Shown here in pieces: positions 1 through 64,000 of a stretch of DNA of 64,000 nucleotides (position 1 is the first letter of the stretch; every line of letters starts with the position of its first letter). Source of the stretch: Cryomorphaceae bacterium. Its GTDB lineage: Bacteria > Bacteroidota > Bacteroidia > Flavobacteriales_D > SKUL01. A program made the position numbers and the translations under genes. The notes beneath the pieces are model-generated. The model saw nothing but the letters and a program-made list of their open reading frames with translations. It was not told the DNA's origin and ran no database searches. Location: positions 4,844-68,843 of the forward strand of contig REDV01000092.1 of assembly GCA_007695365.1 (NCBI GenBank), written 5' to 3'.

Positions 1-1919
1 ATTCCTTCGCGCAAGGACTCATTCAATCCGCTGAGGGTCACATACACACGGTCTCTGCTGCTGAACACGTCAAAGTTTAATCCGAGTTTAAAAAACTCTT
101 TTTGAAGGTCTTCTGAGCTGTGCTGCGAGGTGCCCAAATAGGGCAGATAGCTGATGGCCAACGCCATTTCCAAATCGTGGTCGCTACCCATGTCCAGAAT
201 GTAATACAGGCTGAAAAGCTCGTTGTTCTTGTTTTGCACGTGGTACATCTCCAGGCCATTGTCGAGCGTTGCACGGTTGATATCGCGCTGGTAATCTACA
301 AACACCGGCTTGATTCTGCGCGATTCAATAGAATCCCACTGCACATAGAAATTCGACTTCGATTCGCGGTCAATCTCAATGGGGGTGATCTGCGGCTTCT
401 CAACTTTCACAGCTGTATTTTCGCCCATTACCTTGTTAATCTGAACATAGTTCTCACCAAACCATTGGTTGGCAAAGGCTACAATATCGTCTTTGGTAAT
501 CTGCTCCATGCGGTTGAACTCGTTCACTACATCCTGCCATTCCTGGTGGTACACAAAACTGTTGGTCATTTTGCTTGCGCGTGCCCAGTTCGACTCGCTT
601 GCGCGCAATTCGTTGAGTTTCATGTCGCGAATAACCGCTTCAACCATCCAGTCATCAAAGTCGCCGCTTTTAATCAGTTCCATTTGCTCCAGAAGCAGTT
701 CGGCCACTTCGTCGAGTGTTTGCCCGTCGCGGGGATTTCCACTCAACGTGAAGATGGAGTAATCAGTAAAAGAGGTGGGTGACGAAGAAGCGCGAAGTAC
801 CTTCTGGCGCTTTTCGAGGTTGAGGTCAATGAGTCCGGCTTTTCCGTTAGACAGGATGGCATCCATCACGCGCAGCTTCAGTGCTTCTTCGCTGTGAATA
901 CCGGGCAAGCGGTAGGCAATGGTCACAAACTCGGGCTCAACGCCACTTACTTCACGCACGATGGGCTCGGTGATAGGAGCTTCTTCTTCAAACGCAAATT
1001 CCGGAATTTCACCGGGTTCGTAGTCGCCAAAGTAGCGCTTGATTACATCTACCGCCTCATCGGGGTCAATATCACCGCTCAAAATAATGGCCATGTTGTT
1101 GGGCAGGTAGCGCGCAGCGAAATACTCGTGAATCTTCTCCATGGATGGATTCTTGAGGTGCTCGCTGGTACCAATGGTGGTTTGTGTTCCGTATGGGTGA
1201 TTCTTAAAAAGCTCCTCCATCATGGCGTAGTAGGATAGACGGAAGTCACTGTCGAGTGCACGATTAAACTCTTCGTACACTGCTTCAAGCTCAGTGTGAA
1301 ACAGGCGCAGAACGAGTTCGCGAAAGCGCTCGCCTTCAACCATGGCCCATTTTTCAAGTTCGTTGCTGGGGATGTCATTGATATAAACCGTTTGCTCATA
1401 CCAGGTATAAGCATTGGTTCCCTGTGCACCCAAAGATCCAATCATCTTGTCGTACTCGTTGGCAATGGCCAGTTGTGCTGCTGCGCCCGAAATGCTGTCA
1501 ATTTTGGCGTAAATTGCCTTGCGCTGAGCCGGGTCTGTCGTGTTTCGGTGTTCTTCGTAGAGATCTGAAATCTGGTCGAGCAACACACTTTCGGCCTCCC
1601 AGTCTTTGGTGCCGTAGTTCGACGTCCCCTTAAAGAGCATGTGCTCCAGATAGTGGGCCAGCCCCGTTGCGTCGGCGGGATCTTGCTTGCTTCCGGTGCG
1701 AACCGCAATCTGCGTAACCACGCGCGGCTCATCGCGATTTACCGACATGTAGATTTTCAGGCCGTTGTCGAGCGTGTAGATTTTGGTGCCAAGGGGGTCA
1801 CCCTCAACGGTTTTATACTTGTACTTGTAGCGTGTAGTGGTTTCTTTCTCTGTCGGTTCGCAAGACCAAAAGAGCGTCGTAACCAGCAGCATAGCTGCCA
1901 GGTGAAAAATGTACTTCAT
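1..1919 (-). CDS. M16 (pitrilysin/insulinase) family zinc peptidase, lipoprotein-like; 3' end runs off the window
   Basis: Open at the window edge, so it is absent from the ORF track. My translation of the minus strand from the ATG at 1919 gives MKYIFHLAAMLLVTTLFWSCEP...QIAVRTGSKQDPADATGLAHYLEHMLFKGT, with the HxxEH inverted zinc motif (HYLEH) and an LFWSC lipobox-like signal. The frame stays open to base 1. Plus-strand ORFs 120..782, 894..1238 and 1296..1568 are antisense shadows. Confidence 0.85.
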   Translation of the reverse strand, partial: MKYIFHLAAMLLVTTLFWSCEPTEKETTTRYKYKYKTVEGDPLGTKIYTLDNGLKIYMSVNRDEPRVVTQIAVRTGSKQDPADATGLAHYLEHMLFKGTSNYGTKDWEAESVLLDQISDLYEEHRNTTDPAQRKAIYAKIDSISGAAAQLAIANEYDKMIGSLGAQGTNAYTWYEQTVYINDIPSNELEKWAMVEGERFRELVLRLFHTELEAVYEEFNRALDSDFRLSYYAMMEELFKNHPYGTQTTIGTSEHLKNPSMEKIHEYFAARYLPNNMAIILSGDIDPDEAVDVIKRYFGDYEPGEIPEFAFEEEAPITEPIVREVSGVEPEFVTIAYRLPGIHSEEALKLRVMDAILSNGKAGLIDLNLEKRQKVLRASSSPTSFTDYSIFTLSGNPRDGQTLDEVAELLLEQMELIKSGDFDDWMVEAVIRDMKLNELRASESNWARASKMTNSFVYHQEWQDVVNEFNRMEQITKDDIVAFANQWFGENYVQINKVMGENTAVKVEKPQITPIEIDRESKSNFYVQWDSIESRRIKPVFVDYQRDINRATLDNGLEMYHVQNKNNELFSLYYILDMGSDHDLEMALAISYLPYLGTSQHSSEDLQKEFFKLGLNFDVFSSRDRVYVTLSGLNESLREG

Positions 1920-1938
1920 GGTTTTTGTGTTGTGATGA

Positions 1939-3834
1939 TTAAAATATATCCAGGTTCAGGTTTTGAGCCAGTTTGCCAAGGTTGGGATTTTTCTGCACCA
2001 TGGCTTCAAATTTCTTATCAGTGGTCATTAACTTGGTTGGCTGGTTGTTTTGTGAGAGTTCAAAGTCCAGATCAATGGCGAAATTTCGCAACTCCTTGCG
2101 CAGGTATTCCAACATCTCTCCTTTCTCCCGATTCATTTCAATTTCCTGCGCGGCATTGGCGATTTTTAGGGTAATGTGTTTGTTTTCATCCATTACCGGA
2201 GCGTGCAGCGTAAGGCTGGCAAAGAGACTTTCGCGTCCGCGGGCTTTCATCATTTCTGCCAGGTTTCTCCATACGCGCTTCAGGTCGTCCTCACTAAACT
2301 CTTCGCGCAGTTGAGGTTCCTGACTGGCTTCGTCCTCAGCTTCATCTGCTTCATTCGCATCGGGTTCCTGAAAAAGCGAGCCTCCCAGTCCGGCGGTGAT
2401 GGACACCGAGGTTGACTGGTAGTTGCGCAGGATCTTCTTGCGACGGCTTACGTTTTCGGGACTTACTTCGGGGGATTGAGCTGCTTCCGGGAGTACGGGT
2501 CGTGGTTCTTCCGTTTTTTCGGCAACGGGTACTTCCTCGGTTTTGGAAGGGGCTGACGGTTCTTGTACTGTTTCTTCCGCCGGTGGTTTCGGTGTAGATG
2601 CCTGTGGTTCCGGCTGAGGGGCAGGGGGTGCAGGTGAAGCTGGTGATGCGGAAACGGGGGTTGAGGGAGGTGGGGGCTCCGGGGTGGGTGGGTGGGAGGA
2701 GACCCCACCGGATAAATGGCCTGGAGCCGCTTTGGACTCAGATCCTATCTCAAGGTTGTTTTTTTTTTCAACCCCGATGGCGCACATTCGGATGAGGGCA
2801 AGTTCTACAAGAAGTCGTTGGTTTTTGCTTCCGCGATATTGTACGTCTACCTCGTTCAGAATTTCGAGGCACTTAAGCAGCATTCTCACGCTGAGGCTTT
2901 CGCCCTGAGCGCGGTAGCGTTCGCGAATGCGATCGCTGGTTTCAATCAAAATCAGCGTTTTGGGGTTTTTACTCACCATCAGGTTGCGCACGTGCTGCGC
3001 CAAACCCTGCACAAAGTTGTGCCCGTCAAAACCTTTACTTAAAATCTGGTTGTACACCAGCAGCGTTTCGGGAATGTTGCGCTCCACGATAAGGTCTGTC
3101 AGCGAAAAGTAGTAATCGTAATCCAGCACATTGAGGTGCTCAATCACCGCCTCATAGGTGAGGTTGTTTCCGCTAAAACTTACCAGTTGATCGAACATTG
3201 ACAGCGCATCGCGCATCGCTCCATCTGCTTTTTCGGCAATCACGCTCAATCCCTCGGGTTCAGCTTTTACCCCTTCTTTTTCGGCAATTTCACCGAGGTG
3301 ATCGGCGATGTCCAGCACGGTGATTCGCTGAAAATCATAGATCTGACAGCGCGAAAGAATGGTGGGCAGAATTTTGTGCTTCTCTGTAGTGGCCAGAATA
3401 AAAATGGCGTGTGCCGGGGGCTCTTCCAGCGTTTTCAGAAAGGCGTTAAAGGCTTGCTGCGACAACATGTGCACCTCGTCGATGATGTAAACCTTGTGGG
3501 TACCAACCTGGGGTGGAAAGCGAACCTGGTCGGTAAGCTGGCGAATGTCTTCAACTGAGTTGTTCGAAGCCGCATCGAGCTCTAAGATATTCAGACTGAA
3601 ATCTTCGTCTTTATTGATGCCTTTTTGACCAGCTGTGTGCTTGTTGATTTCTCTGGCAAGTATTCGCGCGCATGAGGTCTTTCCCACACCTCGCGGACCA
3701 CAAAATAAAAAAGCCTGCGCCAAATGGTTTTGCTCAATAGCATTGCGGAGGGTATCGGTAATTGCCCGTTGACCAACCACAGTATCAAAAGTTTGGGGCC
3801 TGTATTTTCGCGCCGATACTACAAAATTCTCCAT
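1939..3834 (-). CDS. dnaX: DNA polymerase III subunit gamma/tau
   Basis: MENFVVSARKYRPQTFDTVVGQ..., Walker A GPRGVGKTS, and the clamp-loader motifs DEVHML and SRC. A long Pro/Ala/Glu-rich linker is followed by a tau C-terminal domain. Start moved to the internal Met (track ORF 1939..3864). Confidence 0.95.
   Translation of the reverse strand: MENFVVSARKYRPQTFDTVVGQRAITDTLRNAIEQNHLAQAFLFCGPRGVGKTSCARILAREINKHTAGQKGINKDEDFSLNILELDAASNNSVEDIRQLTDQVRFPPQVGTHKVYIIDEVHMLSQQAFNAFLKTLEEPPAHAIFILATTEKHKILPTILSRCQIYDFQRITVLDIADHLGEIAEKEGVKAEPEGLSVIAEKADGAMRDALSMFDQLVSFSGNNLTYEAVIEHLNVLDYDYYFSLTDLIVERNIPETLLVYNQILSKGFDGHNFVQGLAQHVRNLMVSKNPKTLILIETSDRIRERYRAQGESLSVRMLLKCLEILNEVDVQYRGSKNQRLLVELALIRMCAIGVEKKNNLEIGSESKAAPGHLSGGVSSHPPTPEPPPPSTPVSASPASPAPPAPQPEPQASTPKPPAEETVQEPSAPSKTEEVPVAEKTEEPRPVLPEAAQSPEVSPENVSRRKKILRNYQSTSVSITAGLGGSLFQEPDANEADEAEDEASQEPQLREEFSEDDLKRVWRNLAEMMKARGRESLFASLTLHAPVMDENKHITLKIANAAQEIEMNREKGEMLEYLRKELRNFAIDLDFELSQNNQPTKLMTTDKKFEAMVQKNPNLGKLAQNLNLDIF
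2759..2768 (-). other. A10 homopolymer run inside dnaX: candidate transcriptional-slippage or frameshift site giving a truncated gamma subunit
   Basis: The mRNA reads GUU GAA AAA AAA AAC AAC CUU GAG AUA GGA. The -1 frame gives AAA CAA CCU UGA and the +1 frame gives ACA ACC UUG AGA UAG. The run lies at about codon 356, right after ...LVELALIRMCAIGVE and before the Pro-rich linker. Confidence 0.5.
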
Positions 3835-3971
3835 GTGAACCTGTTGATTTTTGAGGGGAAACAAATATAGCGTTCCCGATGGCTAAATCGGGAGGTGTTT
3901 ATCCCAAATTATGCAATTGGCTCCTGCCATTGCATATTTTCGGTTTAAAACTTACGGCAGCATTGTTTGAC

Positions 3972-4937
3972 TCAACCAAAGAGGTAAGCCCCTGCATGCC
4001 GATTTATCCCAATCTCCGGATACTTCCAGTGAATTTCCCGATTGTCATCCGCAAACAGCGATTTGAATTTTTCCATGTCCGAAGGGGTCCATTCAACGGG
4101 CGTTTCTCCTCCTGAACCAGCCAGAATCCTGCGCTTCATCCGATGATAAATTCCCCTTCCCACGCGACTTTTTTCAGCCAGTGGATACCATCGGTTCAGC
4201 GCTCGAAGTTTCTTTGCCTGCCATTCATCCACACCCTGATTCAGGGGCTGCGTGGTCAAAATTTGTTCAAGAACCTTCTCATCCAGCTGATGCTCAAAAA
4301 TAGCTTCCAATCGCCTCAATACTTCCTGCGGATTGCTTTTAAAGTCCTCGTAGAGAAAAACCTCCACGCTTGGAAAAAGCGATTTGTACAATTTCACCAT
4401 AGGTAGATAGCGATACCCCGGGGCAAATTCGCAGGCGTGATAGGTGTCGAACTTCGCCCAGTCAAACAAATCAACCGCCGGCTGACTGCTGTAGCTTTCA
4501 GGTTGATAAACAGGTGATTCAAATCGAACAAAATCGTGGAGCGAGCACGTCTCCTTGTCTTGAAGCGCAATGAGATACATGGATTTCAGCAACTCCGGCT
4601 GGTTGCGCAAGAAGAGCAACACGGTGGAGTCTGGCATTGCCTGCTGAAGTCGAGTGGCAATTCTCGTCCGGTTGCCGTAATGCCAGTAGAGCGCCTGGCC
4701 TGCGAAGTTTTCGTTGCTCAAAAGCAAGGGTTGATTGCCATGGCTTTGCACCCAGCTTCGAAGCGCCGAAGGTTGGTAAGTGCTGTCATCCTCATACATC
4801 AGGTTTTGAAACAAGGGGTTAATCTGCGTAAAAGGCAATCCGACATAATTCAGCGCCCTGAACTCCGGAAAAACCACCCTCTGAAAAAAGGTAGTGGCCG
4901 TGCGCGGCATGCCGATATGAATGAAGTTTTTCGTCAC
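3972..4937 (-). CDS. sulfotransferase family protein
   Basis: The N-terminal IHIGMPRTATTFFQ resembles the PAPS 5'-phosphosulfate-binding loop of bacterial sulfotransferases. 321 aa ORF with no competing frame. Confidence 0.6.
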   Translation of the reverse strand: MTKNFIHIGMPRTATTFFQRVVFPEFRALNYVGLPFTQINPLFQNLMYEDDSTYQPSALRSWVQSHGNQPLLLSNENFAGQALYWHYGNRTRIATRLQQAMPDSTVLLFLRNQPELLKSMYLIALQDKETCSLHDFVRFESPVYQPESYSSQPAVDLFDWAKFDTYHACEFAPGYRYLPMVKLYKSLFPSVEVFLYEDFKSNPQEVLRRLEAIFEHQLDEKVLEQILTTQPLNQGVDEWQAKKLRALNRWYPLAEKSRVGRGIYHRMKRRILAGSGGETPVEWTPSDMEKFKSLFADDNREIHWKYPEIGINRHAGAYLFG

Positions 4938-4946
4938 CCCGTGGGA

Positions 4947-5141
4947 TTAGCCGTGTTTCACTTTGCGCACATCATAGGCGCTTTTTTTACTGTTTTCCTC
5001 ATGAATTTCAAACGATACACGGTCGTTCTTTTTAATGAGGTCAATCAAATCTCCTGCGTGAACATAAAGTTCCTCGCCTTCCCATTCAATAAATCCGAAG
5101 CATTTGGCGGTGTCGAAAAACTTTACTTTTCCGGTTGGCAT
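4947..5141 (-). CDS. cold-shock domain protein (CspA family)
   Basis: 64 aa. MPTGKVKFFDTAKCFGFIEWEGEELYVHAGDL matches the RNP1/RNP2 pattern (K-G-F-G-F-I, V-F-V-H) of cold-shock proteins. Confidence 0.9.
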   Translation of the reverse strand: MPTGKVKFFDTAKCFGFIEWEGEELYVHAGDLIDLIKKNDRVSFEIHEENSKKSAYDVRKVKHG

Positions 5142-5195
5142 AAGCCTTTTTATTTGGTGTGAAGTGACTACTTTGGTCTGCCAAAAGTAACGAAA

Positions 5196-5705
5196 ATGAA
5201 AAGCTGCTTTTACGGGGTGAAAACGGTACTGCTACTTCCTTTGGTACTGCTGTTTGCTTGCACGGCGCCCGAAGAGAAAAAAGCTGATGAACCGGCTGCA
5301 ACGGCTGTGCATCAGTTTAAAAAACTGGTGGGTGAGTGGGTAGATACCTCCTCACAGAACGCTTTTCATGAGGTTTGGAAACACACCGGTAAGGGCTGGC
5401 AAGGTACCGGTGTTGTGCTCGAAGGCCGGGATACCGTGTGGATAGAGCACCTTGAAATCGCCCCGCGGGCCAATCGCTGGTACTACGGAGTGACCCTCGG
5501 AGGTGCCAGTTTTAGCCGGCCGGTGTATTTTGAGCTTACTACTTTCTCAAACAATCACTTCCGTTTTGAGAATCCGCAGCATGATTTTCCGCAGCTTATT
5601 CATTACGAATTCAGAGGAGACGACTCACTGTACGTGCGCATTGAAGGAGTAGAGGCCGATACAGCCCGCTTCGAAGAGTTCTTTATGCGCCGCGCGGATA
5701 GCTGA
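5196..5705 (+). CDS. hypothetical lipoprotein (DUF6265-like)
   Basis: Signal peptide with lipobox LLFAC. 169 aa with Trp/Gly-rich beta-type composition. Confidence 0.55.
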   Translation: MKSCFYGVKTVLLLPLVLLFACTAPEEKKADEPAATAVHQFKKLVGEWVDTSSQNAFHEVWKHTGKGWQGTGVVLEGRDTVWIEHLEIAPRANRWYYGVTLGGASFSRPVYFELTTFSNNHFRFENPQHDFPQLIHYEFRGDDSLYVRIEGVEADTARFEEFFMRRADS

Positions 5706-5733
5706 ACGGCCGGGAAGATTGCCTTTGCGCCTT

Positions 5734-6696
5734 TCATTCACCAAAAGCCGCCCAATCTGCTTCTTTGTACCGGGCCTTGAGCGTGCGGTACAGGGTGTTG
5801 TGCTTCCTCTTATTGGCCTCATGATCCGGGCTGTCGGGCCAGTTGGGTCGGTGGTTTACGAACGACAGCAATGGCTGAAAATCCTTGATCCATTCACGGC
5901 TTTTTTTACTGAGTACCGACGCTGCAAAAGCCTCCCAAATGTATTGAACAGCGAGTTCGTTGGGGTGGAGCAAGTCGTCTGCGTAAAATCTGTAATCACG
6001 CAGGTCGTCCATCATAATCTCGTACGATGGAAAGTAGTGGGCTTGCTCTACTTCCTCCACCACGCGGTGCACTGCGGCAATCAGGTGTGATTTACTTCTG
6101 AGATTTCCCATGGCTCCGTCTCTCCAGTGCCTTACCGGACTTACCGATAACAGCACATGCAGGTGTGGGTGGGTTTTTTGAAGCAGCAACAGGCTTTTGG
6201 TTAGCTCTTTGGTGATTTCTTGCACCGATAAAAGGATGCGTTCAAACTCGTTTCCGGGAAGCCGGTGGCAATTGTTTACCAACTTTCCGGTTTTCTTGTG
6301 TTTCCAGGCATGGGCTGTTCCCAGGGTAATCATCAGCAACTTTCCGGAAATCAGCATCCTGCCCGCTCTTGAGAGACTCCGGTTGATTCCTGCCAGGCAT
6401 TGGTCCTTGTCGGGATGTGAAAAAACGCTGTAGTGGTCAAAACTGAAAAACAGTCCGCGGTGAAAAGTTAGCTCATGGGGTTTGTAAGGCGTAGGCGATT
6501 GCAGCTTTTCAACTTGTTGTGCAATGGAAACGGGGTTGAAGCTGGTTCCAAATGGATTCTCAGCTACCCTGAAAAGATGTTTTCTTAGTTGAGAAGCCAT
6601 GTGCTGGCTGAAACACGAACCCAGATGCACAATTCCCTCACCGGGCTCAAGGGCAAAAGGATACTTAGGGGCGTCAACAACTGTTCGGAAAATCAT
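5734..6696 (-). CDS. GSCFA domain protein
   Basis: Contains the HLGSCFSQH (GSCFA) motif near the N-terminus. Start moved to MIFRTVVDAPKYPF (track ORF extends to 6807). Confidence 0.75.
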   Translation of the reverse strand: MIFRTVVDAPKYPFALEPGEGIVHLGSCFSQHMASQLRKHLFRVAENPFGTSFNPVSIAQQVEKLQSPTPYKPHELTFHRGLFFSFDHYSVFSHPDKDQCLAGINRSLSRAGRMLISGKLLMITLGTAHAWKHKKTGKLVNNCHRLPGNEFERILLSVQEITKELTKSLLLLQKTHPHLHVLLSVSPVRHWRDGAMGNLRSKSHLIAAVHRVVEEVEQAHYFPSYEIMMDDLRDYRFYADDLLHPNELAVQYIWEAFAASVLSKKSREWIKDFQPLLSFVNHRPNWPDSPDHEANKRKHNTLYRTLKARYKEADWAAFGE

Positions 6697-6843
6697 AGGT
6701 GCACGTTCGGAATGCAATGGGAAATTTGTCTTTTTCGCGTGTTCGCACTTCAGCCGTGTGCGAGGCTGCAAAGGTAGTATCATTTCAGAGCTCTTCCGAA
6801 ATATCACCTGATCAATGGTGAGGCTTTTGGCTATTTTCGCGGT

Positions 6844-7344
6844 ATGAACTCATCGTCGCTGCCTCAATTGCGAAAAATATGGAAAGACCTCAGTGCTGAG
6901 GAATTGCATCAACTGCTCGATAGATTGGGGAGGTTTAGCCGCGACAACAAAGAGCTGCTTCATTACCTGCTGGTTTTTGGTAACAATGAGGATGCCTACA
7001 TCAGCGCCATTTGCCACCAACTTGACGAGGGGTTCGAAGGTCTGAACAGACAGAACATAACATGGACGCGAAAAGGACTTCGGCGGCTGGTGCGCATGCT
7101 CAACCGATATGTTCGTTACTCCGGAAAAACCGATACGGAGATTGTTCTCCGTACGGAATTTTGTAACAGAATGCTTGTTCACGGTATTCCGCTGGAAAAA
7201 TCTGCGGTGGTAGGAAACATGTTCAATCGCGAATTGGATCGCATAAGCAGAGCGCTGTCAAAGCTGCATCCTGATCAGCAACTCGACTACGATGGATGGG
7301 TGCAAACGCTCCACAAACTGGAGCCGGTTGAAATCAATCGTTAG
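6844..7344 (+). CDS. hypothetical protein
   Basis: 166 aa helical ORF that fills the gap between convergent and divergent neighbours. No recognisable motif. Confidence 0.5.
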   Translation: MNSSSLPQLRKIWKDLSAEELHQLLDRLGRFSRDNKELLHYLLVFGNNEDAYISAICHQLDEGFEGLNRQNITWTRKGLRRLVRMLNRYVRYSGKTDTEIVLRTEFCNRMLVHGIPLEKSAVVGNMFNRELDRISRALSKLHPDQQLDYDGWVQTLHKLEPVEINR

Positions 7345-7359
7345 ATTTCGTCCGGGTAC

Positions 7360-8043
7360 CTACAATTCCCAGCTTTCCTCTTCGGCCTGCAGGCCACGGT
7401 TCAAAAAATCAATCAGGGGCTTCAGCACTTTGAACATGGCAACCGTGTTTTGCACCATGTCGGCCTTGGAGAAGAAATCGTCGCTAAGCGGCGCAACGGC
7501 TGTAAAACTCTTGAGTTTGAGTAGCTCTATGTGCGGGTGCGATGCCTCATAGCCTTTAGGAGGGCGAACAAGCACAAAATCCTTGTCGAGTTCACCGTAC
7601 ATCTTCTTGAATGCCGGCTTGTTGACGATGGCAACAAGGTCTTCTCCAAAAGCATCAATCTCGGCACGAATTTTCTGAAGCGCTGCCGGCTCAGGCAGGT
7701 AATAGCCACCGCCAATAAACGCTGCGCCCTCTTCCATGTGAAGGTAGTAGTGACCCATGCCCGCCTTTTTTCCCAGGCACGGAAGCACCACCGAAAGATG
7801 AGTTTTGTAAGGCGTTTTGTCTTTGCTGAAGCGGGTGTCGCGCGCAATGCGAAACATACATTCTTTCACTTCCACAGAGGCAAGGGTGGGGTCCACAGGC
7901 TTCATCGCCTCCAGTATTTCTCCGGCAACTTTGCGGTAGTCTTTTTTAACCTCGTTGTAGCGCTTTGCCTGCGAATGAAACCAGTCGCGGTTGTTGTTTT
8001 CTCTGAGATCGCGTAAAAACTGAATGGTAGCGGCTTGAAACAT
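7360..8043 (-). CDS. DUF2461 (TIGR02453) family protein
   Basis: MFQAATIQFLRDLRENNNRDWFHSQAKRYNE... and ARDTRFSKDKTPYKTH are typical of this family. Confidence 0.8.
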   Translation of the reverse strand: MFQAATIQFLRDLRENNNRDWFHSQAKRYNEVKKDYRKVAGEILEAMKPVDPTLASVEVKECMFRIARDTRFSKDKTPYKTHLSVVLPCLGKKAGMGHYYLHMEEGAAFIGGGYYLPEPAALQKIRAEIDAFGEDLVAIVNKPAFKKMYGELDKDFVLVRPPKGYEASHPHIELLKLKSFTAVAPLSDDFFSKADMVQNTVAMFKVLKPLIDFLNRGLQAEEESWEL

Positions 8044-8141
8044 AGTAGTGCAAAGATGGGGATATGGAAGAACAACCGCACCGTCTCAAAGAGGTTTTTC
8101 CTCCATTTAGCTATCTTGCCGGGCACTAATCAAAGTGATGT

Positions 8142-9011
8142 ATGGAAGAAAGTATCTTAACCGCTGTTTTTTTGCCACTTGCGCTTGCCTTTATCATGGT
8201 TGGCATGGGGCTTTCGCTTACGCCCGGTGATTTCAGGCGCGTGGTGGCTTATCCCAAAGCGGTAACGATTGGCATCATTTGCCAATTGATTTTACTGCCG
8301 CTGGTGGGCTTCCTGCTGGTTTCGCTTTTTAAACTGGAGGGTGCTTTGGCCGTTGGGCTGATGATTATTGCGGCATGTCCGGGAGGCGCAACATCCAACC
8401 TGATTGCGCACCTCAGCCGGGGAGACACTGCCTTGTCCATATCTCTCACCGCGGTATCTTCCACGCTGGCCGTGGTAACCATCCCGTTGATTGTGAATTT
8501 CTCCATAGGCTATTTTGGTGAAGAGGGAAGCGTAATGCTACCGGTGGTAAAAACCATTGCTCAGATTTTTGTCATCACCCTGATTCCTGTTGCCATTGGA
8601 ATGTATATCCGGAAAAAGCGCCCGGGTTGGGCCGATGCCGCCGATAAACCCGTGCGGTGGATGTCGGCCGTATTTCTTGCCCTCATCATCATCGCTGCCA
8701 TGGTAAAAGAGCGCGAGAACCTGGTGGCATTCTTCCGGTTAATGGGGCCGGCAACACTTGCGCTGAATCTTGGGATGTTGCTTGTTGGGTATGTGCTGGC
8801 TACTGTTTTTATGCTGAGTAAAAAGCAGCGTATTACCATCAGTGTTGAATCGGGCATACAAAACGGTACACTCGGTATTTTTGTGGCTGCTACATTGCTT
8901 AAAAATTCAACCATGACCATTCCGAGCGCCATTTACAGCCTGATTATGTTTATGACTGCCGTGCTGGTTATTGTGATCAGTACGCGAAACAAGCCTCAAG
9001 AGGGATTGTGA
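8142..9011 (+). CDS. bile acid:sodium symporter (BASS) family transporter
   Basis: Polytopic membrane protein. MVGMGLSLTPGDFRRV and PGGATSNLIAHLSRGD are BASS signatures. Confidence 0.85.
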   Translation: MEESILTAVFLPLALAFIMVGMGLSLTPGDFRRVVAYPKAVTIGIICQLILLPLVGFLLVSLFKLEGALAVGLMIIAACPGGATSNLIAHLSRGDTALSISLTAVSSTLAVVTIPLIVNFSIGYFGEEGSVMLPVVKTIAQIFVITLIPVAIGMYIRKKRPGWADAADKPVRWMSAVFLALIIIAAMVKERENLVAFFRLMGPATLALNLGMLLVGYVLATVFMLSKKQRITISVESGIQNGTLGIFVAATLLKNSTMTIPSAIYSLIMFMTAVLVIVISTRNKPQEGL

Positions 9012-9076
9012 GTTTGCTGCGAAACCTGTGGCGGTTCTTGTTGTTGCTTGAAAGTGCTGTTATTTTTAGACCCAAA

Positions 9077-10207
9077 ATGCAAACTATGTTCGCTAAATAC
9101 CTTTCCGCTGTTTTGATGTTGCTTTTCATCACGCCTGCTTTTGCCCAGGTAGAGGATGACGACGATGATGATTTTGATTTTTCGGAGTTTGAATTGGCGG
9201 CACCTCCGTCAAAGAGTTTTTGCAACAACAAGGTGTTGGGGCAGATTCCAACAACGCTCGTTGGATTTAATTACGACTATCAGTTTCCGCACGATTTATC
9301 CGTGATGCCTCCCATCGGAGGAGAAGGTTTTTTTCCCGAGCAAACAGCCGGGATTTCACCCTCGCAGGCTTTCAATTTCCAGGGAAATTTTCCCATCGTT
9401 TCCCGAAACAACATCCTTATCAACCTCAACACCATTTTTCATCATCAGTCGTATGCTTTTTCCGGCAACGACAGCCACCCGTTGATGCAAAGCCTTGGCC
9501 GCCACGGACTGACCCGATCAGCAGTGATGGGTACGGTGTTTAAGCCGCTGAACGACCGTCATTTTATTCTGGCTCAGGTAGGTGCTGAAGTAAACGGCGA
9601 TTATGTTTTTAATGATGCCGGCGATGTCTTCGGTTCGGTTCGCATGCCTGCCGCTGTGCTATTCGGATGGAAGCCGCACGACCGTTTGATGTATGCTTTT
9701 GGACTGTCTCGCACCTACATCGGTGGATCGCTCAACTACGTACCGGTTGTTTATTACTACCACACTTTCAAGAACCAGAAATGGGGAATAGAGGCGCTTT
9801 TGCCCGCGCGGGGTGCCTTGCGCTACAGGTTCAATAGCCTGTCTGTGCTTTTGCTTGGCTTTAACGCAACGGGTGCCAGCTACAGCCTGAACAGTTTTGA
9901 TGCCTATGCCCAGTCCTTTGGGATACCCCAGCAAGGTGAATTGCCGGGCTTTAACGATTTACTGAGTAGCGCCCGAAATGTAGAACTGCGCCGCTCGGAA
10001 TTGCGACTCGGCTTAACATTTCAGCGCTCAATCGTGGGCTTTTTCTGGCTGACGCTTGATGCAGGTTACCGCGTAAACTGGAGTTATGGAGTTGACCAGG
10101 GAGGAGATTTTCTCCGCTTCTTTGGTGACAATACACCGTACTTTCTGGAAACGGAGCTGCGCAATACGCCATACATCAGCGTAGGCATCAGCTACATGAG
10201 CCCGTAA
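9077..10207 (+). CDS. hypothetical outer-membrane beta-barrel-like protein
   Basis: Start moved to MQTMFAKYLSAVLMLLFITPAFAQ (signal peptide). An acidic tract VEDDDDDDFDF is followed by alternating beta-strand-like sequence, and the C-terminus is aromatic-rich. Confidence 0.6.
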   Translation: MQTMFAKYLSAVLMLLFITPAFAQVEDDDDDDFDFSEFELAAPPSKSFCNNKVLGQIPTTLVGFNYDYQFPHDLSVMPPIGGEGFFPEQTAGISPSQAFNFQGNFPIVSRNNILINLNTIFHHQSYAFSGNDSHPLMQSLGRHGLTRSAVMGTVFKPLNDRHFILAQVGAEVNGDYVFNDAGDVFGSVRMPAAVLFGWKPHDRLMYAFGLSRTYIGGSLNYVPVVYYYHTFKNQKWGIEALLPARGALRYRFNSLSVLLLGFNATGASYSLNSFDAYAQSFGIPQQGELPGFNDLLSSARNVELRRSELRLGLTFQRSIVGFFWLTLDAGYRVNWSYGVDQGGDFLRFFGDNTPYFLETELRNTPYISVGISYMSP

Positions 10208-10211
10208 CTGC

Positions 10212-10676
10212 TTACTCGCCTTTTTTCTTGAGACGGGTCCACACGTCGGTGCGGCCAAAAACTGCGGTACCCACATATCCGCGCACCTCAATTTTGTTCT
10301 CGTCCACCAGTTCAATCTTGCAGTTGTAGGTGGTGCCGTTTTTGGGGTCGTAAATGGTACCGTCTTTCCAGATTTGGTCTTTCTCATCAAACACAAAATC
10401 TTTCAGTACCCGGTATCCTTTAAGTGGAGTTGAACGCAGCGACTTGTCGGGGTTGTTTTCATCCACGCGCGGGTTGCCTTTTTCGTCGAGCGGTTCTTTG
10501 AGCCAAACCACTTTTCCGTAGAATTTATTCCCGATTTTCTCAATTTTGATGTAACTGCGCCCGTCGCTGGGCTGCCATACTCCGGTGAGTTGATCTGCCT
10601 CAGCCTGAGCCACTGCGGTTCCGGCGAAAAGCGAAAACAAAAAAGTGATTAATGTGATGGGAAGTACAGATTTCAT
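10212..10676 (-). CDS. DUF2147 domain protein (secreted)
   Basis: Signal peptide, then LTGVWQPSDGRSYIKIEKIGNKFYGKVVWLKEP...DENNPD, the canonical DUF2147 pattern. Confidence 0.8.
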   Translation of the reverse strand: MKSVLPITLITFLFSLFAGTAVAQAEADQLTGVWQPSDGRSYIKIEKIGNKFYGKVVWLKEPLDEKGNPRVDENNPDKSLRSTPLKGYRVLKDFVFDEKDQIWKDGTIYDPKNGTTYNCKIELVDENKIEVRGYVGTAVFGRTDVWTRLKKKGE

Positions 10677-10694
10677 GGGTTTGGGTATTTGTTG

Positions 10695-11189
10695 TTATTC
10701 GTTGTGATGGATACTGAAACGCAATTTTCCTGCCACAGTCATGTCGTCCATGAGGTCTTCACTGATGTTTAAATCCAGCACCCAGGTGGTTCCTTCATCG
10801 TTCAGGTAGGGCACCAGGTTCATTTTTTCGGCGAGGCTGAGTTTGAATCGGGTTCCCTCAGGCAAAGGGCTGAGCGTTCCAATGGTCAAAAGACTGTGAT
10901 TGTTGCTCACCACCTGCAGCAAGAGACTTTCGGTAATGGCCGCATCTTCTGTACCCATCTCCAGCGTAGCTTCCGCAATACCCACTGTTTTGATTTTGCT
11001 TTTCTCGATTCCGGTGGCCTTTGCCAACTGGTCGAGGTTCAGATTGGCGGGCATCTGAAGGGTGTTGGAGCCTTCAAACAGCATTTCGCCGGTGAGCTCG
11101 AGCAGTTCTTCGTGTTGATCGTACACCGCAGTGGTGGCGCATCCGTATAGTGTTGCCAGCGCAACGGCCAGCAAAGCTGTTTTTCTCAT
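10695..11189 (-). CDS. hypothetical lipoprotein
   Basis: MRKTALLAVALATLYGCATT lipobox. 164 aa. Confidence 0.6.
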   Translation of the reverse strand: MRKTALLAVALATLYGCATTAVYDQHEELLELTGEMLFEGSNTLQMPANLNLDQLAKATGIEKSKIKTVGIAEATLEMGTEDAAITESLLLQVVSNNHSLLTIGTLSPLPEGTRFKLSLAEKMNLVPYLNDEGTTWVLDLNISEDLMDDMTVAGKLRFSIHHNE

Positions 11190-11244
11190 GGTTGATGGCT
11201 TGTTAATGGGTCGTAAAAATAACGAATCACGAGGGAGTTGGTTC

Positions 11245-11589
11245 TTAGTCCTCGAGGAGCATAATGGCCTCCTGCAATTCGCCTAGTGTTTTTGCATCCT
11301 GTTTTTTTTGCGCGATGGTCAATCCGCGGTGGTACACCTTCATGGCCTCGTCTGCATCGCCTGACTCTTCGAGCAGTTTGCCGAGTTGGTAATAGCTCCC
11401 CAGGTAGTCAGGGTCGTGGGCAACGAGATTTTGGAGGGTCTGGAGCGCCCGTTTCATTTCGCCGGCTTTGCGGTATTCGAGCGCAGCGGCGTAGCGCAGA
11501 AAGGAATCATCAGGGTTGGTCTCCAGCATTTCTTCAATCATGCGGAGTCTGTTCCTTGGAATGTCAGAATCGGAGTAAGTGTTTGTCAT
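11245..11589 (-). CDS. tetratricopeptide-repeat protein
   Basis: Start moved to MTNTYSDSD. TPR-like helices are present (AALEYRKAGEMKRALQTLQNLVAHDPDYLGSYYQLGKLLEESGD). Confidence 0.6.
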   Translation of the reverse strand: MTNTYSDSDIPRNRLRMIEEMLETNPDDSFLRYAAALEYRKAGEMKRALQTLQNLVAHDPDYLGSYYQLGKLLEESGDADEAMKVYHRGLTIAQKKQDAKTLGELQEAIMLLED

Positions 11590-12529
11590 CGTAAAACAGG
11601 TTAACCTCGCTCCCGGGTTGCAGAACTTCCTGCTCCCTGAAGATAAACTCAAAGTTACCTGATTTCAGCAAATAGGCATAACTGGTTCCTTCAAACCGAC
11701 GATCGAGCACCTGCGCCCTCATTTTTGATTCGCTTCCCCTTACGCTTAGTTTCTCAGGGCGAATCATGATTTTCTTTCCGGCTACCGTGCTTCCGAGTTC
11801 AACTACAGGGCCTGTTAATTTGGCAACGTACTCATTCACCGGCTCGTTGTAAATCTTTTCGAAGGGTGCTTTTTGCAGAATCTGTCCGTCTTTCATCACA
11901 GCCAGTTCATCACAAAGAGCAACTGCGTCCTGAATGTCGTGGGTAACAAGTACCGCTGCAGTTCTCGTAGTGCGAAGCAAATCGTGCACCTGTTGCCTGA
12001 GCTGGCTGCGCAGGGTAACGTCCAGGTTGCTGAAAGGCTCGTCGAGCAACAACAAACGCGGTGAAGTAGCCATGCAGCGCGCAAGTGCCAAACGTTGCTG
12101 CTGACCGCCGGACAGTGCACCGGGTTTTCGCGATTCCAACCCCTCCAGATTGGTGAGTGAAATCATCTGGCGGGCAATTTCCCGCCTGCGGGTTTTGTCT
12201 TTTTCGCGAACCCCGAACAGAATGTTGTCCATGACCGTGAGGTGAGGAAACAGCGCAAAATCCTGAAATATCATTCCGATATTCCGTTCACCGGGAGGTA
12301 CCATCACCTCCTCCGAAACTACAGTGGTTCCATCTACCCGAACCACACCTTTTTCGGGTACTTCAAAGCCGGCAATAATCCGCAGCAGCGTGGTTTTGCC
12401 GCAGCCGCTTTCTCCAAGCAGACCCAGCACCTTACCCTTGTCCAGGGTGATGTTTGCTCCATGCACTGCCGGCAGCTCCTTGCCTGCAAATGACTTACTA
12501 ACTCCTGTTACTTCCAGTGCAGGTATCAT
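11564..12529 (-). CDS. Fe(3+)/polyamine-type ABC transporter ATP-binding protein
   Basis: Walker A GESGCGKTT, signature LSGGQQQR, Walker B LLLLDEP, and a C-terminal TOBE-like domain. Operon with the permease and SBP. Confidence 0.9.
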   Translation of the reverse strand: MIPALEVTGVSKSFAGKELPAVHGANITLDKGKVLGLLGESGCGKTTLLRIIAGFEVPEKGVVRVDGTTVVSEEVMVPPGERNIGMIFQDFALFPHLTVMDNILFGVREKDKTRRREIARQMISLTNLEGLESRKPGALSGGQQQRLALARCMATSPRLLLLDEPFSNLDVTLRSQLRQQVHDLLRTTRTAAVLVTHDIQDAVALCDELAVMKDGQILQKAPFEKIYNEPVNEYVAKLTGPVVELGSTVAGKKIMIRPEKLSVRGSESKMRAQVLDRRFEGTSYAYLLKSGNFEFIFREQEVLQPGSEVNLFYDDKHLLRF

Positions 12530-14196
12530 TTGGACTTGATAAGGTGATGGATGAGCAAGATGGGAACAATTCCCGAAACCACAATCAGCAAAGAGGCAGG
12601 TGCCGACTCGCGCAACATCTCGTCGTTGGCATACTCAAAAGCTGTGGTGGCGAGCGTATCGTAGTTAAAGGGTCTTAAAATTAATGTGAGCGGAAGTTCC
12701 TTCATCACATCCACAAAAACCAAGAGAAAAGCTGCGAGAATAGCGGGTTTCAATACGGGAATATTCACGCGAAAAAGTGTGTACAAATGTCCTTTTCCGA
12801 GCGACCGCGACGCCTCGTCAAGATTGCTGCACTGCTGCTCAAAGTTGCCCTCCAGCGGATTAACTGATACGGCCATAAACCGAATGAGATAAGCATACAC
12901 CAGCGCGGCAATGGTGCCCGTAAACAGGATTTGTGTGTGCACCGAACCGAGTGCATGGGCAAGAGATTCCAGAAAGTGCTCTGCTCCGGCGGCTGCTACC
13001 ATTACGCCAACGGCAATCACAGCCCCGGGAATAGCATAGCCCAATGAAACCACTCTTTTCACCAATGTGCCTGCAAGCGTCCGGTTAATCCGGCTGCTGT
13101 AGATAAATACCAGCGAAAGCACCACAATCAGCGTAGCAGCCAGTAAGGCGAGGCTCACCGAATGCCACACAATTTCACCGAAGCGGGTGCCCTCCATCCG
13201 TGGCCATGTTATCCATGAATCGGAAACAATCTTCAAGAATGGAATAAGAAAACCAAAGGCAAAAGGAACCAAACACGCTAAAGTGAAGAGCCATTTGCGG
13301 GGTCCGATTACTTTGAGCGATGCACTTTTTTTGAGTCCGGTATTGCTCGCAAAGCGCGAGCGTTGAATTCGCTTTTCAACCAGAAAAAGCAGACCCACAA
13401 CCAGCATGAGCACAGCCGACAGTTTGATGGCTGCTTCCAAATCGCCCAATGAAAACCAGGCCTTGAATATGCCGGTGGTAAACGTATTGATTCCAAAATA
13501 CTTTACGGCTCCGTAATCGTTCAATACTTCCATCATTACCAGAAACAAGCCCCCGGCTATGGCCGGCCTTGCCAATGGCAGGGCAATTTGGTAGAAAATG
13601 CGAAAAGGCTTGTTGCACAAGGACGAGGCAGCCTCAAATATGGATGCCGACTGCAACTCGAATGCAGCCTTTGCGGGTAGGTACACGTATGGAAATAACA
13701 CCAGTCCTAGGGTGATGGAAAGCGTGCCGATGTTCATCGTGTCGAAGTAAAGTGACTGAGCTAGTTCAGGTCCACCCCATAGGTGCAGTGTTCCGTAAAT
13801 AGGCCCGGTAAACGATAGGATGCCGGCATAGCTGTACGCTACAATATAGGATGGGAGCGAAAGAGGCAGAATGAGGGCCCATGAAAGCCATCCTTTTGCA
13901 GGAAAATCATATCTGCTGATAAACCATGCACTTCCTACTCCCAACACCAGCGCAATGGCACCGGTAAACGCACAAAGCAATATGGAATTGGCCGTGTACT
14001 GAAAAAGCAGGTTGTTTACAATATGCTGCCAGGCTGGTGTGCCGGGCAGAAACATGCGCAGCAACACAAGCAGAAGAGGAATGGAAAAAATGATCCCCAG
14101 CAGCACTGATGTGAGCAGCCAGCCCGGTGCCACAAACAAGCGCGTTATGCGGCGGTAAGAGGAGAGGATGGCGTTACTTCCAGCCGACACGATCAA
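12526..14196 (-). CDS. iron ABC transporter permease (duplicated FbpB-type)
   Basis: 556 aa with two permease halves, each carrying an EAA-like loop (EAASSL..., DEASRSLG). Confidence 0.9.
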   Translation of the reverse strand: MIVSAGSNAILSSYRRITRLFVAPGWLLTSVLLGIIFSIPLLLVLLRMFLPGTPAWQHIVNNLLFQYTANSILLCAFTGAIALVLGVGSAWFISRYDFPAKGWLSWALILPLSLPSYIVAYSYAGILSFTGPIYGTLHLWGGPELAQSLYFDTMNIGTLSITLGLVLFPYVYLPAKAAFELQSASIFEAASSLCNKPFRIFYQIALPLARPAIAGGLFLVMMEVLNDYGAVKYFGINTFTTGIFKAWFSLGDLEAAIKLSAVLMLVVGLLFLVEKRIQRSRFASNTGLKKSASLKVIGPRKWLFTLACLVPFAFGFLIPFLKIVSDSWITWPRMEGTRFGEIVWHSVSLALLAATLIVVLSLVFIYSSRINRTLAGTLVKRVVSLGYAIPGAVIAVGVMVAAAGAEHFLESLAHALGSVHTQILFTGTIAALVYAYLIRFMAVSVNPLEGNFEQQCSNLDEASRSLGKGHLYTLFRVNIPVLKPAILAAFLLVFVDVMKELPLTLILRPFNYDTLATTAFEYANDEMLRESAPASLLIVVSGIVPILLIHHLIKSK

Positions 14197-15214
14197 AAAT
14201 TTCTACTGCCCGGGAGTTGTGTATGCCCAATAGGCTCAAGTTCATCGTGTCTTGTTTAAACTCACCCCATGATTGAAGCAATTCTGATACAGGAACACCG
14301 GGCTTTACAGGGTACTCTGAGTTGGCCTCAGCAAAGAGCTCCTGAATATCGTCTCTGGAGAGGAATTCAAGCAACTTAACGGCATTCTCGCGGTTGGGTG
14401 CATGGGCGGTAACACCTGCGCCGCTGATGTTGATGTGCGTGCCGCGGTCGTTCTGATTGGGAAAGAAAATGCCGATATTCTCTACAGCAGCACGCTCTCC
14501 GGGTTCATCGCTCTGAATGAGTTTACCGAGGTAATAGCTGTTCACAATGGCAACATCCCCCAGTCCGGACGCAATGGCAATCACCTGATCGCGATCATTT
14601 CCTTTGGGTTTACGTGCCAGATTGTTCACAATGCCGCGGGCCCAATTTTCGGCAGCTTCGTCTCCTCCGTGCGCCACCATTGACGAAAGCAGCGATTGAT
14701 TGTAGATATTATCCGAGCTTCTCACCAGGATGCGGCCTTTCCATTTTTCTGAAGTGAGGGCTTCATAGGTAGAAAGGTCATCGGGTTTCACCCTGTCTTT
14801 GGCATATACCAACATTCTGGCGCGCACAGTTTGCCCAAACCAGTAGTTTTCGGAGTCGCGCAGATATGACGGAATGTTTTGTTCCAGTTTGGGCGAGGAA
14901 ACAGCCTGAAGCAGGTTTTTTGTTTTTGCCAACACCAGGCGGCCGGCATCTACAGTCACCAACAAATCAGCCGGAGATTTTGCACCTTCGTTCTCAAGGC
15001 GGGTAATAAGTTCGTCAGCTCCGGCTTTTACTACATTTACCCTGATACCGGTTTCGGACTCGAAACGGTTAAAAATGACCTGATCTACCTCGTAATGGCG
15101 ATGCGAATACACATTAACCACTTGTTCGGTAGCACTTTGTTCTTGGCTTTCAGATTGGGTTTCGTTGCACGCAGCTATGGAAAATGCCAATAAGGCGATT
15201 AGGAATAAACGCAT
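14174..15214 (-). CDS. Fe(3+) ABC transporter substrate-binding protein (FbpA/AfuA-like)
   Basis: Lipoprotein signal (FSIAAC). VNVYSHRHYEVDQ..., ADLLVTVDAGRL and VNSYYLGK are typical of ferric-binding proteins. Confidence 0.9.
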   Translation of the reverse strand: MRLFLIALLAFSIAACNETQSESQEQSATEQVVNVYSHRHYEVDQVIFNRFESETGIRVNVVKAGADELITRLENEGAKSPADLLVTVDAGRLVLAKTKNLLQAVSSPKLEQNIPSYLRDSENYWFGQTVRARMLVYAKDRVKPDDLSTYEALTSEKWKGRILVRSSDNIYNQSLLSSMVAHGGDEAAENWARGIVNNLARKPKGNDRDQVIAIASGLGDVAIVNSYYLGKLIQSDEPGERAAVENIGIFFPNQNDRGTHINISGAGVTAHAPNRENAVKLLEFLSRDDIQELFAEANSEYPVKPGVPVSELLQSWGEFKQDTMNLSLLGIHNSRAVEIFDRVGWK

Positions 15215-15406
15215 TGTATTGTTTTTTGAGCTGCAAAGATAGGGGTATGTGCAGGTTCTGAAATACCGTAATTGTGGTATGATGTAGTCTGCTATAATCG
15301 TCTTGAAATAGGCTTTGATTAGCTTGACCTGATATTTTTGGTGGAACAGTTGTTTTGGATGGCCGATTTTGAATTAAACGCCAATAGATTTCAATACGTG
15401 TTTTGC

Positions 15407-15414
15407 TATATTTG
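15407..15414 (+). promoter_or_regulatory. candidate Bacteroidota -7 box (TATATTTG) for the histidine kinase gene
   Basis: Exact match to TAnnTTTG, 47 nt upstream of the ATG at 15461. A second match, TATTTTTG, lies at 15333..15340. Confidence 0.3.
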
Positions 15415-15460
15415 GCCAAAGCAAGAAGCATAAAGCCAACCAAACTCATTTAACCCCTAC

Positions 15461-17332
15461 ATGAATACGGAAGCGTTCAAGCAAATTCTGGATTGCGCAA
15501 ATGAGGTTGTTCACGTTTTCGACGAGTCAGGTAAGTTGCTTTATGTTAATAAGATGGCGGAATTTCGTACTGGTGTTTCTGCACAAAGTGTTGAAAATCA
15601 TTCGTATTTTGATGTCGAAACCACACTTGAAAAAAGTGAGCAATGGGCCTCGTGGCTGAAAGTCAGTAGAGAAAGAATTAATGAGACTTTCAGTGGTGAA
15701 TACAGGAACCTGAAGAGTGACGAAACCTTTCCTGTTGAAATAAACATTTGTCTGGTTACCTTTGAAAACAGCTTATGGTATGTTGCTTCCGCACGCGACA
15801 TTCAGGGGCGCGTTGAAACAGAACGGGCACTTGCCGAAAGCAAAGAAGCCCTGGAGCAGACAAGTAAACTGGCACGGGTAGGTGGATGGGATTTAGACCT
15901 TGTGAGAAGCCGGCTTTATTGGACTGACATGACCAAGGAGATTCATGAGGTTCCTCCTGACTACGTTCCGGATTTTCAAACAGCGGTGAATTTTTACAAA
16001 GAAGGAGAAAGCCGTGATGCTATTGTGAATGGATTGAAGGGTGCCCTGGAGGAGGGCGGACCCATGGGGGTGAAGGAAGTACAGATTGTTACGGCCAAAG
16101 GTAATGATTTGTGGGTGAGGGCGGTAGGGGATATAGAGCGCGACGAAAATGGAATCCCCATGCGAATTTATGGTTCGTTTCAGGACATTGATGACCAAAA
16201 AAGGACAGAACTTAAACTCGAAGAAAGCCTCAGGCTGCTATCCGACCTTACCAGCAATATGCCGGGTGCGGTATATCAGTTTGAAATTGAACCTGAAGGT
16301 ACTGTGAAGTACAATTTCGTAAGCTCAGGAATCTCGCGCTTGTACCCAAATCTGGAGTTGCCCAACCAAGGCCGGCTTGAAGAGTTACTCGGGAAAATTG
16401 TTTCTCCGCTTGATTTTAGACGGGTGCAGTTGGCTATTTTGCATTCGGCCAAGAGTTTGGATTCGTTTCACGTAGAGTTCAGACATCCTAACCTCAAAAT
16501 GCTTCGTTGGTTTGAAAGCTCTGCCCAACCTAAACGAAACGAGAAAGGTACATTGATTTGGCACGGCTACCTGCAGGACATAACAGACAGAAAAAGGCGC
16601 AGGGCAGAGTTACAGGAATTTGTGGATGTTACCGCCGAGCAAAACAAGCGGCTGCTCAACTTTACCTACATTATCTCGCACAATATTCGTTCGCATGTTG
16701 CCAACCTTCTTGGGATAATCGCCATTCTGGATGATGACAGTGCAGATGTCAAAAACCATTTTCTACCTCTCATGCGCCAGTCAGTTGCCAACCTCGATGA
16801 GTCTATCAAAAACCTGAACGAGGTAGTGAGCATTCAAACAAGGGTGGGCTTAAACATGGCTGTGGTCTCACTGCGAGAATGGGTAAACAAAACAATCATG
16901 AACCTGAGGGTTGCCATTGAAGATTCGGGCGCAATGGTTCAGAATGAAGTTGCAGAAGAATTCACAATCTACACAAACCCCGCATACATTGAGAGTGTTC
17001 TGCTTAATATTATCAGCAATTCCATTAAGTACCGGCATCCGGATCGCACCGCAGAGATCTCTGTTTATGCTTCTAAATCGGATGACCAGGTTATGATTGA
17101 GGTCGTTGACAACGGTTTGGGCATAGACATGGAAAAGTACCGTGATGTGGTGTTTGGAATGTACAAAACATTTCACGCTCACCGCGACTCCAAAGGCCTG
17201 GGCTTGTACATAACCAAAACCCAGGTGGAGGCATTGGGGGGAAGAATTCAAATGGAGAGCGAAGTGGGCAAGGGAACCCGCGTAACAGTAACATTTAAGA
17301 ATCGCCATGAACCGAGTTTGGATCATCGATGA
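15461..17332 (+). CDS. cytoplasmic multi-PAS sensor histidine kinase
   Basis: No TM segments and repeated PAS/PAC-like segments. H-box ISHNIRSH, N-box NSIKYRH, and G-boxes DNGLGID and GLGLYITK. Confidence 0.9.
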   Translation: MNTEAFKQILDCANEVVHVFDESGKLLYVNKMAEFRTGVSAQSVENHSYFDVETTLEKSEQWASWLKVSRERINETFSGEYRNLKSDETFPVEINICLVTFENSLWYVASARDIQGRVETERALAESKEALEQTSKLARVGGWDLDLVRSRLYWTDMTKEIHEVPPDYVPDFQTAVNFYKEGESRDAIVNGLKGALEEGGPMGVKEVQIVTAKGNDLWVRAVGDIERDENGIPMRIYGSFQDIDDQKRTELKLEESLRLLSDLTSNMPGAVYQFEIEPEGTVKYNFVSSGISRLYPNLELPNQGRLEELLGKIVSPLDFRRVQLAILHSAKSLDSFHVEFRHPNLKMLRWFESSAQPKRNEKGTLIWHGYLQDITDRKRRRAELQEFVDVTAEQNKRLLNFTYIISHNIRSHVANLLGIIAILDDDSADVKNHFLPLMRQSVANLDESIKNLNEVVSIQTRVGLNMAVVSLREWVNKTIMNLRVAIEDSGAMVQNEVAEEFTIYTNPAYIESVLLNIISNSIKYRHPDRTAEISVYASKSDDQVMIEVVDNGLGIDMEKYRDVVFGMYKTFHAHRDSKGLGLYITKTQVEALGGRIQMESEVGKGTRVTVTFKNRHEPSLDHR

Positions 17333-17690
17333 TGACACAATTGCTTCAGCCATCGCAAAGCACCTTTTGGGCCGTCATCAGGCATTTGAACTGATGGCTG
17401 AGTTTACCTGTGGAGCCGACGCGGTGGATGTACTGCAAAATGGAGAAAAACAACATCCCGATGTTATTTTGCTTGACCTCAACATGCCTGTGATGAGCGG
17501 TTGGGAATTTCTTGATTTTCTCAGTGAAAACTCAGGCTTGCAATCTATTCCGGTAGTAATTTTTACGAGTTCCATAGATCCCAGAGATCGGCTGAGGGCA
17601 CGGGATTATCCAGTGGTTATTGGCCACTTTGTGAAGCCTATTGATATGGGTACCCTCAATGAAATCAACAGTTTGCTTAACCGACGCTAA
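17307..17690 (+). CDS. response regulator, receiver domain only
   Basis: 127 aa. WIIDDD...ILLDLNMP...T...K receiver pattern. Overlaps the kinase stop by 26 nt. Confidence 0.9.
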   Translation: MNRVWIIDDDTIASAIAKHLLGRHQAFELMAEFTCGADAVDVLQNGEKQHPDVILLDLNMPVMSGWEFLDFLSENSGLQSIPVVIFTSSIDPRDRLRARDYPVVIGHFVKPIDMGTLNEINSLLNRR

Positions 17691-17699
17691 GCATTAGGC

Positions 17700-18590
17700 C
17701 TAGGGTGATTTCATGCAAAGTTCAACGTGTTTCAGGATGTCTGACCAATCGGAGGGATAAAACCACCGTACATCCAGGTTTTTTTTAAACCAGGTCATTT
17801 GCCGTTTGGCAAATCGTCGGGTGTTGACTTTTATCTTCTCAATCGCTTCCGTTTCGCTGCAATTTCCTTCAAATGCTTCGAACAACTCCTTGTATCCCAC
17901 CGTTTGGAGTGCGTTGTAATGACGTAATGGGTAGAGAGCCCGGGCTTCGGCCAAAAGTCCTTGCTCAATCATGTGGTCAACCCGCTGGTCAATTCTTTGA
18001 ATCAATGCTGCTCGTGGCAGGTTAAGGCCTATGGCAATGGTTTGAAAAGGTCTGGGTTTGGCTTGCCTGGTGAGAAACGAAGAGTAGGGCCTTCCGGAAA
18101 CCACACAAACCTCCAGGGCGCGTATCATGCGTTGATGATTATAAAGGTCAATGCGCTGATGGGTTTCAGGGTCGAGTCGTTGAAGCTCGTTCTGAAGGTA
18201 TTCGATTCCGCGGTCGTGAAAATTGGCAATGAGCTGGTTGCGAATATCAATATCCGATGGGTGCTCGTCCAGACCGTGCGTCACAGCCTTCACGTACAGT
18301 CCCGACCCTCCGGTAAGCACCGCAACCGGGTTTTGTTGGTGGATTTTATCGATGCAGCGCAAAGCATCAACCTCGTAATCGCCGGCGCTGTAGTCGTCTT
18401 TTATGCTCAGCTGAGCCACAAAATGGTGTTTGGCCAATTGCAGCTCCCCGGCAGAGGGAGCAGCCGTTCCAATAGGCATTTCCCTGAAAAACTGGCGTGA
18501 ATCAGCCGATACAATTTCAGTATGAAAATGTTTGGCAAGATCAATACTCACGCGTGTTTTGCCCACGGCTGTGGGTCCCACCACAACCAA
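17700..18590 (-). CDS. miaA: tRNA dimethylallyltransferase
   Basis: VVGPTAVGKT P-loop, SADSRQFFREMPIGTA, and TRRFAKRQMTWFK. Apparent TTG start. Confidence 0.9.
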   Translation of the reverse strand: MVVVGPTAVGKTRVSIDLAKHFHTEIVSADSRQFFREMPIGTAAPSAGELQLAKHHFVAQLSIKDDYSAGDYEVDALRCIDKIHQQNPVAVLTGGSGLYVKAVTHGLDEHPSDIDIRNQLIANFHDRGIEYLQNELQRLDPETHQRIDLYNHQRMIRALEVCVVSGRPYSSFLTRQAKPRPFQTIAIGLNLPRAALIQRIDQRVDHMIEQGLLAEARALYPLRHYNALQTVGYKELFEAFEGNCSETEAIEKIKVNTRRFAKRQMTWFKKNLDVRWFYPSDWSDILKHVELCMKSP

Positions 18591-18616
18591 TAAATACCGC
18601 TTATTTGGTTGGGAGC

Positions 18617-19162
18617 TCAGAATGAATCGCGGTCGCTTAACGAGTCCAGATCGTCTGAGTCGATATCATCATCGAAATCGTCAAAGTAATCGTCTTCATC
18701 TCCTTCATCACCGTCGTAATCGGTTTCAATTTCAAAGTCCATATCCTTGGAGCCCTCCTCAGGGGCGTCACCCAGAGCCATGGCTACGCGAGGGTAGGTC
18801 ATTTCGTTGAGCTCCGGGCTGATTTCAACCATCTCCACAAAAAAGCCCCACATCCTCAAAAAGTCGTAGATGTAGATTAATTTTTGCCCGGTTTTGCGAA
18901 TCAGTTCACCAATTTTTACCTGCCCCATGGAGTAGAGCTGGTCATCGTCGCCGTAGTTCATGTCCATGAGCGGCAGCTCTTTGCCTTTTTCCCAGTCGTC
19001 GTTGCTGAGGTAAAAAGAAGCCATCTCCTTGGCACTGAAACCAAAGGCTTCCTGAATGGCCAGATGCAGTTGCTCAAAGGTGTTTTCGGGCTTGATTTCA
19101 ATGTCGCGAAAAACCTCCAGCTCAGTGTCGAGTAGCACGCGAAACTTGTAGATATTGGGCAT
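18617..19162 (-). CDS. pRiA4b ORF-3-like (PF07929-like) protein with acidic C-terminal tail
   Basis: MPNIYKFRVLLDTELEVFRDIEIKPENTFEQLHLAIQEAFGF...YIYDF resembles the plasmid pRiA4b ORF-3 family core. The tail is about 50 aa rich in D/E. Confidence 0.6.
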   Translation of the reverse strand: MPNIYKFRVLLDTELEVFRDIEIKPENTFEQLHLAIQEAFGFSAKEMASFYLSNDDWEKGKELPLMDMNYGDDDQLYSMGQVKIGELIRKTGQKLIYIYDFLRMWGFFVEMVEISPELNEMTYPRVAMALGDAPEEGSKDMDFEIETDYDGDEGDEDDYFDDFDDDIDSDDLDSLSDRDSF

Positions 19163-19203
19163 AATGTCTTGGTAGATGGACGTGTAAAATTAACAAATGG
19201 CTT

Positions 19204-20631
19204 TTATCCTTGATTTTTTTTGGACGGGATTTGCAAATTTAGCTTTTCGGCATAGGCAACCATAAACCGGTATGCAGCATCGTAATCATTGGGAATATCG
19301 CCGTCGAGAATGGCATCCTTAATGGCGTTCTTAATCTGGCCGATTTCAGGCCCGGGTTTGAGCTGAAAGGTCTCAATGATCTCTTTGCCATCAATGGGGG
19401 GCTGCCAGTTTCGGATGCGGTCTTTTTCTTCAACCTCCACAAGTCGCTTTTTTACACGCTCGTAGTTTTCCAAGTAGCGCTTAACCTTGGCTTCATTTTT
19501 TGAGGTGATATCTGCTTTGCATAAAGTCATTAAATCGTCCAGGTCGTCACCGGCTTCAAAGAGCAAACGCCTCAATGCAGAGTCGGTTGCTTCTTCTTTG
19601 GTGAGGGCAATGGGCCGGAGATGAAGCAGCACGAGCTTTTGCACATACTTCATTTTGTGGTCGAGAGGTAGTTTGAGCCGTTTAAAAATCTTAGGCACCA
19701 TCAAAGCTCCACGGTCTTCGTGTCCGTGAAAAGTCCAGCCGGCACCTTCAAAAAATCGTTTTGTTTCAGGCTTGGCAATATCATGGAGTAAGGCAGCCCA
19801 TCTTAGCCAAAGATTGTTGCTCTCATCCGATACATTGTCAACTACCTGAAGAGTGTGGTAGAAATTGTCTTTGTGCGCTATTCCGTTTTTAACTTCCACA
19901 CCATGAAGTTTGACAAGCTCCGGTAAGAACTGATCCAGCAAGCGTGTTTCAAAGAGAAGGTTTAAGCCAAGAGAGGGTTTTGGAGATAACAATATCCTGT
20001 TAAACTCAGTAGAGATGCGCTCGCCCGAAACGATTTCCAACCTTGGGCTGTTCCTTCGAATGGCTTTCAGCGCTTTGCTGTCAATTCTGAAGCCGAGTTC
20101 ACTGGCAAAACGCACGCCCCGCATCATGCGCAAGGGGTCGTCTGAGAATGTGATGTCGGGGTTGAGGGGCGTTTTGAGTAGTTTCTTTTCCAGATCCTGG
20201 AGTCCGCCAAATGGATCCACCACTTCCCCAAAATCACCAGGATTGAGCGAAATGGCCAAAGCATTAATGGTAAAATCACGTCTTTGTTGATCTTCTTCGA
20301 GCGTTCCGTCTTCAACAATGGGTTTGCGGGAATGTGCGCGGTAGGATTCTTTCCGGGCTCCAACAAATTCAATTTCATATCCTTGGTAGCGGAACATGGC
20401 GGTTTTAAAATTCTTGAAAACCGTCACCTTTTCAACGCCCAGTGCTGTTGCAACCGCTTCGGCCAGGCTACTGCCGCTTCCTTCGCACACAATGTCAATG
20501 TCTTTGTCGCCACGCTCCAATAGAAGGTCGCGCACAAAACCGCCAATAACGTAAGCCTTTTCGTTGAGCTTTACAGCTTGTTCAGAAATGGTTTGGAAAA
20601 CGGGGTGCCTAAGCTGGTGTGAGAGGTTCAT
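19204..20631 (-). CDS. cca: CCA-adding tRNA nucleotidyltransferase / poly(A) polymerase family with HD domain
   Basis: GGFVRDLLL...DIDIV nucleotidyltransferase head, RRDFTINA, and an HD region (LLHDIAKP). Confidence 0.85.
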   Translation of the reverse strand: MNLSHQLRHPVFQTISEQAVKLNEKAYVIGGFVRDLLLERGDKDIDIVCEGSGSSLAEAVATALGVEKVTVFKNFKTAMFRYQGYEIEFVGARKESYRAHSRKPIVEDGTLEEDQQRRDFTINALAISLNPGDFGEVVDPFGGLQDLEKKLLKTPLNPDITFSDDPLRMMRGVRFASELGFRIDSKALKAIRRNSPRLEIVSGERISTEFNRILLSPKPSLGLNLLFETRLLDQFLPELVKLHGVEVKNGIAHKDNFYHTLQVVDNVSDESNNLWLRWAALLHDIAKPETKRFFEGAGWTFHGHEDRGALMVPKIFKRLKLPLDHKMKYVQKLVLLHLRPIALTKEEATDSALRRLLFEAGDDLDDLMTLCKADITSKNEAKVKRYLENYERVKKRLVEVEEKDRIRNWQPPIDGKEIIETFQLKPGPEIGQIKNAIKDAILDGDIPNDYDAAYRFMVAYAEKLNLQIPSKKNQG

Positions 20632-20634
20632 GAA

Positions 20635-21195
20635 TCATCTTATCACTTGAATCTCCCCGTTAAGAGCCACTTTTATGATATCGGAAGGTTGGGGAAGCAT
20701 GGTTTCCTGACGTCGCAAATTTACGGCATAATCAACGCCGTCCAAAATGACCTGACCGATGTCGGAAAAACTTTTGGGTGCAGGTTGGCCGCTGATATTG
20801 GCCGAAGTTGAAACAATGGGCACATTGGCCTGCTGAATGAGCTTTTCGCAAAACACATCTTTGGCCATACGAATGGCTACTGAGCCGTCATCGCCCATCA
20901 CTTTTGAAGATACTCCTTTACCGCCGGGGTAAACGATGGTGAGAGGTCGTTTGGCAACGTCCATCAAATCCCACGCAATGGCGGGAACTTCATGTACGTG
21001 ACGATTAATACGGGCGTCGCGCTCAACCAAAAGAATGAGACCCATTTTATTTCCACGGTTCTTGATGTCCAGAATTTTCTGTACAGCCTCGTCATTGGAA
21101 GCGTCGCAGCCAAGACCCCAGATGGTGTCGGTAGGGTAAAGGAGTACCCCCCCCGAGCGCATGCACTCAACGGCTTTTTCTATTTCTTCTTTCAT
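20635..21195 (-). CDS. tsaC: L-threonylcarbamoyladenylate synthase (YrdC/TsaC type)
   Basis: 186 aa. YPTDTIWGLGCDA, RPLTIV and VSTSANISG motifs. Confidence 0.85.
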   Translation of the reverse strand: MKEEIEKAVECMRSGGVLLYPTDTIWGLGCDASNDEAVQKILDIKNRGNKMGLILLVERDARINRHVHEVPAIAWDLMDVAKRPLTIVYPGGKGVSSKVMGDDGSVAIRMAKDVFCEKLIQQANVPIVSTSANISGQPAPKSFSDIGQVILDGVDYAVNLRRQETMLPQPSDIIKVALNGEIQVIR

Positions 21196-22166
21196 GGTGT
21201 TGGGAACTGCTTAGCGTTAATCGTTGTGGCACACTTAAAATGACCTTCCGGACATTGTCCGTGGCCGTGAAGCCCACAGGGTCGGCAATCGAGCTTCTCA
21301 GTAGTTTCAATAACATGTGATTGATCGGATACCGGCCCGAAACCAAAATTGGGCACAGTAGAGCAGAAAACTGCCGCAACCGGGGCGTTCATGGCAGAGG
21401 CCAGGTGCATGGGGGCAGAATCGTTTACGTAGTTCATAGCAGCATATTTCATCAGGGCCGCCGACTGAAGCAACGATAATTTACCCGCAAGATTCACCAC
21501 ATTGTTCCGTTCGCAGTCTTCCGCAATGCGGTTGCACAAATCGCTGTCCGCCGGGCTGCCCAGCAGATAGATCTTAACCTCTCGGTCAATGGTCTGACAC
21601 AATTTTACCCACCCCTCTGCGGGGAACTGCTTCGTAAACCAAACCGACGCCGGAGCTACACATACAAAGGGCTGGCTTCTATATTGCCAAATTACTTGCT
21701 CGTCCTCAGCCGATACCTGTATTTCGGGTCGCGTAAGAGCTAAGTCGTTAGATACCAGTTCGAGGTTTCGTTCAATTTCGTGTTTGCCGTTACCCACTTC
21801 GTGGTTCACTTTTCGCGTGTAGCAAAACGAGAATGGATTCTTGTTGAATCCGACCTTATATCCTGCACCCGAAAACCAGGTGATAAACCCCGAAGTGCCA
21901 AACCGATGCAGGTTGAACACGGCGTCGAACTTTAATTTGCGAACCTTGGTGGCGACTTTCAACAGGTTGAGGTACTTGCCCTCTGTTTTGTCCCACACCA
22001 GTACCTCTTTCACATGGGGGTGGTGGCGCAAAAGCGACTCATTGCCTTTACGCACCAAAAATGAAATGGCAGCATCAGGATAGCGGCTTTTGAGAGCTGA
22101 AAGGATGGGCGTGGCCAATATTACATCGCCAATAAAAGCGGTTTGTATGATGAGTATGTTTTTCAA
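21192..22166 (-). CDS. glycosyltransferase family 9 (heptosyltransferase-like)
   Basis: ILIIQTAFIGDVILATP, and a C-terminal NDSAPMHLA motif typical of GT9. Confidence 0.8.
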   Translation of the reverse strand: MKNILIIQTAFIGDVILATPILSALKSRYPDAAISFLVRKGNESLLRHHPHVKEVLVWDKTEGKYLNLLKVATKVRKLKFDAVFNLHRFGTSGFITWFSGAGYKVGFNKNPFSFCYTRKVNHEVGNGKHEIERNLELVSNDLALTRPEIQVSAEDEQVIWQYRSQPFVCVAPASVWFTKQFPAEGWVKLCQTIDREVKIYLLGSPADSDLCNRIAEDCERNNVVNLAGKLSLLQSAALMKYAAMNYVNDSAPMHLASAMNAPVAAVFCSTVPNFGFGPVSDQSHVIETTEKLDCRPCGLHGHGQCPEGHFKCATTINAKQFPTP

Positions 22167-22973
22167 TCAGACGGCAACATTGAAATCACGCAGGGCGTCG
22201 TTCAACGATGTTTTTTTGTCGGTACTTTCTTTACGCGTTCCGATAATCAATGCGCATGGAACCTGATAAGTGCCGGCAGGAAATTGTTTGGGCAGACTTC
22301 CGGGAATGACTACCGAGCGGGGAGGAACTTCGCCGCGAAATTCTTTGGGTTCACTGCTGCTCACGTCAATAATGCGGGTAGAACCTGTGAGCACCACATT
22401 GGCACCCAGCACAGCTTCCTTTCCAACTCTTACTCCTTCTACCACAATACAACGCGAGCCGATAAACGCATTGTCTTCAATAATGACCGGCGAAGCCTGC
22501 AGGGGCTCCAGTACACCGCCAATACCCACTCCGCCGCTCAGGTGTACATTCTTGCCGATTTGCGCACAAGAACCTACGGTGGCCCAGGTGTCAACCATGG
22601 TTCCACCATCCACGTAGGCCCCGATATTGACGTATGAGGGCATCATGACCACGCCCTTCGCAATGAATGCGCCGTAGCGGGCAACTGCGTGCGGAACAAC
22701 GCGCACACCTGCGTCACTGTAATTGCGTTTAAGCTTCATTTTATCGTGAAACTCAAAAGGCCCCACTTCAATCACCTCCATTTGGCGAATGGGAAAATAG
22801 AGCACCACGGCTTTTTTTACCCATTCATTTACCTGCCAGCCTTCTTCAGTGGGTTGTGCACAACGTAACTCCCCGCAGTCTATGCGGGCAATGACCTCCT
22901 CAATGGCTTGTTGATATTTGGATTCTTTGAGAAGTTCGCGATTCTCCCAGGCTTCTTCTATGAGTTGACGCAT
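22167..22973 (-). CDS. dapD: 2,3,4,5-tetrahydropyridine-2,6-dicarboxylate N-succinyltransferase
   Basis: Left-handed beta-helix hexapeptide repeats and the N-terminal EEAWENRELL pattern of DapD. Confidence 0.85.
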   Translation of the reverse strand: MRQLIEEAWENRELLKESKYQQAIEEVIARIDCGELRCAQPTEEGWQVNEWVKKAVVLYFPIRQMEVIEVGPFEFHDKMKLKRNYSDAGVRVVPHAVARYGAFIAKGVVMMPSYVNIGAYVDGGTMVDTWATVGSCAQIGKNVHLSGGVGIGGVLEPLQASPVIIEDNAFIGSRCIVVEGVRVGKEAVLGANVVLTGSTRIIDVSSSEPKEFRGEVPPRSVVIPGSLPKQFPAGTYQVPCALIIGTRKESTDKKTSLNDALRDFNVAV

Positions 22974-23046
22974 GCGGATGGGTTTTGTGGCAAAGATATC
23001 TGAATGACGCTAAAGCCTGACCAGCTTATTTTGGTTACTTTGCGGC

Positions 23047-23469
23047 ATGGGCAGAATTGTGGCCATTGACTACGGAAGAAAACGAACGGGTATTGCCGCT
23101 ACCGATGATCTTCAGCTTATTGCTAGTGGGGTTACCACTGTCAGCAGTCACGATTTACTTGTGTGGTTGGGAAAATACTTTGAACAACATAAAGTAGATA
23201 CCCTGGTGGTGGGCGACCCGGTTGATTTGCGTGGTAACCCTGCAGAAGTTTCGCCTCAGGTGAATGCTTTTGTAAGGTCTTTTGAGCGCAGGTTTCCCCA
23301 TGTGAAGGTGGTGCGTGTTGACGAGCGTTTCACCTCCAAAATGGCATCACAGAGTATGCTGCAAAGCGGATTAAAGAAAAAAGACAGGCAAAACAAGGCG
23401 TTGATAGATGAAATCAGCGCCACGCTCATTCTTCAATCCTACCTCGAATCAGTTGGAAGGGTAGGTTAA
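23047..23469 (+). CDS. ruvX: Holliday junction resolvase-like RuvX/YqgF
   Basis: MGRIVAIDYGRKRTGIAATD..., 140 aa. Confidence 0.9.
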   Translation: MGRIVAIDYGRKRTGIAATDDLQLIASGVTTVSSHDLLVWLGKYFEQHKVDTLVVGDPVDLRGNPAEVSPQVNAFVRSFERRFPHVKVVRVDERFTSKMASQSMLQSGLKKKDRQNKALIDEISATLILQSYLESVGRVG

Positions 23470-23542
23470 CCCTAGTTACCTGCACACCTCCTTTGTTTTT
23501 CAGTGTGGGGGCATAGTTGTAACTTTGCGTCAAATCAACAGA

Positions 23543-24112
23543 ATGATACTTCCCATTGTACCTTACGGAGACCCCGTACTCAAGCGGCGCGCTGTAGATA
23601 TTGACGAAGGTTATGACGGTTTGAATGAGCTGATTGAGAACATGTACGAAACCATGTATCAGGCTCATGGCGTTGGATTGGCGGCACCTCAGGTGGGTCT
23701 GTCTATTCGGCTTTTTGTGGTGGATGGTGCCCCTTTTGCGGAGGATGAGGAAGATGCTGAGGACTTGAAAGACTTTAAAAAGGTATTCATCAACCCCGAA
23801 ATTATTGAAGAAAGCGGAGATGCCTGGGGCTTTGTAGAGGGGTGTTTGAGTATCCCGAACATCCGCGAAGAAGTGGTGCGAGAAGAGGACATTTTGATTC
23901 GGTATCTGGACGAGAACTTTAAACCGCACGAGGAGAAGTTTTCAGGATACCGGGCGCGGATTATTCAGCACGAGTATGATCATCTGGAAGGTGTATTATT
24001 TACAGATCGAATTTCGCCTTTGCGCCGCAGAATGTTGCGGGGCAAGCTCAACGACATAACCCGGGGTAAAACAGATGTGAGCTATCGCATGCGTTACCCG
24101 GTGAAAGCTTAA
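23543..24112 (+). CDS. def: peptide deformylase
   Basis: GVGLAAPQVG, EGCLS and HEYDHLEG metal-binding motifs. Start moved to MILPIVPYGDPVL. Confidence 0.92.
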   Translation: MILPIVPYGDPVLKRRAVDIDEGYDGLNELIENMYETMYQAHGVGLAAPQVGLSIRLFVVDGAPFAEDEEDAEDLKDFKKVFINPEIIEESGDAWGFVEGCLSIPNIREEVVREEDILIRYLDENFKPHEEKFSGYRARIIQHEYDHLEGVLFTDRISPLRRRMLRGKLNDITRGKTDVSYRMRYPVKA

Positions 24113-24132
24113 CCAAACTTAAAATAATAAGA

Positions 24133-24699
24133 ATGAAAACCAACATTGTAGCGTTTCTGCTTGGTGCGATTTTGATTACTGCCTGCGGAGGCTCAGCGAG
24201 TGAGCAGGAGCAAGCCAAAAATGAAATGGAGTCGCTGGCCCACAGAATTGATTCCTTGGAACAGGTTCTTTTCAGCCATGAGTCGAGGGTTGATCGGGAG
24301 GCAGCAGCTCAGCTTCTTCAGTCGTACATCAAATTTGTGGATACCTATCCGACAGATGAACGCGCACCACATTTCCTCTACAAAGGAGCTGGAATTGCGC
24401 GCGGTGTTGGGGTGCACAACCGGGCCATTGAAATGTACTTCCGCATTCTGGATGATTATCCGGATTTTGGTAAAGATCCTGAGATATACTTTTTGATAGC
24501 TTTCACGCTCGACAATGACGTAAAGGACATTGAAGGAGCCAAGGGTATGTACAACGAGGTAATTGCGCGTTTCCCGGATCATGAGTTTGCAGTTCAGGCT
24601 GAAGAGCGCCTTAAAACCATTGACCTCACCGATGAAGAACTTATTGAGCTCTTTATGCAGCGCAATGCGGAAGCCGAAGCGGGAGCTGCAGGAAGCTAG
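24133..24699 (+). CDS. TPR-like lipoprotein
   Basis: Lipobox ILITAC, with helical TPR-like repeats. Confidence 0.6.
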   Translation: MKTNIVAFLLGAILITACGGSASEQEQAKNEMESLAHRIDSLEQVLFSHESRVDREAAAQLLQSYIKFVDTYPTDERAPHFLYKGAGIARGVGVHNRAIEMYFRILDDYPDFGKDPEIYFLIAFTLDNDVKDIEGAKGMYNEVIARFPDHEFAVQAEERLKTIDLTDEELIELFMQRNAEAEAGAAGS

Positions 24700-24739
24700 A
24701 TGAAATTTAAGGCTCAGACACAGACTGTAGGATAAAATA

Positions 24740-24772
24740 AACGCCCTCTCAATTTTGAAAGGGCGTTTTTCA
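24740..24772. terminator. bidirectional intrinsic terminator between convergent genes
   Basis: AAACGCCCU-cucaauuuuga-AGGGCGUUUUU hairpin flanked by an A-tract and a T-tract. Confidence 0.7.
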
Positions 24773-24789
24773 TTGCTATAAGCAGTTAG

Positions 24790-25704
24790 TTAGCGGACTA
24801 TCAGCTTAAAATTGCGCTCAAACTTTTCAGAAGAAAGATTGACCATGTACAACCCGCTGTTGAGTCCATTCAAAGCCAGTGTGTGCAATTCGTTTCCAAC
24901 AAGAGTCTCGTTTCGAAGTAATTTACCGCTCAGGTCATACATCTGCATGTGCACTTCGTTTTCCAGGCCATTCAGGTTGACTTGAAAATGGGTTGTGGCG
25001 GGATTCGGGAAAATCGAAACGTTGTGAAGCAGGTGCCCGGCAGTAGAAGTAGGGTCTTCCGTTTCGAATTCTGCAACCACATCATCAATGTAGTAACGGT
25101 TGTTGTTGTTGATGGAGTAAAAGTTAACACCACCCAAGGTGTTGAAGTACATCGCTGTGGTATAAACAGGAAGGTCGTTAATGTAAACGTCCATCAGAGC
25201 AGCATCCAAATCAATATCATGAAGGACTGAAAACCACTCTCCTTCGGGATAGCTGAAAGTGCCCAAAACGGTGTTTCCGAGTTTTATGGCAGCAATTCCC
25301 GGACTGTTTCCATTTTCATTGAAGTACACATTAAAATTCCAACCAACGCCCGGCGTTTCGCTTGATTGATGGTTGTAGTAAGCAGTTTTACCGGCAGGAA
25401 TCAACATGTTCCATCCAATGTTTATTGCACCAGATGAATAGTCATCTCCAAGAAGCAAAATCACATCTTCAACACCGCCCTCCGCAACGCGAAGGGAGTG
25501 AGGCGCACTCGCAAATTCCTCTTCCACAACAAAGCATTCCATACCACCTCCCGGGTTCATGTCCCAGGTTATCCATTGGTCGGTTTGTGTGGTGAGAGGA
25601 CCAGGTTCATAATTGTCAAAATCATCATAGATGTTTTGACCTTGTACATTCATTGAAAAGCACGCAGCCAATGCCACGCTCAAAACAGATAATTGATTTT
25701 TCAT
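24790..25704 (-). CDS. secreted protein with T9SS type A C-terminal sorting domain
   Basis: Signal peptide. C-terminal VSIFPNPATTHFQVNL...GLYMVNLSSEKFERNFKLIVR matches the Por_Secre_tail pattern. Confidence 0.75.
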   Translation of the reverse strand: MKNQLSVLSVALAACFSMNVQGQNIYDDFDNYEPGPLTTQTDQWITWDMNPGGGMECFVVEEEFASAPHSLRVAEGGVEDVILLLGDDYSSGAINIGWNMLIPAGKTAYYNHQSSETPGVGWNFNVYFNENGNSPGIAAIKLGNTVLGTFSYPEGEWFSVLHDIDLDAALMDVYINDLPVYTTAMYFNTLGGVNFYSINNNNRYYIDDVVAEFETEDPTSTAGHLLHNVSIFPNPATTHFQVNLNGLENEVHMQMYDLSGKLLRNETLVGNELHTLALNGLNSGLYMVNLSSEKFERNFKLIVR

Positions 25705-25864
25705 GGGTGATAGATTTTAGGTTAATGTTCACCCAATATTAAGAAAATCAAATGATTGCGAGGGGTGTTTTGCTAGTACCGTTTGACGAACGGCATTTTT
25801 TCAGTATGATTCGATAGCAAAACCGTAGGTAACGGAATTTATAAAAGTGCTAATAACAATAGAA

Positions 25865-26350
25865 TTACAGCCACTTCAAAGCAATCATCTTCACAGCGGC
25901 AACAGCGCATTCTACGCCTTTGTTTCCGTGCTTACCACCTGATCTTGCCCGGGCCTGGTCTATGTTGTTGTCGGTGAGTACGCCAAATATAACTGGCGCG
26001 CTGTGCTTGATTCCCACTTGCATAATGCCCTGAGCAGTGGCGTTGCACACAAACTCAAAATGGCGGGTTTCTCCCTGAATCACGCTACCCAGCGCAACCA
26101 CGCCGTCTGCTCCGGCACCTTCAATAAGCCACTCGGCAACAAGGGGCAACTCAAAGCTGCCAGGTGCATAGCGAACAATGATGTTCTCTTCAAGCACACC
26201 CATTTTGAGCAAAGCCTCTTGTGCTCCTTGCAAGAGGTTGCTGGTGATTTCGATGTTCCACTCCGATACGGCAATCCCCACACGCATGCGCTCTGTGCCT
26301 TCAACGGGACTCAGGTCGTAATCCGACAGGTTTTGGTTGGAAGTAGCCAC
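25865..26350 (-). CDS. ribH: 6,7-dimethyl-8-ribityllumazine synthase
   Basis: RVGIAVSEWN..., PGSFELP, VIFGVLT, and 161 aa. Confidence 0.92.
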   Translation of the reverse strand: MATSNQNLSDYDLSPVEGTERMRVGIAVSEWNIEITSNLLQGAQEALLKMGVLEENIIVRYAPGSFELPLVAEWLIEGAGADGVVALGSVIQGETRHFEFVCNATAQGIMQVGIKHSAPVIFGVLTDNNIDQARARSGGKHGNKGVECAVAAVKMIALKWL

Positions 26351-26364
26351 GTGGTTTATTTCAT

Positions 26365-26392
26365 AAAAAAGGCCCGTTAAACAGGGCCTTTT
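26365..26392 (-). terminator. intrinsic terminator after the TPR gene
   Basis: The minus strand reads GGCCC-UGUUUAAC-GGGCC followed by UUUUUU. Confidence 0.6.
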
Positions 26393-26403
26393 GGGTATCT
26401 CGA

Positions 26404-27090
26404 TTATCCGGCAAATGCCTCAGCACGCGCAATGTATTTGTCTATGCTGCGGGCTTCGGTAGAGTCGGGGTATTTCTTTTTGATATCCTTGTAAAGCGAC
26501 AGCGCCTTGCTGAAGTTGCCAAGTTCCTCGTAAACCAGGGCAGCCTTCATCATGTAAATAGGTGCGGTAAACTGATTGGCCGAGTGGCTGGCAGCTTTCT
26601 TAAACTGGCTCAGGGCTTTTTCATAATCGCCCAACTCAACGTAGCAATCGCCGATGGCACCAATAGCAACTGCTCCGGCCACTGCATCGTCTAATTGACC
26701 TTTTCTTAAATGATCGATGGCAAGCTCGTACTCACCTTGCTGCAAATAAATCAAACCTATGTAGTAGTTGGCTACTGTTGCATAGTTGGTCAGTCGGTAA
26801 TTGTCAGCGATTTCCAAAAAGCCGAAGTGGTTACCATCTCCATATAAAGCCAAATCCAGAGAATCTTGCTCAAAGTAGAACTCAGCTTTCCATATCAGCT
26901 CGGAAGCTTCCTGTTCCAATGGAAAAAGGTAGAGACGCGTAAACCCGAAATAACCGGCAAACAATACAAAAATTGCACTGGCAATGATGGTCAGTGTTTT
27001 GCGGTTCTTCTCAATATAGGCCTCTGTTTTGTCGTATGCTTCCTGCACATCCAGAATGGGTTCGTCAGAGGGCTTGTTTTTCTTGGCCAT
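26404..27090 (-). CDS. membrane-anchored tetratricopeptide-repeat protein
   Basis: N-terminal TM helix (IIASAIFVLFAGYFGF) followed by TPRs. Usual neighbour of ribH in Bacteroidota. Confidence 0.7.
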   Translation of the reverse strand: MAKKNKPSDEPILDVQEAYDKTEAYIEKNRKTLTIIASAIFVLFAGYFGFTRLYLFPLEQEASELIWKAEFYFEQDSLDLALYGDGNHFGFLEIADNYRLTNYATVANYYIGLIYLQQGEYELAIDHLRKGQLDDAVAGAVAIGAIGDCYVELGDYEKALSQFKKAASHSANQFTAPIYMMKAALVYEELGNFSKALSLYKDIKKKYPDSTEARSIDKYIARAEAFAG

Positions 27091-27193
27091 GGTTGCAAAT
27101 TTGAGCGGCGAAGATAGTTAATTTTTGAAAGCGGAAAATATCATGGCCTCAAATGGAAAAAGTCATACCGGTCAATCAAGGGAGGTCATGTTT

Positions 27194-30100
27194 CTAGCGC
27201 AGCACGGTTACGGTACCAACAAACTCACGCACCTCTTGCGTTGAAGCTGATTGCGCGATAACCTTCACCACATAGACTTCATCGTGAACAAAGTGTGAAC
27301 TTGTTCCAAGATGACTCCCATTCCATTTTTCAAAAAGATTGTCCGTAGAAAAAACCAATTGCCCCCAACGATTGAAAATTCTCATGCTGAAGTGGTCGGG
27401 ATCTATGTCCTCTCCCTGAACAAAAAACAGGTCATTGATGCCGTCTCCGTTGGGTGAGAATGCATTGGGGATATACACCACAAATTCCTCTCTTACCTCG
27501 AACTCGGCACAGCCTATATCGCTGCAGCCCCATTCATTCCAGGTGTACAGACAAACAGGATAAAAGCCGGGCTTGTCGGCAAATTCAATGACCGGATCGT
27601 TTTCTGTACTTGTTCCAAATTCGTGGAAATCCCACACAAAGGATGTATGCCCGATACTCTCATTGAAAAACTGCACAGGTCCATCATAAATACTGGCAAC
27701 GCGTGGGCTTGCAGTAAATCTTGATTTGGGTGAAGGCAGTACAGTAATTTCAAAGTAGTAGATGCTGTCGCAGCCACTGGGGGTTTGAAAAACATCAGCG
27801 TAGGTGCCTGATTGGGTGATAATCTGCCCTTTGAAGGTAACGTATTGCTCGCCGGAGCAAATACTATCAATAACTGTAGCAGAAAAAGTTGGTGCGATGG
27901 AAATGGTGAGATTGATAATCGAGTCACATCCATGCACGCTGGTAAATTCAAGCACGTAAAACCCATCTTGCGATATGGCGCTTCCATCCGGGCCTATGTA
28001 TGTCTGATTGTCGCAAACGATGATGGTCTGATCAATGTTGTACTCCGGAAAAATGGCGAGGTTATACAAAACAGTGCTATCGCAGCCAAAAATGTTGCTG
28101 TACATCTGCGGGTAGCTACCCGCTTCCGAAATTTCTGTGCCGTCGGGCAACGTGTAGGACTCTCCCGGGCAAATTCCTACCGGAATGTTCACCTCAGAAG
28201 TGGGGTGCACGGTGAGGGTCACCTGTACGGTGCTGTCGCAACCATGAACTGATGTGAAGTTAAAGGTGTAGTTTCCGCTTTGACTCACCAGACTGCCGTC
28301 GGGCATGGTATACTGCTCTCCGGCGCAAATTACCGGATTGAGGTTGGTTACGAACGTGGGAAATACGATAAGTTCAATCGTATAAAGGGTGTCGCAAAGT
28401 CCGCTTCCGGCGGCCGCTGTATAAGTTCCAGTTTGATTCACCACCTCACCATCAGGAAGTGTATAGTTCTGATTATCGCAAATGCTGGCTTCGATGCTTA
28501 CAGCAATGGTTTCGATTACATCGAGGTTCACCGTTACCGTGCTGTCGCAACCAAACTGCGTAAAGAGGTCAAATACGAATTGGCCGGAAACCTCCGTCGC
28601 ACTGCCATCGGGCAGGGTGTAGGTCTCACCTTCACAAATTACAGCTTCAATGAGCGTAGATTCCAGAGGATGTACAGTTACAGTTGTGGTAATAACACTG
28701 TCGCACTCCAGCACAGTCTGTAATTCTGAAATATAATTACCGGCTTGACTCACAGTGTTTCCATTGGGCAGTGTGTAGCTTTCTCCCTCACAGATGGAAA
28801 CCGCTTCATTCAAGTCGTAAACCAGTCCTACTGTGAGGTTGGTTATCACGAGCGAGTCACAACCCAAAACGGATGTGAACATGGTTTCATAGGCACCTTC
28901 CTGGCTCGTGGTGGTGCCATCGGGCAGGGTATACGATTCACCTTCGCAGATCACGGCCTCGGTAATGGTTTCAAAGTTTTGATCAATCACAGAGATGGTC
29001 ACCTCATCCGAAGCCGTACACCCGTTTTCATCGGTTACTGTCAGGGTGTAAGTAGTGGTCTGCCCAGGACTGGCTATAGGTGTTGGAGAAGTCGGGTCAT
29101 CAAGACTGTCTTCGGGTGTCCAGCTAAAAAGTTCTGCCGTTTGGCTGCTTCCATTGAGTGCGATGCCTGTGTTGGGGCAAATTTCAAGGTCTGTGCCGGC
29201 ATCTACGTCAGGATCGGGAAGCACCGTTGCCGTTAACTCTGCGGTTTCGCTGCAGCCATTTTCGTCGGTCACAGTAACTGAGTAGGTGGTACTTTGAGCG
29301 GGTGATGCAATCACCGTGGCCTCGTTGTTCACGTTAAGCCCTGTTGCCGGCGACCACTCATAAGCCACTCCTCCAGAGGCAGTGATTTCCACAGAACCAT
29401 CGATACACAGCTTGGGGTCTTCCGGCTCAAAAGTAACGACGGGTACGTCATTCAAGCTAACTGTTACTTCCGTCTCGTTTTCGCATGTACCTATCGCCCC
29501 AACCACCGAATAGGTCTGGGTGGCGGCCGGTGAGGCCTCTACGCTGGCACCCTCAGTGGCAGAAAGACCTGTTGCCGGCGACCATGTGTAGGTTTCTGCA
29601 CCGCTTGCCGTGAGGGTGATACTTTCGCCGGGGCATATACCGGGTTCGGTCGGGATCACGCTAATTTCCGGTAAGCTGATGACAGTAACTGTAACAGAAA
29701 CGGTGTCGCTGCATTCCTCATTTTCACCTGTAAGAAGATAGGTTTGGGTTTCTTCGGGAGAGGCAACCACAACAGGCCCGGTGGTAGTATCAAGTCCAAT
29801 GGCCGGCTCCCATGTGTACTCGTCGGCACCGCTTGCTGTGATGGTGATGGACTCACCTTCACAAATGATGGCAGATGCGGGTTCAACCACCAGTTCGAGC
29901 CCAAGGCCCACAGGTGTAATCGTAACGTATCCGTGTCCGGAATTGGTTCCTTGCGAACAACCTCCTCCGGCGGGAATCAGGCTCGAACCTCCTCCACCTG
30001 CACCACCGCCAAGTGTTCCGGATGCAAAGCAGTCGCTACCGCCGCCGCCGCCGCCATATAAGCCGCCACCACCGCCACCACCGGGTCCAACATTGTGGCA

Positions 30101-30709
30101 AGGGTCGGTGCCGCCTGCACCGCCATTGCCCAGCGATCCTGCCTGCCCGGCGTTACCACTGGCAATCCAGGGAGGACCCCCGTTTCCGCCGGCATTTACG
30201 CTTGCGCCAAAACCACCCTGACCAAACGGGCTGTTTCCATTTGTTCCGTTGGGACACCCACCTACACCGGCCACAGCGTTGGTGTTACCTCCACCCATGC
30301 CGCCTCCGCCGCCAGCAACAATTACCCGGTTGCCCAGCGCATAAGGTTCAATTCTCACGTCCGATGCTCCGCCACCACCACAGGCAATATTGCCCGCACC
30401 ATTGGCATTCGCCCCAAAACCGCCACCATTCCAGCCTGAGGCCGGACAGGCTCCCTGACCTCCCACATACACCTGAAGCACTTGCCCGGGAGTTACGGCG
30501 ATGGTGGCTGTTACCACTGCACCATTACCGCCATTACCGCCACCACCCTGCGCGCCGGCTGCCACCACCTCAATCTCATTCACACACGGAGGCACAGTGT
30601 AGGTCTGCACGCTGCCGGTAAAGTTGAAGGTTGTGGTATTTTGAGCCAACAGCAGGTTCACTGCCAAAATCAATGGCAGTAAAAACAGGAAACGAAGATG
30701 CTGATTCAT
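27194..30709 (-). CDS. large surface protein: glycine-rich N-domain, Ig-like repeats, eight Cys-bracketed repeats, PKD-like domain, T9SS type B (gliding-motility) CTD
   Basis: Signal peptide. C-terminal VVYIPNAFSPNGDGINDLFFV...MRIFNRWGQLVF...GTVTVLR is the type B sorting domain (TIGR04131-like). Confidence 0.88.
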   Translation of the reverse strand: MNQHLRFLFLLPLILAVNLLLAQNTTTFNFTGSVQTYTVPPCVNEIEVVAAGAQGGGGNGGNGAVVTATIAVTPGQVLQVYVGGQGACPASGWNGGGFGANANGAGNIACGGGGASDVRIEPYALGNRVIVAGGGGGMGGGNTNAVAGVGGCPNGTNGNSPFGQGGFGASVNAGGNGGPPWIASGNAGQAGSLGNGGAGGTDPCHNVGPGGGGGGGLYGGGGGGSDCFASGTLGGGAGGGGSSLIPAGGGCSQGTNSGHGYVTITPVGLGLELVVEPASAIICEGESITITASGADEYTWEPAIGLDTTTGPVVVASPEETQTYLLTGENEECSDTVSVTVTVISLPEISVIPTEPGICPGESITLTASGAETYTWSPATGLSATEGASVEASPAATQTYSVVGAIGTCENETEVTVSLNDVPVVTFEPEDPKLCIDGSVEITASGGVAYEWSPATGLNVNNEATVIASPAQSTTYSVTVTDENGCSETAELTATVLPDPDVDAGTDLEICPNTGIALNGSSQTAELFSWTPEDSLDDPTSPTPIASPGQTTTYTLTVTDENGCTASDEVTISVIDQNFETITEAVICEGESYTLPDGTTTSQEGAYETMFTSVLGCDSLVITNLTVGLVYDLNEAVSICEGESYTLPNGNTVSQAGNYISELQTVLECDSVITTTVTVHPLESTLIEAVICEGETYTLPDGSATEVSGQFVFDLFTQFGCDSTVTVNLDVIETIAVSIEASICDNQNYTLPDGEVVNQTGTYTAAAGSGLCDTLYTIELIVFPTFVTNLNPVICAGEQYTMPDGSLVSQSGNYTFNFTSVHGCDSTVQVTLTVHPTSEVNIPVGICPGESYTLPDGTEISEAGSYPQMYSNIFGCDSTVLYNLAIFPEYNIDQTIIVCDNQTYIGPDGSAISQDGFYVLEFTSVHGCDSIINLTISIAPTFSATVIDSICSGEQYVTFKGQIITQSGTYADVFQTPSGCDSIYYFEITVLPSPKSRFTASPRVASIYDGPVQFFNESIGHTSFVWDFHEFGTSTENDPVIEFADKPGFYPVCLYTWNEWGCSDIGCAEFEVREEFVVYIPNAFSPNGDGINDLFFVQGEDIDPDHFSMRIFNRWGQLVFSTDNLFEKWNGSHLGTSSHFVHDEVYVVKVIAQSASTQEVREFVGTVTVLR
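27728..28957 (-). repeat. eight tandem 47 to 53 aa repeats, consensus (I)C-x-G-E-x-Y-T-L-P-D-G-x6-G-x-Y-x8-GCDS-x6-L-x-V
   Basis: Counted in the translation, aa 585..994. Confidence 0.85.
29912..30631 (-). other. glycine-rich domain (about 240 aa, roughly 45% Gly) of the 1171-aa surface protein
   Basis: FNFTGSVQTYTVPPCVNEIEVVAAGAQGGGGNGGNG...GGGGGGGLYGGGGGGSD...GHGYVTITPV. Confidence 0.7.
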
Positions 30710-30987
30710 TTGGTTATGTGCAGGTTAGCCGCTTTTGGCTTGAGGTTCCAAGAGGCGCATGCGTTTCATCTCGTCAAACAAGGCAGTTTTACCCCCGCTT
30801 CACAAGGATGATGTTCGCACCTCTAAGACTCTTTAACCATATAAGCGTTGCCTCTGCAAGGATACTAAAATAATTTGTAGCGGTATGACGGCTTGTTAAC
30901 GTGAACGCTACATTTTGGAATTAAATTTTTGAGAGCAAGGTGCCGTTTGGTGGGTGAACCTTGGTCATTTTTTCCGAGCTTTGTGGG

Positions 30988-32097
30988 GTGTATCTCCAAA
31001 GCCTGCAACTTGTAAACTTTAAGAACTGTCCGTCTGGAACTTTCAGCTTTGAGCCGGGTGTGAACTGCTTTGTGGGCGAGAATGGTGCCGGAAAGACCAA
31101 CCTGCTGGATGCCATCTATTACCTGTCACACTGTAAGAGCTACTTCAATCCTGTTGATTCTCAAAACATTTACCACGATGCGCCTTTCTTTGTGGTGGAG
31201 GGTAGTTTTGTACTGAATAACGTAGAAGACACGGTGTATTGCGGTGTAAAGCGAGGGCAGAAAAAAGTTTTCAAGCGGGGAGGTAAGGAATATTCGCGAC
31301 TGAGTGAGCACATTGGCAGGTATCCTGTGGTTATCGTATCCCCTTATGACAAGGATCTGGTATATGAAGGAAGCGATGTGCGAAGAAAGTTTATGGACGG
31401 AATTCTGGCTCAGTTTAACAGCCTTTACCTCGATTCATTGATTCAGTACAACAAAGCCTTACAGCAGCGAAATGCCCTGCTTAAGTATTTCTGGGAGAAC
31501 CGTCGCTTTGACTTGGAAAGTCTGGAGGTTTGGGATCAACAGTTGATTGAAACCGGGACTGTTCTTTACGAAGCTCGTCGTGCTTTTATGGAAGCCTTTA
31601 CGCCTGTTTTCAACCAAATTCATGAAAGAATCAGTGGTGGAAAAGAAGATGTTACGCTGGAGTATGATTCACAACTTCATGATGATTCATTTGAAGACTT
31701 GCTCGAATTACACAGGGATCAGGACAAGCAGCGGCAGCATTCTACTGCCGGGTTGCACAAAGACGATTTGCGCCTGAATATTGACGGTCATCCGCTCAAG
31801 AAATTTGGTTCTCAAGGACAGCAGAAAACCTTTTTAATTGCGTTAAAGCTGGCCCAATTTGCGTTTATCGCTGAAAAGAAAGATTGTAAGCCCATTTTGT
31901 TGCTGGATGATGTGTTCGATAAGATTGACGATCACCGCGTGCGCCACCTGATGGAGCTTGTGTCTGAAAACAATTTCGGGCAGATTTTCGTGACAGATAC
32001 GGATTTGAAGAGGGTCCCGGGCATTTTTGAGGCCATTGGCGCACCTGGAAAAGTGTTTGAACTTCAAAAAGAATCGAAGCATGTCGAAGTTCAGTAG
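30988..32097 (+). CDS. recF: DNA replication and repair protein RecF
   Basis: A GTG start gives MYLQSLQLVNFKN. Walker A GENGAGKTN, signature SQGQQKT, and Walker B LLLDDVFDKID. Confidence 0.9.
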   Translation: MYLQSLQLVNFKNCPSGTFSFEPGVNCFVGENGAGKTNLLDAIYYLSHCKSYFNPVDSQNIYHDAPFFVVEGSFVLNNVEDTVYCGVKRGQKKVFKRGGKEYSRLSEHIGRYPVVIVSPYDKDLVYEGSDVRRKFMDGILAQFNSLYLDSLIQYNKALQQRNALLKYFWENRRFDLESLEVWDQQLIETGTVLYEARRAFMEAFTPVFNQIHERISGGKEDVTLEYDSQLHDDSFEDLLELHRDQDKQRQHSTAGLHKDDLRLNIDGHPLKKFGSQGQQKTFLIALKLAQFAFIAEKKDCKPILLLDDVFDKIDDHRVRHLMELVSENNFGQIFVTDTDLKRVPGIFEAIGAPGKVFELQKESKHVEVQ

Positions 32098-32377
32098 TAA
32101 CGAGCACACTCTGAAGGATGCCATTCAACGGCTGCTGAAAACCTATGAACTGGAGCAGGGGCTTGATGAAGCGGGTATCGTAGCCTCCTGGGAAGAAGTG
32201 GTTGGAGCCCCCATCGCACGCAAAACAAACGAGCTGTTTTTCAGAGGGAGAACCCTCGTAATACGTTTGGATTCCTCCGCGCTACGACATGAACTGAGTA
32301 TGCAGAAAGAGCAACTACGCACCCTGCTCAATGAGCACGCAGGCAAAGAAGTGGTGAAAGCCATTGATATTCGATAG
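32081..32377 (+). CDS. DUF721 domain protein
   Basis: MSKFSSNEHTLKDAIQRLLKTY...WEEVVG...L.V...S.ALRHEL. Standard partner downstream of recF, with a 17-nt overlap. Confidence 0.75.
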   Translation: MSKFSSNEHTLKDAIQRLLKTYELEQGLDEAGIVASWEEVVGAPIARKTNELFFRGRTLVIRLDSSALRHELSMQKEQLRTLLNEHAGKEVVKAIDIR

Positions 32378-32477
32378 TTGCTGCCGCTTACGTACCTATT
32401 TTTCCGGTGATGTAGCCTTCATCAAATTATAAACGCCATTTTGTACCTTGCGGCGAACCAAAACCTCAGGATTAGTT

Positions 32478-33803
32478 ATGAGAATACCATTACTCATGGG
32501 GCTTGCAGTGATGACTCTTTCGGTCACTACATCCGCCCAGCAAGACCAAAACTACACACCGTGTGCGCACGATCACTGGCTGCATCACATACGCCAGCAC
32601 AAACCCGAAAAGGCCGCTGCCATTGATGAGTTTTACCGCTATGCAGTTCAAAAAAGTCAAACATCTCAGAGGGATGATGAGGTATATACCGTGCCGGTGG
32701 TGTTTCACGTGGTGTACAACAATGCCGAACAGAATTTACACGATTCGGTGATTCATTCTCAAATAGAGGTGCTCAATGAAGACTACCGCCGCATGAATGC
32801 AGACGCAGATCTTACCCGCGATATTTTTCTGCCTGTTGCCGGAGATGTGGGCATTGAATTTCAACTCGCGGAAGTCGATCCCAGCGGAAATCCAACCGAT
32901 GGAATTGTTAGGGTAGAGACCAATCGGGCTGGTTTTTCGCTCGACCTGTTTGGAGCTGAAAACACCCTCGATGAGGTGAAGTTTGCCGCAACGGGTGGTA
33001 GCGATGCATGGGATACCGAGCATTACCTTAATATATGGGTGTGCAACATTGAAGGTGGTTTGTTTGGGCAGATATTCGGTCTTGCCTATCCGCCCGATGG
33101 CGTTCCCAATTGGCCGGATGGAGCAGCGGAGCCCTCGCCCGACGTATCGGGTGTTATAGTGCACTTCACCACAGTGGGTCGAAACAATCCCAGTGCAGAT
33201 CTGGATGGAGTTCCCTACAACAACCTGGGGCGTACTTGCACCCATGAGGTGGGCCATTACTTTGGTTTGCGTCATACGTGGGGCGATGCACTTCCTCTGT
33301 TTGGAGATGGCTGTGCTGAAGATGACGGACTTGACGATACGCCAAATTGTTTTGGACCCGATAATCAGGCATGTAACTACAGCGCGAACACATGTCCAGA
33401 AGATCCGCTGCCAGACATGATTGAGAATTACATGGATTACAGCCGGGATAATTGCATGAACATATTTACCCAGCAGCAAGTAGAAATCATGCGTTTGGCA
33501 CTCACCGAATTTCGACCAGGATTGATTGCTTCACCTGCTTTGAGTGTGCGGGAGAACCCACTTGACCATACTTTGAAAATGTATCCCAATCCGGCCAAAG
33601 AGTGGTTGGTAATAGAACAAATTGGCGATATCCCCGTGCAAAGGGTTGAGGTGTACGATGCGCTCGGGAGGTTGATCAACGACCACGACCGAATCAATCT
33701 CACACGTGTAGAGTTGCCACTGGGGGCTCTGGCGCCCGGCAATTATTTAGTGCGCATCCATGCAGGTGAGCACTTTACAACGCGAAGTCTGATGAAATAC
33801 TAG
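32478..33803 (+). CDS. M43 (pappalysin-like) zinc metalloprotease with T9SS type A CTD
   Basis: Signal peptide MRIPLLMGLAVMTLSVTTSAQ, zinc site HEVGHYFGLRHTWGD, and a C-terminal YPNPAKEWLVIEQ...YLVRIHAGEHFTTRSLMKY. Confidence 0.88.
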   Translation: MRIPLLMGLAVMTLSVTTSAQQDQNYTPCAHDHWLHHIRQHKPEKAAAIDEFYRYAVQKSQTSQRDDEVYTVPVVFHVVYNNAEQNLHDSVIHSQIEVLNEDYRRMNADADLTRDIFLPVAGDVGIEFQLAEVDPSGNPTDGIVRVETNRAGFSLDLFGAENTLDEVKFAATGGSDAWDTEHYLNIWVCNIEGGLFGQIFGLAYPPDGVPNWPDGAAEPSPDVSGVIVHFTTVGRNNPSADLDGVPYNNLGRTCTHEVGHYFGLRHTWGDALPLFGDGCAEDDGLDDTPNCFGPDNQACNYSANTCPEDPLPDMIENYMDYSRDNCMNIFTQQQVEIMRLALTEFRPGLIASPALSVRENPLDHTLKMYPNPAKEWLVIEQIGDIPVQRVEVYDALGRLINDHDRINLTRVELPLGALAPGNYLVRIHAGEHFTTRSLMKY

Positions 33804-33831
33804 GGGCTGAGTTTAACCTGCAAGTGCCCCG

Positions 33832-33857
33832 GGCGACCTCTTGGTCGCCTTTTTTTT
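33832..33857 (+). terminator. intrinsic terminator after the M43 protease gene
   Basis: GGCGACC-ucuu-GGUCGCC followed by U8. Confidence 0.8.
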
Positions 33858-33923
33858 GCGTGGAAGCTCTGCGGATATCAAATTGCTCAGGTTTCTTTAC
33901 CTTGTTGCACCAAACTTCAAAGC

Positions 33924-34451
33924 ATGCACCAATCAATTGCTCCTCACTGGGAGAAGCTTACCCTTCTTAAAAACGAATGGATTGCTCAATTGGAAACCCT
34001 GCCTCAGGAGACTTGCTCGGCCCGGCTGGCTCAGGGGTGGAATATTCTGCAGGTTGTTGAGCACGTTATCACTTCCGAAACAGGTACATTGGGCTACATG
34101 AAAAAGAAAACAGCCGCCCCGTGGAGTGAAATACCATTGGCAAACGAAAATCATGTATCGAAAGGCAGGCAACTGAATGAAGCACTTAAATCTGAAAAAC
34201 GCTGGAAGGCCCCGGATGTGCTTCCGGATCCTACCGGGTCACAATCATTTGATAATATGGCGAAGTATTGGGATGGATTGCGTGGAGAGTATCAAGGATT
34301 CCTAAGCGACCTCGATCCTGCCTATTTCGAAAGAACCATCTTCAGACACCCCTATTCAGGCCCACTCGATTTGTACCATACACTGGATTTTCTGTGTAAC
34401 CACATTCTTCACCATCAGTATCAGGTAGAGAGGATTAAGGTGATGCTTTGA
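33924..34451 (+). CDS. DinB family protein
   Basis: 175 aa four-helix type. Has the conserved His pattern (VEHVITSE..., LCNHILHHQYQ). Confidence 0.75.
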   Translation: MHQSIAPHWEKLTLLKNEWIAQLETLPQETCSARLAQGWNILQVVEHVITSETGTLGYMKKKTAAPWSEIPLANENHVSKGRQLNEALKSEKRWKAPDVLPDPTGSQSFDNMAKYWDGLRGEYQGFLSDLDPAYFERTIFRHPYSGPLDLYHTLDFLCNHILHHQYQVERIKVML

Positions 34452-34485
34452 GCGGGTGCGCCGAACCTCACCACACTTATGAACT

Positions 34486-34570
34486 ATTGTTGACAACATA
34501 TGTTCAAACAATGTGAAAAACATCCATACGAAAAGTTTGCCTGGCCGAGGTTTTATACTGTCCTTTGACA
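34486..34570 (+). promoter_or_regulatory. upstream module copy 1: imperfect dyad ATTGTTGA-N9-TTCAAACAAT, ATGTGAAAA, AAAAGTTTG (-33-like), CCTTTGACA (-7-like TTTG)
   Basis: Same ordered blocks as 35018..35113. The two TTTG boxes are spaced 20 to 21 nt from the expected TAnn position, as in Bacteroidota sigma-A promoters. Confidence 0.4.
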
Positions 34571-34573
34571 CGC

Positions 34574-34952
34574 AAGTCAACGGATTTGTTGTCGGTTTTT
34601 CAAACCAGTTGAGTGTTTTGACATCGTGCCTTCTCAAGGGAAGGAACACCACGGAGGCAACTCCTGAAGTGAAGATGCTGCCCGGTGTAAGTCGGGTGAG
34701 TTGCAAGTTCGGTTCGCCGAAAAAGCAAAGTAACATTTGCGATTGCAGCGAAAGGAGCAGGGTTCGCAAGAACCTGTTCGCATACATGTCTTCGGACATT
34801 GGCGAAAGGCTTCAAAACACAACGCCAGATACGTAGAACTTCGGTTGGACGTTGAAGACAGTAGAAAAGATGATTTGTTCACTTTGCAAACTACGGTTTG
34901 CATGAGTGATGCGGGAGTCCGTTTCTTACGATTCGGACTCCCGTTTTTTTTT
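34574..34952 (+). ncRNA. candidate structured ncRNA A (about 380 nt, unassigned family)
   Basis: No credible ORF. Tetraloop hairpins: 34653..34664 GGAG-GCAA-CUCC; 34758..34776 with a GCAA loop; 34786..34799 AUGUC-UUCG-GACAU; 34832..34851 with a UUCG loop; 34886..34901 GCAAAC-UACG-GUUUGC. Ends in the terminator at 34912..34952. Confidence 0.45.
34912..34952 (+). terminator. strong intrinsic terminator
   Basis: CGGGAGUCCG-12 nt loop-CGGACUCCCG followed by U9. Confidence 0.85.
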
Positions 34953-35017
34953 GTCCGTTTTCGTCCATTACAAGAGTATAGTTGCTTGTTTTTAGCAGGC
35001 GGGAACAGGACCATTGA

Positions 35018-35113
35018 GTTGTTGACAATTGTTCATAACTCATGTGAAAACGAAGTGCAAAAACTCCAAAAGAAAAGTTTGGTAACTGGGCAGTAATTTC
35101 CCCACCTTTGACA
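35018..35113 (+). promoter_or_regulatory. upstream module copy 2: dyad GAGTTGTTGAC-N4-GTTCATAACTC, ATGTGAAAA, AAAAGTTTG, CCTTTGACA
   Basis: Block-for-block similarity to 34486..34570, about 532 bp downstream of copy 1. Confidence 0.4.
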
Positions 35114-35116
35114 TGT

Positions 35117-35570
35117 CAAACGAGAGATAGAAGCCGGTCGAACGAGATCGGAAACTCTGAAAAGGCAGGTGCAAACGGAAAGTCCTCCTCGCGGTTGCGG
35201 TTTTCTGTGCAAGGTTGAGTTCGGCAACGACTCAATGTCCTGTGGGAATGAGTAGCGAAACACAAGACTCACTTACTTCGGTGGCTGAGTTGAAAGGGAG
35301 TTAAATCCCCGTTGCGTTGCGAAGTTTCGTTCGTGAAAGCGACGAAGCATGTTCCCGGCGAAGCACACCAAGTTGAATATCCTCAGGGATGCTCATTGTG
35401 TGGTGTGTGTACCACGATGCAAATCGTCGCCGGTTTCAGAGTAGAATGGAAAGAGGCTTCCGGGCCGAATTCCGGGCTTCGAACGGTAGTTTGAAATCAG
35501 GTTGCGCTACGGTGCAGCCACGATTAACGGGAGCTATTTCGCAAGAAGTGGCTCCCGTTACTGTTTTATG
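35117..35570 (+). ncRNA. candidate structured ncRNA B (about 450 nt, unassigned family)
   Basis: Hairpins: 35134..35151; 35215..35235 (8 bp with a GCAA loop); 35267..35290 (UUCG loop); 35504..35515 (UACG loop). A long terminal hairpin at 35526..35559, AACGGGAGC...GCAA...GCUCCCGUU, is followed by ACUGUUUUA. Confidence 0.4.
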
Positions 35571-35617
35571 GAGTTAGCGAATAGGAAGAAAATTCAATCT
35601 GGTGGATGGCTGTGGGG

Positions 35618-38600
35618 CTATCGCAACACTGTAATGCTGCCCCTGAACTCATAGGTTTCAAGCGTAGCTGTGGAACCCACTTGCAGGTGATACACGTACA
35701 CTTCGTCCTGAGCATAGTATTTCCCAGATGTATCGCTCCCGTTCCATTTCAGTTCAGGATCGCTCGATTCAAAAACCAATTGCCCCCAGCGGTTGAAAAT
35801 GCGCAACCTGAAGTTACCAGGGTCAATACCCAATCCTTCAATGGAAAACAGGTCGTTGATCCCGTCTTCATTGGGTGTAAATGCGTTGGGGATATAGACG
35901 CTAAAATCATCGCGAACCACATAGTTGATGCATCGCTGATCGCTGCATCCCTCTTCCGACCACACCGTCAGGCAAACAGGATACACTCCGGGTTGCTGAT
36001 CAAAGGTGAGTACAGGATTGTTGATGCCAAAAGTACCCCACTCGCCAAAGTCCCACTCAAGTGAGTCGGCATTTAGACTTTGATTAAAAAACTGCACCTG
36101 TTCGTTGTAAATGGTAGATTCTTGAGGAGATGCTCTGAAATCGGCAATTACAGGCGGAAGTACTTCAAGGTGATGATTCACAATGCTGTCGCAGCCATTG
36201 CTGGCAGGAAATATCTGAATGTAGGTGCCGGAGCTGGTGTAGTTGTTCAATCCAATGGTGTAAACGTCACCGTCGCAAATCTCGGCAAAAACATCCGTCA
36301 ATACATTGGGCGTGATAGTGAGCGTAAGTGTAGCACTCACCTCACAACCCCAAACGTTGAAACCTTCGTGCTGATACACCCCACTTTCCGTGTAGGCAGT
36401 TCCAAACCATGTATAGCTGCCGCACGCGCTTATCTCCGAAGTGATGTCTTCTGAGAAGTTAATGGTCAGGTCGAGAATAATGGTGCTGTCGCAGCCTGCT
36501 TCATTGCTCAATACAACCGAATGCACGCCACTTTGCACATAGGTTTCTCCGTTCAGCGGCCAGGTATAACCATCGCACTCTGAAATTTCCAGCACTGTTT
36601 CGCTGGCCTGTAAAACTTCCAAAGTGAGTGTTGCAGGCTCACTACAACCTTCGCCCGAAGGTGTGAACGTGTAAGTTGTTGTTTGCAGATTATTGATGGC
36701 CGGAGACCAGGAGCCAGCTACACCATTTATTGAAGTCACAGGCAGGGCAGGAATATCATCACCTGCACAAAAAGGCCCTTGCACATCGAAAAGAGGTATT
36801 ACGGTTTCTTCTATTTCTATGGTCAATGTTGTGGCAGTAGCACATTCACTCCCGGTAGGGGTAAAAGTGTAGGTGGTTGTTTCTGCATTGTTTAGGGCAG
36901 GAGACCAACTGCCGGAAAATCCGTTCAGGGATGTGGTTGGCAGAGCCGGTATATTCGCACCCTGACAGAAGGGACCCACATCAGCAAATTCAGGTTCTGT
37001 TGGTGCAGCAATCTCGATGGTAAGCGAAGTTTGAGATGCACATTGCCCCGCGCCGGGGGTAAAGGTGTAGCTGGTAGTTGCTGTGTTGTTCACTGCCGGC
37101 GACCAGGTTCCTGTAATTCCATTGTTGGAAGTGGTAGGCAAAGCAGGAATGTCAGCACCCTCGCACCAGGTGTCGGGTTCGTCAAAAAGTGGAGTGGTTT
37201 CGGGGCTAATTATTATATCAACCGTAGTTGACTCTGCGCATTGCCCCGGGTCGGGAGTGAAGGTGTAGGTAGTGGTTGCGGTATTGTTAACGGCAGGAGC
37301 CCATGAGCCGGTAATGCCATCGTTGCTAATAGCGGGCAGAGGGGGAATATCAGAACCCACACAATACGCCGGCGGTGGTGTAAAGGAAGGAGTAGTTTCG
37401 GGCTCAATTTCAATGACAAGCGTTGTATTCACAGCGCACTGATCCGGGTCAGGCGTAAAAGTATAGGTGGTGGTTGCCGTGTTGTTGATGACTGGTGCCC
37501 AGTTGCCGGTAATGCCATTGTTGGAGCTTGTGGGCAAGTCCGGAATATCCGAACCCGTGCAAAAAGGGCCTGCCTCATCGAATACGGGTTCTATTTCGGT
37601 GTCGATTACAACCTCCAAAGTAGTGGTGGTTGCACATTGACCCGCGTTGGGGGTGAAGGTATAGGTAGTGGTTGTTGTGTTGTTCATCGCGGGCGCCCAG
37701 GTTCCGGTAACACCGTTATTAGAGGTGGTTGGCAGCGCAGGGATGTCCGAGCCAAGACAATAAGGCCCTGCAGCACTGAATGCAGGCTCCTGTGCCTCTA
37801 CAATGGTTACAGTGGTCTGGGCAGTCACTTCTTCGCAACTACCAAAAGCCGGTATGGTATAGGTGATGGTGTATGTGCCTCCTGAGCTTTGGTCGGGAGT
37901 AATTTGACCGTTGCCGGGGTTGATGGCAAGGCCGCCCGGTTCGGCTGTGAAGGTGCCGCCTGTAAAGTTTTCAGTGCCTTCCAGAACTACGTCCTGAGGA
38001 GGTGCTTCTGACGCACAGAGTTCGGTGTCGGGATAACTAATAGTGGCGGTAGGGCAGGGATCTACGGTTGCCCCCACAAAATAGGGGCAGTGCAGGCTGT
38101 GCGTGCAGCCAAATGGAACGTTAAAGGTGTAGCAGAAAACATATGAGTTTCCCGGTACTACCGGCGAAAAGGTCAGGCTCGTCAGTGAACCGGTTTGAAT
38201 CGGTGCCCCGCACGTGATGTCGTATAGCGCCCAGGAAAAGTTCGTAACATTTCCCGCGCCGCAATCTGAGGTGATGATGACGTTGAAGCTCACGCTGGTT
38301 ACTGTGGCTGTAAAAGAGTTGCAGAAAGTGTTGAGTGAGCCTGAGGCCAATGGAGGAAAAAACTCAGGAGTTTCACAGTCTTCTACCACTTGTGGAATGG
38401 TGGGCTCAGTTGCATAGCCCAATGCATCGCCGCAAGGATCTTCACAAGTTGGGCAGAGCTGATTGTCGCCACCGCCACCTCCACCCGACAGACAGTTAAC
38501 GCAAGCAGGGTTAGTGGCTGCAATGCCAGCGCAAATAGCATCCCACGTTGTGACGCAACAGAATATGTCAACAGCGCAAACAGCAGTTTGACAAAGTATG

Positions 38601-38752
38601 TCGGACGGAAAGCCTGCCCCGGTCTGAGCTTGGTCGCAAAAAGGTTGCGCCTGCACATGATTCACGCTAACCGTTGCAATGCTTAATAGCATAGCCGCCA
38701 GCACGTTGCGGAGAGAAGCAAAGCTAAGTATTGAAAATTCAAACAGTTGCAC
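35618..38752 (-). CDS. large surface protein: Cys-rich N-module, six 66-aa repeats, three CDS-type repeats, PKD-like domain, T9SS type B CTD
   Basis: C-terminal FSVYIPNAFTPNEDGINDLFSI...LRIFNRWGQLVF...GSITVLR. Shares a 30-nt near-identical stretch of CTD DNA with 27194..30709. Confidence 0.88.
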   Translation of the reverse strand: MQLFEFSILSFASLRNVLAAMLLSIATVSVNHVQAQPFCDQAQTGAGFPSDILCQTAVCAVDIFCCVTTWDAICAGIAATNPACVNCLSGGGGGGDNQLCPTCEDPCGDALGYATEPTIPQVVEDCETPEFFPPLASGSLNTFCNSFTATVTSVSFNVIITSDCGAGNVTNFSWALYDITCGAPIQTGSLTSLTFSPVVPGNSYVFCYTFNVPFGCTHSLHCPYFVGATVDPCPTATISYPDTELCASEAPPQDVVLEGTENFTGGTFTAEPGGLAINPGNGQITPDQSSGGTYTITYTIPAFGSCEEVTAQTTVTIVEAQEPAFSAAGPYCLGSDIPALPTTSNNGVTGTWAPAMNNTTTTTYTFTPNAGQCATTTTLEVVIDTEIEPVFDEAGPFCTGSDIPDLPTSSNNGITGNWAPVINNTATTTYTFTPDPDQCAVNTTLVIEIEPETTPSFTPPPAYCVGSDIPPLPAISNDGITGSWAPAVNNTATTTYTFTPDPGQCAESTTVDIIISPETTPLFDEPDTWCEGADIPALPTTSNNGITGTWSPAVNNTATTSYTFTPGAGQCASQTSLTIEIAAPTEPEFADVGPFCQGANIPALPTTSLNGFSGSWSPALNNAETTTYTFTPTGSECATATTLTIEIEETVIPLFDVQGPFCAGDDIPALPVTSINGVAGSWSPAINNLQTTTYTFTPSGEGCSEPATLTLEVLQASETVLEISECDGYTWPLNGETYVQSGVHSVVLSNEAGCDSTIILDLTINFSEDITSEISACGSYTWFGTAYTESGVYQHEGFNVWGCEVSATLTLTITPNVLTDVFAEICDGDVYTIGLNNYTSSGTYIQIFPASNGCDSIVNHHLEVLPPVIADFRASPQESTIYNEQVQFFNQSLNADSLEWDFGEWGTFGINNPVLTFDQQPGVYPVCLTVWSEEGCSDQRCINYVVRDDFSVYIPNAFTPNEDGINDLFSIEGLGIDPGNFRLRIFNRWGQLVFESSDPELKWNGSDTSGKYYAQDEVYVYHLQVGSTATLETYEFRGSITVLR
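36599..37789 (-). repeat. six tandem 66 to 67 aa repeats, consensus P-x-F-x4-P-x-C-x-G-x-D-I-P-A-L-P-T-T-S-N-N-G-I-T-G-x-W-x-P-A-x-N-N-T-x-T-T-T-Y-T-F-T-P-x3-Q-C-A
   Basis: Counted in the translation, aa 322..718. The period is about 198 bp. Confidence 0.88.
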
Positions 38753-39089
38753 GTATTGGTTTTGCGGTGGTTTCTGTCAGGTTCAGGCTGAAAGAGATGC
38801 GGGCATCTTTCTCTGCCTTGCAAGATGCAACTTTTTTCTTATGTACCCAATGACGGCGAAAAAAACTCTAAGGTTGCATGGGGTATCAATCATTACATCG
38901 TGTCGTCCTCTATGTTATTGGAGTGTAATCAGGGGGTGGTTAAAAGGTGACGCATCGTGCTGAATACATGATAAACACAAAATCCTAAGCCTTTACTTTC
39001 AACCTGTCTTTGTGGAAAATTATGGAGCGGCGGTTCAGTAACCCATCCTAAATGAAATACCTTTCACCCAAATCAAGAACGTTCTCTTC

Positions 39090-40460
39090 ATGGTAAGGAA
39101 GTCATCCGCGCGGAAGAAAAAAGCTGGCAACGAAGAGCCCGGGAAAATCTTTGTGATAGATACCTCGGTTATTCTGTACGACAGCAATGCAATCAATAAT
39201 TTTGATGAACACTCCATCGTAATACCTATTCAGGTGTTGGAGGAGGTAGATAACTTCAAAAAAGGCAACGAAACCAAAAACTTTGAGGCACGCGAGTTCA
39301 TCCGTTTTGTAGATCAGGTTGCTCAAAATCAACTTATCAACGATTGGGTGCCACTAAACGGTGCCGGAAAAGGCAAGTTTAAAGTTGCACTCACCCACGA
39401 TGTAAAAGGTGTTGATGCTGTGAGAGTCTTGGGCGACAAGAAGTACGACAATCAAATTTTAAATTGCGCGCTTAGTACCCAGGAGGCCAACCCCGATAAA
39501 AAGGTGATTTTGGTATCCAAGGATATTTGCCTTCGGCTTAAGGCCAAGGCCCTGAACATTCAGGCTGAAGATTACGAAACGGGCAAGGTGAAGGATGTAT
39601 CCAAGCTTTATAAAGGCCACCAAAGCATTGATCGCATCTCTGAAACACTCCTCGATAGCCTCTTTAACAAAGGTTTTGGCGACCCTGAACTTTTGCCCAA
39701 AAAGGTTAAGCCGGTTGCCAATGAATACTTTGTGCTGCGAAATGCCAAAAAATCTGTTCTGGCGCGATACGATGCCCTGGAGCAAATGCTGGTGCGTGTA
39801 AAACCTGAGCCGGCTTTTGGTATCAAGGCCCTCAACGCTGAGCAAAGTTTTGCGCTGGATGCCCTTGCAAACCCCTCTATTAAGCTGATAACCATCCAAG
39901 GTAAAGCAGGAACCGGAAAAACCCTCCTCGCACTTGCAAGCGCCATTGAGCAACGCAGAGACTACAGGCAGATTTTTGTGAGCCGTCCCGTAATACCTCT
40001 TAGCAACAAGGATATCGGATACCTTCCCGGAGATATCAAAAGCAAACTCGACCCCTACATGCAGTCTATCTGGGATAACCTGAACTACATCAAAAGTCAG
40101 TTCAGAAATACCGATAAGAACGTGCAGCGAATCAAAGAAATGGTGGACAACGAAAAGATAGCCATTTCGCCTTTGGCGTACATTCGCGGACGAAGTCTAG
40201 TAAAGATTTTCTTCATCGTTGATGAAGCCCAAAACCTCACTCCTCACGAAGTGAAGACCATCATCAGCAGGGCCGGTGACGATACCAAAATTGTGTTTGC
40301 CGGAGATATTCACCAAATCGATACACCCTATCTTGATTCTGAGTCAAACGGCCTGTCGTATCTGATTGATAAGGTAAAAGGCAGTCCGCTGTTTGCCCAT
40401 ATTGCCCTTGAGAAAGGTGAGCGGAGCGATTTGGCCAATCTCGCCAATGAGCACCTCTAG
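39090..40460 (+). CDS. PhoH-like ATPase with N-terminal PIN domain (YlaK type)
   Basis: PIN-like FVIDTSVILYD...QVLEEVD. Walker A GKAGTGKT, Walker B FIVDEAQNL. Confidence 0.9.
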   Translation: MVRKSSARKKKAGNEEPGKIFVIDTSVILYDSNAINNFDEHSIVIPIQVLEEVDNFKKGNETKNFEAREFIRFVDQVAQNQLINDWVPLNGAGKGKFKVALTHDVKGVDAVRVLGDKKYDNQILNCALSTQEANPDKKVILVSKDICLRLKAKALNIQAEDYETGKVKDVSKLYKGHQSIDRISETLLDSLFNKGFGDPELLPKKVKPVANEYFVLRNAKKSVLARYDALEQMLVRVKPEPAFGIKALNAEQSFALDALANPSIKLITIQGKAGTGKTLLALASAIEQRRDYRQIFVSRPVIPLSNKDIGYLPGDIKSKLDPYMQSIWDNLNYIKSQFRNTDKNVQRIKEMVDNEKIAISPLAYIRGRSLVKIFFIVDEAQNLTPHEVKTIISRAGDDTKIVFAGDIHQIDTPYLDSESNGLSYLIDKVKGSPLFAHIALEKGERSDLANLANEHL

Positions 40461-40502
40461 AAAATGCTATTTTTGCGAACCTTCAACCCAAAAAACCAAA
40501 AA

Positions 40503-41210
40503 ATGAAATCTCTGTTCTTACCCGTAATGCTGGCCGTTTTTCTGATGGCAGCATGCACAGAAACTCCTGAAACCAAAACTGAAGAAAACACTGAAAAACC
40601 TGCAACCATGACTGAAAAAGACGCAAAGCCTGAAGGCGAGCAATCCATATCTGTTCCTGCTCAAGAGGGTATGTATGCACAAATCACCACCAACCGAGGG
40701 GTGATTCTTATTCGCCTTGAGTACCAACGTACCCCCATGACCGTAGCCAACTTTGTAGCTTTGGCCGAGGGAAAAATGCCCAACAAAGCGAAGCCCGAAG
40801 GAGAGCCTTTTTACGACGGGCTTCTTTTCCATCGAGTTATCAGCCGGGCCAATGGTCAGGATCAGGATTTTATGATTCAGGGTGGTGACCCCGAAGGACG
40901 CGGAACCGGAGGCCCCGGATACCGTTTTCCCGATGAATTTCATCCGGAGTTGCGCCACGATAAGCCGGGTATTTTATCCATGGCCAATTCAGGACCGGCT
41001 ACCAATGGGAGCCAGTTCTTCATTACCCACCTGCCTACACCATGGCTCGATAACCGTCACTCCGTGTTTGGGAGTGTAATTGGCGGAATGGATATAGTGA
41101 TGAACACTTTGCAGGGCGATGTGATGCAAAAAGTTGAAATCATCCGAATCGGTGATGAGGCAAAAGCTTTTGATGCCCTGGCTGTGTTCAATGAAAAGAT
41201 GGGCGCATAG
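40503..41210 (+). CDS. cyclophilin-type peptidyl-prolyl cis-trans isomerase, lipoprotein
   Basis: Start at [18 protein letters not shown]. Cyclophilin core [28 protein letters not shown]. Confidence 0.9.
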
Positions 41211-41259
41211 GCCAAATAACATAAACCCGCTTGAAGCGTTCTGTTTAAAACCTGGTGTC

Positions 41260-41793
41260 ATGAAAATCCTGCTATCCACTTTTTTTACAGGCTTTTTTGC
41301 TGTGACTGCCTGGGCCCAAACCGGCAATATGTTTCCTGAATTATCGGGAGAAACCCTCTCGGAGGAGGTACTTACCATTCCGGATGATACCCGCGGCAAG
41401 TACACACTTGTTGGATTGGCTTCGAGCGAAAAAGCCGAGGAATTCCTAAGAGGATGGTACGAACCGGTGTACAACAAGTTCATCGCAAAAACCGGAATGT
41501 TTGATGACATGTTCGACGTGAATGTGTTTTTTGTGCCCATGTTTTCCGGAAGCAAGAAGATAGGTAAGGGAAAGGTGATGAAGAGCATGAAAGAAAGCAA
41601 GAATACAGAGCTTTTTGATCACGTGCTCTTTTACGAAGGACAACTCAAAACCTACCAGGAAGCCTTGAGAATGAGCAAAACGGATTTACCTTATATTTTT
41701 CTGCTCGATCCCGATGGGAACATTGCTTATTCAACGTCGGGTTATTACAATGAGCGTAAAATGGATGCCATTGACGATATCCTCATTCAGTAA
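41260..41793 (+). CDS. hypothetical secreted protein
   Basis: Start at MKILLSTFFTGFFAVTAWAQ (signal peptide). 177 aa. Confidence 0.5.
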   Translation: MKILLSTFFTGFFAVTAWAQTGNMFPELSGETLSEEVLTIPDDTRGKYTLVGLASSEKAEEFLRGWYEPVYNKFIAKTGMFDDMFDVNVFFVPMFSGSKKIGKGKVMKSMKESKNTELFDHVLFYEGQLKTYQEALRMSKTDLPYIFLLDPDGNIAYSTSGYYNERKMDAIDDILIQ

Positions 41794-41795
41794 CC

Positions 41796-42503
41796 GTGTG
41801 TACCCTCACTTTTGCTCCCTTAGGTACTAAACAGGTTATCACTATCAATCGTGATGAAGCCCCTGAGCGCCGCGCTGACGATCCCGTTATACGTGAGCGT
41901 TCCGGAAAGCAGTTGTGGTTGGCTCCCGAACCCGTTTCCGGCTCAAGTAACGTGGTATTCGATATCATCAACCATCGTCTGGTCGTCCTGCTGAACGGTG
42001 CTTTTGAATCACACGAACATAAACCTCCGTATAGGTTGAGCAGGGGATTGGTGATTCTCGACAGCTTCGATTACGATTCTCTGGGTGCCATGAAACGCTT
42101 ATACGACTTTACAGGTATTGAGCCTTTTACCTTACTTGCTTTTCAAAAAGGAGCAACGGAGGAAATGAGATGGGACGGAGAGAAGGTTCATTACACCGAC
42201 CCTGCAGCACACCAATTTACCATTTGGTCTTCGGCCAAATTGTACCCGGCCGAAGTCATTCAAAGCCGTGAGGAGGCTTTTGCAGATTGGCTGAAGAAAA
42301 ATCAACGCATTTACGCACAGCAACTGTTTGATATGCACCAGCGCGAAGGCGACGATAGCCGCGGGCCCGGTTTCAGAATGAACTACGAGGATTTGGTAAA
42401 AACAGTGAGTATTACTCAGTTTACTTTAAGTGGAAACAGGGTGGCTTTGCGATACCTTGATTTGATGCGGAGGCCGGCTCAACTCATGGAGCGCGTTTTT
42501 TAA
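41796..42503 (+). CDS. NRDE family protein (TANGO2-like)
   Basis: A GTG start gives MCTLTF... with the invariant Cys2 and the INRDE motif at residues 17 to 21. Confidence 0.75.
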   Translation: MCTLTFAPLGTKQVITINRDEAPERRADDPVIRERSGKQLWLAPEPVSGSSNVVFDIINHRLVVLLNGAFESHEHKPPYRLSRGLVILDSFDYDSLGAMKRLYDFTGIEPFTLLAFQKGATEEMRWDGEKVHYTDPAAHQFTIWSSAKLYPAEVIQSREEAFADWLKKNQRIYAQQLFDMHQREGDDSRGPGFRMNYEDLVKTVSITQFTLSGNRVALRYLDLMRRPAQLMERVF

Positions 42504-42572
42504 TCTGATCCATTGAAAAGAGGTTCGGTCGGTTTTTCAACTAACTTTGCGTGAAACCAAAAGTGCAGATCT

Positions 42573-43250
42573 ATGCGTGATGCTTACCTCATTTCGAACT
42601 TTGGCGGACTTTTGATGGCCATGCTGTTCATGTTTCCGGCAAATTCGCAGGCACAGTTATTCGATGACATGAAACCCCGGGAAACCATTCTCGACTCGAG
42701 ATGGATGTATGGGTTCAACATAGCGGCGGTTGCTGCCAGCTACAGTTTCGGTACGAGCACCACTGATGCGGATATCCCTATAGGTGAGCGCTTTGACGAA
42801 ACTACTATGCCTTTTGGTTACCGCGTGGAGGGCTATCTGTTGTACAACGCCAACTTTTTGTATGTGGGGCCAGTTGTGAGTTACGAACACCTATATGGTC
42901 GCAATCGCTCATTGATGGGTAATGATTTTTCCTATAGCATTGGAAGTGCTCGCTTTGGTATTCATGCCGAGTTTCCCTTGCTGACATCCTCGAGCGGTGC
43001 GATATACATGTCGGTAGAGGTGGGTGGATTGGCGTTGATTGATGACGGCACCCTGATGGGCACAGGCCAGGCACCCGTGTTGATGTACGGTGGTTACGGC
43101 ATCGGCTATCAAATCAACCTAGGTGAACACAGCAGCCTTAATATTGGTTTTACACTCGATTACACCAGGTTTAGAAATGATTGGAACGGCCTCCGACTCA
43201 CACATAGTCTGTTTCCCTTCGGACTTAAAACTGGTCTGAGATTTGGTTAA
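42573..43250 (+). CDS. hypothetical outer-membrane-like protein
   Basis: Signal peptide ending SQAQ, beta-strand-like alternation, and a C-terminal ...GLRFG. Confidence 0.5.
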   Translation: MRDAYLISNFGGLLMAMLFMFPANSQAQLFDDMKPRETILDSRWMYGFNIAAVAASYSFGTSTTDADIPIGERFDETTMPFGYRVEGYLLYNANFLYVGPVVSYEHLYGRNRSLMGNDFSYSIGSARFGIHAEFPLLTSSSGAIYMSVEVGGLALIDDGTLMGTGQAPVLMYGGYGIGYQINLGEHSSLNIGFTLDYTRFRNDWNGLRLTHSLFPFGLKTGLRFG

Positions 43251-43280
43251 AGCAGAATTTGAACAACGAAAACTTTAAAC

Positions 43281-43631
43281 ATGAAAGCAATTTTGTCTCT
43301 TTTCTTTTTGCTCGCTATGGGCGCTATGAATCTGGCTCAGGCGCAAGACACCCAAAAAGTGGATGCCGAACAGATTGTGGTGAGGTTCTATGAAACCGGT
43401 GCACTCGCTCCGTCAGAGGCTGTTATTTCCTATAGTGACGGCACCCATGAAGTGGTTGATATGAAAAGCCTCACCGGTCGCACCAAAAACTGGGAGGAAA
43501 ACGCAAAAATCATCAATGAGGTGCTAAACCGCTTGCGAAAGCAAGGTTACACGCTTATTAGTTCGGTAGGAGGTGGTCCTGATATGATGCTATCCACCTA
43601 TGTTTTCCTGAGAGATGATCTGGTGAAATAG
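43281..43631 (+). CDS. hypothetical secreted protein
   Basis: Signal peptide MKAILSLFFLLAMGAMNLAQA. 116 aa. Confidence 0.5.
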   Translation: MKAILSLFFLLAMGAMNLAQAQDTQKVDAEQIVVRFYETGALAPSEAVISYSDGTHEVVDMKSLTGRTKNWEENAKIINEVLNRLRKQGYTLISSVGGGPDMMLSTYVFLRDDLVK

Positions 43632-43633
43632 GA

Positions 43634-44455
43634 CTACACAGCCACCACACTTTGGAGCGTCATTCGCATGGCATCCATTCCGCGTTTTTCAAGAGAATCC
43701 TCCACGTAATTAAAAGTTGAAAGAATATCGGGTTGGCCGTTTACCACGGCTACATCGTGCTCAAAATGGGCTGATGGCATGCGATCTAACGTAACAATGG
43801 TCCAGCCGTCTTCCAATTGGAGAACATCTTTCGTGCCCAGGTTCACCATGGGTTCAATGGCAATCACAAGGCCTTCCTGAATTTTCTTACCCCGTCCTCT
43901 TTTTCCGTAGTTGGGAACCTGAGGGTCTTCGTGCATTGAGGTTCCAAGGCCGTGCCCAACCAGTTCTCTTACAACGCCATAACCTTCTCGTTCTGCATGC
44001 TCCTGGATGGCTGCTCCAATGTCTCCCAAGCGTCGTCCTACACGCGCCTCGTGGATGCCGAGATAAAGGCTCTCTTTGGTAATGCGTAACAGTTTTTTCA
44101 CCTCCGGGCTAATTTCTCCGATGGCAAAAGTGTAAGCGTGATCGCCGTAATAGTCGTTGAGAATCGCTCCGCAGTCAACCGAAACAATATCCCCCTCTTT
44201 AAAGGGTGTTTTGCAGGGAATTCCGTGCACCACCTGCTCGTTTACCGACATGCACAAGGTGTTGGGAAATCCGCCAAAGCCCAAAAAAGCTGGCACTGCC
44301 CCCTGATCGCGAATATACTCCTCTGCCATTTTATCCAGTTCAAGAGAGGTAACTCCGGGCCCGATGCGCTCTGCCACCAAACCCAATGTGCGTGAAACTA
44401 CCTGCGCGGCAGCCCGCATAAGTTCAATTTGTTCAGGGGTTTTGTAGTGAATCAT
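43634..44455 (-). CDS. map: type I methionyl aminopeptidase
   Basis: Metal ligands in DIVSVDCG, GDHAYTF, GHGLG, VIAIEP and FEHDV. Confidence 0.95.
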   Translation of the reverse strand: MIHYKTPEQIELMRAAAQVVSRTLGLVAERIGPGVTSLELDKMAEEYIRDQGAVPAFLGFGGFPNTLCMSVNEQVVHGIPCKTPFKEGDIVSVDCGAILNDYYGDHAYTFAIGEISPEVKKLLRITKESLYLGIHEARVGRRLGDIGAAIQEHAEREGYGVVRELVGHGLGTSMHEDPQVPNYGKRGRGKKIQEGLVIAIEPMVNLGTKDVLQLEDGWTIVTLDRMPSAHFEHDVAVVNGQPDILSTFNYVEDSLEKRGMDAMRMTLQSVVAV

Positions 44456-44934
44456 TTCTTTTTGAATAGCTTGTCAAAAAATGAGCGATTGGATTTTTTG
44501 TAGTTGTGGTGTGCGGCCTGGTTGCGCAACTGAAGGTCAGTACCGCCATCGCCCGGGTGAATCATTTGGTAGATTTCGCCCCAACCTATAAAGCCGCCTA
44601 CGTTTCTGTCGTCTATAAACAGATCGGCGTTTATTTTTCTGCTCACCCTAGCGTCTTCAAACACTTCTTCGGGGTAACTCTTGTTCACCGCGTAAAATTC
44701 CAGTCCGTTTTCGCGGCAGTACTCCACCGCATCGTCGAGGTATCTTCCGGCTCTGAAAGTCCACAAAATGAGTTTGTGCCCCTTGGATTGCAGCTTTTTA
44801 AGCGTATCGAAGGCAAACAGCATTTCAGGTCCGATATCGGGGTATTTGTGCTCTACTATGGTGCCGTCGAAATCAACTGCAATGGTGAGCGAATCTTCTC
44901 CGATAAGCATGTTTTCTGTTGTTGATGGGTACAA
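44452..44934 (-). CDS. HAD-superfamily-like small hydrolase (hypothetical)
   Basis: IAVDFDGTIV carries the DxDxT motif I. 160 aa. Overlaps the map start by 4 nt. Confidence 0.55.
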   Translation of the reverse strand: MYPSTTENMLIGEDSLTIAVDFDGTIVEHKYPDIGPEMLFAFDTLKKLQSKGHKLILWTFRAGRYLDDAVEYCRENGLEFYAVNKSYPEEVFEDARVSRKINADLFIDDRNVGGFIGWGEIYQMIHPGDGGTDLQLRNQAAHHNYKKSNRSFFDKLFKKK

Positions 44935-45103
44935 TTGAGCGCAAAAGTAAATAGTTTAGGGTCAAGTTGCGGTGAATAGTTGTAACAGCTAGAAAAACAT
45001 CGGTATGTGATCGTGTTTTGAGGTTTGATTTCAACCTGTTCTGGCTGCGGGTGTGCAACTTTACCGGAATTTGTGAGTCATCAGAACAACCAACCCACAT
45101 AAC

Positions 45104-47980
45104 ATGAAAACCAATCCAGTAATCCTCACTACCGCCCTGCTTTTCAGCTTAGGTACAGCAATGGCTCAATGTCCTGACACCCTTACCGTATGGCAAACCG
45201 GTTGCGGACAGGTAGAGGCGAGTATCAATCATTTTGGCTCCACCGGAAATCTCATTTGGACATGGGGCGACGGCGAAAGCAGTTCCGCTGTGAATCCTGC
45301 TACACACCAGTACGATGCACTCGGAACCTACGAAATCTGTGCCCAGGCATGGTCGTCTGGCTGCCCGCAAGGTGTGGAACTCTGTGTGCTTTTTGAACTG
45401 GAGCAATGCCCCGAAGATTGTGGGCTGAGTATTTCAACCGTTTCACAGGAGAATGGCCTGTTAACCCTCATGGCATCGGATTTTCCGCAGGATGCGATGG
45501 TTCATTGGGAGCAGAACGGTGATATTGTAAACATTGGTGATCAGACCACCTTTGAACTTGAGTTTGGGAACAATGAGATTTGCGCCTACTACGAAACTCC
45601 TGAATGTCCGCAAGGTGTATTTTGGTGCAACAACTTTTTCTTTCAAAACCCGGACTGTCCAACCGCCATAGAGGCACAACAAGTAGGCTGTGATGTGTTT
45701 AATTTATCGCTGGTTGGTGGTTTCAGCGGCGCAAGTGTGCTGTGGAGTGTCGGTTCTGATGTGATTGAGGGCGATACCGAGCTTAACGGTGTACAACTCT
45801 CACCTGGAAACAATCAAATCACAGCTTTGTACAACCACCCGGATTATCCCTTATGTGATGACACCCAGCTGAGCTTGAATGTGAGTGCTTTGCTCTGTGA
45901 CAGTATTTGCGAATTGGAATTGGTTCACACATGGGTGAGCCTGAATCCAATGGTATTCAGTGCTTTGAATTACGACCCTGGTGCTTTGGTTACATGGACC
46001 GTTAACGGTAATCCGGCGGGTACAGGACACAACTTTACGCTCTCCAGCCAGGTTCCAGGTGGCACTTATACAGTTTGTGCAAGCTATGACTCTGAGTACT
46101 GCGATGAGGTCATAGAAGAATGCGCCACGATTTCGCTTCCCAATTGTCCTACCGGCATTACAGCCGAGCAATTATCCTGTGGAGTGTACGAGCTTACGCT
46201 GGAGAATGCGCAGGAAGGTTCTACCATTCAATGGAGCTACCCCGGCAATAGCTTTGAATCTAACGCCACCCCTCAAATTGTGATTCTTGAGGAATGGTTT
46301 AACGTGATTACCGCTGTGTACAACAATCCTGACAACCCTGAATGTGATGGCTCTATCTACAGCCAGTTAGTAATTCACACCAGTTGCGACACGGTGTGTA
46401 GCTTGGATGTGGACATGATTCAAGGCGTTGAAGGTGATATGTTTATTGCCTCTGCCGGACAGGAGGATGCTGTGATTGAATGGTCTATTGGTGGTGAGCC
46501 GGTAGCTTTTGGCGACACGCTCAATCTCGATTCCTTATCGCCCGGTCAATACCTGATTTGTGCGGCGTACGAAACACCGTTCTGTCCGGAGGGTGTGCTC
46601 TGGTGCGATACGTATGTGGTGAGCGATGACGATTGTCCTTTTGAACTCATTGTGGAAGAGGGTGATGAATGTGGTTGTTACGATTTTACGATTGGGCCTT
46701 CCGGGGCTGGAGGGGCCTACATGTGGAACATGGGTGATACATCATTTGTATCATTAACCCCAGGTGTATCTTACTGCTTTGTGCCCGGTTTTCAAACTGT
46801 TTATGTGCAGATCATGGGCAGCAATTTTCCTGACTGTGAAACGAGTCCGCTCGTGCATCAATGGCAGGTTCCCGATTGCGATGAGCCCACATGCCCTGCC
46901 GAACTGTTTGTGTTGGAGTTAGAGGATTGTGGCTGTTATATGTTTACTGTGAACCCGCCAAATATTGGAGGAAGCTATATGTGGAATCTTGGTGATACGA
47001 GTTTTGTCAGCAGTCTTGCCAGTCATATTCAATGCTACGAACCAGGTTTTCAAACTGTGTACGTTCAGATTTTGGAAAGTGATATAGCGGATTGCGAGAT
47101 GGCTCCGCTTGTTCATCAGTGGGAACAAATAGATTGTGATGGATGTTCGCTGGGCCTGACTTTTGAACACCTCGGAGGAGGTTTGTTCGAGTTTCAAGCC
47201 TCTGTATATGGATCGAACGCGCCGCTGTGGTGGGACTTTGGAGATGGGTTTACAACCGAAACGGGCAATTGGTCAACCCAACACATTTATCTTCCCGGAA
47301 ACTACACAGTATGTGTAATAACTACGGATACAGTATGTCCCGAGATCCTGGAGGCCTGTGTTGAGTTCACTGTTGAAGATTCTGTTGAATGCTTCTGGTG
47401 GGGTGGAATATGGGGTACTACTGCAGCCTCGCCTCCTGTGACCTTTGACTTTCTTTTCTCTAACGAAGCTGGCGATGAAGTCGGTTTTTTTACCTCCTGG
47501 CTTGAAGGAGACTCCATTTGGTTTGGCGGAGAATGGTGCCTGCTGCCGGGTTGTTATCATTTGATGGTAAGCAGCGATGTTCCTCTCACCCCTGAAATGA
47601 TTGAACCCGATTTGTGGATGATATTGCCAGACGTGATTCCCATGAATATTAACTGGCAGGATAACGACAATCCTTTTGAGTGGGAAGCATGGCTGGAGAT
47701 CCTCGTCGAATGCGAAGATCCTTCGGTGGGTGTGCAGGAAAACCCCCTTGATGTGATCCGCGTCTTTCCCGTGCCAACCCGCGATCTGCTGCAAATTGAA
47801 TTATCCGGAGTGGACGGGGTAGACTGCATTTTGTTCAACGCGGTAGGTCAACCTGTTTTAACCCGTGTACTCCGCACCAATGATCGAATTTCATTGGCTC
47901 ATCTCCCTGCTGGTCTGTATATCATGCAGTTCAGACACAATGACCAGGTAAAGACATTCAGTATTCCCGTACTGAATTGA
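45104..47980 (+). CDS. Cys-rich secreted protein with T9SS type A CTD
   Basis: Signal peptide. Many modules bracketed by CP-x-GV-x-C and CPDT/CPTG. C-terminal VFPVPTRDLLQIEL...GLYIMQFRHNDQVKTFSIPVLN. Confidence 0.8.
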   Translation: MKTNPVILTTALLFSLGTAMAQCPDTLTVWQTGCGQVEASINHFGSTGNLIWTWGDGESSSAVNPATHQYDALGTYEICAQAWSSGCPQGVELCVLFELEQCPEDCGLSISTVSQENGLLTLMASDFPQDAMVHWEQNGDIVNIGDQTTFELEFGNNEICAYYETPECPQGVFWCNNFFFQNPDCPTAIEAQQVGCDVFNLSLVGGFSGASVLWSVGSDVIEGDTELNGVQLSPGNNQITALYNHPDYPLCDDTQLSLNVSALLCDSICELELVHTWVSLNPMVFSALNYDPGALVTWTVNGNPAGTGHNFTLSSQVPGGTYTVCASYDSEYCDEVIEECATISLPNCPTGITAEQLSCGVYELTLENAQEGSTIQWSYPGNSFESNATPQIVILEEWFNVITAVYNNPDNPECDGSIYSQLVIHTSCDTVCSLDVDMIQGVEGDMFIASAGQEDAVIEWSIGGEPVAFGDTLNLDSLSPGQYLICAAYETPFCPEGVLWCDTYVVSDDDCPFELIVEEGDECGCYDFTIGPSGAGGAYMWNMGDTSFVSLTPGVSYCFVPGFQTVYVQIMGSNFPDCETSPLVHQWQVPDCDEPTCPAELFVLELEDCGCYMFTVNPPNIGGSYMWNLGDTSFVSSLASHIQCYEPGFQTVYVQILESDIADCEMAPLVHQWEQIDCDGCSLGLTFEHLGGGLFEFQASVYGSNAPLWWDFGDGFTTETGNWSTQHIYLPGNYTVCVITTDTVCPEILEACVEFTVEDSVECFWWGGIWGTTAASPPVTFDFLFSNEAGDEVGFFTSWLEGDSIWFGGEWCLLPGCYHLMVSSDVPLTPEMIEPDLWMILPDVIPMNINWQDNDNPFEWEAWLEILVECEDPSVGVQENPLDVIRVFPVPTRDLLQIELSGVDGVDCILFNAVGQPVLTRVLRTNDRISLAHLPAGLYIMQFRHNDQVKTFSIPVLN
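46627..47143 (+). repeat. internal tandem duplication, 2 x about 86 aa
   Basis: DCPFELIVEEGDECGCYDFTIGPSGAGGAYMWNMGDTSFVS...GFQTVYVQIMGSNFPDCETSPLVHQWQ compared with TCPAELFVLELEDCGCYMFTVNPPNIGGSYMWNLGDTSFVS...GFQTVYVQILESDIADCEMAPLVHQWE. Confidence 0.85.
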
Positions 47981-47997
47981 TTGATGTTTCATGAGTC

Positions 47998-48033
47998 AAA
48001 AAACTCCGCAGCTTCCCTCTGCGGAGTTTTTTT
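47998..48033 (+). terminator. intrinsic terminator (A/T-flanked, potentially bidirectional)
   Basis: AAAAAACUCCGCAG-cuucccu-CUGCGGAGUUUUUUU. Confidence 0.85.
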
Positions 48034-48071
48034 GTACAAAAGCCGTATTTTCAGACCCAATTAACCAAACA

Positions 48072-49964
48072 ATGGGAGAGAAAAGCGTATCAACCAAAAC
48101 CTCCGCTGCGAGCCGTAAGCGGTTTCTGAAGTATCTGCTCAATGATGTAGAAGCACTGGATTACATGCTCCGCGAGGGCATGATTGAATCGGGTGTGCAA
48201 CGCATCGGTGCCGAGCAGGAATTTGCGCTGGTTGATAAATACTTCAAGCCATCCAAAAACGGTCTCGAAATTCTTCAACGCGTGAATGACCCGCATTTCA
48301 CCACGGAATTGGCTCGGTACAATCTCGAGATCAACCTGGACCCATTTGATTTGCAGGGTAAATGCTTTTCCAAAATGGAGCGGCAGTTGCGAACGTTACT
48401 CAACAAGGCCGATGATATTGCTGGCAAGTTCAATGACCACGTAATACTTACCGGAATCTTGCCTTCCATTGATATCAGATCGGTACAGATGGATTTTATG
48501 ACTCCCAACCCCAGGTATTATGCCTTGGGAGATATCATTAAAGAGCTTCGTGGTCAGGATTTTGAGTTGAATATACTCGGTGTGGATGAGCTTATTCTTG
48601 CACATACCAACATTCTGTTTGAGGCTTGTAATACCAGCTTTCAGTGCCATTTGCAGGTAAGTCCCGAAGAATTTGTAGATCGCTACAACTGGGCTCAGAT
48701 GATTTCGGGTCCGGTGATGGCTATGGCGGCTAACTCACCTTTGCTCTTTGGTCGTCAGCTCTGGAGCGAAACACGTATTGCACTCTTTCAACAGAGCATA
48801 GATATGCGAAGTAAGGGTTATCACCTTCGTGAGCGGCAGCAGCGCGTTTCATTTGGTAACGACTGGATATCAAGCGTAACCGATATTTATAAAGACGATA
48901 TCGCTCGCTTTACGCTGATATTGACCAATATGGCTGAAGAGGACTCGCTTAAAAAGCTGAGAAACGGTGAAATTCCAACCCTGAGCGCCCTGCGATTGCA
49001 CAACGGAACCATCTGGAAGTGGAACCGCCCCTGTTATGGAGTGGGTGGCGGAGTGCCCCATCTCAGGATTGAAAACAGGTACATTCCTTCCGGCCCCACC
49101 GTAATCGATGAAATGGCCAACTTTGCTTTTTGGGTGGGCTTGATGCAAAACATGCCCAATGAGCTGAAAGGAAACTGGCACAATCTGGATTTTGAAGATG
49201 CCAAAGAGAATTTCTACAAAGCCTGCACAACCGGAATCCAAAGCGGTATGGTGTGGAATGGGAAAATCGTAGCTACCAAACAGCTTGTACTGGATGAGCT
49301 TGTACCAATGGCCCGCGAAGGACTCCGGAAAACGGGTATCGATATGGATGACATTGATCGATATCTTCAGGTAATCAGCGAGAGGGCAGAGGCCGGCCAA
49401 AACGGTAGCCGCTGGATGGTAAAGAGCTTTAGAAAGCTGAAAAAAGAATTTGGCCGCGATGAGGCCATGGTAAAACTTACCGCTGCCATGCACAAACAGC
49501 GCCTGACCAAAAAGCCGGTGCACACCTGGAAAACCGCCGATGCTGCAGCTGTGCGCAAAATAGACATGCAATACGACTGCGTGCTCAATGTAATGACCAC
49601 CGACATCATCAGCGTGCAGGAAACCGACCTCGTAGATTTGGTTGCCAGCATCATGGAGTGGAGGAATATTCGCCATATACCGGTAGAAAGCGCCCGGGGT
49701 GAACTGAAGGGAATTATTACGCGCAAACATATTGAGCAATACAATAGTGATCCCAAACGGAAAAAGATGGCCATAGCTGCCGATATCATGCAAACCAAAA
49801 TCACCTCGGTAGAACCTGAAGCTGACGTGAAATACGCCATGCTTCTGATGATAGATGAAAAAATCAGTTCTTTGCCCGTGGTTAGCAATGGCCAGTTGGT
49901 TGGGCTGCTTACCGATTCGGATACTGTTGATTTGTGGGACAAACTAAAGAACAGAAAGGGGTAG
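48072..49964 (+). CDS. glutamate-cysteine ligase family 2 (GCS2, carboxylate-amine ligase) protein fused to a C-terminal CBS pair
   Basis: Start placed after the terminator, at MGEKSVSTK. The GAEQEFALVD motif of the GCS2/COG2170 type is present. The C-terminal part has two CBS-like motifs (VMTTDIISV...IPV, IMQTKITSV...LPVV). Confidence 0.75.
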   Translation: MGEKSVSTKTSAASRKRFLKYLLNDVEALDYMLREGMIESGVQRIGAEQEFALVDKYFKPSKNGLEILQRVNDPHFTTELARYNLEINLDPFDLQGKCFSKMERQLRTLLNKADDIAGKFNDHVILTGILPSIDIRSVQMDFMTPNPRYYALGDIIKELRGQDFELNILGVDELILAHTNILFEACNTSFQCHLQVSPEEFVDRYNWAQMISGPVMAMAANSPLLFGRQLWSETRIALFQQSIDMRSKGYHLRERQQRVSFGNDWISSVTDIYKDDIARFTLILTNMAEEDSLKKLRNGEIPTLSALRLHNGTIWKWNRPCYGVGGGVPHLRIENRYIPSGPTVIDEMANFAFWVGLMQNMPNELKGNWHNLDFEDAKENFYKACTTGIQSGMVWNGKIVATKQLVLDELVPMAREGLRKTGIDMDDIDRYLQVISERAEAGQNGSRWMVKSFRKLKKEFGRDEAMVKLTAAMHKQRLTKKPVHTWKTADAAAVRKIDMQYDCVLNVMTTDIISVQETDLVDLVASIMEWRNIRHIPVESARGELKGIITRKHIEQYNSDPKRKKMAIAADIMQTKITSVEPEADVKYAMLLMIDEKISSLPVVSNGQLVGLLTDSDTVDLWDKLKNRKG

Positions 49965-49978
49965 CGAAGGGTGCCGGA

Positions 49979-51106
49979 ATGACTGGGGAGCGAGTGAATG
50001 ACCGGCTTATTTTTTCGCGAAACACCTTGCAAACACACCCCACGGTGGTTTTCTTCGCCGGAATTCACGGTAACGAACCCGCTGGTGTGCTGGCGCTGGA
50101 GCGAATCGCGAATTGGCTTCCGGATGAGGTACAAGGAAACATTTATGCATTTCGCGGTAACCTGAGAGGACTGGCCCAAAAGCGCCGTTTTGTGCGCTAC
50201 GACCTGAACCGGATATGGGGGCAGGAGCAGTTCAATATTGTGAGAAATGCCCCGATTGAAGAACTTGAGGATGAGCTTTTAGAACTGCGCGAACTGCTCA
50301 ATGAAATTGACGCCATTCTGCATAAGCACGGAAAAAGGCCTGTGGTTTTTATGGACTTACACACCACTTCTGCAAAGAGTTGTTCCTTTCTTCCTTTTAA
50401 TGACGCTTTGATGAACCGGGCTATTGCAGAGCGTTTCCCGGTACCGCTGATTTTGGGTATCGAGGAGTTCTTGGACGGTGCTCTCATGAGTTACATCAAC
50501 GACCTGAACCATCCGGCCCTTGCTTTTGAAGGCGGTCAGCACGATGACCCCGCGGCCATTGATCAGCATGAGGCATTTGCAAAACTGACGCTTCACCACC
50601 TCAAGATATTTCAGCTGGACACAACTGAAAAAGCGAAATGCGAAGCATTGCTTACACCTCCACCCAAGGTTCAAACAGGTTTTTATGAGATTTTGCATAG
50701 ACACCTGATACCCACCGGTGCAGAGTTCATCATGGAGCCTGGCTATGAGAACTTCGATTTCGTGGAACTCGATGAAGCATTGGCCACGCAGGACGGCCGT
50801 GTTGTTTCGGCACCCGTTTCGGGTCAGATTTTCTTACCGCTCTATCAGCCCGTGGGAGAGGATGGCTTTTTTATAGGGAGACCTGTTTCGGCGATTTGGT
50901 TGCGCCTTTCAGCCCGACTCAGAAAATGGCGCTTTCAGCGCGTTTTGGCAGCATTGCCGGGAATCTCACCGCACCCCACACGCCCCAGGTGCTACCTCGT
51001 AAATCACCGCGTCACCCGAATTTTGAGTAGGGAAATCTTTCACCTGCTGGGATTTCGAATCAAGCAACTGGAGGCAGAAAGATGGTTGTTGATACAGCGG
51101 GATTGA
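49979..51106 (+). CDS. succinylglutamate desuccinylase/aspartoacylase (AstE/AspA, M14-like) family protein
   Basis: FFAGIHGNEPAG zinc-binding HxxE motif. DLHTT. Starts 15 nt after the ligase stop. Confidence 0.78.
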   Translation: MTGERVNDRLIFSRNTLQTHPTVVFFAGIHGNEPAGVLALERIANWLPDEVQGNIYAFRGNLRGLAQKRRFVRYDLNRIWGQEQFNIVRNAPIEELEDELLELRELLNEIDAILHKHGKRPVVFMDLHTTSAKSCSFLPFNDALMNRAIAERFPVPLILGIEEFLDGALMSYINDLNHPALAFEGGQHDDPAAIDQHEAFAKLTLHHLKIFQLDTTEKAKCEALLTPPPKVQTGFYEILHRHLIPTGAEFIMEPGYENFDFVELDEALATQDGRVVSAPVSGQIFLPLYQPVGEDGFFIGRPVSAIWLRLSARLRKWRFQRVLAALPGISPHPTRPRCYLVNHRVTRILSREIFHLLGFRIKQLEAERWLLIQRD

Positions 51107-51198
51107 TGCGGCGTTCAGACAGCTTTGCTCTGCTTTGCGAGTGCCCAAATTTTTGTTTTTTTACGCGGTGTTTGGCGAAACCGCGACACCTCTGAAAC

Positions 51199-52644
51199 AT
51201 GCTGTTTAACTCTTTTGATTTTGCCGTATTTCTGCCTCTGGTGTTCCTTCTTTACTGGGCCATCAAGCCCTTCGGCATCAGGCTGCAAAACATTTTTCTT
51301 GTAAGTGTTAGCTACTTGTTTTACGGCTGGTGGGATTGGCGCTTTTTGGGTCTCATCATTTTCAGTACGCTGATTGATTATGCCGTGGGCCGCGCACTTG
51401 CGGGCGAGTTGAAGCAAACCAAACGCACAACTCTTCTCTGGCTGAGCATTATCGTTAACCTCGGGTTTTTGGGCTTTTTCAAATACTTCAACTTCTTTCT
51501 GGATAACTTCACTACTGCTTTCACCTTTTTTGGGGGCGAAGTGTCTGTGCGAGCCTTGAATATCGTTTTGCCGGTAGGTATCAGTTTCTACACCTTTCAA
51601 ACTCTTAGCTACACCATTGACGTGTACAAGCGCAAGCTTGAGCCTACCAAAGATGTGGTTGCTTTTGCAGCTTATGTCAGCTTTTTTCCACAGTTGGTTG
51701 CAGGCCCCATCGAACGTGCTACCCAGCTGCTGCCACAGTTCTATAAAAGGCGATCATTCAATTATGGGGCAGCTACCGATGGCATGCGTCAAATTCTGTG
51801 GGGCCTTTTTAAGAAAATGGTGATTGCCGATAACTGCGCTGTATTTGCGGATATGGCATTCACCCAAGGTCAGGATCATAGCGGCAGCACTCTGTTTCTT
51901 GGCGCCGTTTTCTTTGCTTTTCAGATTTATGGCGATTTCTCGGGCTATTCAGATATTGCCATTGGAACAGCGCGGTTGTTTGGTTTCAACCTCATGCAGA
52001 ACTTTGCTTTTCCGTATTTCAGCAGAGATATTGCCGAGTTTTGGCGGAGGTGGCACATATCCCTTTCAACCTGGTTTCGGGATTATCTATACATCCCTCT
52101 TGGAGGTAGTAAGGGAGGGCGATTGCTCAATATTCGTAATATTTTTATCATATTCATAGTGAGTGGCTTTTGGCACGGTGCCAACTGGACATTTATTGCT
52201 TGGGGAGCCCTGAACGCCATGTTTTTTCTGCCTCTATTCATCCTGAACAGGAACAGAAGAAATCTGGAAGCGGTTGCCCCGGGTAAGTGGTTTCCTTCTA
52301 TCCGTGATGGTTTCAGCATATTGGGGACTTTCTCCCTGACTTGCCTGGCATGGGTTTTCTTTCGGGCGGAGGATGTTTCACATGCAATTGGATACGTTTC
52401 AAACGTTTTTTCATGGTCATTTTTCAACCTTCCGGAGTTGTCCCAAAAGGATATTGTGATTCTTGGGTTGATTGCCCTTTTGTTGGGCATAGAATGGAAG
52501 GGACGCACTGACCAATACGGGTTTCAAACCATTGGGCGTGCATGGCCGGTACCACTGCGATGGAGCTTGTACCTCGCCCTTTTGTTTGTTGTGGTGATGT
52601 TTCATCGCACGGAAGAAACTCCGTTTATTTACTTCCAATTCTAG
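51199..52644 (+). CDS. MBOAT family O-acyltransferase (AlgI/DltB-like)
   Basis: MLFNSFDFAVFLPLV..., and the conserved RRWHISLSTWFRDYLYIPLGG with a catalytic His. Polytopic. Confidence 0.9.
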   Translation: MLFNSFDFAVFLPLVFLLYWAIKPFGIRLQNIFLVSVSYLFYGWWDWRFLGLIIFSTLIDYAVGRALAGELKQTKRTTLLWLSIIVNLGFLGFFKYFNFFLDNFTTAFTFFGGEVSVRALNIVLPVGISFYTFQTLSYTIDVYKRKLEPTKDVVAFAAYVSFFPQLVAGPIERATQLLPQFYKRRSFNYGAATDGMRQILWGLFKKMVIADNCAVFADMAFTQGQDHSGSTLFLGAVFFAFQIYGDFSGYSDIAIGTARLFGFNLMQNFAFPYFSRDIAEFWRRWHISLSTWFRDYLYIPLGGSKGGRLLNIRNIFIIFIVSGFWHGANWTFIAWGALNAMFFLPLFILNRNRRNLEAVAPGKWFPSIRDGFSILGTFSLTCLAWVFFRAEDVSHAIGYVSNVFSWSFFNLPELSQKDIVILGLIALLLGIEWKGRTDQYGFQTIGRAWPVPLRWSLYLALLFVVVMFHRTEETPFIYFQF

Positions 52645-52648
52645 CCTA

Positions 52649-53614
52649 ATGAAGAGATTTCTTACTCGATTGGCTGTTTTTTCTGCTGTGGCAATTCCAG
52701 GATATGTTTTGGCGGTATGTATTTGGGGGCTCATAGCTCCTTTGGTACTCCGCCCAAACTTACCCTATCTTAAAGGGGTAGCTGGTTTCACGCACACCCG
52801 CACACATGAAATTCTGGATTATGGAAAAGTAGATGTTTTGGTGTTGGGATCGTCCAGGGCTTTCAGAGGGTTTGACACCCGAATCTTTGAGCAAAGAGGC
52901 ATACGAATGTTCAATTTGGGAACAACGGGCCAAGCTCCTGTAGGGTCACTGATGCTTGCTAAACAATATATGCACAAGGTGGATCCGGATCTGGTGATTA
53001 TTGAAATTGGGAATGAAACTTTTACCTCGGATGGTGTTGAATCAGGCCTGGACTTACTTACCAATAACAAAATAGATTGGCATTCGCTGGTTTTGACTTT
53101 AGAGGTAAATCATGTGAAACTGTACAATACATTCATATACTCACTATTCAGGCAGATTCTCAACTTGGACAAAGACTACGTTGAACCGAAGAAAAAAGAT
53201 GGCCGTAAATATGTGTCCGGTGGCTACATAGAGGCGGAGATTGTTCACCATACTCCGTCAAAATACCCCAAAGAAAGAGTTCGAAAACTTTCCAAACTGC
53301 AAAAAAGGTCTTTACAGGATCTGGTTCATTGGCTTGAGGACCAAGAGAAAAGTGTTCTGCTTGTTGAAGTGCCTACGGCTTCGGACCGATACAGAACATT
53401 CGGTAATCACGATGAATTCACCAATTTTCTGGAGAACACGGCCCCTTTCGTGAGCTTCCTTAAAAACCTGAATTTGAATGATTCTTTGCACTTTAGCGAT
53501 GCCAGTCACCTCAATCAATATGGGACTGAAGTTTTCAACAAGGCATTGATTAATTGGCTGACGGATCATGGTTGGCTTTCTGAAACGGAAGGGGAGTTAC
53601 CTGTATCTGATTAA
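52649..53614 (+). CDS. membrane-anchored SGNH/DltD-like protein, putative partner of the MBOAT
   Basis: N-terminal TM helix. VLVLGSSRAF (block I Ser) and a C-terminal FSDASHLN (DxxH block V). Confidence 0.5.
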   Translation: MKRFLTRLAVFSAVAIPGYVLAVCIWGLIAPLVLRPNLPYLKGVAGFTHTRTHEILDYGKVDVLVLGSSRAFRGFDTRIFEQRGIRMFNLGTTGQAPVGSLMLAKQYMHKVDPDLVIIEIGNETFTSDGVESGLDLLTNNKIDWHSLVLTLEVNHVKLYNTFIYSLFRQILNLDKDYVEPKKKDGRKYVSGGYIEAEIVHHTPSKYPKERVRKLSKLQKRSLQDLVHWLEDQEKSVLLVEVPTASDRYRTFGNHDEFTNFLENTAPFVSFLKNLNLNDSLHFSDASHLNQYGTEVFNKALINWLTDHGWLSETEGELPVSD

Positions 53615-53626
53615 GTATCTCCCAAA

Positions 53627-53662
53627 CAAAAACCCGTCACCAAACGGCAACGGGTTTTAAAA
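53627..53662. terminator. bidirectional intrinsic terminator between convergent genes
   Basis: AAAAACCCGU-12 nt loop-ACGGGUUUUAAAA. Confidence 0.65.
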
Positions 53663-53680
53663 TCGTTTCGAATATGTTGA

Positions 53681-54313
53681 TTAGTGAGCAGCCAGGTACT
53701 CAGCCACTCCTTGGTGGTCTGCCTTCATACCTTCGGCGCCTTCTGACCAGTTAGCCGGGCAAACCTCTCCTTTGGCTTCAAAGAACTGCAGTGCGTCAAC
53801 CATACGCATGGCTTCATCTACATTGCGTCCAAGCGGAAAGTTGTTTACAATCTGATGCTGAACCACACCTTCTTTGTCAATAAGGAAGAGGCCGCGGTAG
53901 GCAATCATCGGGCCGGTAGCCACCAATTCGCCTTCAACGCCATAATCGTACTGGCCTGCCAGTACACCAAATGCGTCGCTAATGGTTTTTGAAGTGTCGG
54001 CAACAATCGGGTAGGTTACACCCTGAATACCACCATCTGCCTTAGGCATTTGAAGCCATCCCCAGTGTGATTCTTCGGTGTCGGTAGAGCAGGCTACAAC
54101 AGCTACACCCTTGCTTTCAAATTCAGCCAATCGCGACTGAAAAGCGTGCAATTCGGTAGGGCACACAAAAGTAAAATCCTTGGGGTAGAAGAAGAAGATT
54201 ACGTGTCGCTTTCCAATAAACTGATCGAGTGAAAAATCACTGACAATCTCCTCACCATTGATAACGGCTGAAGCCTTGAATGATGGCGCTTTTTTTCCTA
54301 CAAGTACTGACAT
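53681..54313 (-). CDS. 2-Cys peroxiredoxin (AhpC/Tsa family)
   Basis: FFFYPKDFTFVCPTE peroxidatic Cys, and a resolving Cys in GEVCPANW. Confidence 0.92.
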   Translation of the reverse strand: MSVLVGKKAPSFKASAVINGEEIVSDFSLDQFIGKRHVIFFFYPKDFTFVCPTELHAFQSRLAEFESKGVAVVACSTDTEESHWGWLQMPKADGGIQGVTYPIVADTSKTISDAFGVLAGQYDYGVEGELVATGPMIAYRGLFLIDKEGVVQHQIVNNFPLGRNVDEAMRMVDALQFFEAKGEVCPANWSEGAEGMKADHQGVAEYLAAH

Positions 54314-54459
54314 GGTGTTTTATGTTTTGGGTTTTAAAATTTTCTTGTTGAGCGGCAAAAGTAGCTATTCAACGCAAGCGTGCACTCGCTTTTTCATGGT
54401 AATTAATGATGGCTTCATAGCTTGTTATTATGAAGGCCGCGGCCGTAGGAAACAAACTT

Positions 54460-55239
54460 CTAGGACGCAAGCAGAGCCAACCCGAATCCTGCGAGAATCA
54501 CCACCATTTTATACAGGTTGAAGCGGTGGTTTTCGCCGGTTTCAAAGAGGATGGTTGTAGATAAATGAAGGATGATACCTCCGGCGAGCGCAAGAATTCT
54601 GGAAAAAACAACCATATCCTGGCCGTTGTTGCTGATTAGCGGGCTTACCAAAATACCAATTGGCGCGGAAGCCGCAAAAATGAAAAGAAACAATATGGTT
54701 TTAGCCCTGGACATTTTCAACCCCAACATCATCCCTACCAATGCTATGGTAATAGGAATATTGTGAATCACAATACCCCAAAGGTAGCCCTGATGACTGT
54801 GGTGGTGATGGTGATGACCGTGGTTGTGCATGTGATCGTGCGCATGATGGAGTTGCTCATCAAAGCCTAGCGGCAGACTTTCCGTAAAGGCGTGAATACA
54901 CAGGCTCAATAGCATGGTCCAAGTGATGGCCTTTCCGTGCTCATGTTCGTGATGCTGGGCCGGGTGGTGCACATGTCCGTGCTCTATTCCTCCACTGAAA
55001 TAGTCAAGAATAATCTGAAGTAAAAAACCGGCAATTACGAACACTCCAACCTGCGCACCGCCCAATTCGTAAGCTTCCGGAAGAATATGCATCACGGTAA
55101 TTCCCAAGAGCAGTGCCCCGCTAAACGCAAGCAGCATTTTCAGGTAGGGCTTCATCAATTTAGGGAAGGCAATTACCAATAGCCCGACAGTCATCGCCGA
55201 GAAAAACAGAATGAGAATACGTTCGAGGCTTTCGGTCAT
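54460..55239 (-). CDS. ZIP family metal transporter with two His-rich loops
   Basis: Polytopic. HGHVHHPAQHHEHEHG and HHAHDHMHNHGHHHHHHSH. The ZIP signature HNIP is present. Confidence 0.85.
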   Translation of the reverse strand: MTESLERILILFFSAMTVGLLVIAFPKLMKPYLKMLLAFSGALLLGITVMHILPEAYELGGAQVGVFVIAGFLLQIILDYFSGGIEHGHVHHPAQHHEHEHGKAITWTMLLSLCIHAFTESLPLGFDEQLHHAHDHMHNHGHHHHHHSHQGYLWGIVIHNIPITIALVGMMLGLKMSRAKTILFLFIFAASAPIGILVSPLISNNGQDMVVFSRILALAGGIILHLSTTILFETGENHRFNLYKMVVILAGFGLALLAS

Positions 55240-55973
55240 TTTTTACGTGTTGTAATGATCAGTCGGTCTGAATGATGCGTGTCAAATGGCTCAAACTGAT
55301 AGGAGCCATAGACTGATTCCGGAATGAGATTGGATTCTTCAAACATGCTGAAAAGCATTTCCTTAGAGAATGCCTGTACCCGCTCCTCAAATTGAAGTTC
55401 GGGGTTGTTGTTGATACGGATACGTTTCACTATTTCACCGTTCTCTACACTTCGGCTTATGTCAAAGTGGTTGTTGTCAACAATTTTTGTTTCGTTGGGG
55501 GTGAGCTCGTTCATCACCTTTTCAGCATTCATGAAATCCAGTACAAAAATACCCTCCGGCAAAAGCATGGAATGTACAGCTTGCAGCACCTGGAGGTTGT
55601 CATTCAGTTCTTTAAAGTATCCGAAGCTCGTAAATAAGTTGAGAATCAAATCAAATTGTAAACCACGCAGCGGTTCGCGCATATCGTGTTGAATAAATTG
55701 TAAATCGGCTCGGCCGTACTCACTGGCTGCAGCAATATTGGCCGCGCTCAGGTCAATCCCCACCACATCGTATCCAAGTTCGTTAAGCATAATACAATGG
55801 CGGCCTTTACCACAACCCAGGTCCAACACTTTTTTGCCCTGAGGTAGTTTCAATACGTCCATCAGGTGGTGCACAAAGCGGCCTGCCTCCGACCGGTCAC
55901 GATTCCGGTAAAGGATGTGGTAGTAGGGCGAGTCAAACCAATGCTTGAACCAGGAAGTCTGAGAAGTTGACAT
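55236..55973 (-). CDS. class I SAM-dependent methyltransferase
   Basis: VLDLGCGKGRH motif I. Start moved to MSTSQTSWF. Confidence 0.8.
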   Translation of the reverse strand: MSTSQTSWFKHWFDSPYYHILYRNRDRSEAGRFVHHLMDVLKLPQGKKVLDLGCGKGRHCIMLNELGYDVVGIDLSAANIAAASEYGRADLQFIQHDMREPLRGLQFDLILNLFTSFGYFKELNDNLQVLQAVHSMLLPEGIFVLDFMNAEKVMNELTPNETKIVDNNHFDISRSVENGEIVKRIRINNNPELQFEERVQAFSKEMLFSMFEESNLIPESVYGSYQFEPFDTHHSDRLIITTRKK

Positions 55974-56111
55974 GAAATTGCGATGGGGTCGCAAATATAC
56001 GGCAATGCCATCACAATGCTTACCTCGCTATTAACACGGAGCCATGAAAATGTTTTTTCCGCGTGTAGGTCGCAATTGCTGTGCCTTGTTATCTTTGTGA
56101 GAAACCAACCC

Positions 56112-56669
56112 ATGAGCGGACACCTGGAGATATACGACCTGTACGAGAAGCTTGAAAGGAAAAACATTATGATCTCTTTCAAGGGAGAGCTGACCAGCCA
56201 ATTGATGGAGTCTATTCTTACGGTGGTTGAGCGAAAACTTGAGGGCTTTAGTGAAAGTGCTTCTACGCGAAAAAAGGTGTTCAACGTATTGGTTGAGTTG
56301 CTTCAGAACCTTTATCACCATCGCGGAGTTTCTCCGCTTGCAAGGGCATCGGGTTTTAGCGATGGCGATTCGGTAATCATTATGATTGCTCGTAATGCTA
56401 CAGGTTATTCCATTATTACCGGCAATTTCATCAACAATCATGATGTAGAACGTCTCAAACTTCGTTTGGAAGAGATCAACTCAATGGGGGCAGAAGAGCT
56501 CAAGAATTTTTACAAGCAGGTTCTGAGCAATGGTACTATCAGTCAAAAAGGAGGTGCCGGCCTCGGAATGATTGATGTCGCCCGAAAATCGAAGGATAAG
56601 CTGGAATACGGCTTTATCCCCTTTGATGAAAACCATTCATTTTTCAGCTTGAACGTTAAAGTCGCATAA
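56112..56669 (+). CDS. SiaB-like GHKL-type protein kinase (partner-switch kinase)
   Basis: Start at MSGHLEIYDLYEKL. A C-terminal KGGAGLGMIDVARKS ATP-lid-like motif. Sits immediately upstream of a DUF1987 gene, as in SiaB/SiaC pairs. Confidence 0.6.
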   Translation: MSGHLEIYDLYEKLERKNIMISFKGELTSQLMESILTVVERKLEGFSESASTRKKVFNVLVELLQNLYHHRGVSPLARASGFSDGDSVIIMIARNATGYSIITGNFINNHDVERLKLRLEEINSMGAEELKNFYKQVLSNGTISQKGGAGLGMIDVARKSKDKLEYGFIPFDENHSFFSLNVKVA

Positions 56670-56679
56670 TCAGTTAGCC

Positions 56680-57063
56680 ATGGAAAACATCACCTTAGAA
56701 GGATCTACCAAAACTCCGTCGGTTCAGTTTGACGCAACAAAAGGCTCGCTCGCTATTCGCGGCCGTTCCATTCCGGAGAACTCTATTGAATTCTACTCCC
56801 CTTTGCTCGATTGGATAGACACTTACGGAACTAATGCCAAGAACCCCACGGTAGTTATTATTCAGCTTGAATATTTTAACACAAGCTCGTCCAAGTGTAT
56901 TCTGGATATATTCAAAAGGCTTGAGAAAATACGATCTCAAGGAAACGAGGTGCTCGTGAAATGGCACTATGAAGCCGACGATGAGGATATGCTGGAAGCC
57001 GGCGAAGACTATCAGGCCATAATTAGCTTGCCTTTTGAAATGATTGAAGTAGAGGAGGCCTAA
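56680..57063 (+). CDS. DUF1987 (SiaC-like) regulatory protein
   Basis: MENITLEGSTKTPSVQFDATKGSLAIRGRSIPENSIEFYSPLLDWI...YFNTSSSK is the characteristic DUF1987 pattern. Confidence 0.75.
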   Translation: MENITLEGSTKTPSVQFDATKGSLAIRGRSIPENSIEFYSPLLDWIDTYGTNAKNPTVVIIQLEYFNTSSSKCILDIFKRLEKIRSQGNEVLVKWHYEADDEDMLEAGEDYQAIISLPFEMIEVEEA

Positions 57064-57081
57064 GCAAGCGCCTCATAGGTT

Positions 57082-60000
57082 TTACAGCACCGACGGACTC
57101 GTGGTTCGGCGCGGTTTGCGAGGAACCAAACTGCTTATAAATTCGCCCGTTTTGCGCAATCCATCCGCGTATAAAAGCAAGCCTAAAAATAGGCTCATGC
57201 CCCAAATTACCAATAAATTGGCAGAAAACGTGTCTATACGGTGCTGAAATAAAATTTTGTTGGGTGCATAGAAGTGGCTACCAAAAAACGGGGTCTTAAA
57301 GGGCTCGCTATAAACTAAATCTTTCTTCTGAACCAGTCGATTGTTGTACGAAACAATGTAGTTAAGATCGTTTTTGTTGGTAACAAAATTTTCGAGCGCC
57401 CGATTGCTGTATCGCTGTTGCATTTTTTGATATTCCTCCCTGAGCTGCTCATTAGCGGTCATCTCCGAGATAATCTCCTCTCTCGCGTCGGCTGCTTTAT
57501 TGTACACTCTTCTGTAATGGGCCACCAGCTTATCAATGTGTTGCTCGAGTTCATGCAGAACGTCGATGTTTACCCGGTCAGCGTAAAGCATTTCGGTGAA
57601 AGCAAAATCCAATCCGCGGATGAATTGATTCTCTTGTGAAATTTCAAAGCGCAGTAAATCAATATGTTGTTGTAGTTCAAGGCCTGTGTAGTTTCTCGCC
57701 AAAAGGCGGCGAGCTGCTCCGCTGCGGTTTTTCATTTCTCGCGCCCAGTAATCTTTTTTCCAGTTGGAGTATTTCTTGCGTTTTTCGAGCTCATAGAACT
57801 TGCTGTCAAATGAATTGCGTGTGGCCTGAACAACTGCCAGTCCCTCGTAAGCCCATCGGGATGCCATGATATTTCCAATAAAAGGAACACCGGTTTGCGA
57901 GCTTATTGACGGGTGTAGCTTGTCAAATTTTACAATCACACCACTGAACAGCAGTTGTGGTATAATTAGCACTGGAACAATGATATAAATGACCTTGGCC
58001 GAATTGAAGGAAGCGGAAATGTTGAGTCCGAGCATATTCGCAAAACAGGAAACAGTAAAAAGCATAGCCCAGTAGTACAGACTGAGGCCGTGTACCCCCA
58101 GCATAAGGTTCCCCACCCAAACATAGGTGAGGGTTTGAATAGCCGAAATGATGAACATCACCGAGATTTTGGAAAGCAGGTAGCTCCCACGGCTCAGATT
58201 CAGAAACTGCTCGCGTTTGCTCACTTTTTTGTCGCGGATGATTTCCTCCGAACTTACGGTAAGGCCAAAGAATAGGGCCACAATCACCGAAATGAAAATG
58301 TACTGCGGAATGTTTTCGTTCTCACTGAAAATGTACTGCCCTCCTGCAATAGGGTCTTTCACAAAATAGCGCATAAAGAAGGTGAGAATGGCGGCCAATA
58401 CAGGGGCTTCCAAAAAGGTAATGAGCAGGTATTGTAAATTGGTGGATTTGGAGAGTATATCTCTCCTGAGAAAAACGCTGAATTGTTTCAGGTAGCCGGG
58501 AATACTGTATTGTCCCGATCGAACAGTTTTTGTCTCTTGCGGGGTTTCATTTTTTGGCTCGCAGTGCTCGAGGTAGTGTTGATGCCACTCTTCCGGCGCT
58601 ATTTTTCGTTTTGATGTGAGGTGCCCGTACTCATCCACAACCTTTGCTTCGAGCATCTGAAATACCTGTTCAGGGTTTACATTTCCGCAAACAGGGCATT
58701 CACTTTCTTCGCAGTCAGCATGATTAATGATGCGCTTAAAATAGGTTACGCTGTCAATGGGGTTACCGTTAAACACAGGGTACCCCCCCTGGTCGAGAAT
58801 GAGAAGCCGGTCAAACATTTTAAAAATGTCGGATGACGGCTGGTGAATAACCACAAAAATCAGCTTACCTTTTAAGCTAAGTTCTTTCAGAAGATCCATG
58901 ATGTTTTCTGAATCTCTGCTTGATAAGCCTGATGTAGGCTCATCTACAAAAAGCACCATGGGCTCGCGCACCAATTCCAGGGCTATATTCAAACGCTTTC
59001 GCTGGCCACCGCTAATGGTCTTATCCAAAGGCGAGCCCACGCGCAAGTGACTGATTTCAGACAGCCCGAGGTCGCTCAGGGTCTGCTGCACCATACTGTG
59101 AATTTGCTCGTTATTGTGATTCCCGAAACATAGTTTGGTGTTGTAGTAGAGGTTTTGGTATACGCTTAACTCTTCAATCAGCAGGTCGTCCTGGGCTATG
59201 TACCCGATGATTCCCTCCAACTTTTTTCGGTCGTGGTGTACATCTATACCGTTGATGGTTACTGCGCCATTGCTGGGCTTGAGGTTTCCATTGAGCACGT
59301 TGAGCAGGGTAGATTTACCGGACCCACTACCTCCCATAATCCCAACCAACTTGCCTGTTTCCTCGCAGAAATTCAAGGGTTGAAGGCCTTGATTTCCGAA
59401 TGGAAAGTGGTAGGTGAGTTGGTGTGTGCAGAGTTTCACCTGTTCAAAATCCGCTCCGCTCAGGTATGAACTAAGAATATCGGTGTAGTAAATAGAGTGG
59501 TGTAGCTTGGGACTTCTGATGCTGGCCCCGGAATTAAGCACGTGGATAAACGAAGGCATCATGTGTTGCCCGTTTAGCATAAGCGGCATTTCTCCGCGAT
59601 AACTCACAAAGAACAGGTTCAGGCTTTCAATTCGAAGCACCACCACCGGATCTTCAAGACCTTCGAACGGTGCTTGCAGGCAATGGCTAAGGTCTTCACG
59701 TTCCTTTTGCCATAACATCAAAAACCCGGGTTCATCCACTGCATCAAGATTGCTCCGTGTAATGAGTTTCTGAACTTGTTGGTATTCTTCCTTTTCAACG
59801 TTGAAGGTTTCTGCTACAGTGGTGAGAAACTCAAGTTCCTGCTCACTCACGTTTTGGTGGCTGTGTACAAACTCGAGCAATCGCAACAGCACCACAAATT
59901 TTTGTTTTTGAGTAAGTTCGGTGTTGATGGCTGTGCAAATCCTGAGTACTTTTACGGAAGCAACAGATGTTTTCTTGCGCACTTTTTGTTGCGATCCTTT

Positions 60001-60189
60001 GGGCTGGTATTGATCCACAAAGTCGTCGAACAGCTTCAGGTAGCCATTTACGAGCTTCTGACTCAGTTGCTGTTTCAGGAAGAGACGCACAATTTTGCGC
60101 CCTTCATCCTCATGGCTATCGTGCTGGGCATCTACCCGCGCGATAATCGCGAAGAGTTGCATAAGGGCTTTGAGTATATTTTCGCTCAT
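57082..60189 (-). CDS. fused ABC transporter: about 245-aa N-terminal extension, ABC ATPase, ABC-2-type permease
   Basis: Walker A GGSGSGKST, signature SGGQRKR, Walker B LFVDEPTSGL, then multiple TM helices and a long helical C-terminal insert. Confidence 0.85.
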   Translation of the reverse strand: MSENILKALMQLFAIIARVDAQHDSHEDEGRKIVRLFLKQQLSQKLVNGYLKLFDDFVDQYQPKGSQQKVRKKTSVASVKVLRICTAINTELTQKQKFVVLLRLLEFVHSHQNVSEQELEFLTTVAETFNVEKEEYQQVQKLITRSNLDAVDEPGFLMLWQKEREDLSHCLQAPFEGLEDPVVVLRIESLNLFFVSYRGEMPLMLNGQHMMPSFIHVLNSGASIRSPKLHHSIYYTDILSSYLSGADFEQVKLCTHQLTYHFPFGNQGLQPLNFCEETGKLVGIMGGSGSGKSTLLNVLNGNLKPSNGAVTINGIDVHHDRKKLEGIIGYIAQDDLLIEELSVYQNLYYNTKLCFGNHNNEQIHSMVQQTLSDLGLSEISHLRVGSPLDKTISGGQRKRLNIALELVREPMVLFVDEPTSGLSSRDSENIMDLLKELSLKGKLIFVVIHQPSSDIFKMFDRLLILDQGGYPVFNGNPIDSVTYFKRIINHADCEESECPVCGNVNPEQVFQMLEAKVVDEYGHLTSKRKIAPEEWHQHYLEHCEPKNETPQETKTVRSGQYSIPGYLKQFSVFLRRDILSKSTNLQYLLITFLEAPVLAAILTFFMRYFVKDPIAGGQYIFSENENIPQYIFISVIVALFFGLTVSSEEIIRDKKVSKREQFLNLSRGSYLLSKISVMFIISAIQTLTYVWVGNLMLGVHGLSLYYWAMLFTVSCFANMLGLNISASFNSAKVIYIIVPVLIIPQLLFSGVIVKFDKLHPSISSQTGVPFIGNIMASRWAYEGLAVVQATRNSFDSKFYELEKRKKYSNWKKDYWAREMKNRSGAARRLLARNYTGLELQQHIDLLRFEISQENQFIRGLDFAFTEMLYADRVNIDVLHELEQHIDKLVAHYRRVYNKAADAREEIISEMTANEQLREEYQKMQQRYSNRALENFVTNKNDLNYIVSYNNRLVQKKDLVYSEPFKTPFFGSHFYAPNKILFQHRIDTFSANLLVIWGMSLFLGLLLYADGLRKTGEFISSLVPRKPRRTTSPSVL

Positions 60190-60204
60190 TTCAGTGCGTT
60201 AGGC

Positions 60205-60243
60205 AAAATAAAAAAGGCATCGGGCCGAAGCCGGATGCCTTTT
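60205..60243 (-). terminator. intrinsic terminator after the 136-aa gene
   Basis: The minus strand reads GGCAUCCGGC-UUCG-GCCCGAUGCC followed by UUUUUUAUUUU. Confidence 0.7.
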
Positions 60244-60265
60244 CTACGCAAAAGAGCGCGTAGGG

Positions 60266-60676
60266 TTATTTTTCGAAGTTGATGAGCATTACTGCACAGC
60301 CTGAGTCTAGTTTACTTTGGTCGAGGTGGGCTTCAATAATCACTTGCATGGTTGACTCCACTTTAAAATCCCAATAAGGGGCATTGTCATAGTCGCTATT
60401 GGTAAAGAGGAGGTTGCGTTTCTCATCAAAAACAGAATAGATGAGGTTGCCGCTCTCAAACCCGCTGCATCCCACAAGACGGTAGGTGGAGCCTCCATAA
60501 AAGGTTGCATTGAACTCTGCCACCTGATCTTCGTAAAGCAGAGCCCGGTATAATTGGCCGTCGGAAATGAAACCATCCCCGATATTTTTGCTGCACACGC
60601 TCGCAATGGTGTCGCATTGCCCAAAGGCCGCACCAAGTATGAATGTCAGTAAGAAGGTGAGAAATAAGTTACGCAT
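60266..60676 (-). CDS. hypothetical secreted protein
   Basis: Signal peptide MRNLFLTFLLTFILGAAFGQ. 136 aa. Confidence 0.5.
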   Translation of the reverse strand: MRNLFLTFLLTFILGAAFGQCDTIASVCSKNIGDGFISDGQLYRALLYEDQVAEFNATFYGGSTYRLVGCSGFESGNLIYSVFDEKRNLLFTNSDYDNAPYWDFKVESTMQVIIEAHLDQSKLDSGCAVMLINFEK

Positions 60677-60691
60677 GGTGGTTCGGTTTTT

Positions 60692-61579
60692 TTAGCTAAC
60701 AATTGAGTTTCGGATGGATTCGAGTTCTTCTATGATTTGCGCAAACAACTCGTCGGTAATGCTGTAGCTTGTTTCGCTCTTGAGATGAGTTATTTTACCG
60801 GCAGCATCTACATCAGGCCGCTTGTATTCGTAGGTCGTTTTCACGCCGTCGAATAAAGCCTGCAAATCTTTAAGGCTAGTTATCAAAGAGGCAATGTCGT
60901 CAGACCCATGACGCTCTAAAATGGAAACGATGCCGTTCAGTGCGTGCTTTTGCTCTGCGATACGCTGACGAATCTCACCTTTACCATTGGTTGAGTTTAA
61001 TGCCATAAACATGCCCTCAACCCAACCACCCGCGATGATAAGGGCAGCTGTCAGGTCGCGCTCATTTTCTTTCAGATAGCCGTCACTGTGCCTGAAAAAG
61101 TGCGATGATAACACCAACAAAGAATCCTGGTTTCCGAGGTTTTCACTAAAACGGCGAATCAGCCCGCGATCAATGGCACCGGCAAGGTCGAGCTCATTGG
61201 CCAGCTGCTCCAATACCGTCATGCAACTAAGGGCTTCCTGGTTTTGGTCGAATATGGCATAGTAGGCCAGGTTGGCGCCATAAACGCCCATTGCCAAGCT
61301 TTTATCGGTGGCACTGATGTAATTTCCTGCGTTGGCTGTGGCGTTGGGCAGGCTGGCATCATAATCTGCTCCCGACCGCTCAATCAATAGTGCGGTTTGG
61401 ACTGGGCTGGGGATGCTGAAAACGGCTTCCCCAACGCGCAAAACAGATGACTTATCAGCTTCAGTTGCCGTAGTCAGGTCGTCGTCAGAAGATCTTTGGG
61501 AGTCGCTGCTTTCCACACAGCCCTGAAGTATGAGTAATGATGCTGCAAAGCAAGCTATACTCCATTTCATCCTTATCAT
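60692..61579 (-). CDS. hypothetical lipoprotein
   Basis: Lipobox LILQGC. 295 aa, helical. Confidence 0.5.
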   Translation of the reverse strand: MIRMKWSIACFAASLLILQGCVESSDSQRSSDDDLTTATEADKSSVLRVGEAVFSIPSPVQTALLIERSGADYDASLPNATANAGNYISATDKSLAMGVYGANLAYYAIFDQNQEALSCMTVLEQLANELDLAGAIDRGLIRRFSENLGNQDSLLVLSSHFFRHSDGYLKENERDLTAALIIAGGWVEGMFMALNSTNGKGEIRQRIAEQKHALNGIVSILERHGSDDIASLITSLKDLQALFDGVKTTYEYKRPDVDAAGKITHLKSETSYSITDELFAQIIEELESIRNSIVS

Positions 61580-61693
61580 GGGTTTTTGTTTTTAAGGTTG
61601 GGTTTCAAAGAGGCACCAAGTACCGAAAAAATCCTGAATTGTCAAAATCAGATAATTATCGACGAATGAATGGAAAATGCCGATGAACTGAAT

Positions 61694-63469
61694 TTAGTTT
61701 GCGCTGCGAAAAATTCCGCTTTTCTGCAATGCCTTGAGCATCGCCAAAAATCCGCCCAAAGCCAACGAAAAAGCCAGCCAACCGCTGCTGTATTCTGCAA
61801 GTATAAATTTGCCGGTAGCAAATAACAATCCGTAGGTCATCAGTATAGAAGTTAACCAGGCCACAAAAAGATACCGGTATACGGCTCGGCGAGGCGCGTC
61901 GGACTTATGAAAATCTTTGGGCCACCACCCCCCGGGCTCAACCTGACTGTAGTATTTGAGGAGTGTTTCGGTGGGGGTGGGTTGCGTTACGAACGTCACA
62001 ACAATCCAGCAAAGAGTAGTAAATGTCACCGTAAAGAAAAAGCTGTTGGGAAATACCCAATCCAGTAAACCGTGCGAAATGGCATAGCCCGCAAAAGGGG
62101 CAAAAGTGGCGGCAATTTCGCTCCACGCATTGATTCTCCACCAAAACCAGCGCAAAATGAGCACCATTCCCAGTCCGGCGCCACATTCCACAATAAACAC
62201 CCATACTCCTGATATAGATTCCATTTGTGTGGTTATGGCAAGGCCCAACACCATCACTACAATTGTAGTGAGCCTGCTTATCCAAACCAGGTGTGAATCT
62301 CCGGCATTGGTATTCACGAATCGTTTGTAAACATCATTTACGAGATAGCCGGCACCCCAGTTTAATTGGGTGCTGATGGTACTCAAATAGGCCGCAAAAA
62401 ATGCCACGAGCAGCAGGCCGCGCAATCCGTTTGGTAGAAAGTCGCGCATGGCCCACACATAGCCATTTCGCACTTCCTCTTCAGGCAGGTCGGGGTAGAG
62501 TACGATACAGGCCAAACCCACCAGGATCCATGGCCATGGCCGCAAACAGTAATGTGCTACCTGAAAAAACAACGTGGCATAAAGGGCGTCCCGCTCTGTT
62601 CGGGTGCTCATCATGCGCTGTGCAATGTAACCACCCCCGCCGGGCTCAGCACCGGGGTACCAACTGCTCCACCACTGAATACCGATGTAGGCCAGAAATG
62701 ACCCTAGCCCTAGTGTGAGGGTAGTGGCATCGGCTGCATTGGAACCAATAACCGGCAAAAAGCGTAAAGCTTCTTCGGGTAGCTGGCTTTTTAGCCCCTG
62801 GATGCCGCCAATTTGCTCGCTGTTCATCACAAGCCAGGCCAGTGCAATGGTTCCGCCCATGGCAATCACAAACTGAAATGCATCGGTTACCGCCACGCCT
62901 TTCAATCCCGATAAGGCTGCATATGCCCCCGCCACCAGCATGGCAGCACCAGTGAGCCAAAACACACGTTCAGGCTCAAGGTCAAAAAACACCTGCAAAA
63001 TAGACATCAATGCCAGGTTCACCCATCCTATGATCAGCACATTCATGAACAATCCCAGGTACACCGCCTTGAACCCTCGCAGCCACCTGGCAGGAGCTCC
63101 AGCATAGCGCAGTTCAATAAATTCTACTTCCGTAAGTACTTCAGCTTTTCGCCACAATCGCGCAAAGAAAAAAGTGGTGAACATTCCACCGGCCAAAAAG
63201 CACCACCACAGCCAATTGCCAGAAATACCATTGTTTGCAACCAATTCTGTAACTGCCAGTGGAGTGTCGGCGGCGAATGTTGTGGCAACCATAGAGATAC
63301 CAGCAATGTACCAGGGCAGGTTGCGACCTCCAAGAAAAAAGCTGCCAAGGTCTTTACCCGCCTCCCTCCTGTAATACAAGGCTATGCCCATCGACAGTGC
63401 AAAGAATGAAACAATGATAATCCAGTCGAAAAAGTTGAGCACAGAGCGGTTTGTTAGCGAACCGGACAA
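61694..63469 (-). CDS. sodium:solute symporter (SSS) family transporter
   Basis: About 13 TM helices. GGRNLPWYI and typical SSS N-terminal motifs. The start is uncertain (TTG at 63469 or a downstream GTG). Confidence 0.85.
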   Translation of the reverse strand: MSGSLTNRSVLNFFDWIIIVSFFALSMGIALYYRREAGKDLGSFFLGGRNLPWYIAGISMVATTFAADTPLAVTELVANNGISGNWLWWCFLAGGMFTTFFFARLWRKAEVLTEVEFIELRYAGAPARWLRGFKAVYLGLFMNVLIIGWVNLALMSILQVFFDLEPERVFWLTGAAMLVAGAYAALSGLKGVAVTDAFQFVIAMGGTIALAWLVMNSEQIGGIQGLKSQLPEEALRFLPVIGSNAADATTLTLGLGSFLAYIGIQWWSSWYPGAEPGGGGYIAQRMMSTRTERDALYATLFFQVAHYCLRPWPWILVGLACIVLYPDLPEEEVRNGYVWAMRDFLPNGLRGLLLVAFFAAYLSTISTQLNWGAGYLVNDVYKRFVNTNAGDSHLVWISRLTTIVVMVLGLAITTQMESISGVWVFIVECGAGLGMVLILRWFWWRINAWSEIAATFAPFAGYAISHGLLDWVFPNSFFFTVTFTTLCWIVVTFVTQPTPTETLLKYYSQVEPGGWWPKDFHKSDAPRRAVYRYLFVAWLTSILMTYGLLFATGKFILAEYSSGWLAFSLALGGFLAMLKALQKSGIFRSAN

Positions 63470-63566
63470 AGTTGTTCAAAAAAAGCACAGCTTACCTTTG
63501 GGCCGTTTTACAAAGCGCACGAATTCCTGTTAACTTCGCTCCGCACTTCGAGAATCCCGCAACAGC

Positions 63567-64000
63567 ATGGCAGAAAACACCTTGTTTGTAGATATGATAT
63601 TGCCCCTATCCGTAGGGCAGTTCTACACGTACAGGGTGCCGCGTGAGTTTGCACATCTGGTAAAGCCCGGTGTGCGCGCAGTGGTGCAATTCGGTAAGAA
63701 AAGAAGATATGCGGCCTTGATTCGAAACGTTCACAATCAGCCACCCAAGGGCTACGAAGCCAAGTATATCGACGAGGTGCTGGATGAAATACCTGTAGTA
63801 AATCAGTTGCAGTTCAGGCTTTGGGACTGGGTGGTTGACTATTACATTTGTACTCCCGGGGACGTGTTTAATGCGGCCGTTCCCGGTTCGTTAAGACTGG
63901 CGAGCGAAACGCGCATTATTCTGAACCATTCATTTCAGGAAGAAGAGCGTTTGGATGACAAAGAGTTTCTGGTATTTCAGGCGCTGCAGGTAAGTAACCA
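63567..64000 (+). CDS. priA: primosomal protein N' (partial, 3' end beyond the window)
   Basis: Own translation from the ATG at 63567: MAENTLFVDMILPLSVGQFYTYRVPREFAHLVKPGVRAVVQFGKKRRYAALI..., the N-terminal 3'-DNA-binding domain pattern of PriA. Confidence 0.85.
   Translation, partial: MAENTLFVDMILPLSVGQFYTYRVPREFAHLVKPGVRAVVQFGKKRRYAALIRNVHNQPPKGYEAKYIDEVLDEIPVVNQLQFRLWDWVVDYYICTPGDVFNAAVPGSLRLASETRIILNHSFQEEERLDDKEFLVFQALQVSN

Follow-up and report, generated by a model that had tools for sequence, protein, structure and literature searches.

In the window analysed here, a 64,000-nt stretch of a contig from a Cryomorphaceae bacterium, 1166 bp separate a DinB_2-family gene from a convergent CHU_C/T9SS adhesin gene, and this gap holds two tandem units, A and B. 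The coordinates of these units, of the features predicted within RNA B and of the neighboring genes are listed in Table 1. Alignment with the nearest other species (L002/L003, where L003 is GCA_007129985.1) delimits a discrete conserved block of B at 35111-35567 (+), extending from the -7 box to CTGTTTTA. The boundaries that an earlier sequence-only reading of this DNA had given for B agree with the block conserved in relatives to ~5 nt, and its placement of the B start ~165 nt past the terminator of A is also correct (terminator A lies at 34912-34943 and is followed by a T9 run).

Table 1. Features of the A–B locus and of the neighboring PIN-PhoH gene (window coordinates).
Feature	Position	Strand	Remarks
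DinB_2-family gene	33924-34451	+	
Unit A: operator, promoter, ~380-nt structured RNA (34574-34952), terminator	34476-34952	+	
Palindrome of A, counterpart of that of B, CTTATGAAC-TATT-GTTGACAAC	34476-34497	+	
Palindromic operator-like element of B, GTTGTTGAC-AATT-GTTCATAAC	35018-35039	+	About -88 from predicted B start
Remainder of shared module, half-site-like repeats GTGAAAAC / GTGCAAAAAC	35040-35081	+	Ends in -33 TTTG (35078-35081)
-7 promoter box CACCTTTG	35103-35110	+	21 nt past -33 TTTG
RNA B, predicted transcript, ~450 nt	35115-35570	+	Conserved block, orthologues (nhmmer), fold z
P0, possible end-closing helix, GAGAUAG / CUGUUUU	35124-35130 / 35561-35567	+	Both strands invariant
P1 hairpin, loop GAACGA(G) invariant	35134-35151	+	6 pairs, 97% canonical, 3 double changes
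P2, long-range helix	35154-35162 / 35434-35442	+	9 pairs, 6 with compensatory double changes
GCAA-capped hairpin	35214-35236	+	UUGAGU/ACUCAA (window), UUGUG/CACAA (L002)
Central multi-way junction domain	35245-35355	+	Covariation
P5, central junction	35245-35249 / 35351-35355	+	Among best-supported helices
P5a, central junction	35252-35259 / 35311-35318	+	Double changes in 8/8 pairs
UUCG hairpin, central junction	35264-35292	+	
Invariant junction UGAAAGGG	35291-35298	+	Anchor motif at 173-179, six lineages
Short hairpin, central junction	35296-35307	+	
GNRA-type hairpin, central junction	35327-35342	+	
Invariant motif UUCCCGGCGA	35352-35361	+	Its CGGCGA is the 5' strand of P6
P6, CGGCGA/UCGCCG	35356-35361 / 35427-35432	+	6 pairs, 89% canonical, 2 double changes
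Conserved GNRA-loop hairpin	35415-35426	+	GCAA/GCAA/GCAA/GAAA/GCAA in five core sequences
Invariant hairpin UCGAAC-GGUA-GUUUGA	35479-35494	+	Motif GAACKGUAGUUUG; helix changes one-sided only
UACG-capped hairpin	35499-35520	+	8/8 pairs changed on both sides, 8 lineages, 93.8% paired
Predicted intrinsic terminator and conserved tail UUACUGUUUU	35525-35567	+	16-bp stem, GCAA loop
CHU_C / T9SS adhesin gene	35618-38752	-	Convergent with B; window genus only
Conserved PhoH upstream block CTTTCAAC-N9-TGTGGAAAA ... TACCTTTC	38992-39089	+	
PIN-PhoH (PhoH2-like RNA helicase/nuclease) gene	39090-40460	+	Most consistent array neighbor

The two units share an upstream module, as had been noticed from the sequence: a 57-nt direct repeat (34483-34539 versus 35025-35081) that is 75% identical, with its copies 542 nt apart. 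The composite GAAAAGTTTG-N20/21-CCTTTGACA occurs exactly twice in the 64 kb, against 0 expected from shuffles. We take the sigma-A promoter consensus of Bacteroidetes to be TTTG-N19-21-TAnnTTTG, and the predicted B promoter, TTTG-N21-CACCTTTG, matches it. Both boxes are conserved, with orthologue -7 boxes reading TAcaTTTG or TAtaTTTG, and the spacer between them is 60% identical to that of the nearest species. The palindrome with the AATT center can also be written GTTATGAAC-AATT-GTTCATAAC, and the operator core ACAATTGTTCATAAC recurs in relatives in front of units of all three types, A, B and C. Each RNA unit there has a module of its own (the core followed by the -33 and -7 boxes) as well as a terminator. 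The same palindrome before all three unit types suggests one dimeric regulator for the whole set. A sigma-A-type promoter, whose -33 TTTG and -7 CACCTTTG are seen in the sequence, would drive B with an operator ~88 bp upstream, and a single dimeric transcription factor may switch on all units through the common palindrome.

At the other end of the unit, the GCAA-capped terminator hairpin proposed earlier is present; its stem, given there as 14 bp (35526..35559), has 16 pairs (35525-35560; 7 G-C) around the 4-nt GCAA loop and is followed by CTGTTTTATG. The element has the G+C-rich stem-loop and following U-rich tract of an intrinsic terminator, with the U-tract interrupted, and transcription is predicted to end at this strong GNRA-capped structure. 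The terminators of A and B do have CGGGAG/CTCCCGTT in common. Across orthologues there is slight covariation in the terminator stem and no variation in the tail.

The L002/L003 loci have the same gene order and intergenic length as the window, and their DinB is 81% identical in amino acid sequence. Identity to L002 is 93% in the A body and 87% in the B body, 74% and 81% in the upstream modules of A and B respectively, 45-60% in the -33/-7 spacers and 50% in the 3' flank of B; most of the differences within B sit in predicted stems, and pairing is kept. More distant loci were reached through PIN-PhoH homologues at 72-86% identity. A family HMM (nhmmer) recovers B orthologues in L002/L003, L007, L023, L008/L009 and L012 with E-values of 1e-101 to 1e-112. 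The copies in L024 and L026 are beyond the reach of nhmmer and were recognized by their ordered motifs; they still show the 5' motif and tail of B as well as its 3' domain, and score E = 1e-3 and 2e-5, respectively, with a covariance model that was built on the B 3' domain without them. The expectation that an RNA gene should be kept outside its source strain is thus borne out in 8 lineages of uncultured Cryomorphaceae/Flavobacteriales.

We define the B-type family by the P1 GAACGAG loop, UGAAAGRG, GUUYCCGGYGA, the GAACKGUAGUUUG hairpin, the UACG hairpin and the terminator with UUACUGUUUU, elements that the window copy contains in fixed order and with conserved spacing. A scan of 185,579 GTDB species genomes for GAACKGTAGTTTG-N30-60-TTTCGMAAG returned SKUL01000228.1 and four chance matches without model support. 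Being exact, the pattern would miss diverged members, L024 and L026 among them; the scan therefore gives a lower bound and the true range of B is wider. A metagenome scan that used the small protein encoded upstream as query gave only 4 loci, and this protein is an unreliable marker since its homologue in L021 (51% identical) has no RNA array downstream. Viral contigs, phage genomes and plasmids contain no match to the RNA. Judged from these matches, the B family looks narrow, belonging to one metagenome-derived clade of Cryomorphaceae-like Flavobacteriales.

The stretch 35117-35570 folds on the forward strand at a predicted -178.6 kcal/mol (z = -6.2), with 0 of 100 dinucleotide shuffles folding as well; the reverse strand of the region has a z of only -2.9. 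A consensus structure was obtained with RNAalifold from segment-wise MAFFT alignments between anchor motifs, and pairs were counted on six distinct sequences. It is a multi-branched structure of more than 15 helices and 126 pairs over ~450 nt. Canonical pairing stands at 86%, and sliding the 3' partner by 1-3 columns lowers it to 35-46%. Compensatory double changes occur in 60 pairs, against 11-25 in the slid controls; the pair counts and the consensus share one alignment, which inflates this contrast, and the lineages number 6 to 8 with several close pairs among them. The 3' domain was also aligned independently with MAFFT over eight lineages, where it is 88.8% paired versus 40-51% in slid controls, and its covariation score was reached by 0 of 500 shuffles.

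The best-supported helices are P1, P2, P5, P5a, P6 and the UACG hairpin; the compensation in P2 is exemplified by ACUCUGAAA/UUUCAGAGU versus ACGUUCAGA/UUUGAACGG. P0 is neither supported nor contradicted by covariation because both of its strands are sequence-invariant. The hairpins keep loops of the GNRA or UNCG class, and the GCAA, UUCG and UACG hairpins claimed for B from the single sequence are all found. Five landmark motifs lie within ~5 nt of the same position in six core lineages, for example UGAAAGRG at 173-179 and GAACKGUAGUUUG at 363-369. Between genera the central region has low identity and its MAFFT alignment is unreliable, and the variable hairpins at ~35165-35210 and 35362-35410 are poorly aligned and uncertain in structure. 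With this covariation behind it, B would fold into a compact multi-domain body built on the long-range helices P2, P5 and P6 and on GNRA/UNCG tetraloops. Four to five invariant elements—the GAACGAG loop, the UGAAAGRG junction, GUUYCCGGYGA, the GAACKGUAGUUUG hairpin and the UUACUGUUUU tail—would be exposed as likely contact sites.

B orthologues have no ORF at a homologous position, and the longest in L012 is of at most 31 aa. Conservation, covariation and the lack of a conserved ORF support the sequence-only reading of a structured non-coding RNA gene in tandem with A. On sequence evidence B is a folded non-coding RNA gene of roughly 450 bases with its own predicted promoter and terminator; its start site, termination and stability are likewise sequence-based predictions.

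RNA A shows the same type of support: 104 pairs that are 91% canonical, with 40 double changes against 5-11 in slid controls, at a sequence identity of ~50% between the window and L007. A third type of unit, C, shows a covariation signal of the same kind. In profile searches the three types are mutually non-alignable. Type A is found in the window, L002/L003, L007, L018, L023 and L010/L011, and type C, which is absent from the window, in L007, L018, L023, L008, L012 and L019. The resulting arrays consist of one to three units, namely A+B in the window genus, C+A+B in L007 and L023, C+B in L008 and L012, A only in L010, and B only in L024/L025 and L026/L027.

The interiors of A and B had been called not alignable by eye, and nhmmer indeed gives no A-B match at E<=10. 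The accompanying proposal of a duplicated gene with a diverged body fares less well. When the B 3' domain is used as a covariance model, it matches A in every lineage, again in the 3' domain (E 1e-4 to 2e-3), over the penultimate UACG-type hairpin and the terminator, but a reverse-strand terminator scores equally. By sequence comparison the putative promoter modules of A and B are clearly related; an origin of A and B by duplication of the whole gene would have modest support. Type C has a promoter module in common with A and B and no 3' similarity, so that a common regulator may explain the shared promoter as much as duplication does. Because A, B and C are conserved as three separate orthologous groups, any duplication would be older than the split between these genera.

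No known element matches B. Rfam 15 gives 0 matches over the window at gathering thresholds, and at E<=10 over 34300-35800 only a terminator-like snR83 match and a miRNA match, far below threshold. In the orthologous loci of L007, L008, L012 and L024, no family matches the A, B or C units, even with the cut-off relaxed to E<=10 or E<=1. The families covered include 6S/6S-Flavo, RNase P, tmRNA, SRP, OLE, GOLLD, ROOL and raiA, as well as HEARO, group I/II introns, Flavo-1 and Bacteroidales-1. ARAGORN reports no tRNA-like element in 34300-35700, and hence nothing of the Y-RNA-like or tRNA-like kind. Literature searches found no description of such RNAs.

Several specific candidates were also rejected. 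6S RNA is a mostly double-stranded rod of ~180-200 nt with a central bubble resembling an open promoter; it is ruled out by the multi-branched ~450-nt fold of B, which has no match to 6S/6S-Flavo. RNase P was suggested by the string GGAAAGUCC, which is not conserved in L002, and there is no corresponding Rfam match. The loops of B are GNRA, UNCG or family-specific rather than the GGA loops of a Csr/Rsm-like RNA, with 0-1 GGA per copy at unpaired consensus positions. A ToxI-like antitoxin is rejected because 35000-35700 contains no tandem repeat and no internal direct-repeat family, and because the adjoining nuclease is PIN-PhoH. A protein-coding gene is rejected because the ORFs are not conserved.

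Bacterial ncRNAs of more than ~300 nt with complex covarying architecture are rare, and past cases have been ribozymes or ribonucleoprotein cores. B is like OLE, GOLLD, ROOL and raiA in its size of several hundred nt, its covarying multi-domain fold with GNRA/UNCG loops and long-range helices, and in being free-standing, not obviously cis-regulatory and of a function that is not deducible from sequence. It differs from all of these in having no Rfam match to any of them, in its phylum (Bacteroidota, Cryomorphaceae-like), in its membership of arrays that combine up to three different RNA types behind a common, putatively regulated promoter and in not being prophage-associated; it is also smaller than OLE, GOLLD and ROOL. 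Recent cases have proved to be self-assembling RNA cages, and GOLLD, ROOL and OLE form homo-oligomeric RNA-only assemblies (PMC12286853). By analogy, the build of B resembles that of stable protein-binding or self-assembling RNAs more than that of seed-type sRNAs.

A second comparison is offered by RsmX/Y/Z, CsrB/C and Qrr1-5, sets of multiple RNA genes, sometimes in tandem, with the same palindromic upstream site and individual promoters and terminators. The arrays described here likewise combine a common upstream site with differing bodies, suggesting one factor for the set. Unlike those RNAs, B has no repeated GGA loops, the bodies are globular and three to four times longer, and types A, B and C are not mutually alignable. 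To our knowledge, Bacteroidota generally lack CsrA, Hfq and the usual sRNA chaperones. Types A, B and C look like three new RNA families of a known general kind, the large structured bacterial ncRNAs; what is unusual is the tandem arrangement of different predicted folds under an apparently common, regulated promoter and the persistent linkage to PIN-PhoH. With up to three RNAs of different fold and a predicted common regulated promoter beside a conserved RNA helicase/nuclease, the arrays would offer, within a host range that is narrow and so far uncultured, an experimentally accessible entry to new classes of RNA structure and to regulation at the RNA level in Bacteroidota, and possibly to what PhoH2 does.

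The gene neighborhood is informative at PIN-PhoH and not at the genes that had been proposed for a synteny check: DinB and the T9SS adhesin are neighbors only in the window genus, and DinB is uninformative since homologues (L004-L006, 51-58% identity) occur elsewhere without the RNAs. The PIN-PhoH product contains Pfam PIN_4 and PhoH and matches the NCBIfam 'RNA 5'-3' helicase PhoH2' over its full length, below cut-off. In five lineages (L007, L023, L008, L024, L026) the array lies directly upstream of PIN-PhoH on the same strand, and in several relatives it follows a conserved protein of 86-94 aa, winged-helix-like in its 86-aa form. In relatives the conserved PhoH upstream block immediately follows the terminator of whichever unit closes the array, which is B or, in L010, A. 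The window and L002/L003 have the 3.1-kb adhesin gene inserted between the B terminator and this block. In L012 an 870-nt insertion with an ORF separates B from PhoH, in L010 it is A and not B that stands next to PhoH, and in L022 a protein-coding gene ends ~150 nt before PhoH. MITE-like repeats are present in L012. PhoH2-like genes are widespread, with ~8000 relatives at E<1e-100, and the neighborhood shared among the relatives of the window may reflect simple inheritance.

These exceptions—the adhesin insertion, the insertion in L012, A in place of B in L010 and the coding gene in L022—favor a role in trans, and the structural selection on B despite the adhesin insertion before PhoH argues against a purely cis-acting leader. 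Our best guess is that B would work in trans as a regulated RNA with a stable fold, most probably by binding protein; it apparently serves neither as a leader in cis nor as a base-pairing sRNA, nor is it an mRNA. We put at about three in four the probability that B is an independently transcribed ~450-nt ncRNA of an undescribed, lineage-restricted family, with a mechanism in trans proposed.

The leading candidate for the partner is, from synteny, the PIN-PhoH2 encoded beside the array. Mycobacterial PhoH2 joins a PIN RNase and an RNA helicase in one fusion protein, is co-transcribed with phoAT, and has been regarded as a toxin-antitoxin-like module with this small upstream partner; single-stranded loops in structured RNA are the proposed sites of PhoH2 assembly, and its cellular role is still unclear (PMC7390352). 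If B, with A and C as accessory types, were the dedicated RNA partner of PIN-PhoH2, either as a folded decoy or inhibitor that works like the RNA antitoxin of a type-III-like locus or as a loading or gating scaffold, switched on by one transcription factor through the common operator, this would explain the linkage of array and phoH2, and would provide the first RNA component for this widespread and poorly understood family. We consider this assignment doubtful and offer it tentatively. Compared by eye with the mycobacterial PhoH2 target motif AC[AU][AU][GC] (PMC7390352), the GAACGAG loop, the GAACKGUAGUUUG hairpin, the UACG loop and the 3' tail of B give no convincing match.

The order seen in most relatives—promoter, structured RNA, terminator and PIN ribonuclease-helicase gene—also recalls the type III toxin-antitoxin systems (ToxIN-like). 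However, B is not an array of ~36-nt repeats, the downstream gene is PIN-PhoH and not ToxN/AbiQ, and PhoH has its own promoter block. RNA and gene are moreover separable (window, L012), and PhoH2-like genes are extremely widespread whereas B RNA is found in one narrow clade.

A rival reading of low probability is that B serves, or served in an ancestor, as a long 5' leader or attenuator acting in cis on PIN-PhoH2, with a terminator that is a regulated stop and whose read-through sets phoH2 expression. Cis leaders and riboswitches similarly consist of a structured RNA and intrinsic terminator before a gene on the same strand, which is the position of B in L007, L023, L008, L024 and L026. In these five lineages B lies 100-155 nt upstream of the PhoH start despite differing upstream genes. 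The interrupted U-tract (UUACUGUUUUA) would suit this role, as would a possible anti-terminator in which GUUCCCG (35351-35357) pairs with the terminator arm CGGGAGC (35528-35534) in six lineages; this alternative pairing, however, changes on one side only, and L024 has lost it. The gene that follows B in the window runs on the opposite strand, and in the window and L002/L003 B keeps pair-preserving substitutions although the convergent adhesin gene lies between it and PhoH. The 870-nt insertion in L012 and the A unit beside PhoH in L010 likewise speak against a leader, PhoH retains its own conserved promoter-like block in all lineages, and A and C have the same promoter and terminator layout with no gene to regulate. 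B thus persists when uncoupled from PhoH, unlike known leaders and riboswitches, and it is larger than most known riboswitches.

Action by base pairing in trans, with the invariant single-stranded motifs serving as seeds for mRNAs, appears unlikelier than a leader. B has several such short motifs (GAACGAG, GAACKGUAGUUUG) and is an independent promoter/terminator unit, and 15 nt of A (34884-34898) are 87% complementary to the invariant hairpin of B (35482-35496). That complementarity arises largely because the two hairpins have the same stem, however, and the B motif is equally conserved where A is absent (L008, L012, L024, L026). A body of ~450 nt with ~125 covarying pairs, long-range helices and GNRA/UNCG loops far exceeds the structure of a seed-type sRNA, GAACKGUAGUUUG is itself drawn as a hairpin, and inspection of the PhoH upstream block by eye found no target complementarity.

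Least probable of all, and already largely refuted, is that the region is not an RNA gene but a conserved element acting at the level of DNA, the decayed remnant of a mobile element or a short coding gene: it does adjoin points of rearrangement and insertion (the adhesin in the window, the MITE-like repeats in L012) and the window copy has mechanical 60-aa ORFs, but those ORFs are conserved in neither position nor sequence, there are no repeats, transposase, or phage or plasmid similarity, strand-asymmetric folding and G-U-tolerant covariation fit RNA and not DNA, and the predicted promoter and terminator bracket the conserved block exactly.

The RNA arrays of several relatives open with a third RNA type, RNA C, of about 270-330 nt, which carries the same promoter module as the other units and has a terminator of its own. 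It is absent from the window. Covariation is seen in RNA C as well, with 52 pairs, 90% of them canonical, and 19 double changes.

Immediately upstream of the arrays in relatives lies a conserved protein of 86-94 aa (MDKYDxLLLD...ENKGGYCLTKKG), which is encoded neither in any part of the 64-kb window nor in L002, the nearest other species. Two weak winged-helix signals were obtained for it, one to Pfam HTH_45 (E = 0.007) and one to the N-terminal DNA-binding domain of SloR (PDB 5cvi; E = 0.0015), and we consider it a candidate regulator of the palindromic operator common to the RNA units. Locus L021 carries a homologue with 51% identity that is not followed by RNAs. In relatives, CoaE is separated from the small protein by another 490-620 nt in which no genes were called (L007 7441-8061; L010 8557-9045); the L007 stretch was scanned and has no Rfam match.

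Coordinates of features in the window and in related loci (L-numbers).
Feature	Sequence	Coordinates	Detail
86-94 aa protein	L007	8062-8322	
86-94 aa protein	L008	8575-8835	
86-94 aa protein	L010	9046-9330	
86-94 aa protein	L012	7821-8087	
86-94 aa protein	L023	2074-2340	
86-94 aa protein	L024	3023-3286	
RNA C	L007	8428-8716	
RNA C	L008	8944-9226	
RNA C	L012	8191-8522	
RNA C	L019	from about 1190	
RNA C	L023	2446-2716	
RNA A penultimate hairpin	window	34884-34898	UUGCAAACUACGGUU
RNA B invariant hairpin	window	35482-35496	AACGGUAGUUUGAAA
C(G/A)AACGAG / GAACKG	window	35117-35124	RNA B 5' end
C(G/A)AACGAG / GAACKG	window	35139-35146	RNA B, loop of 5' hairpin P1
C(G/A)AACGAG / GAACKG	window	35480-35487	RNA B invariant hairpin
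CHU_C/T9SS adhesin gene	window	35618-38752 (-)	
Conserved PhoH upstream block	window	38992-39089	CTGTYAAC-N8-9-TGTGRATAA ... TAYCTTG

The penultimate hairpin of RNA A and the invariant hairpin of RNA B are complementary at 13 of 15 positions, and this could reflect a kissing contact or merely two hairpins with the same stem. The pairing is retained via G-U in L007; in L010, which is without RNA B, the loop of RNA A differs (CUUUGG). Within RNA B, the invariant GUUCCCG (35351-35357) is able to pair with the 5' arm of the terminator, CGGGAGC (35528-35534), in six lineages, and is possibly part of an alternative, anti-terminator fold; changes in this pairing are one-sided only, and it is lost in L024. 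The C(G/A)AACGAG / GAACKG motif, present three times and kept in RNA B orthologues, could be a repeated binding site.

The adhesin gene lies between the RNA B terminator and the conserved block upstream of the PIN-PhoH gene (PhoH), and has the appearance of an insertion specific to the window's genus. The block bears a superficial likeness to the half-sites GTTCATAAC / GTGAAAAAC in the promoters of the RNA units, and PhoH may thus share the regulator of these units. At L022 (1-243), where PhoH is 86% identical to that of the window, a protein-coding gene ends ~150 nt before PhoH and the RNA B 3' domain was not found within the 243 nt available, so the array is displaced or lost there. Between RNA B and PhoH in L012 (9130-9390) are two ~120-nt direct repeats, ending in ...ccataaaatcctcgrgatattcta...gggataatcccaac, and a 108-aa ORF, which together look like the insertion of a small repeat element.
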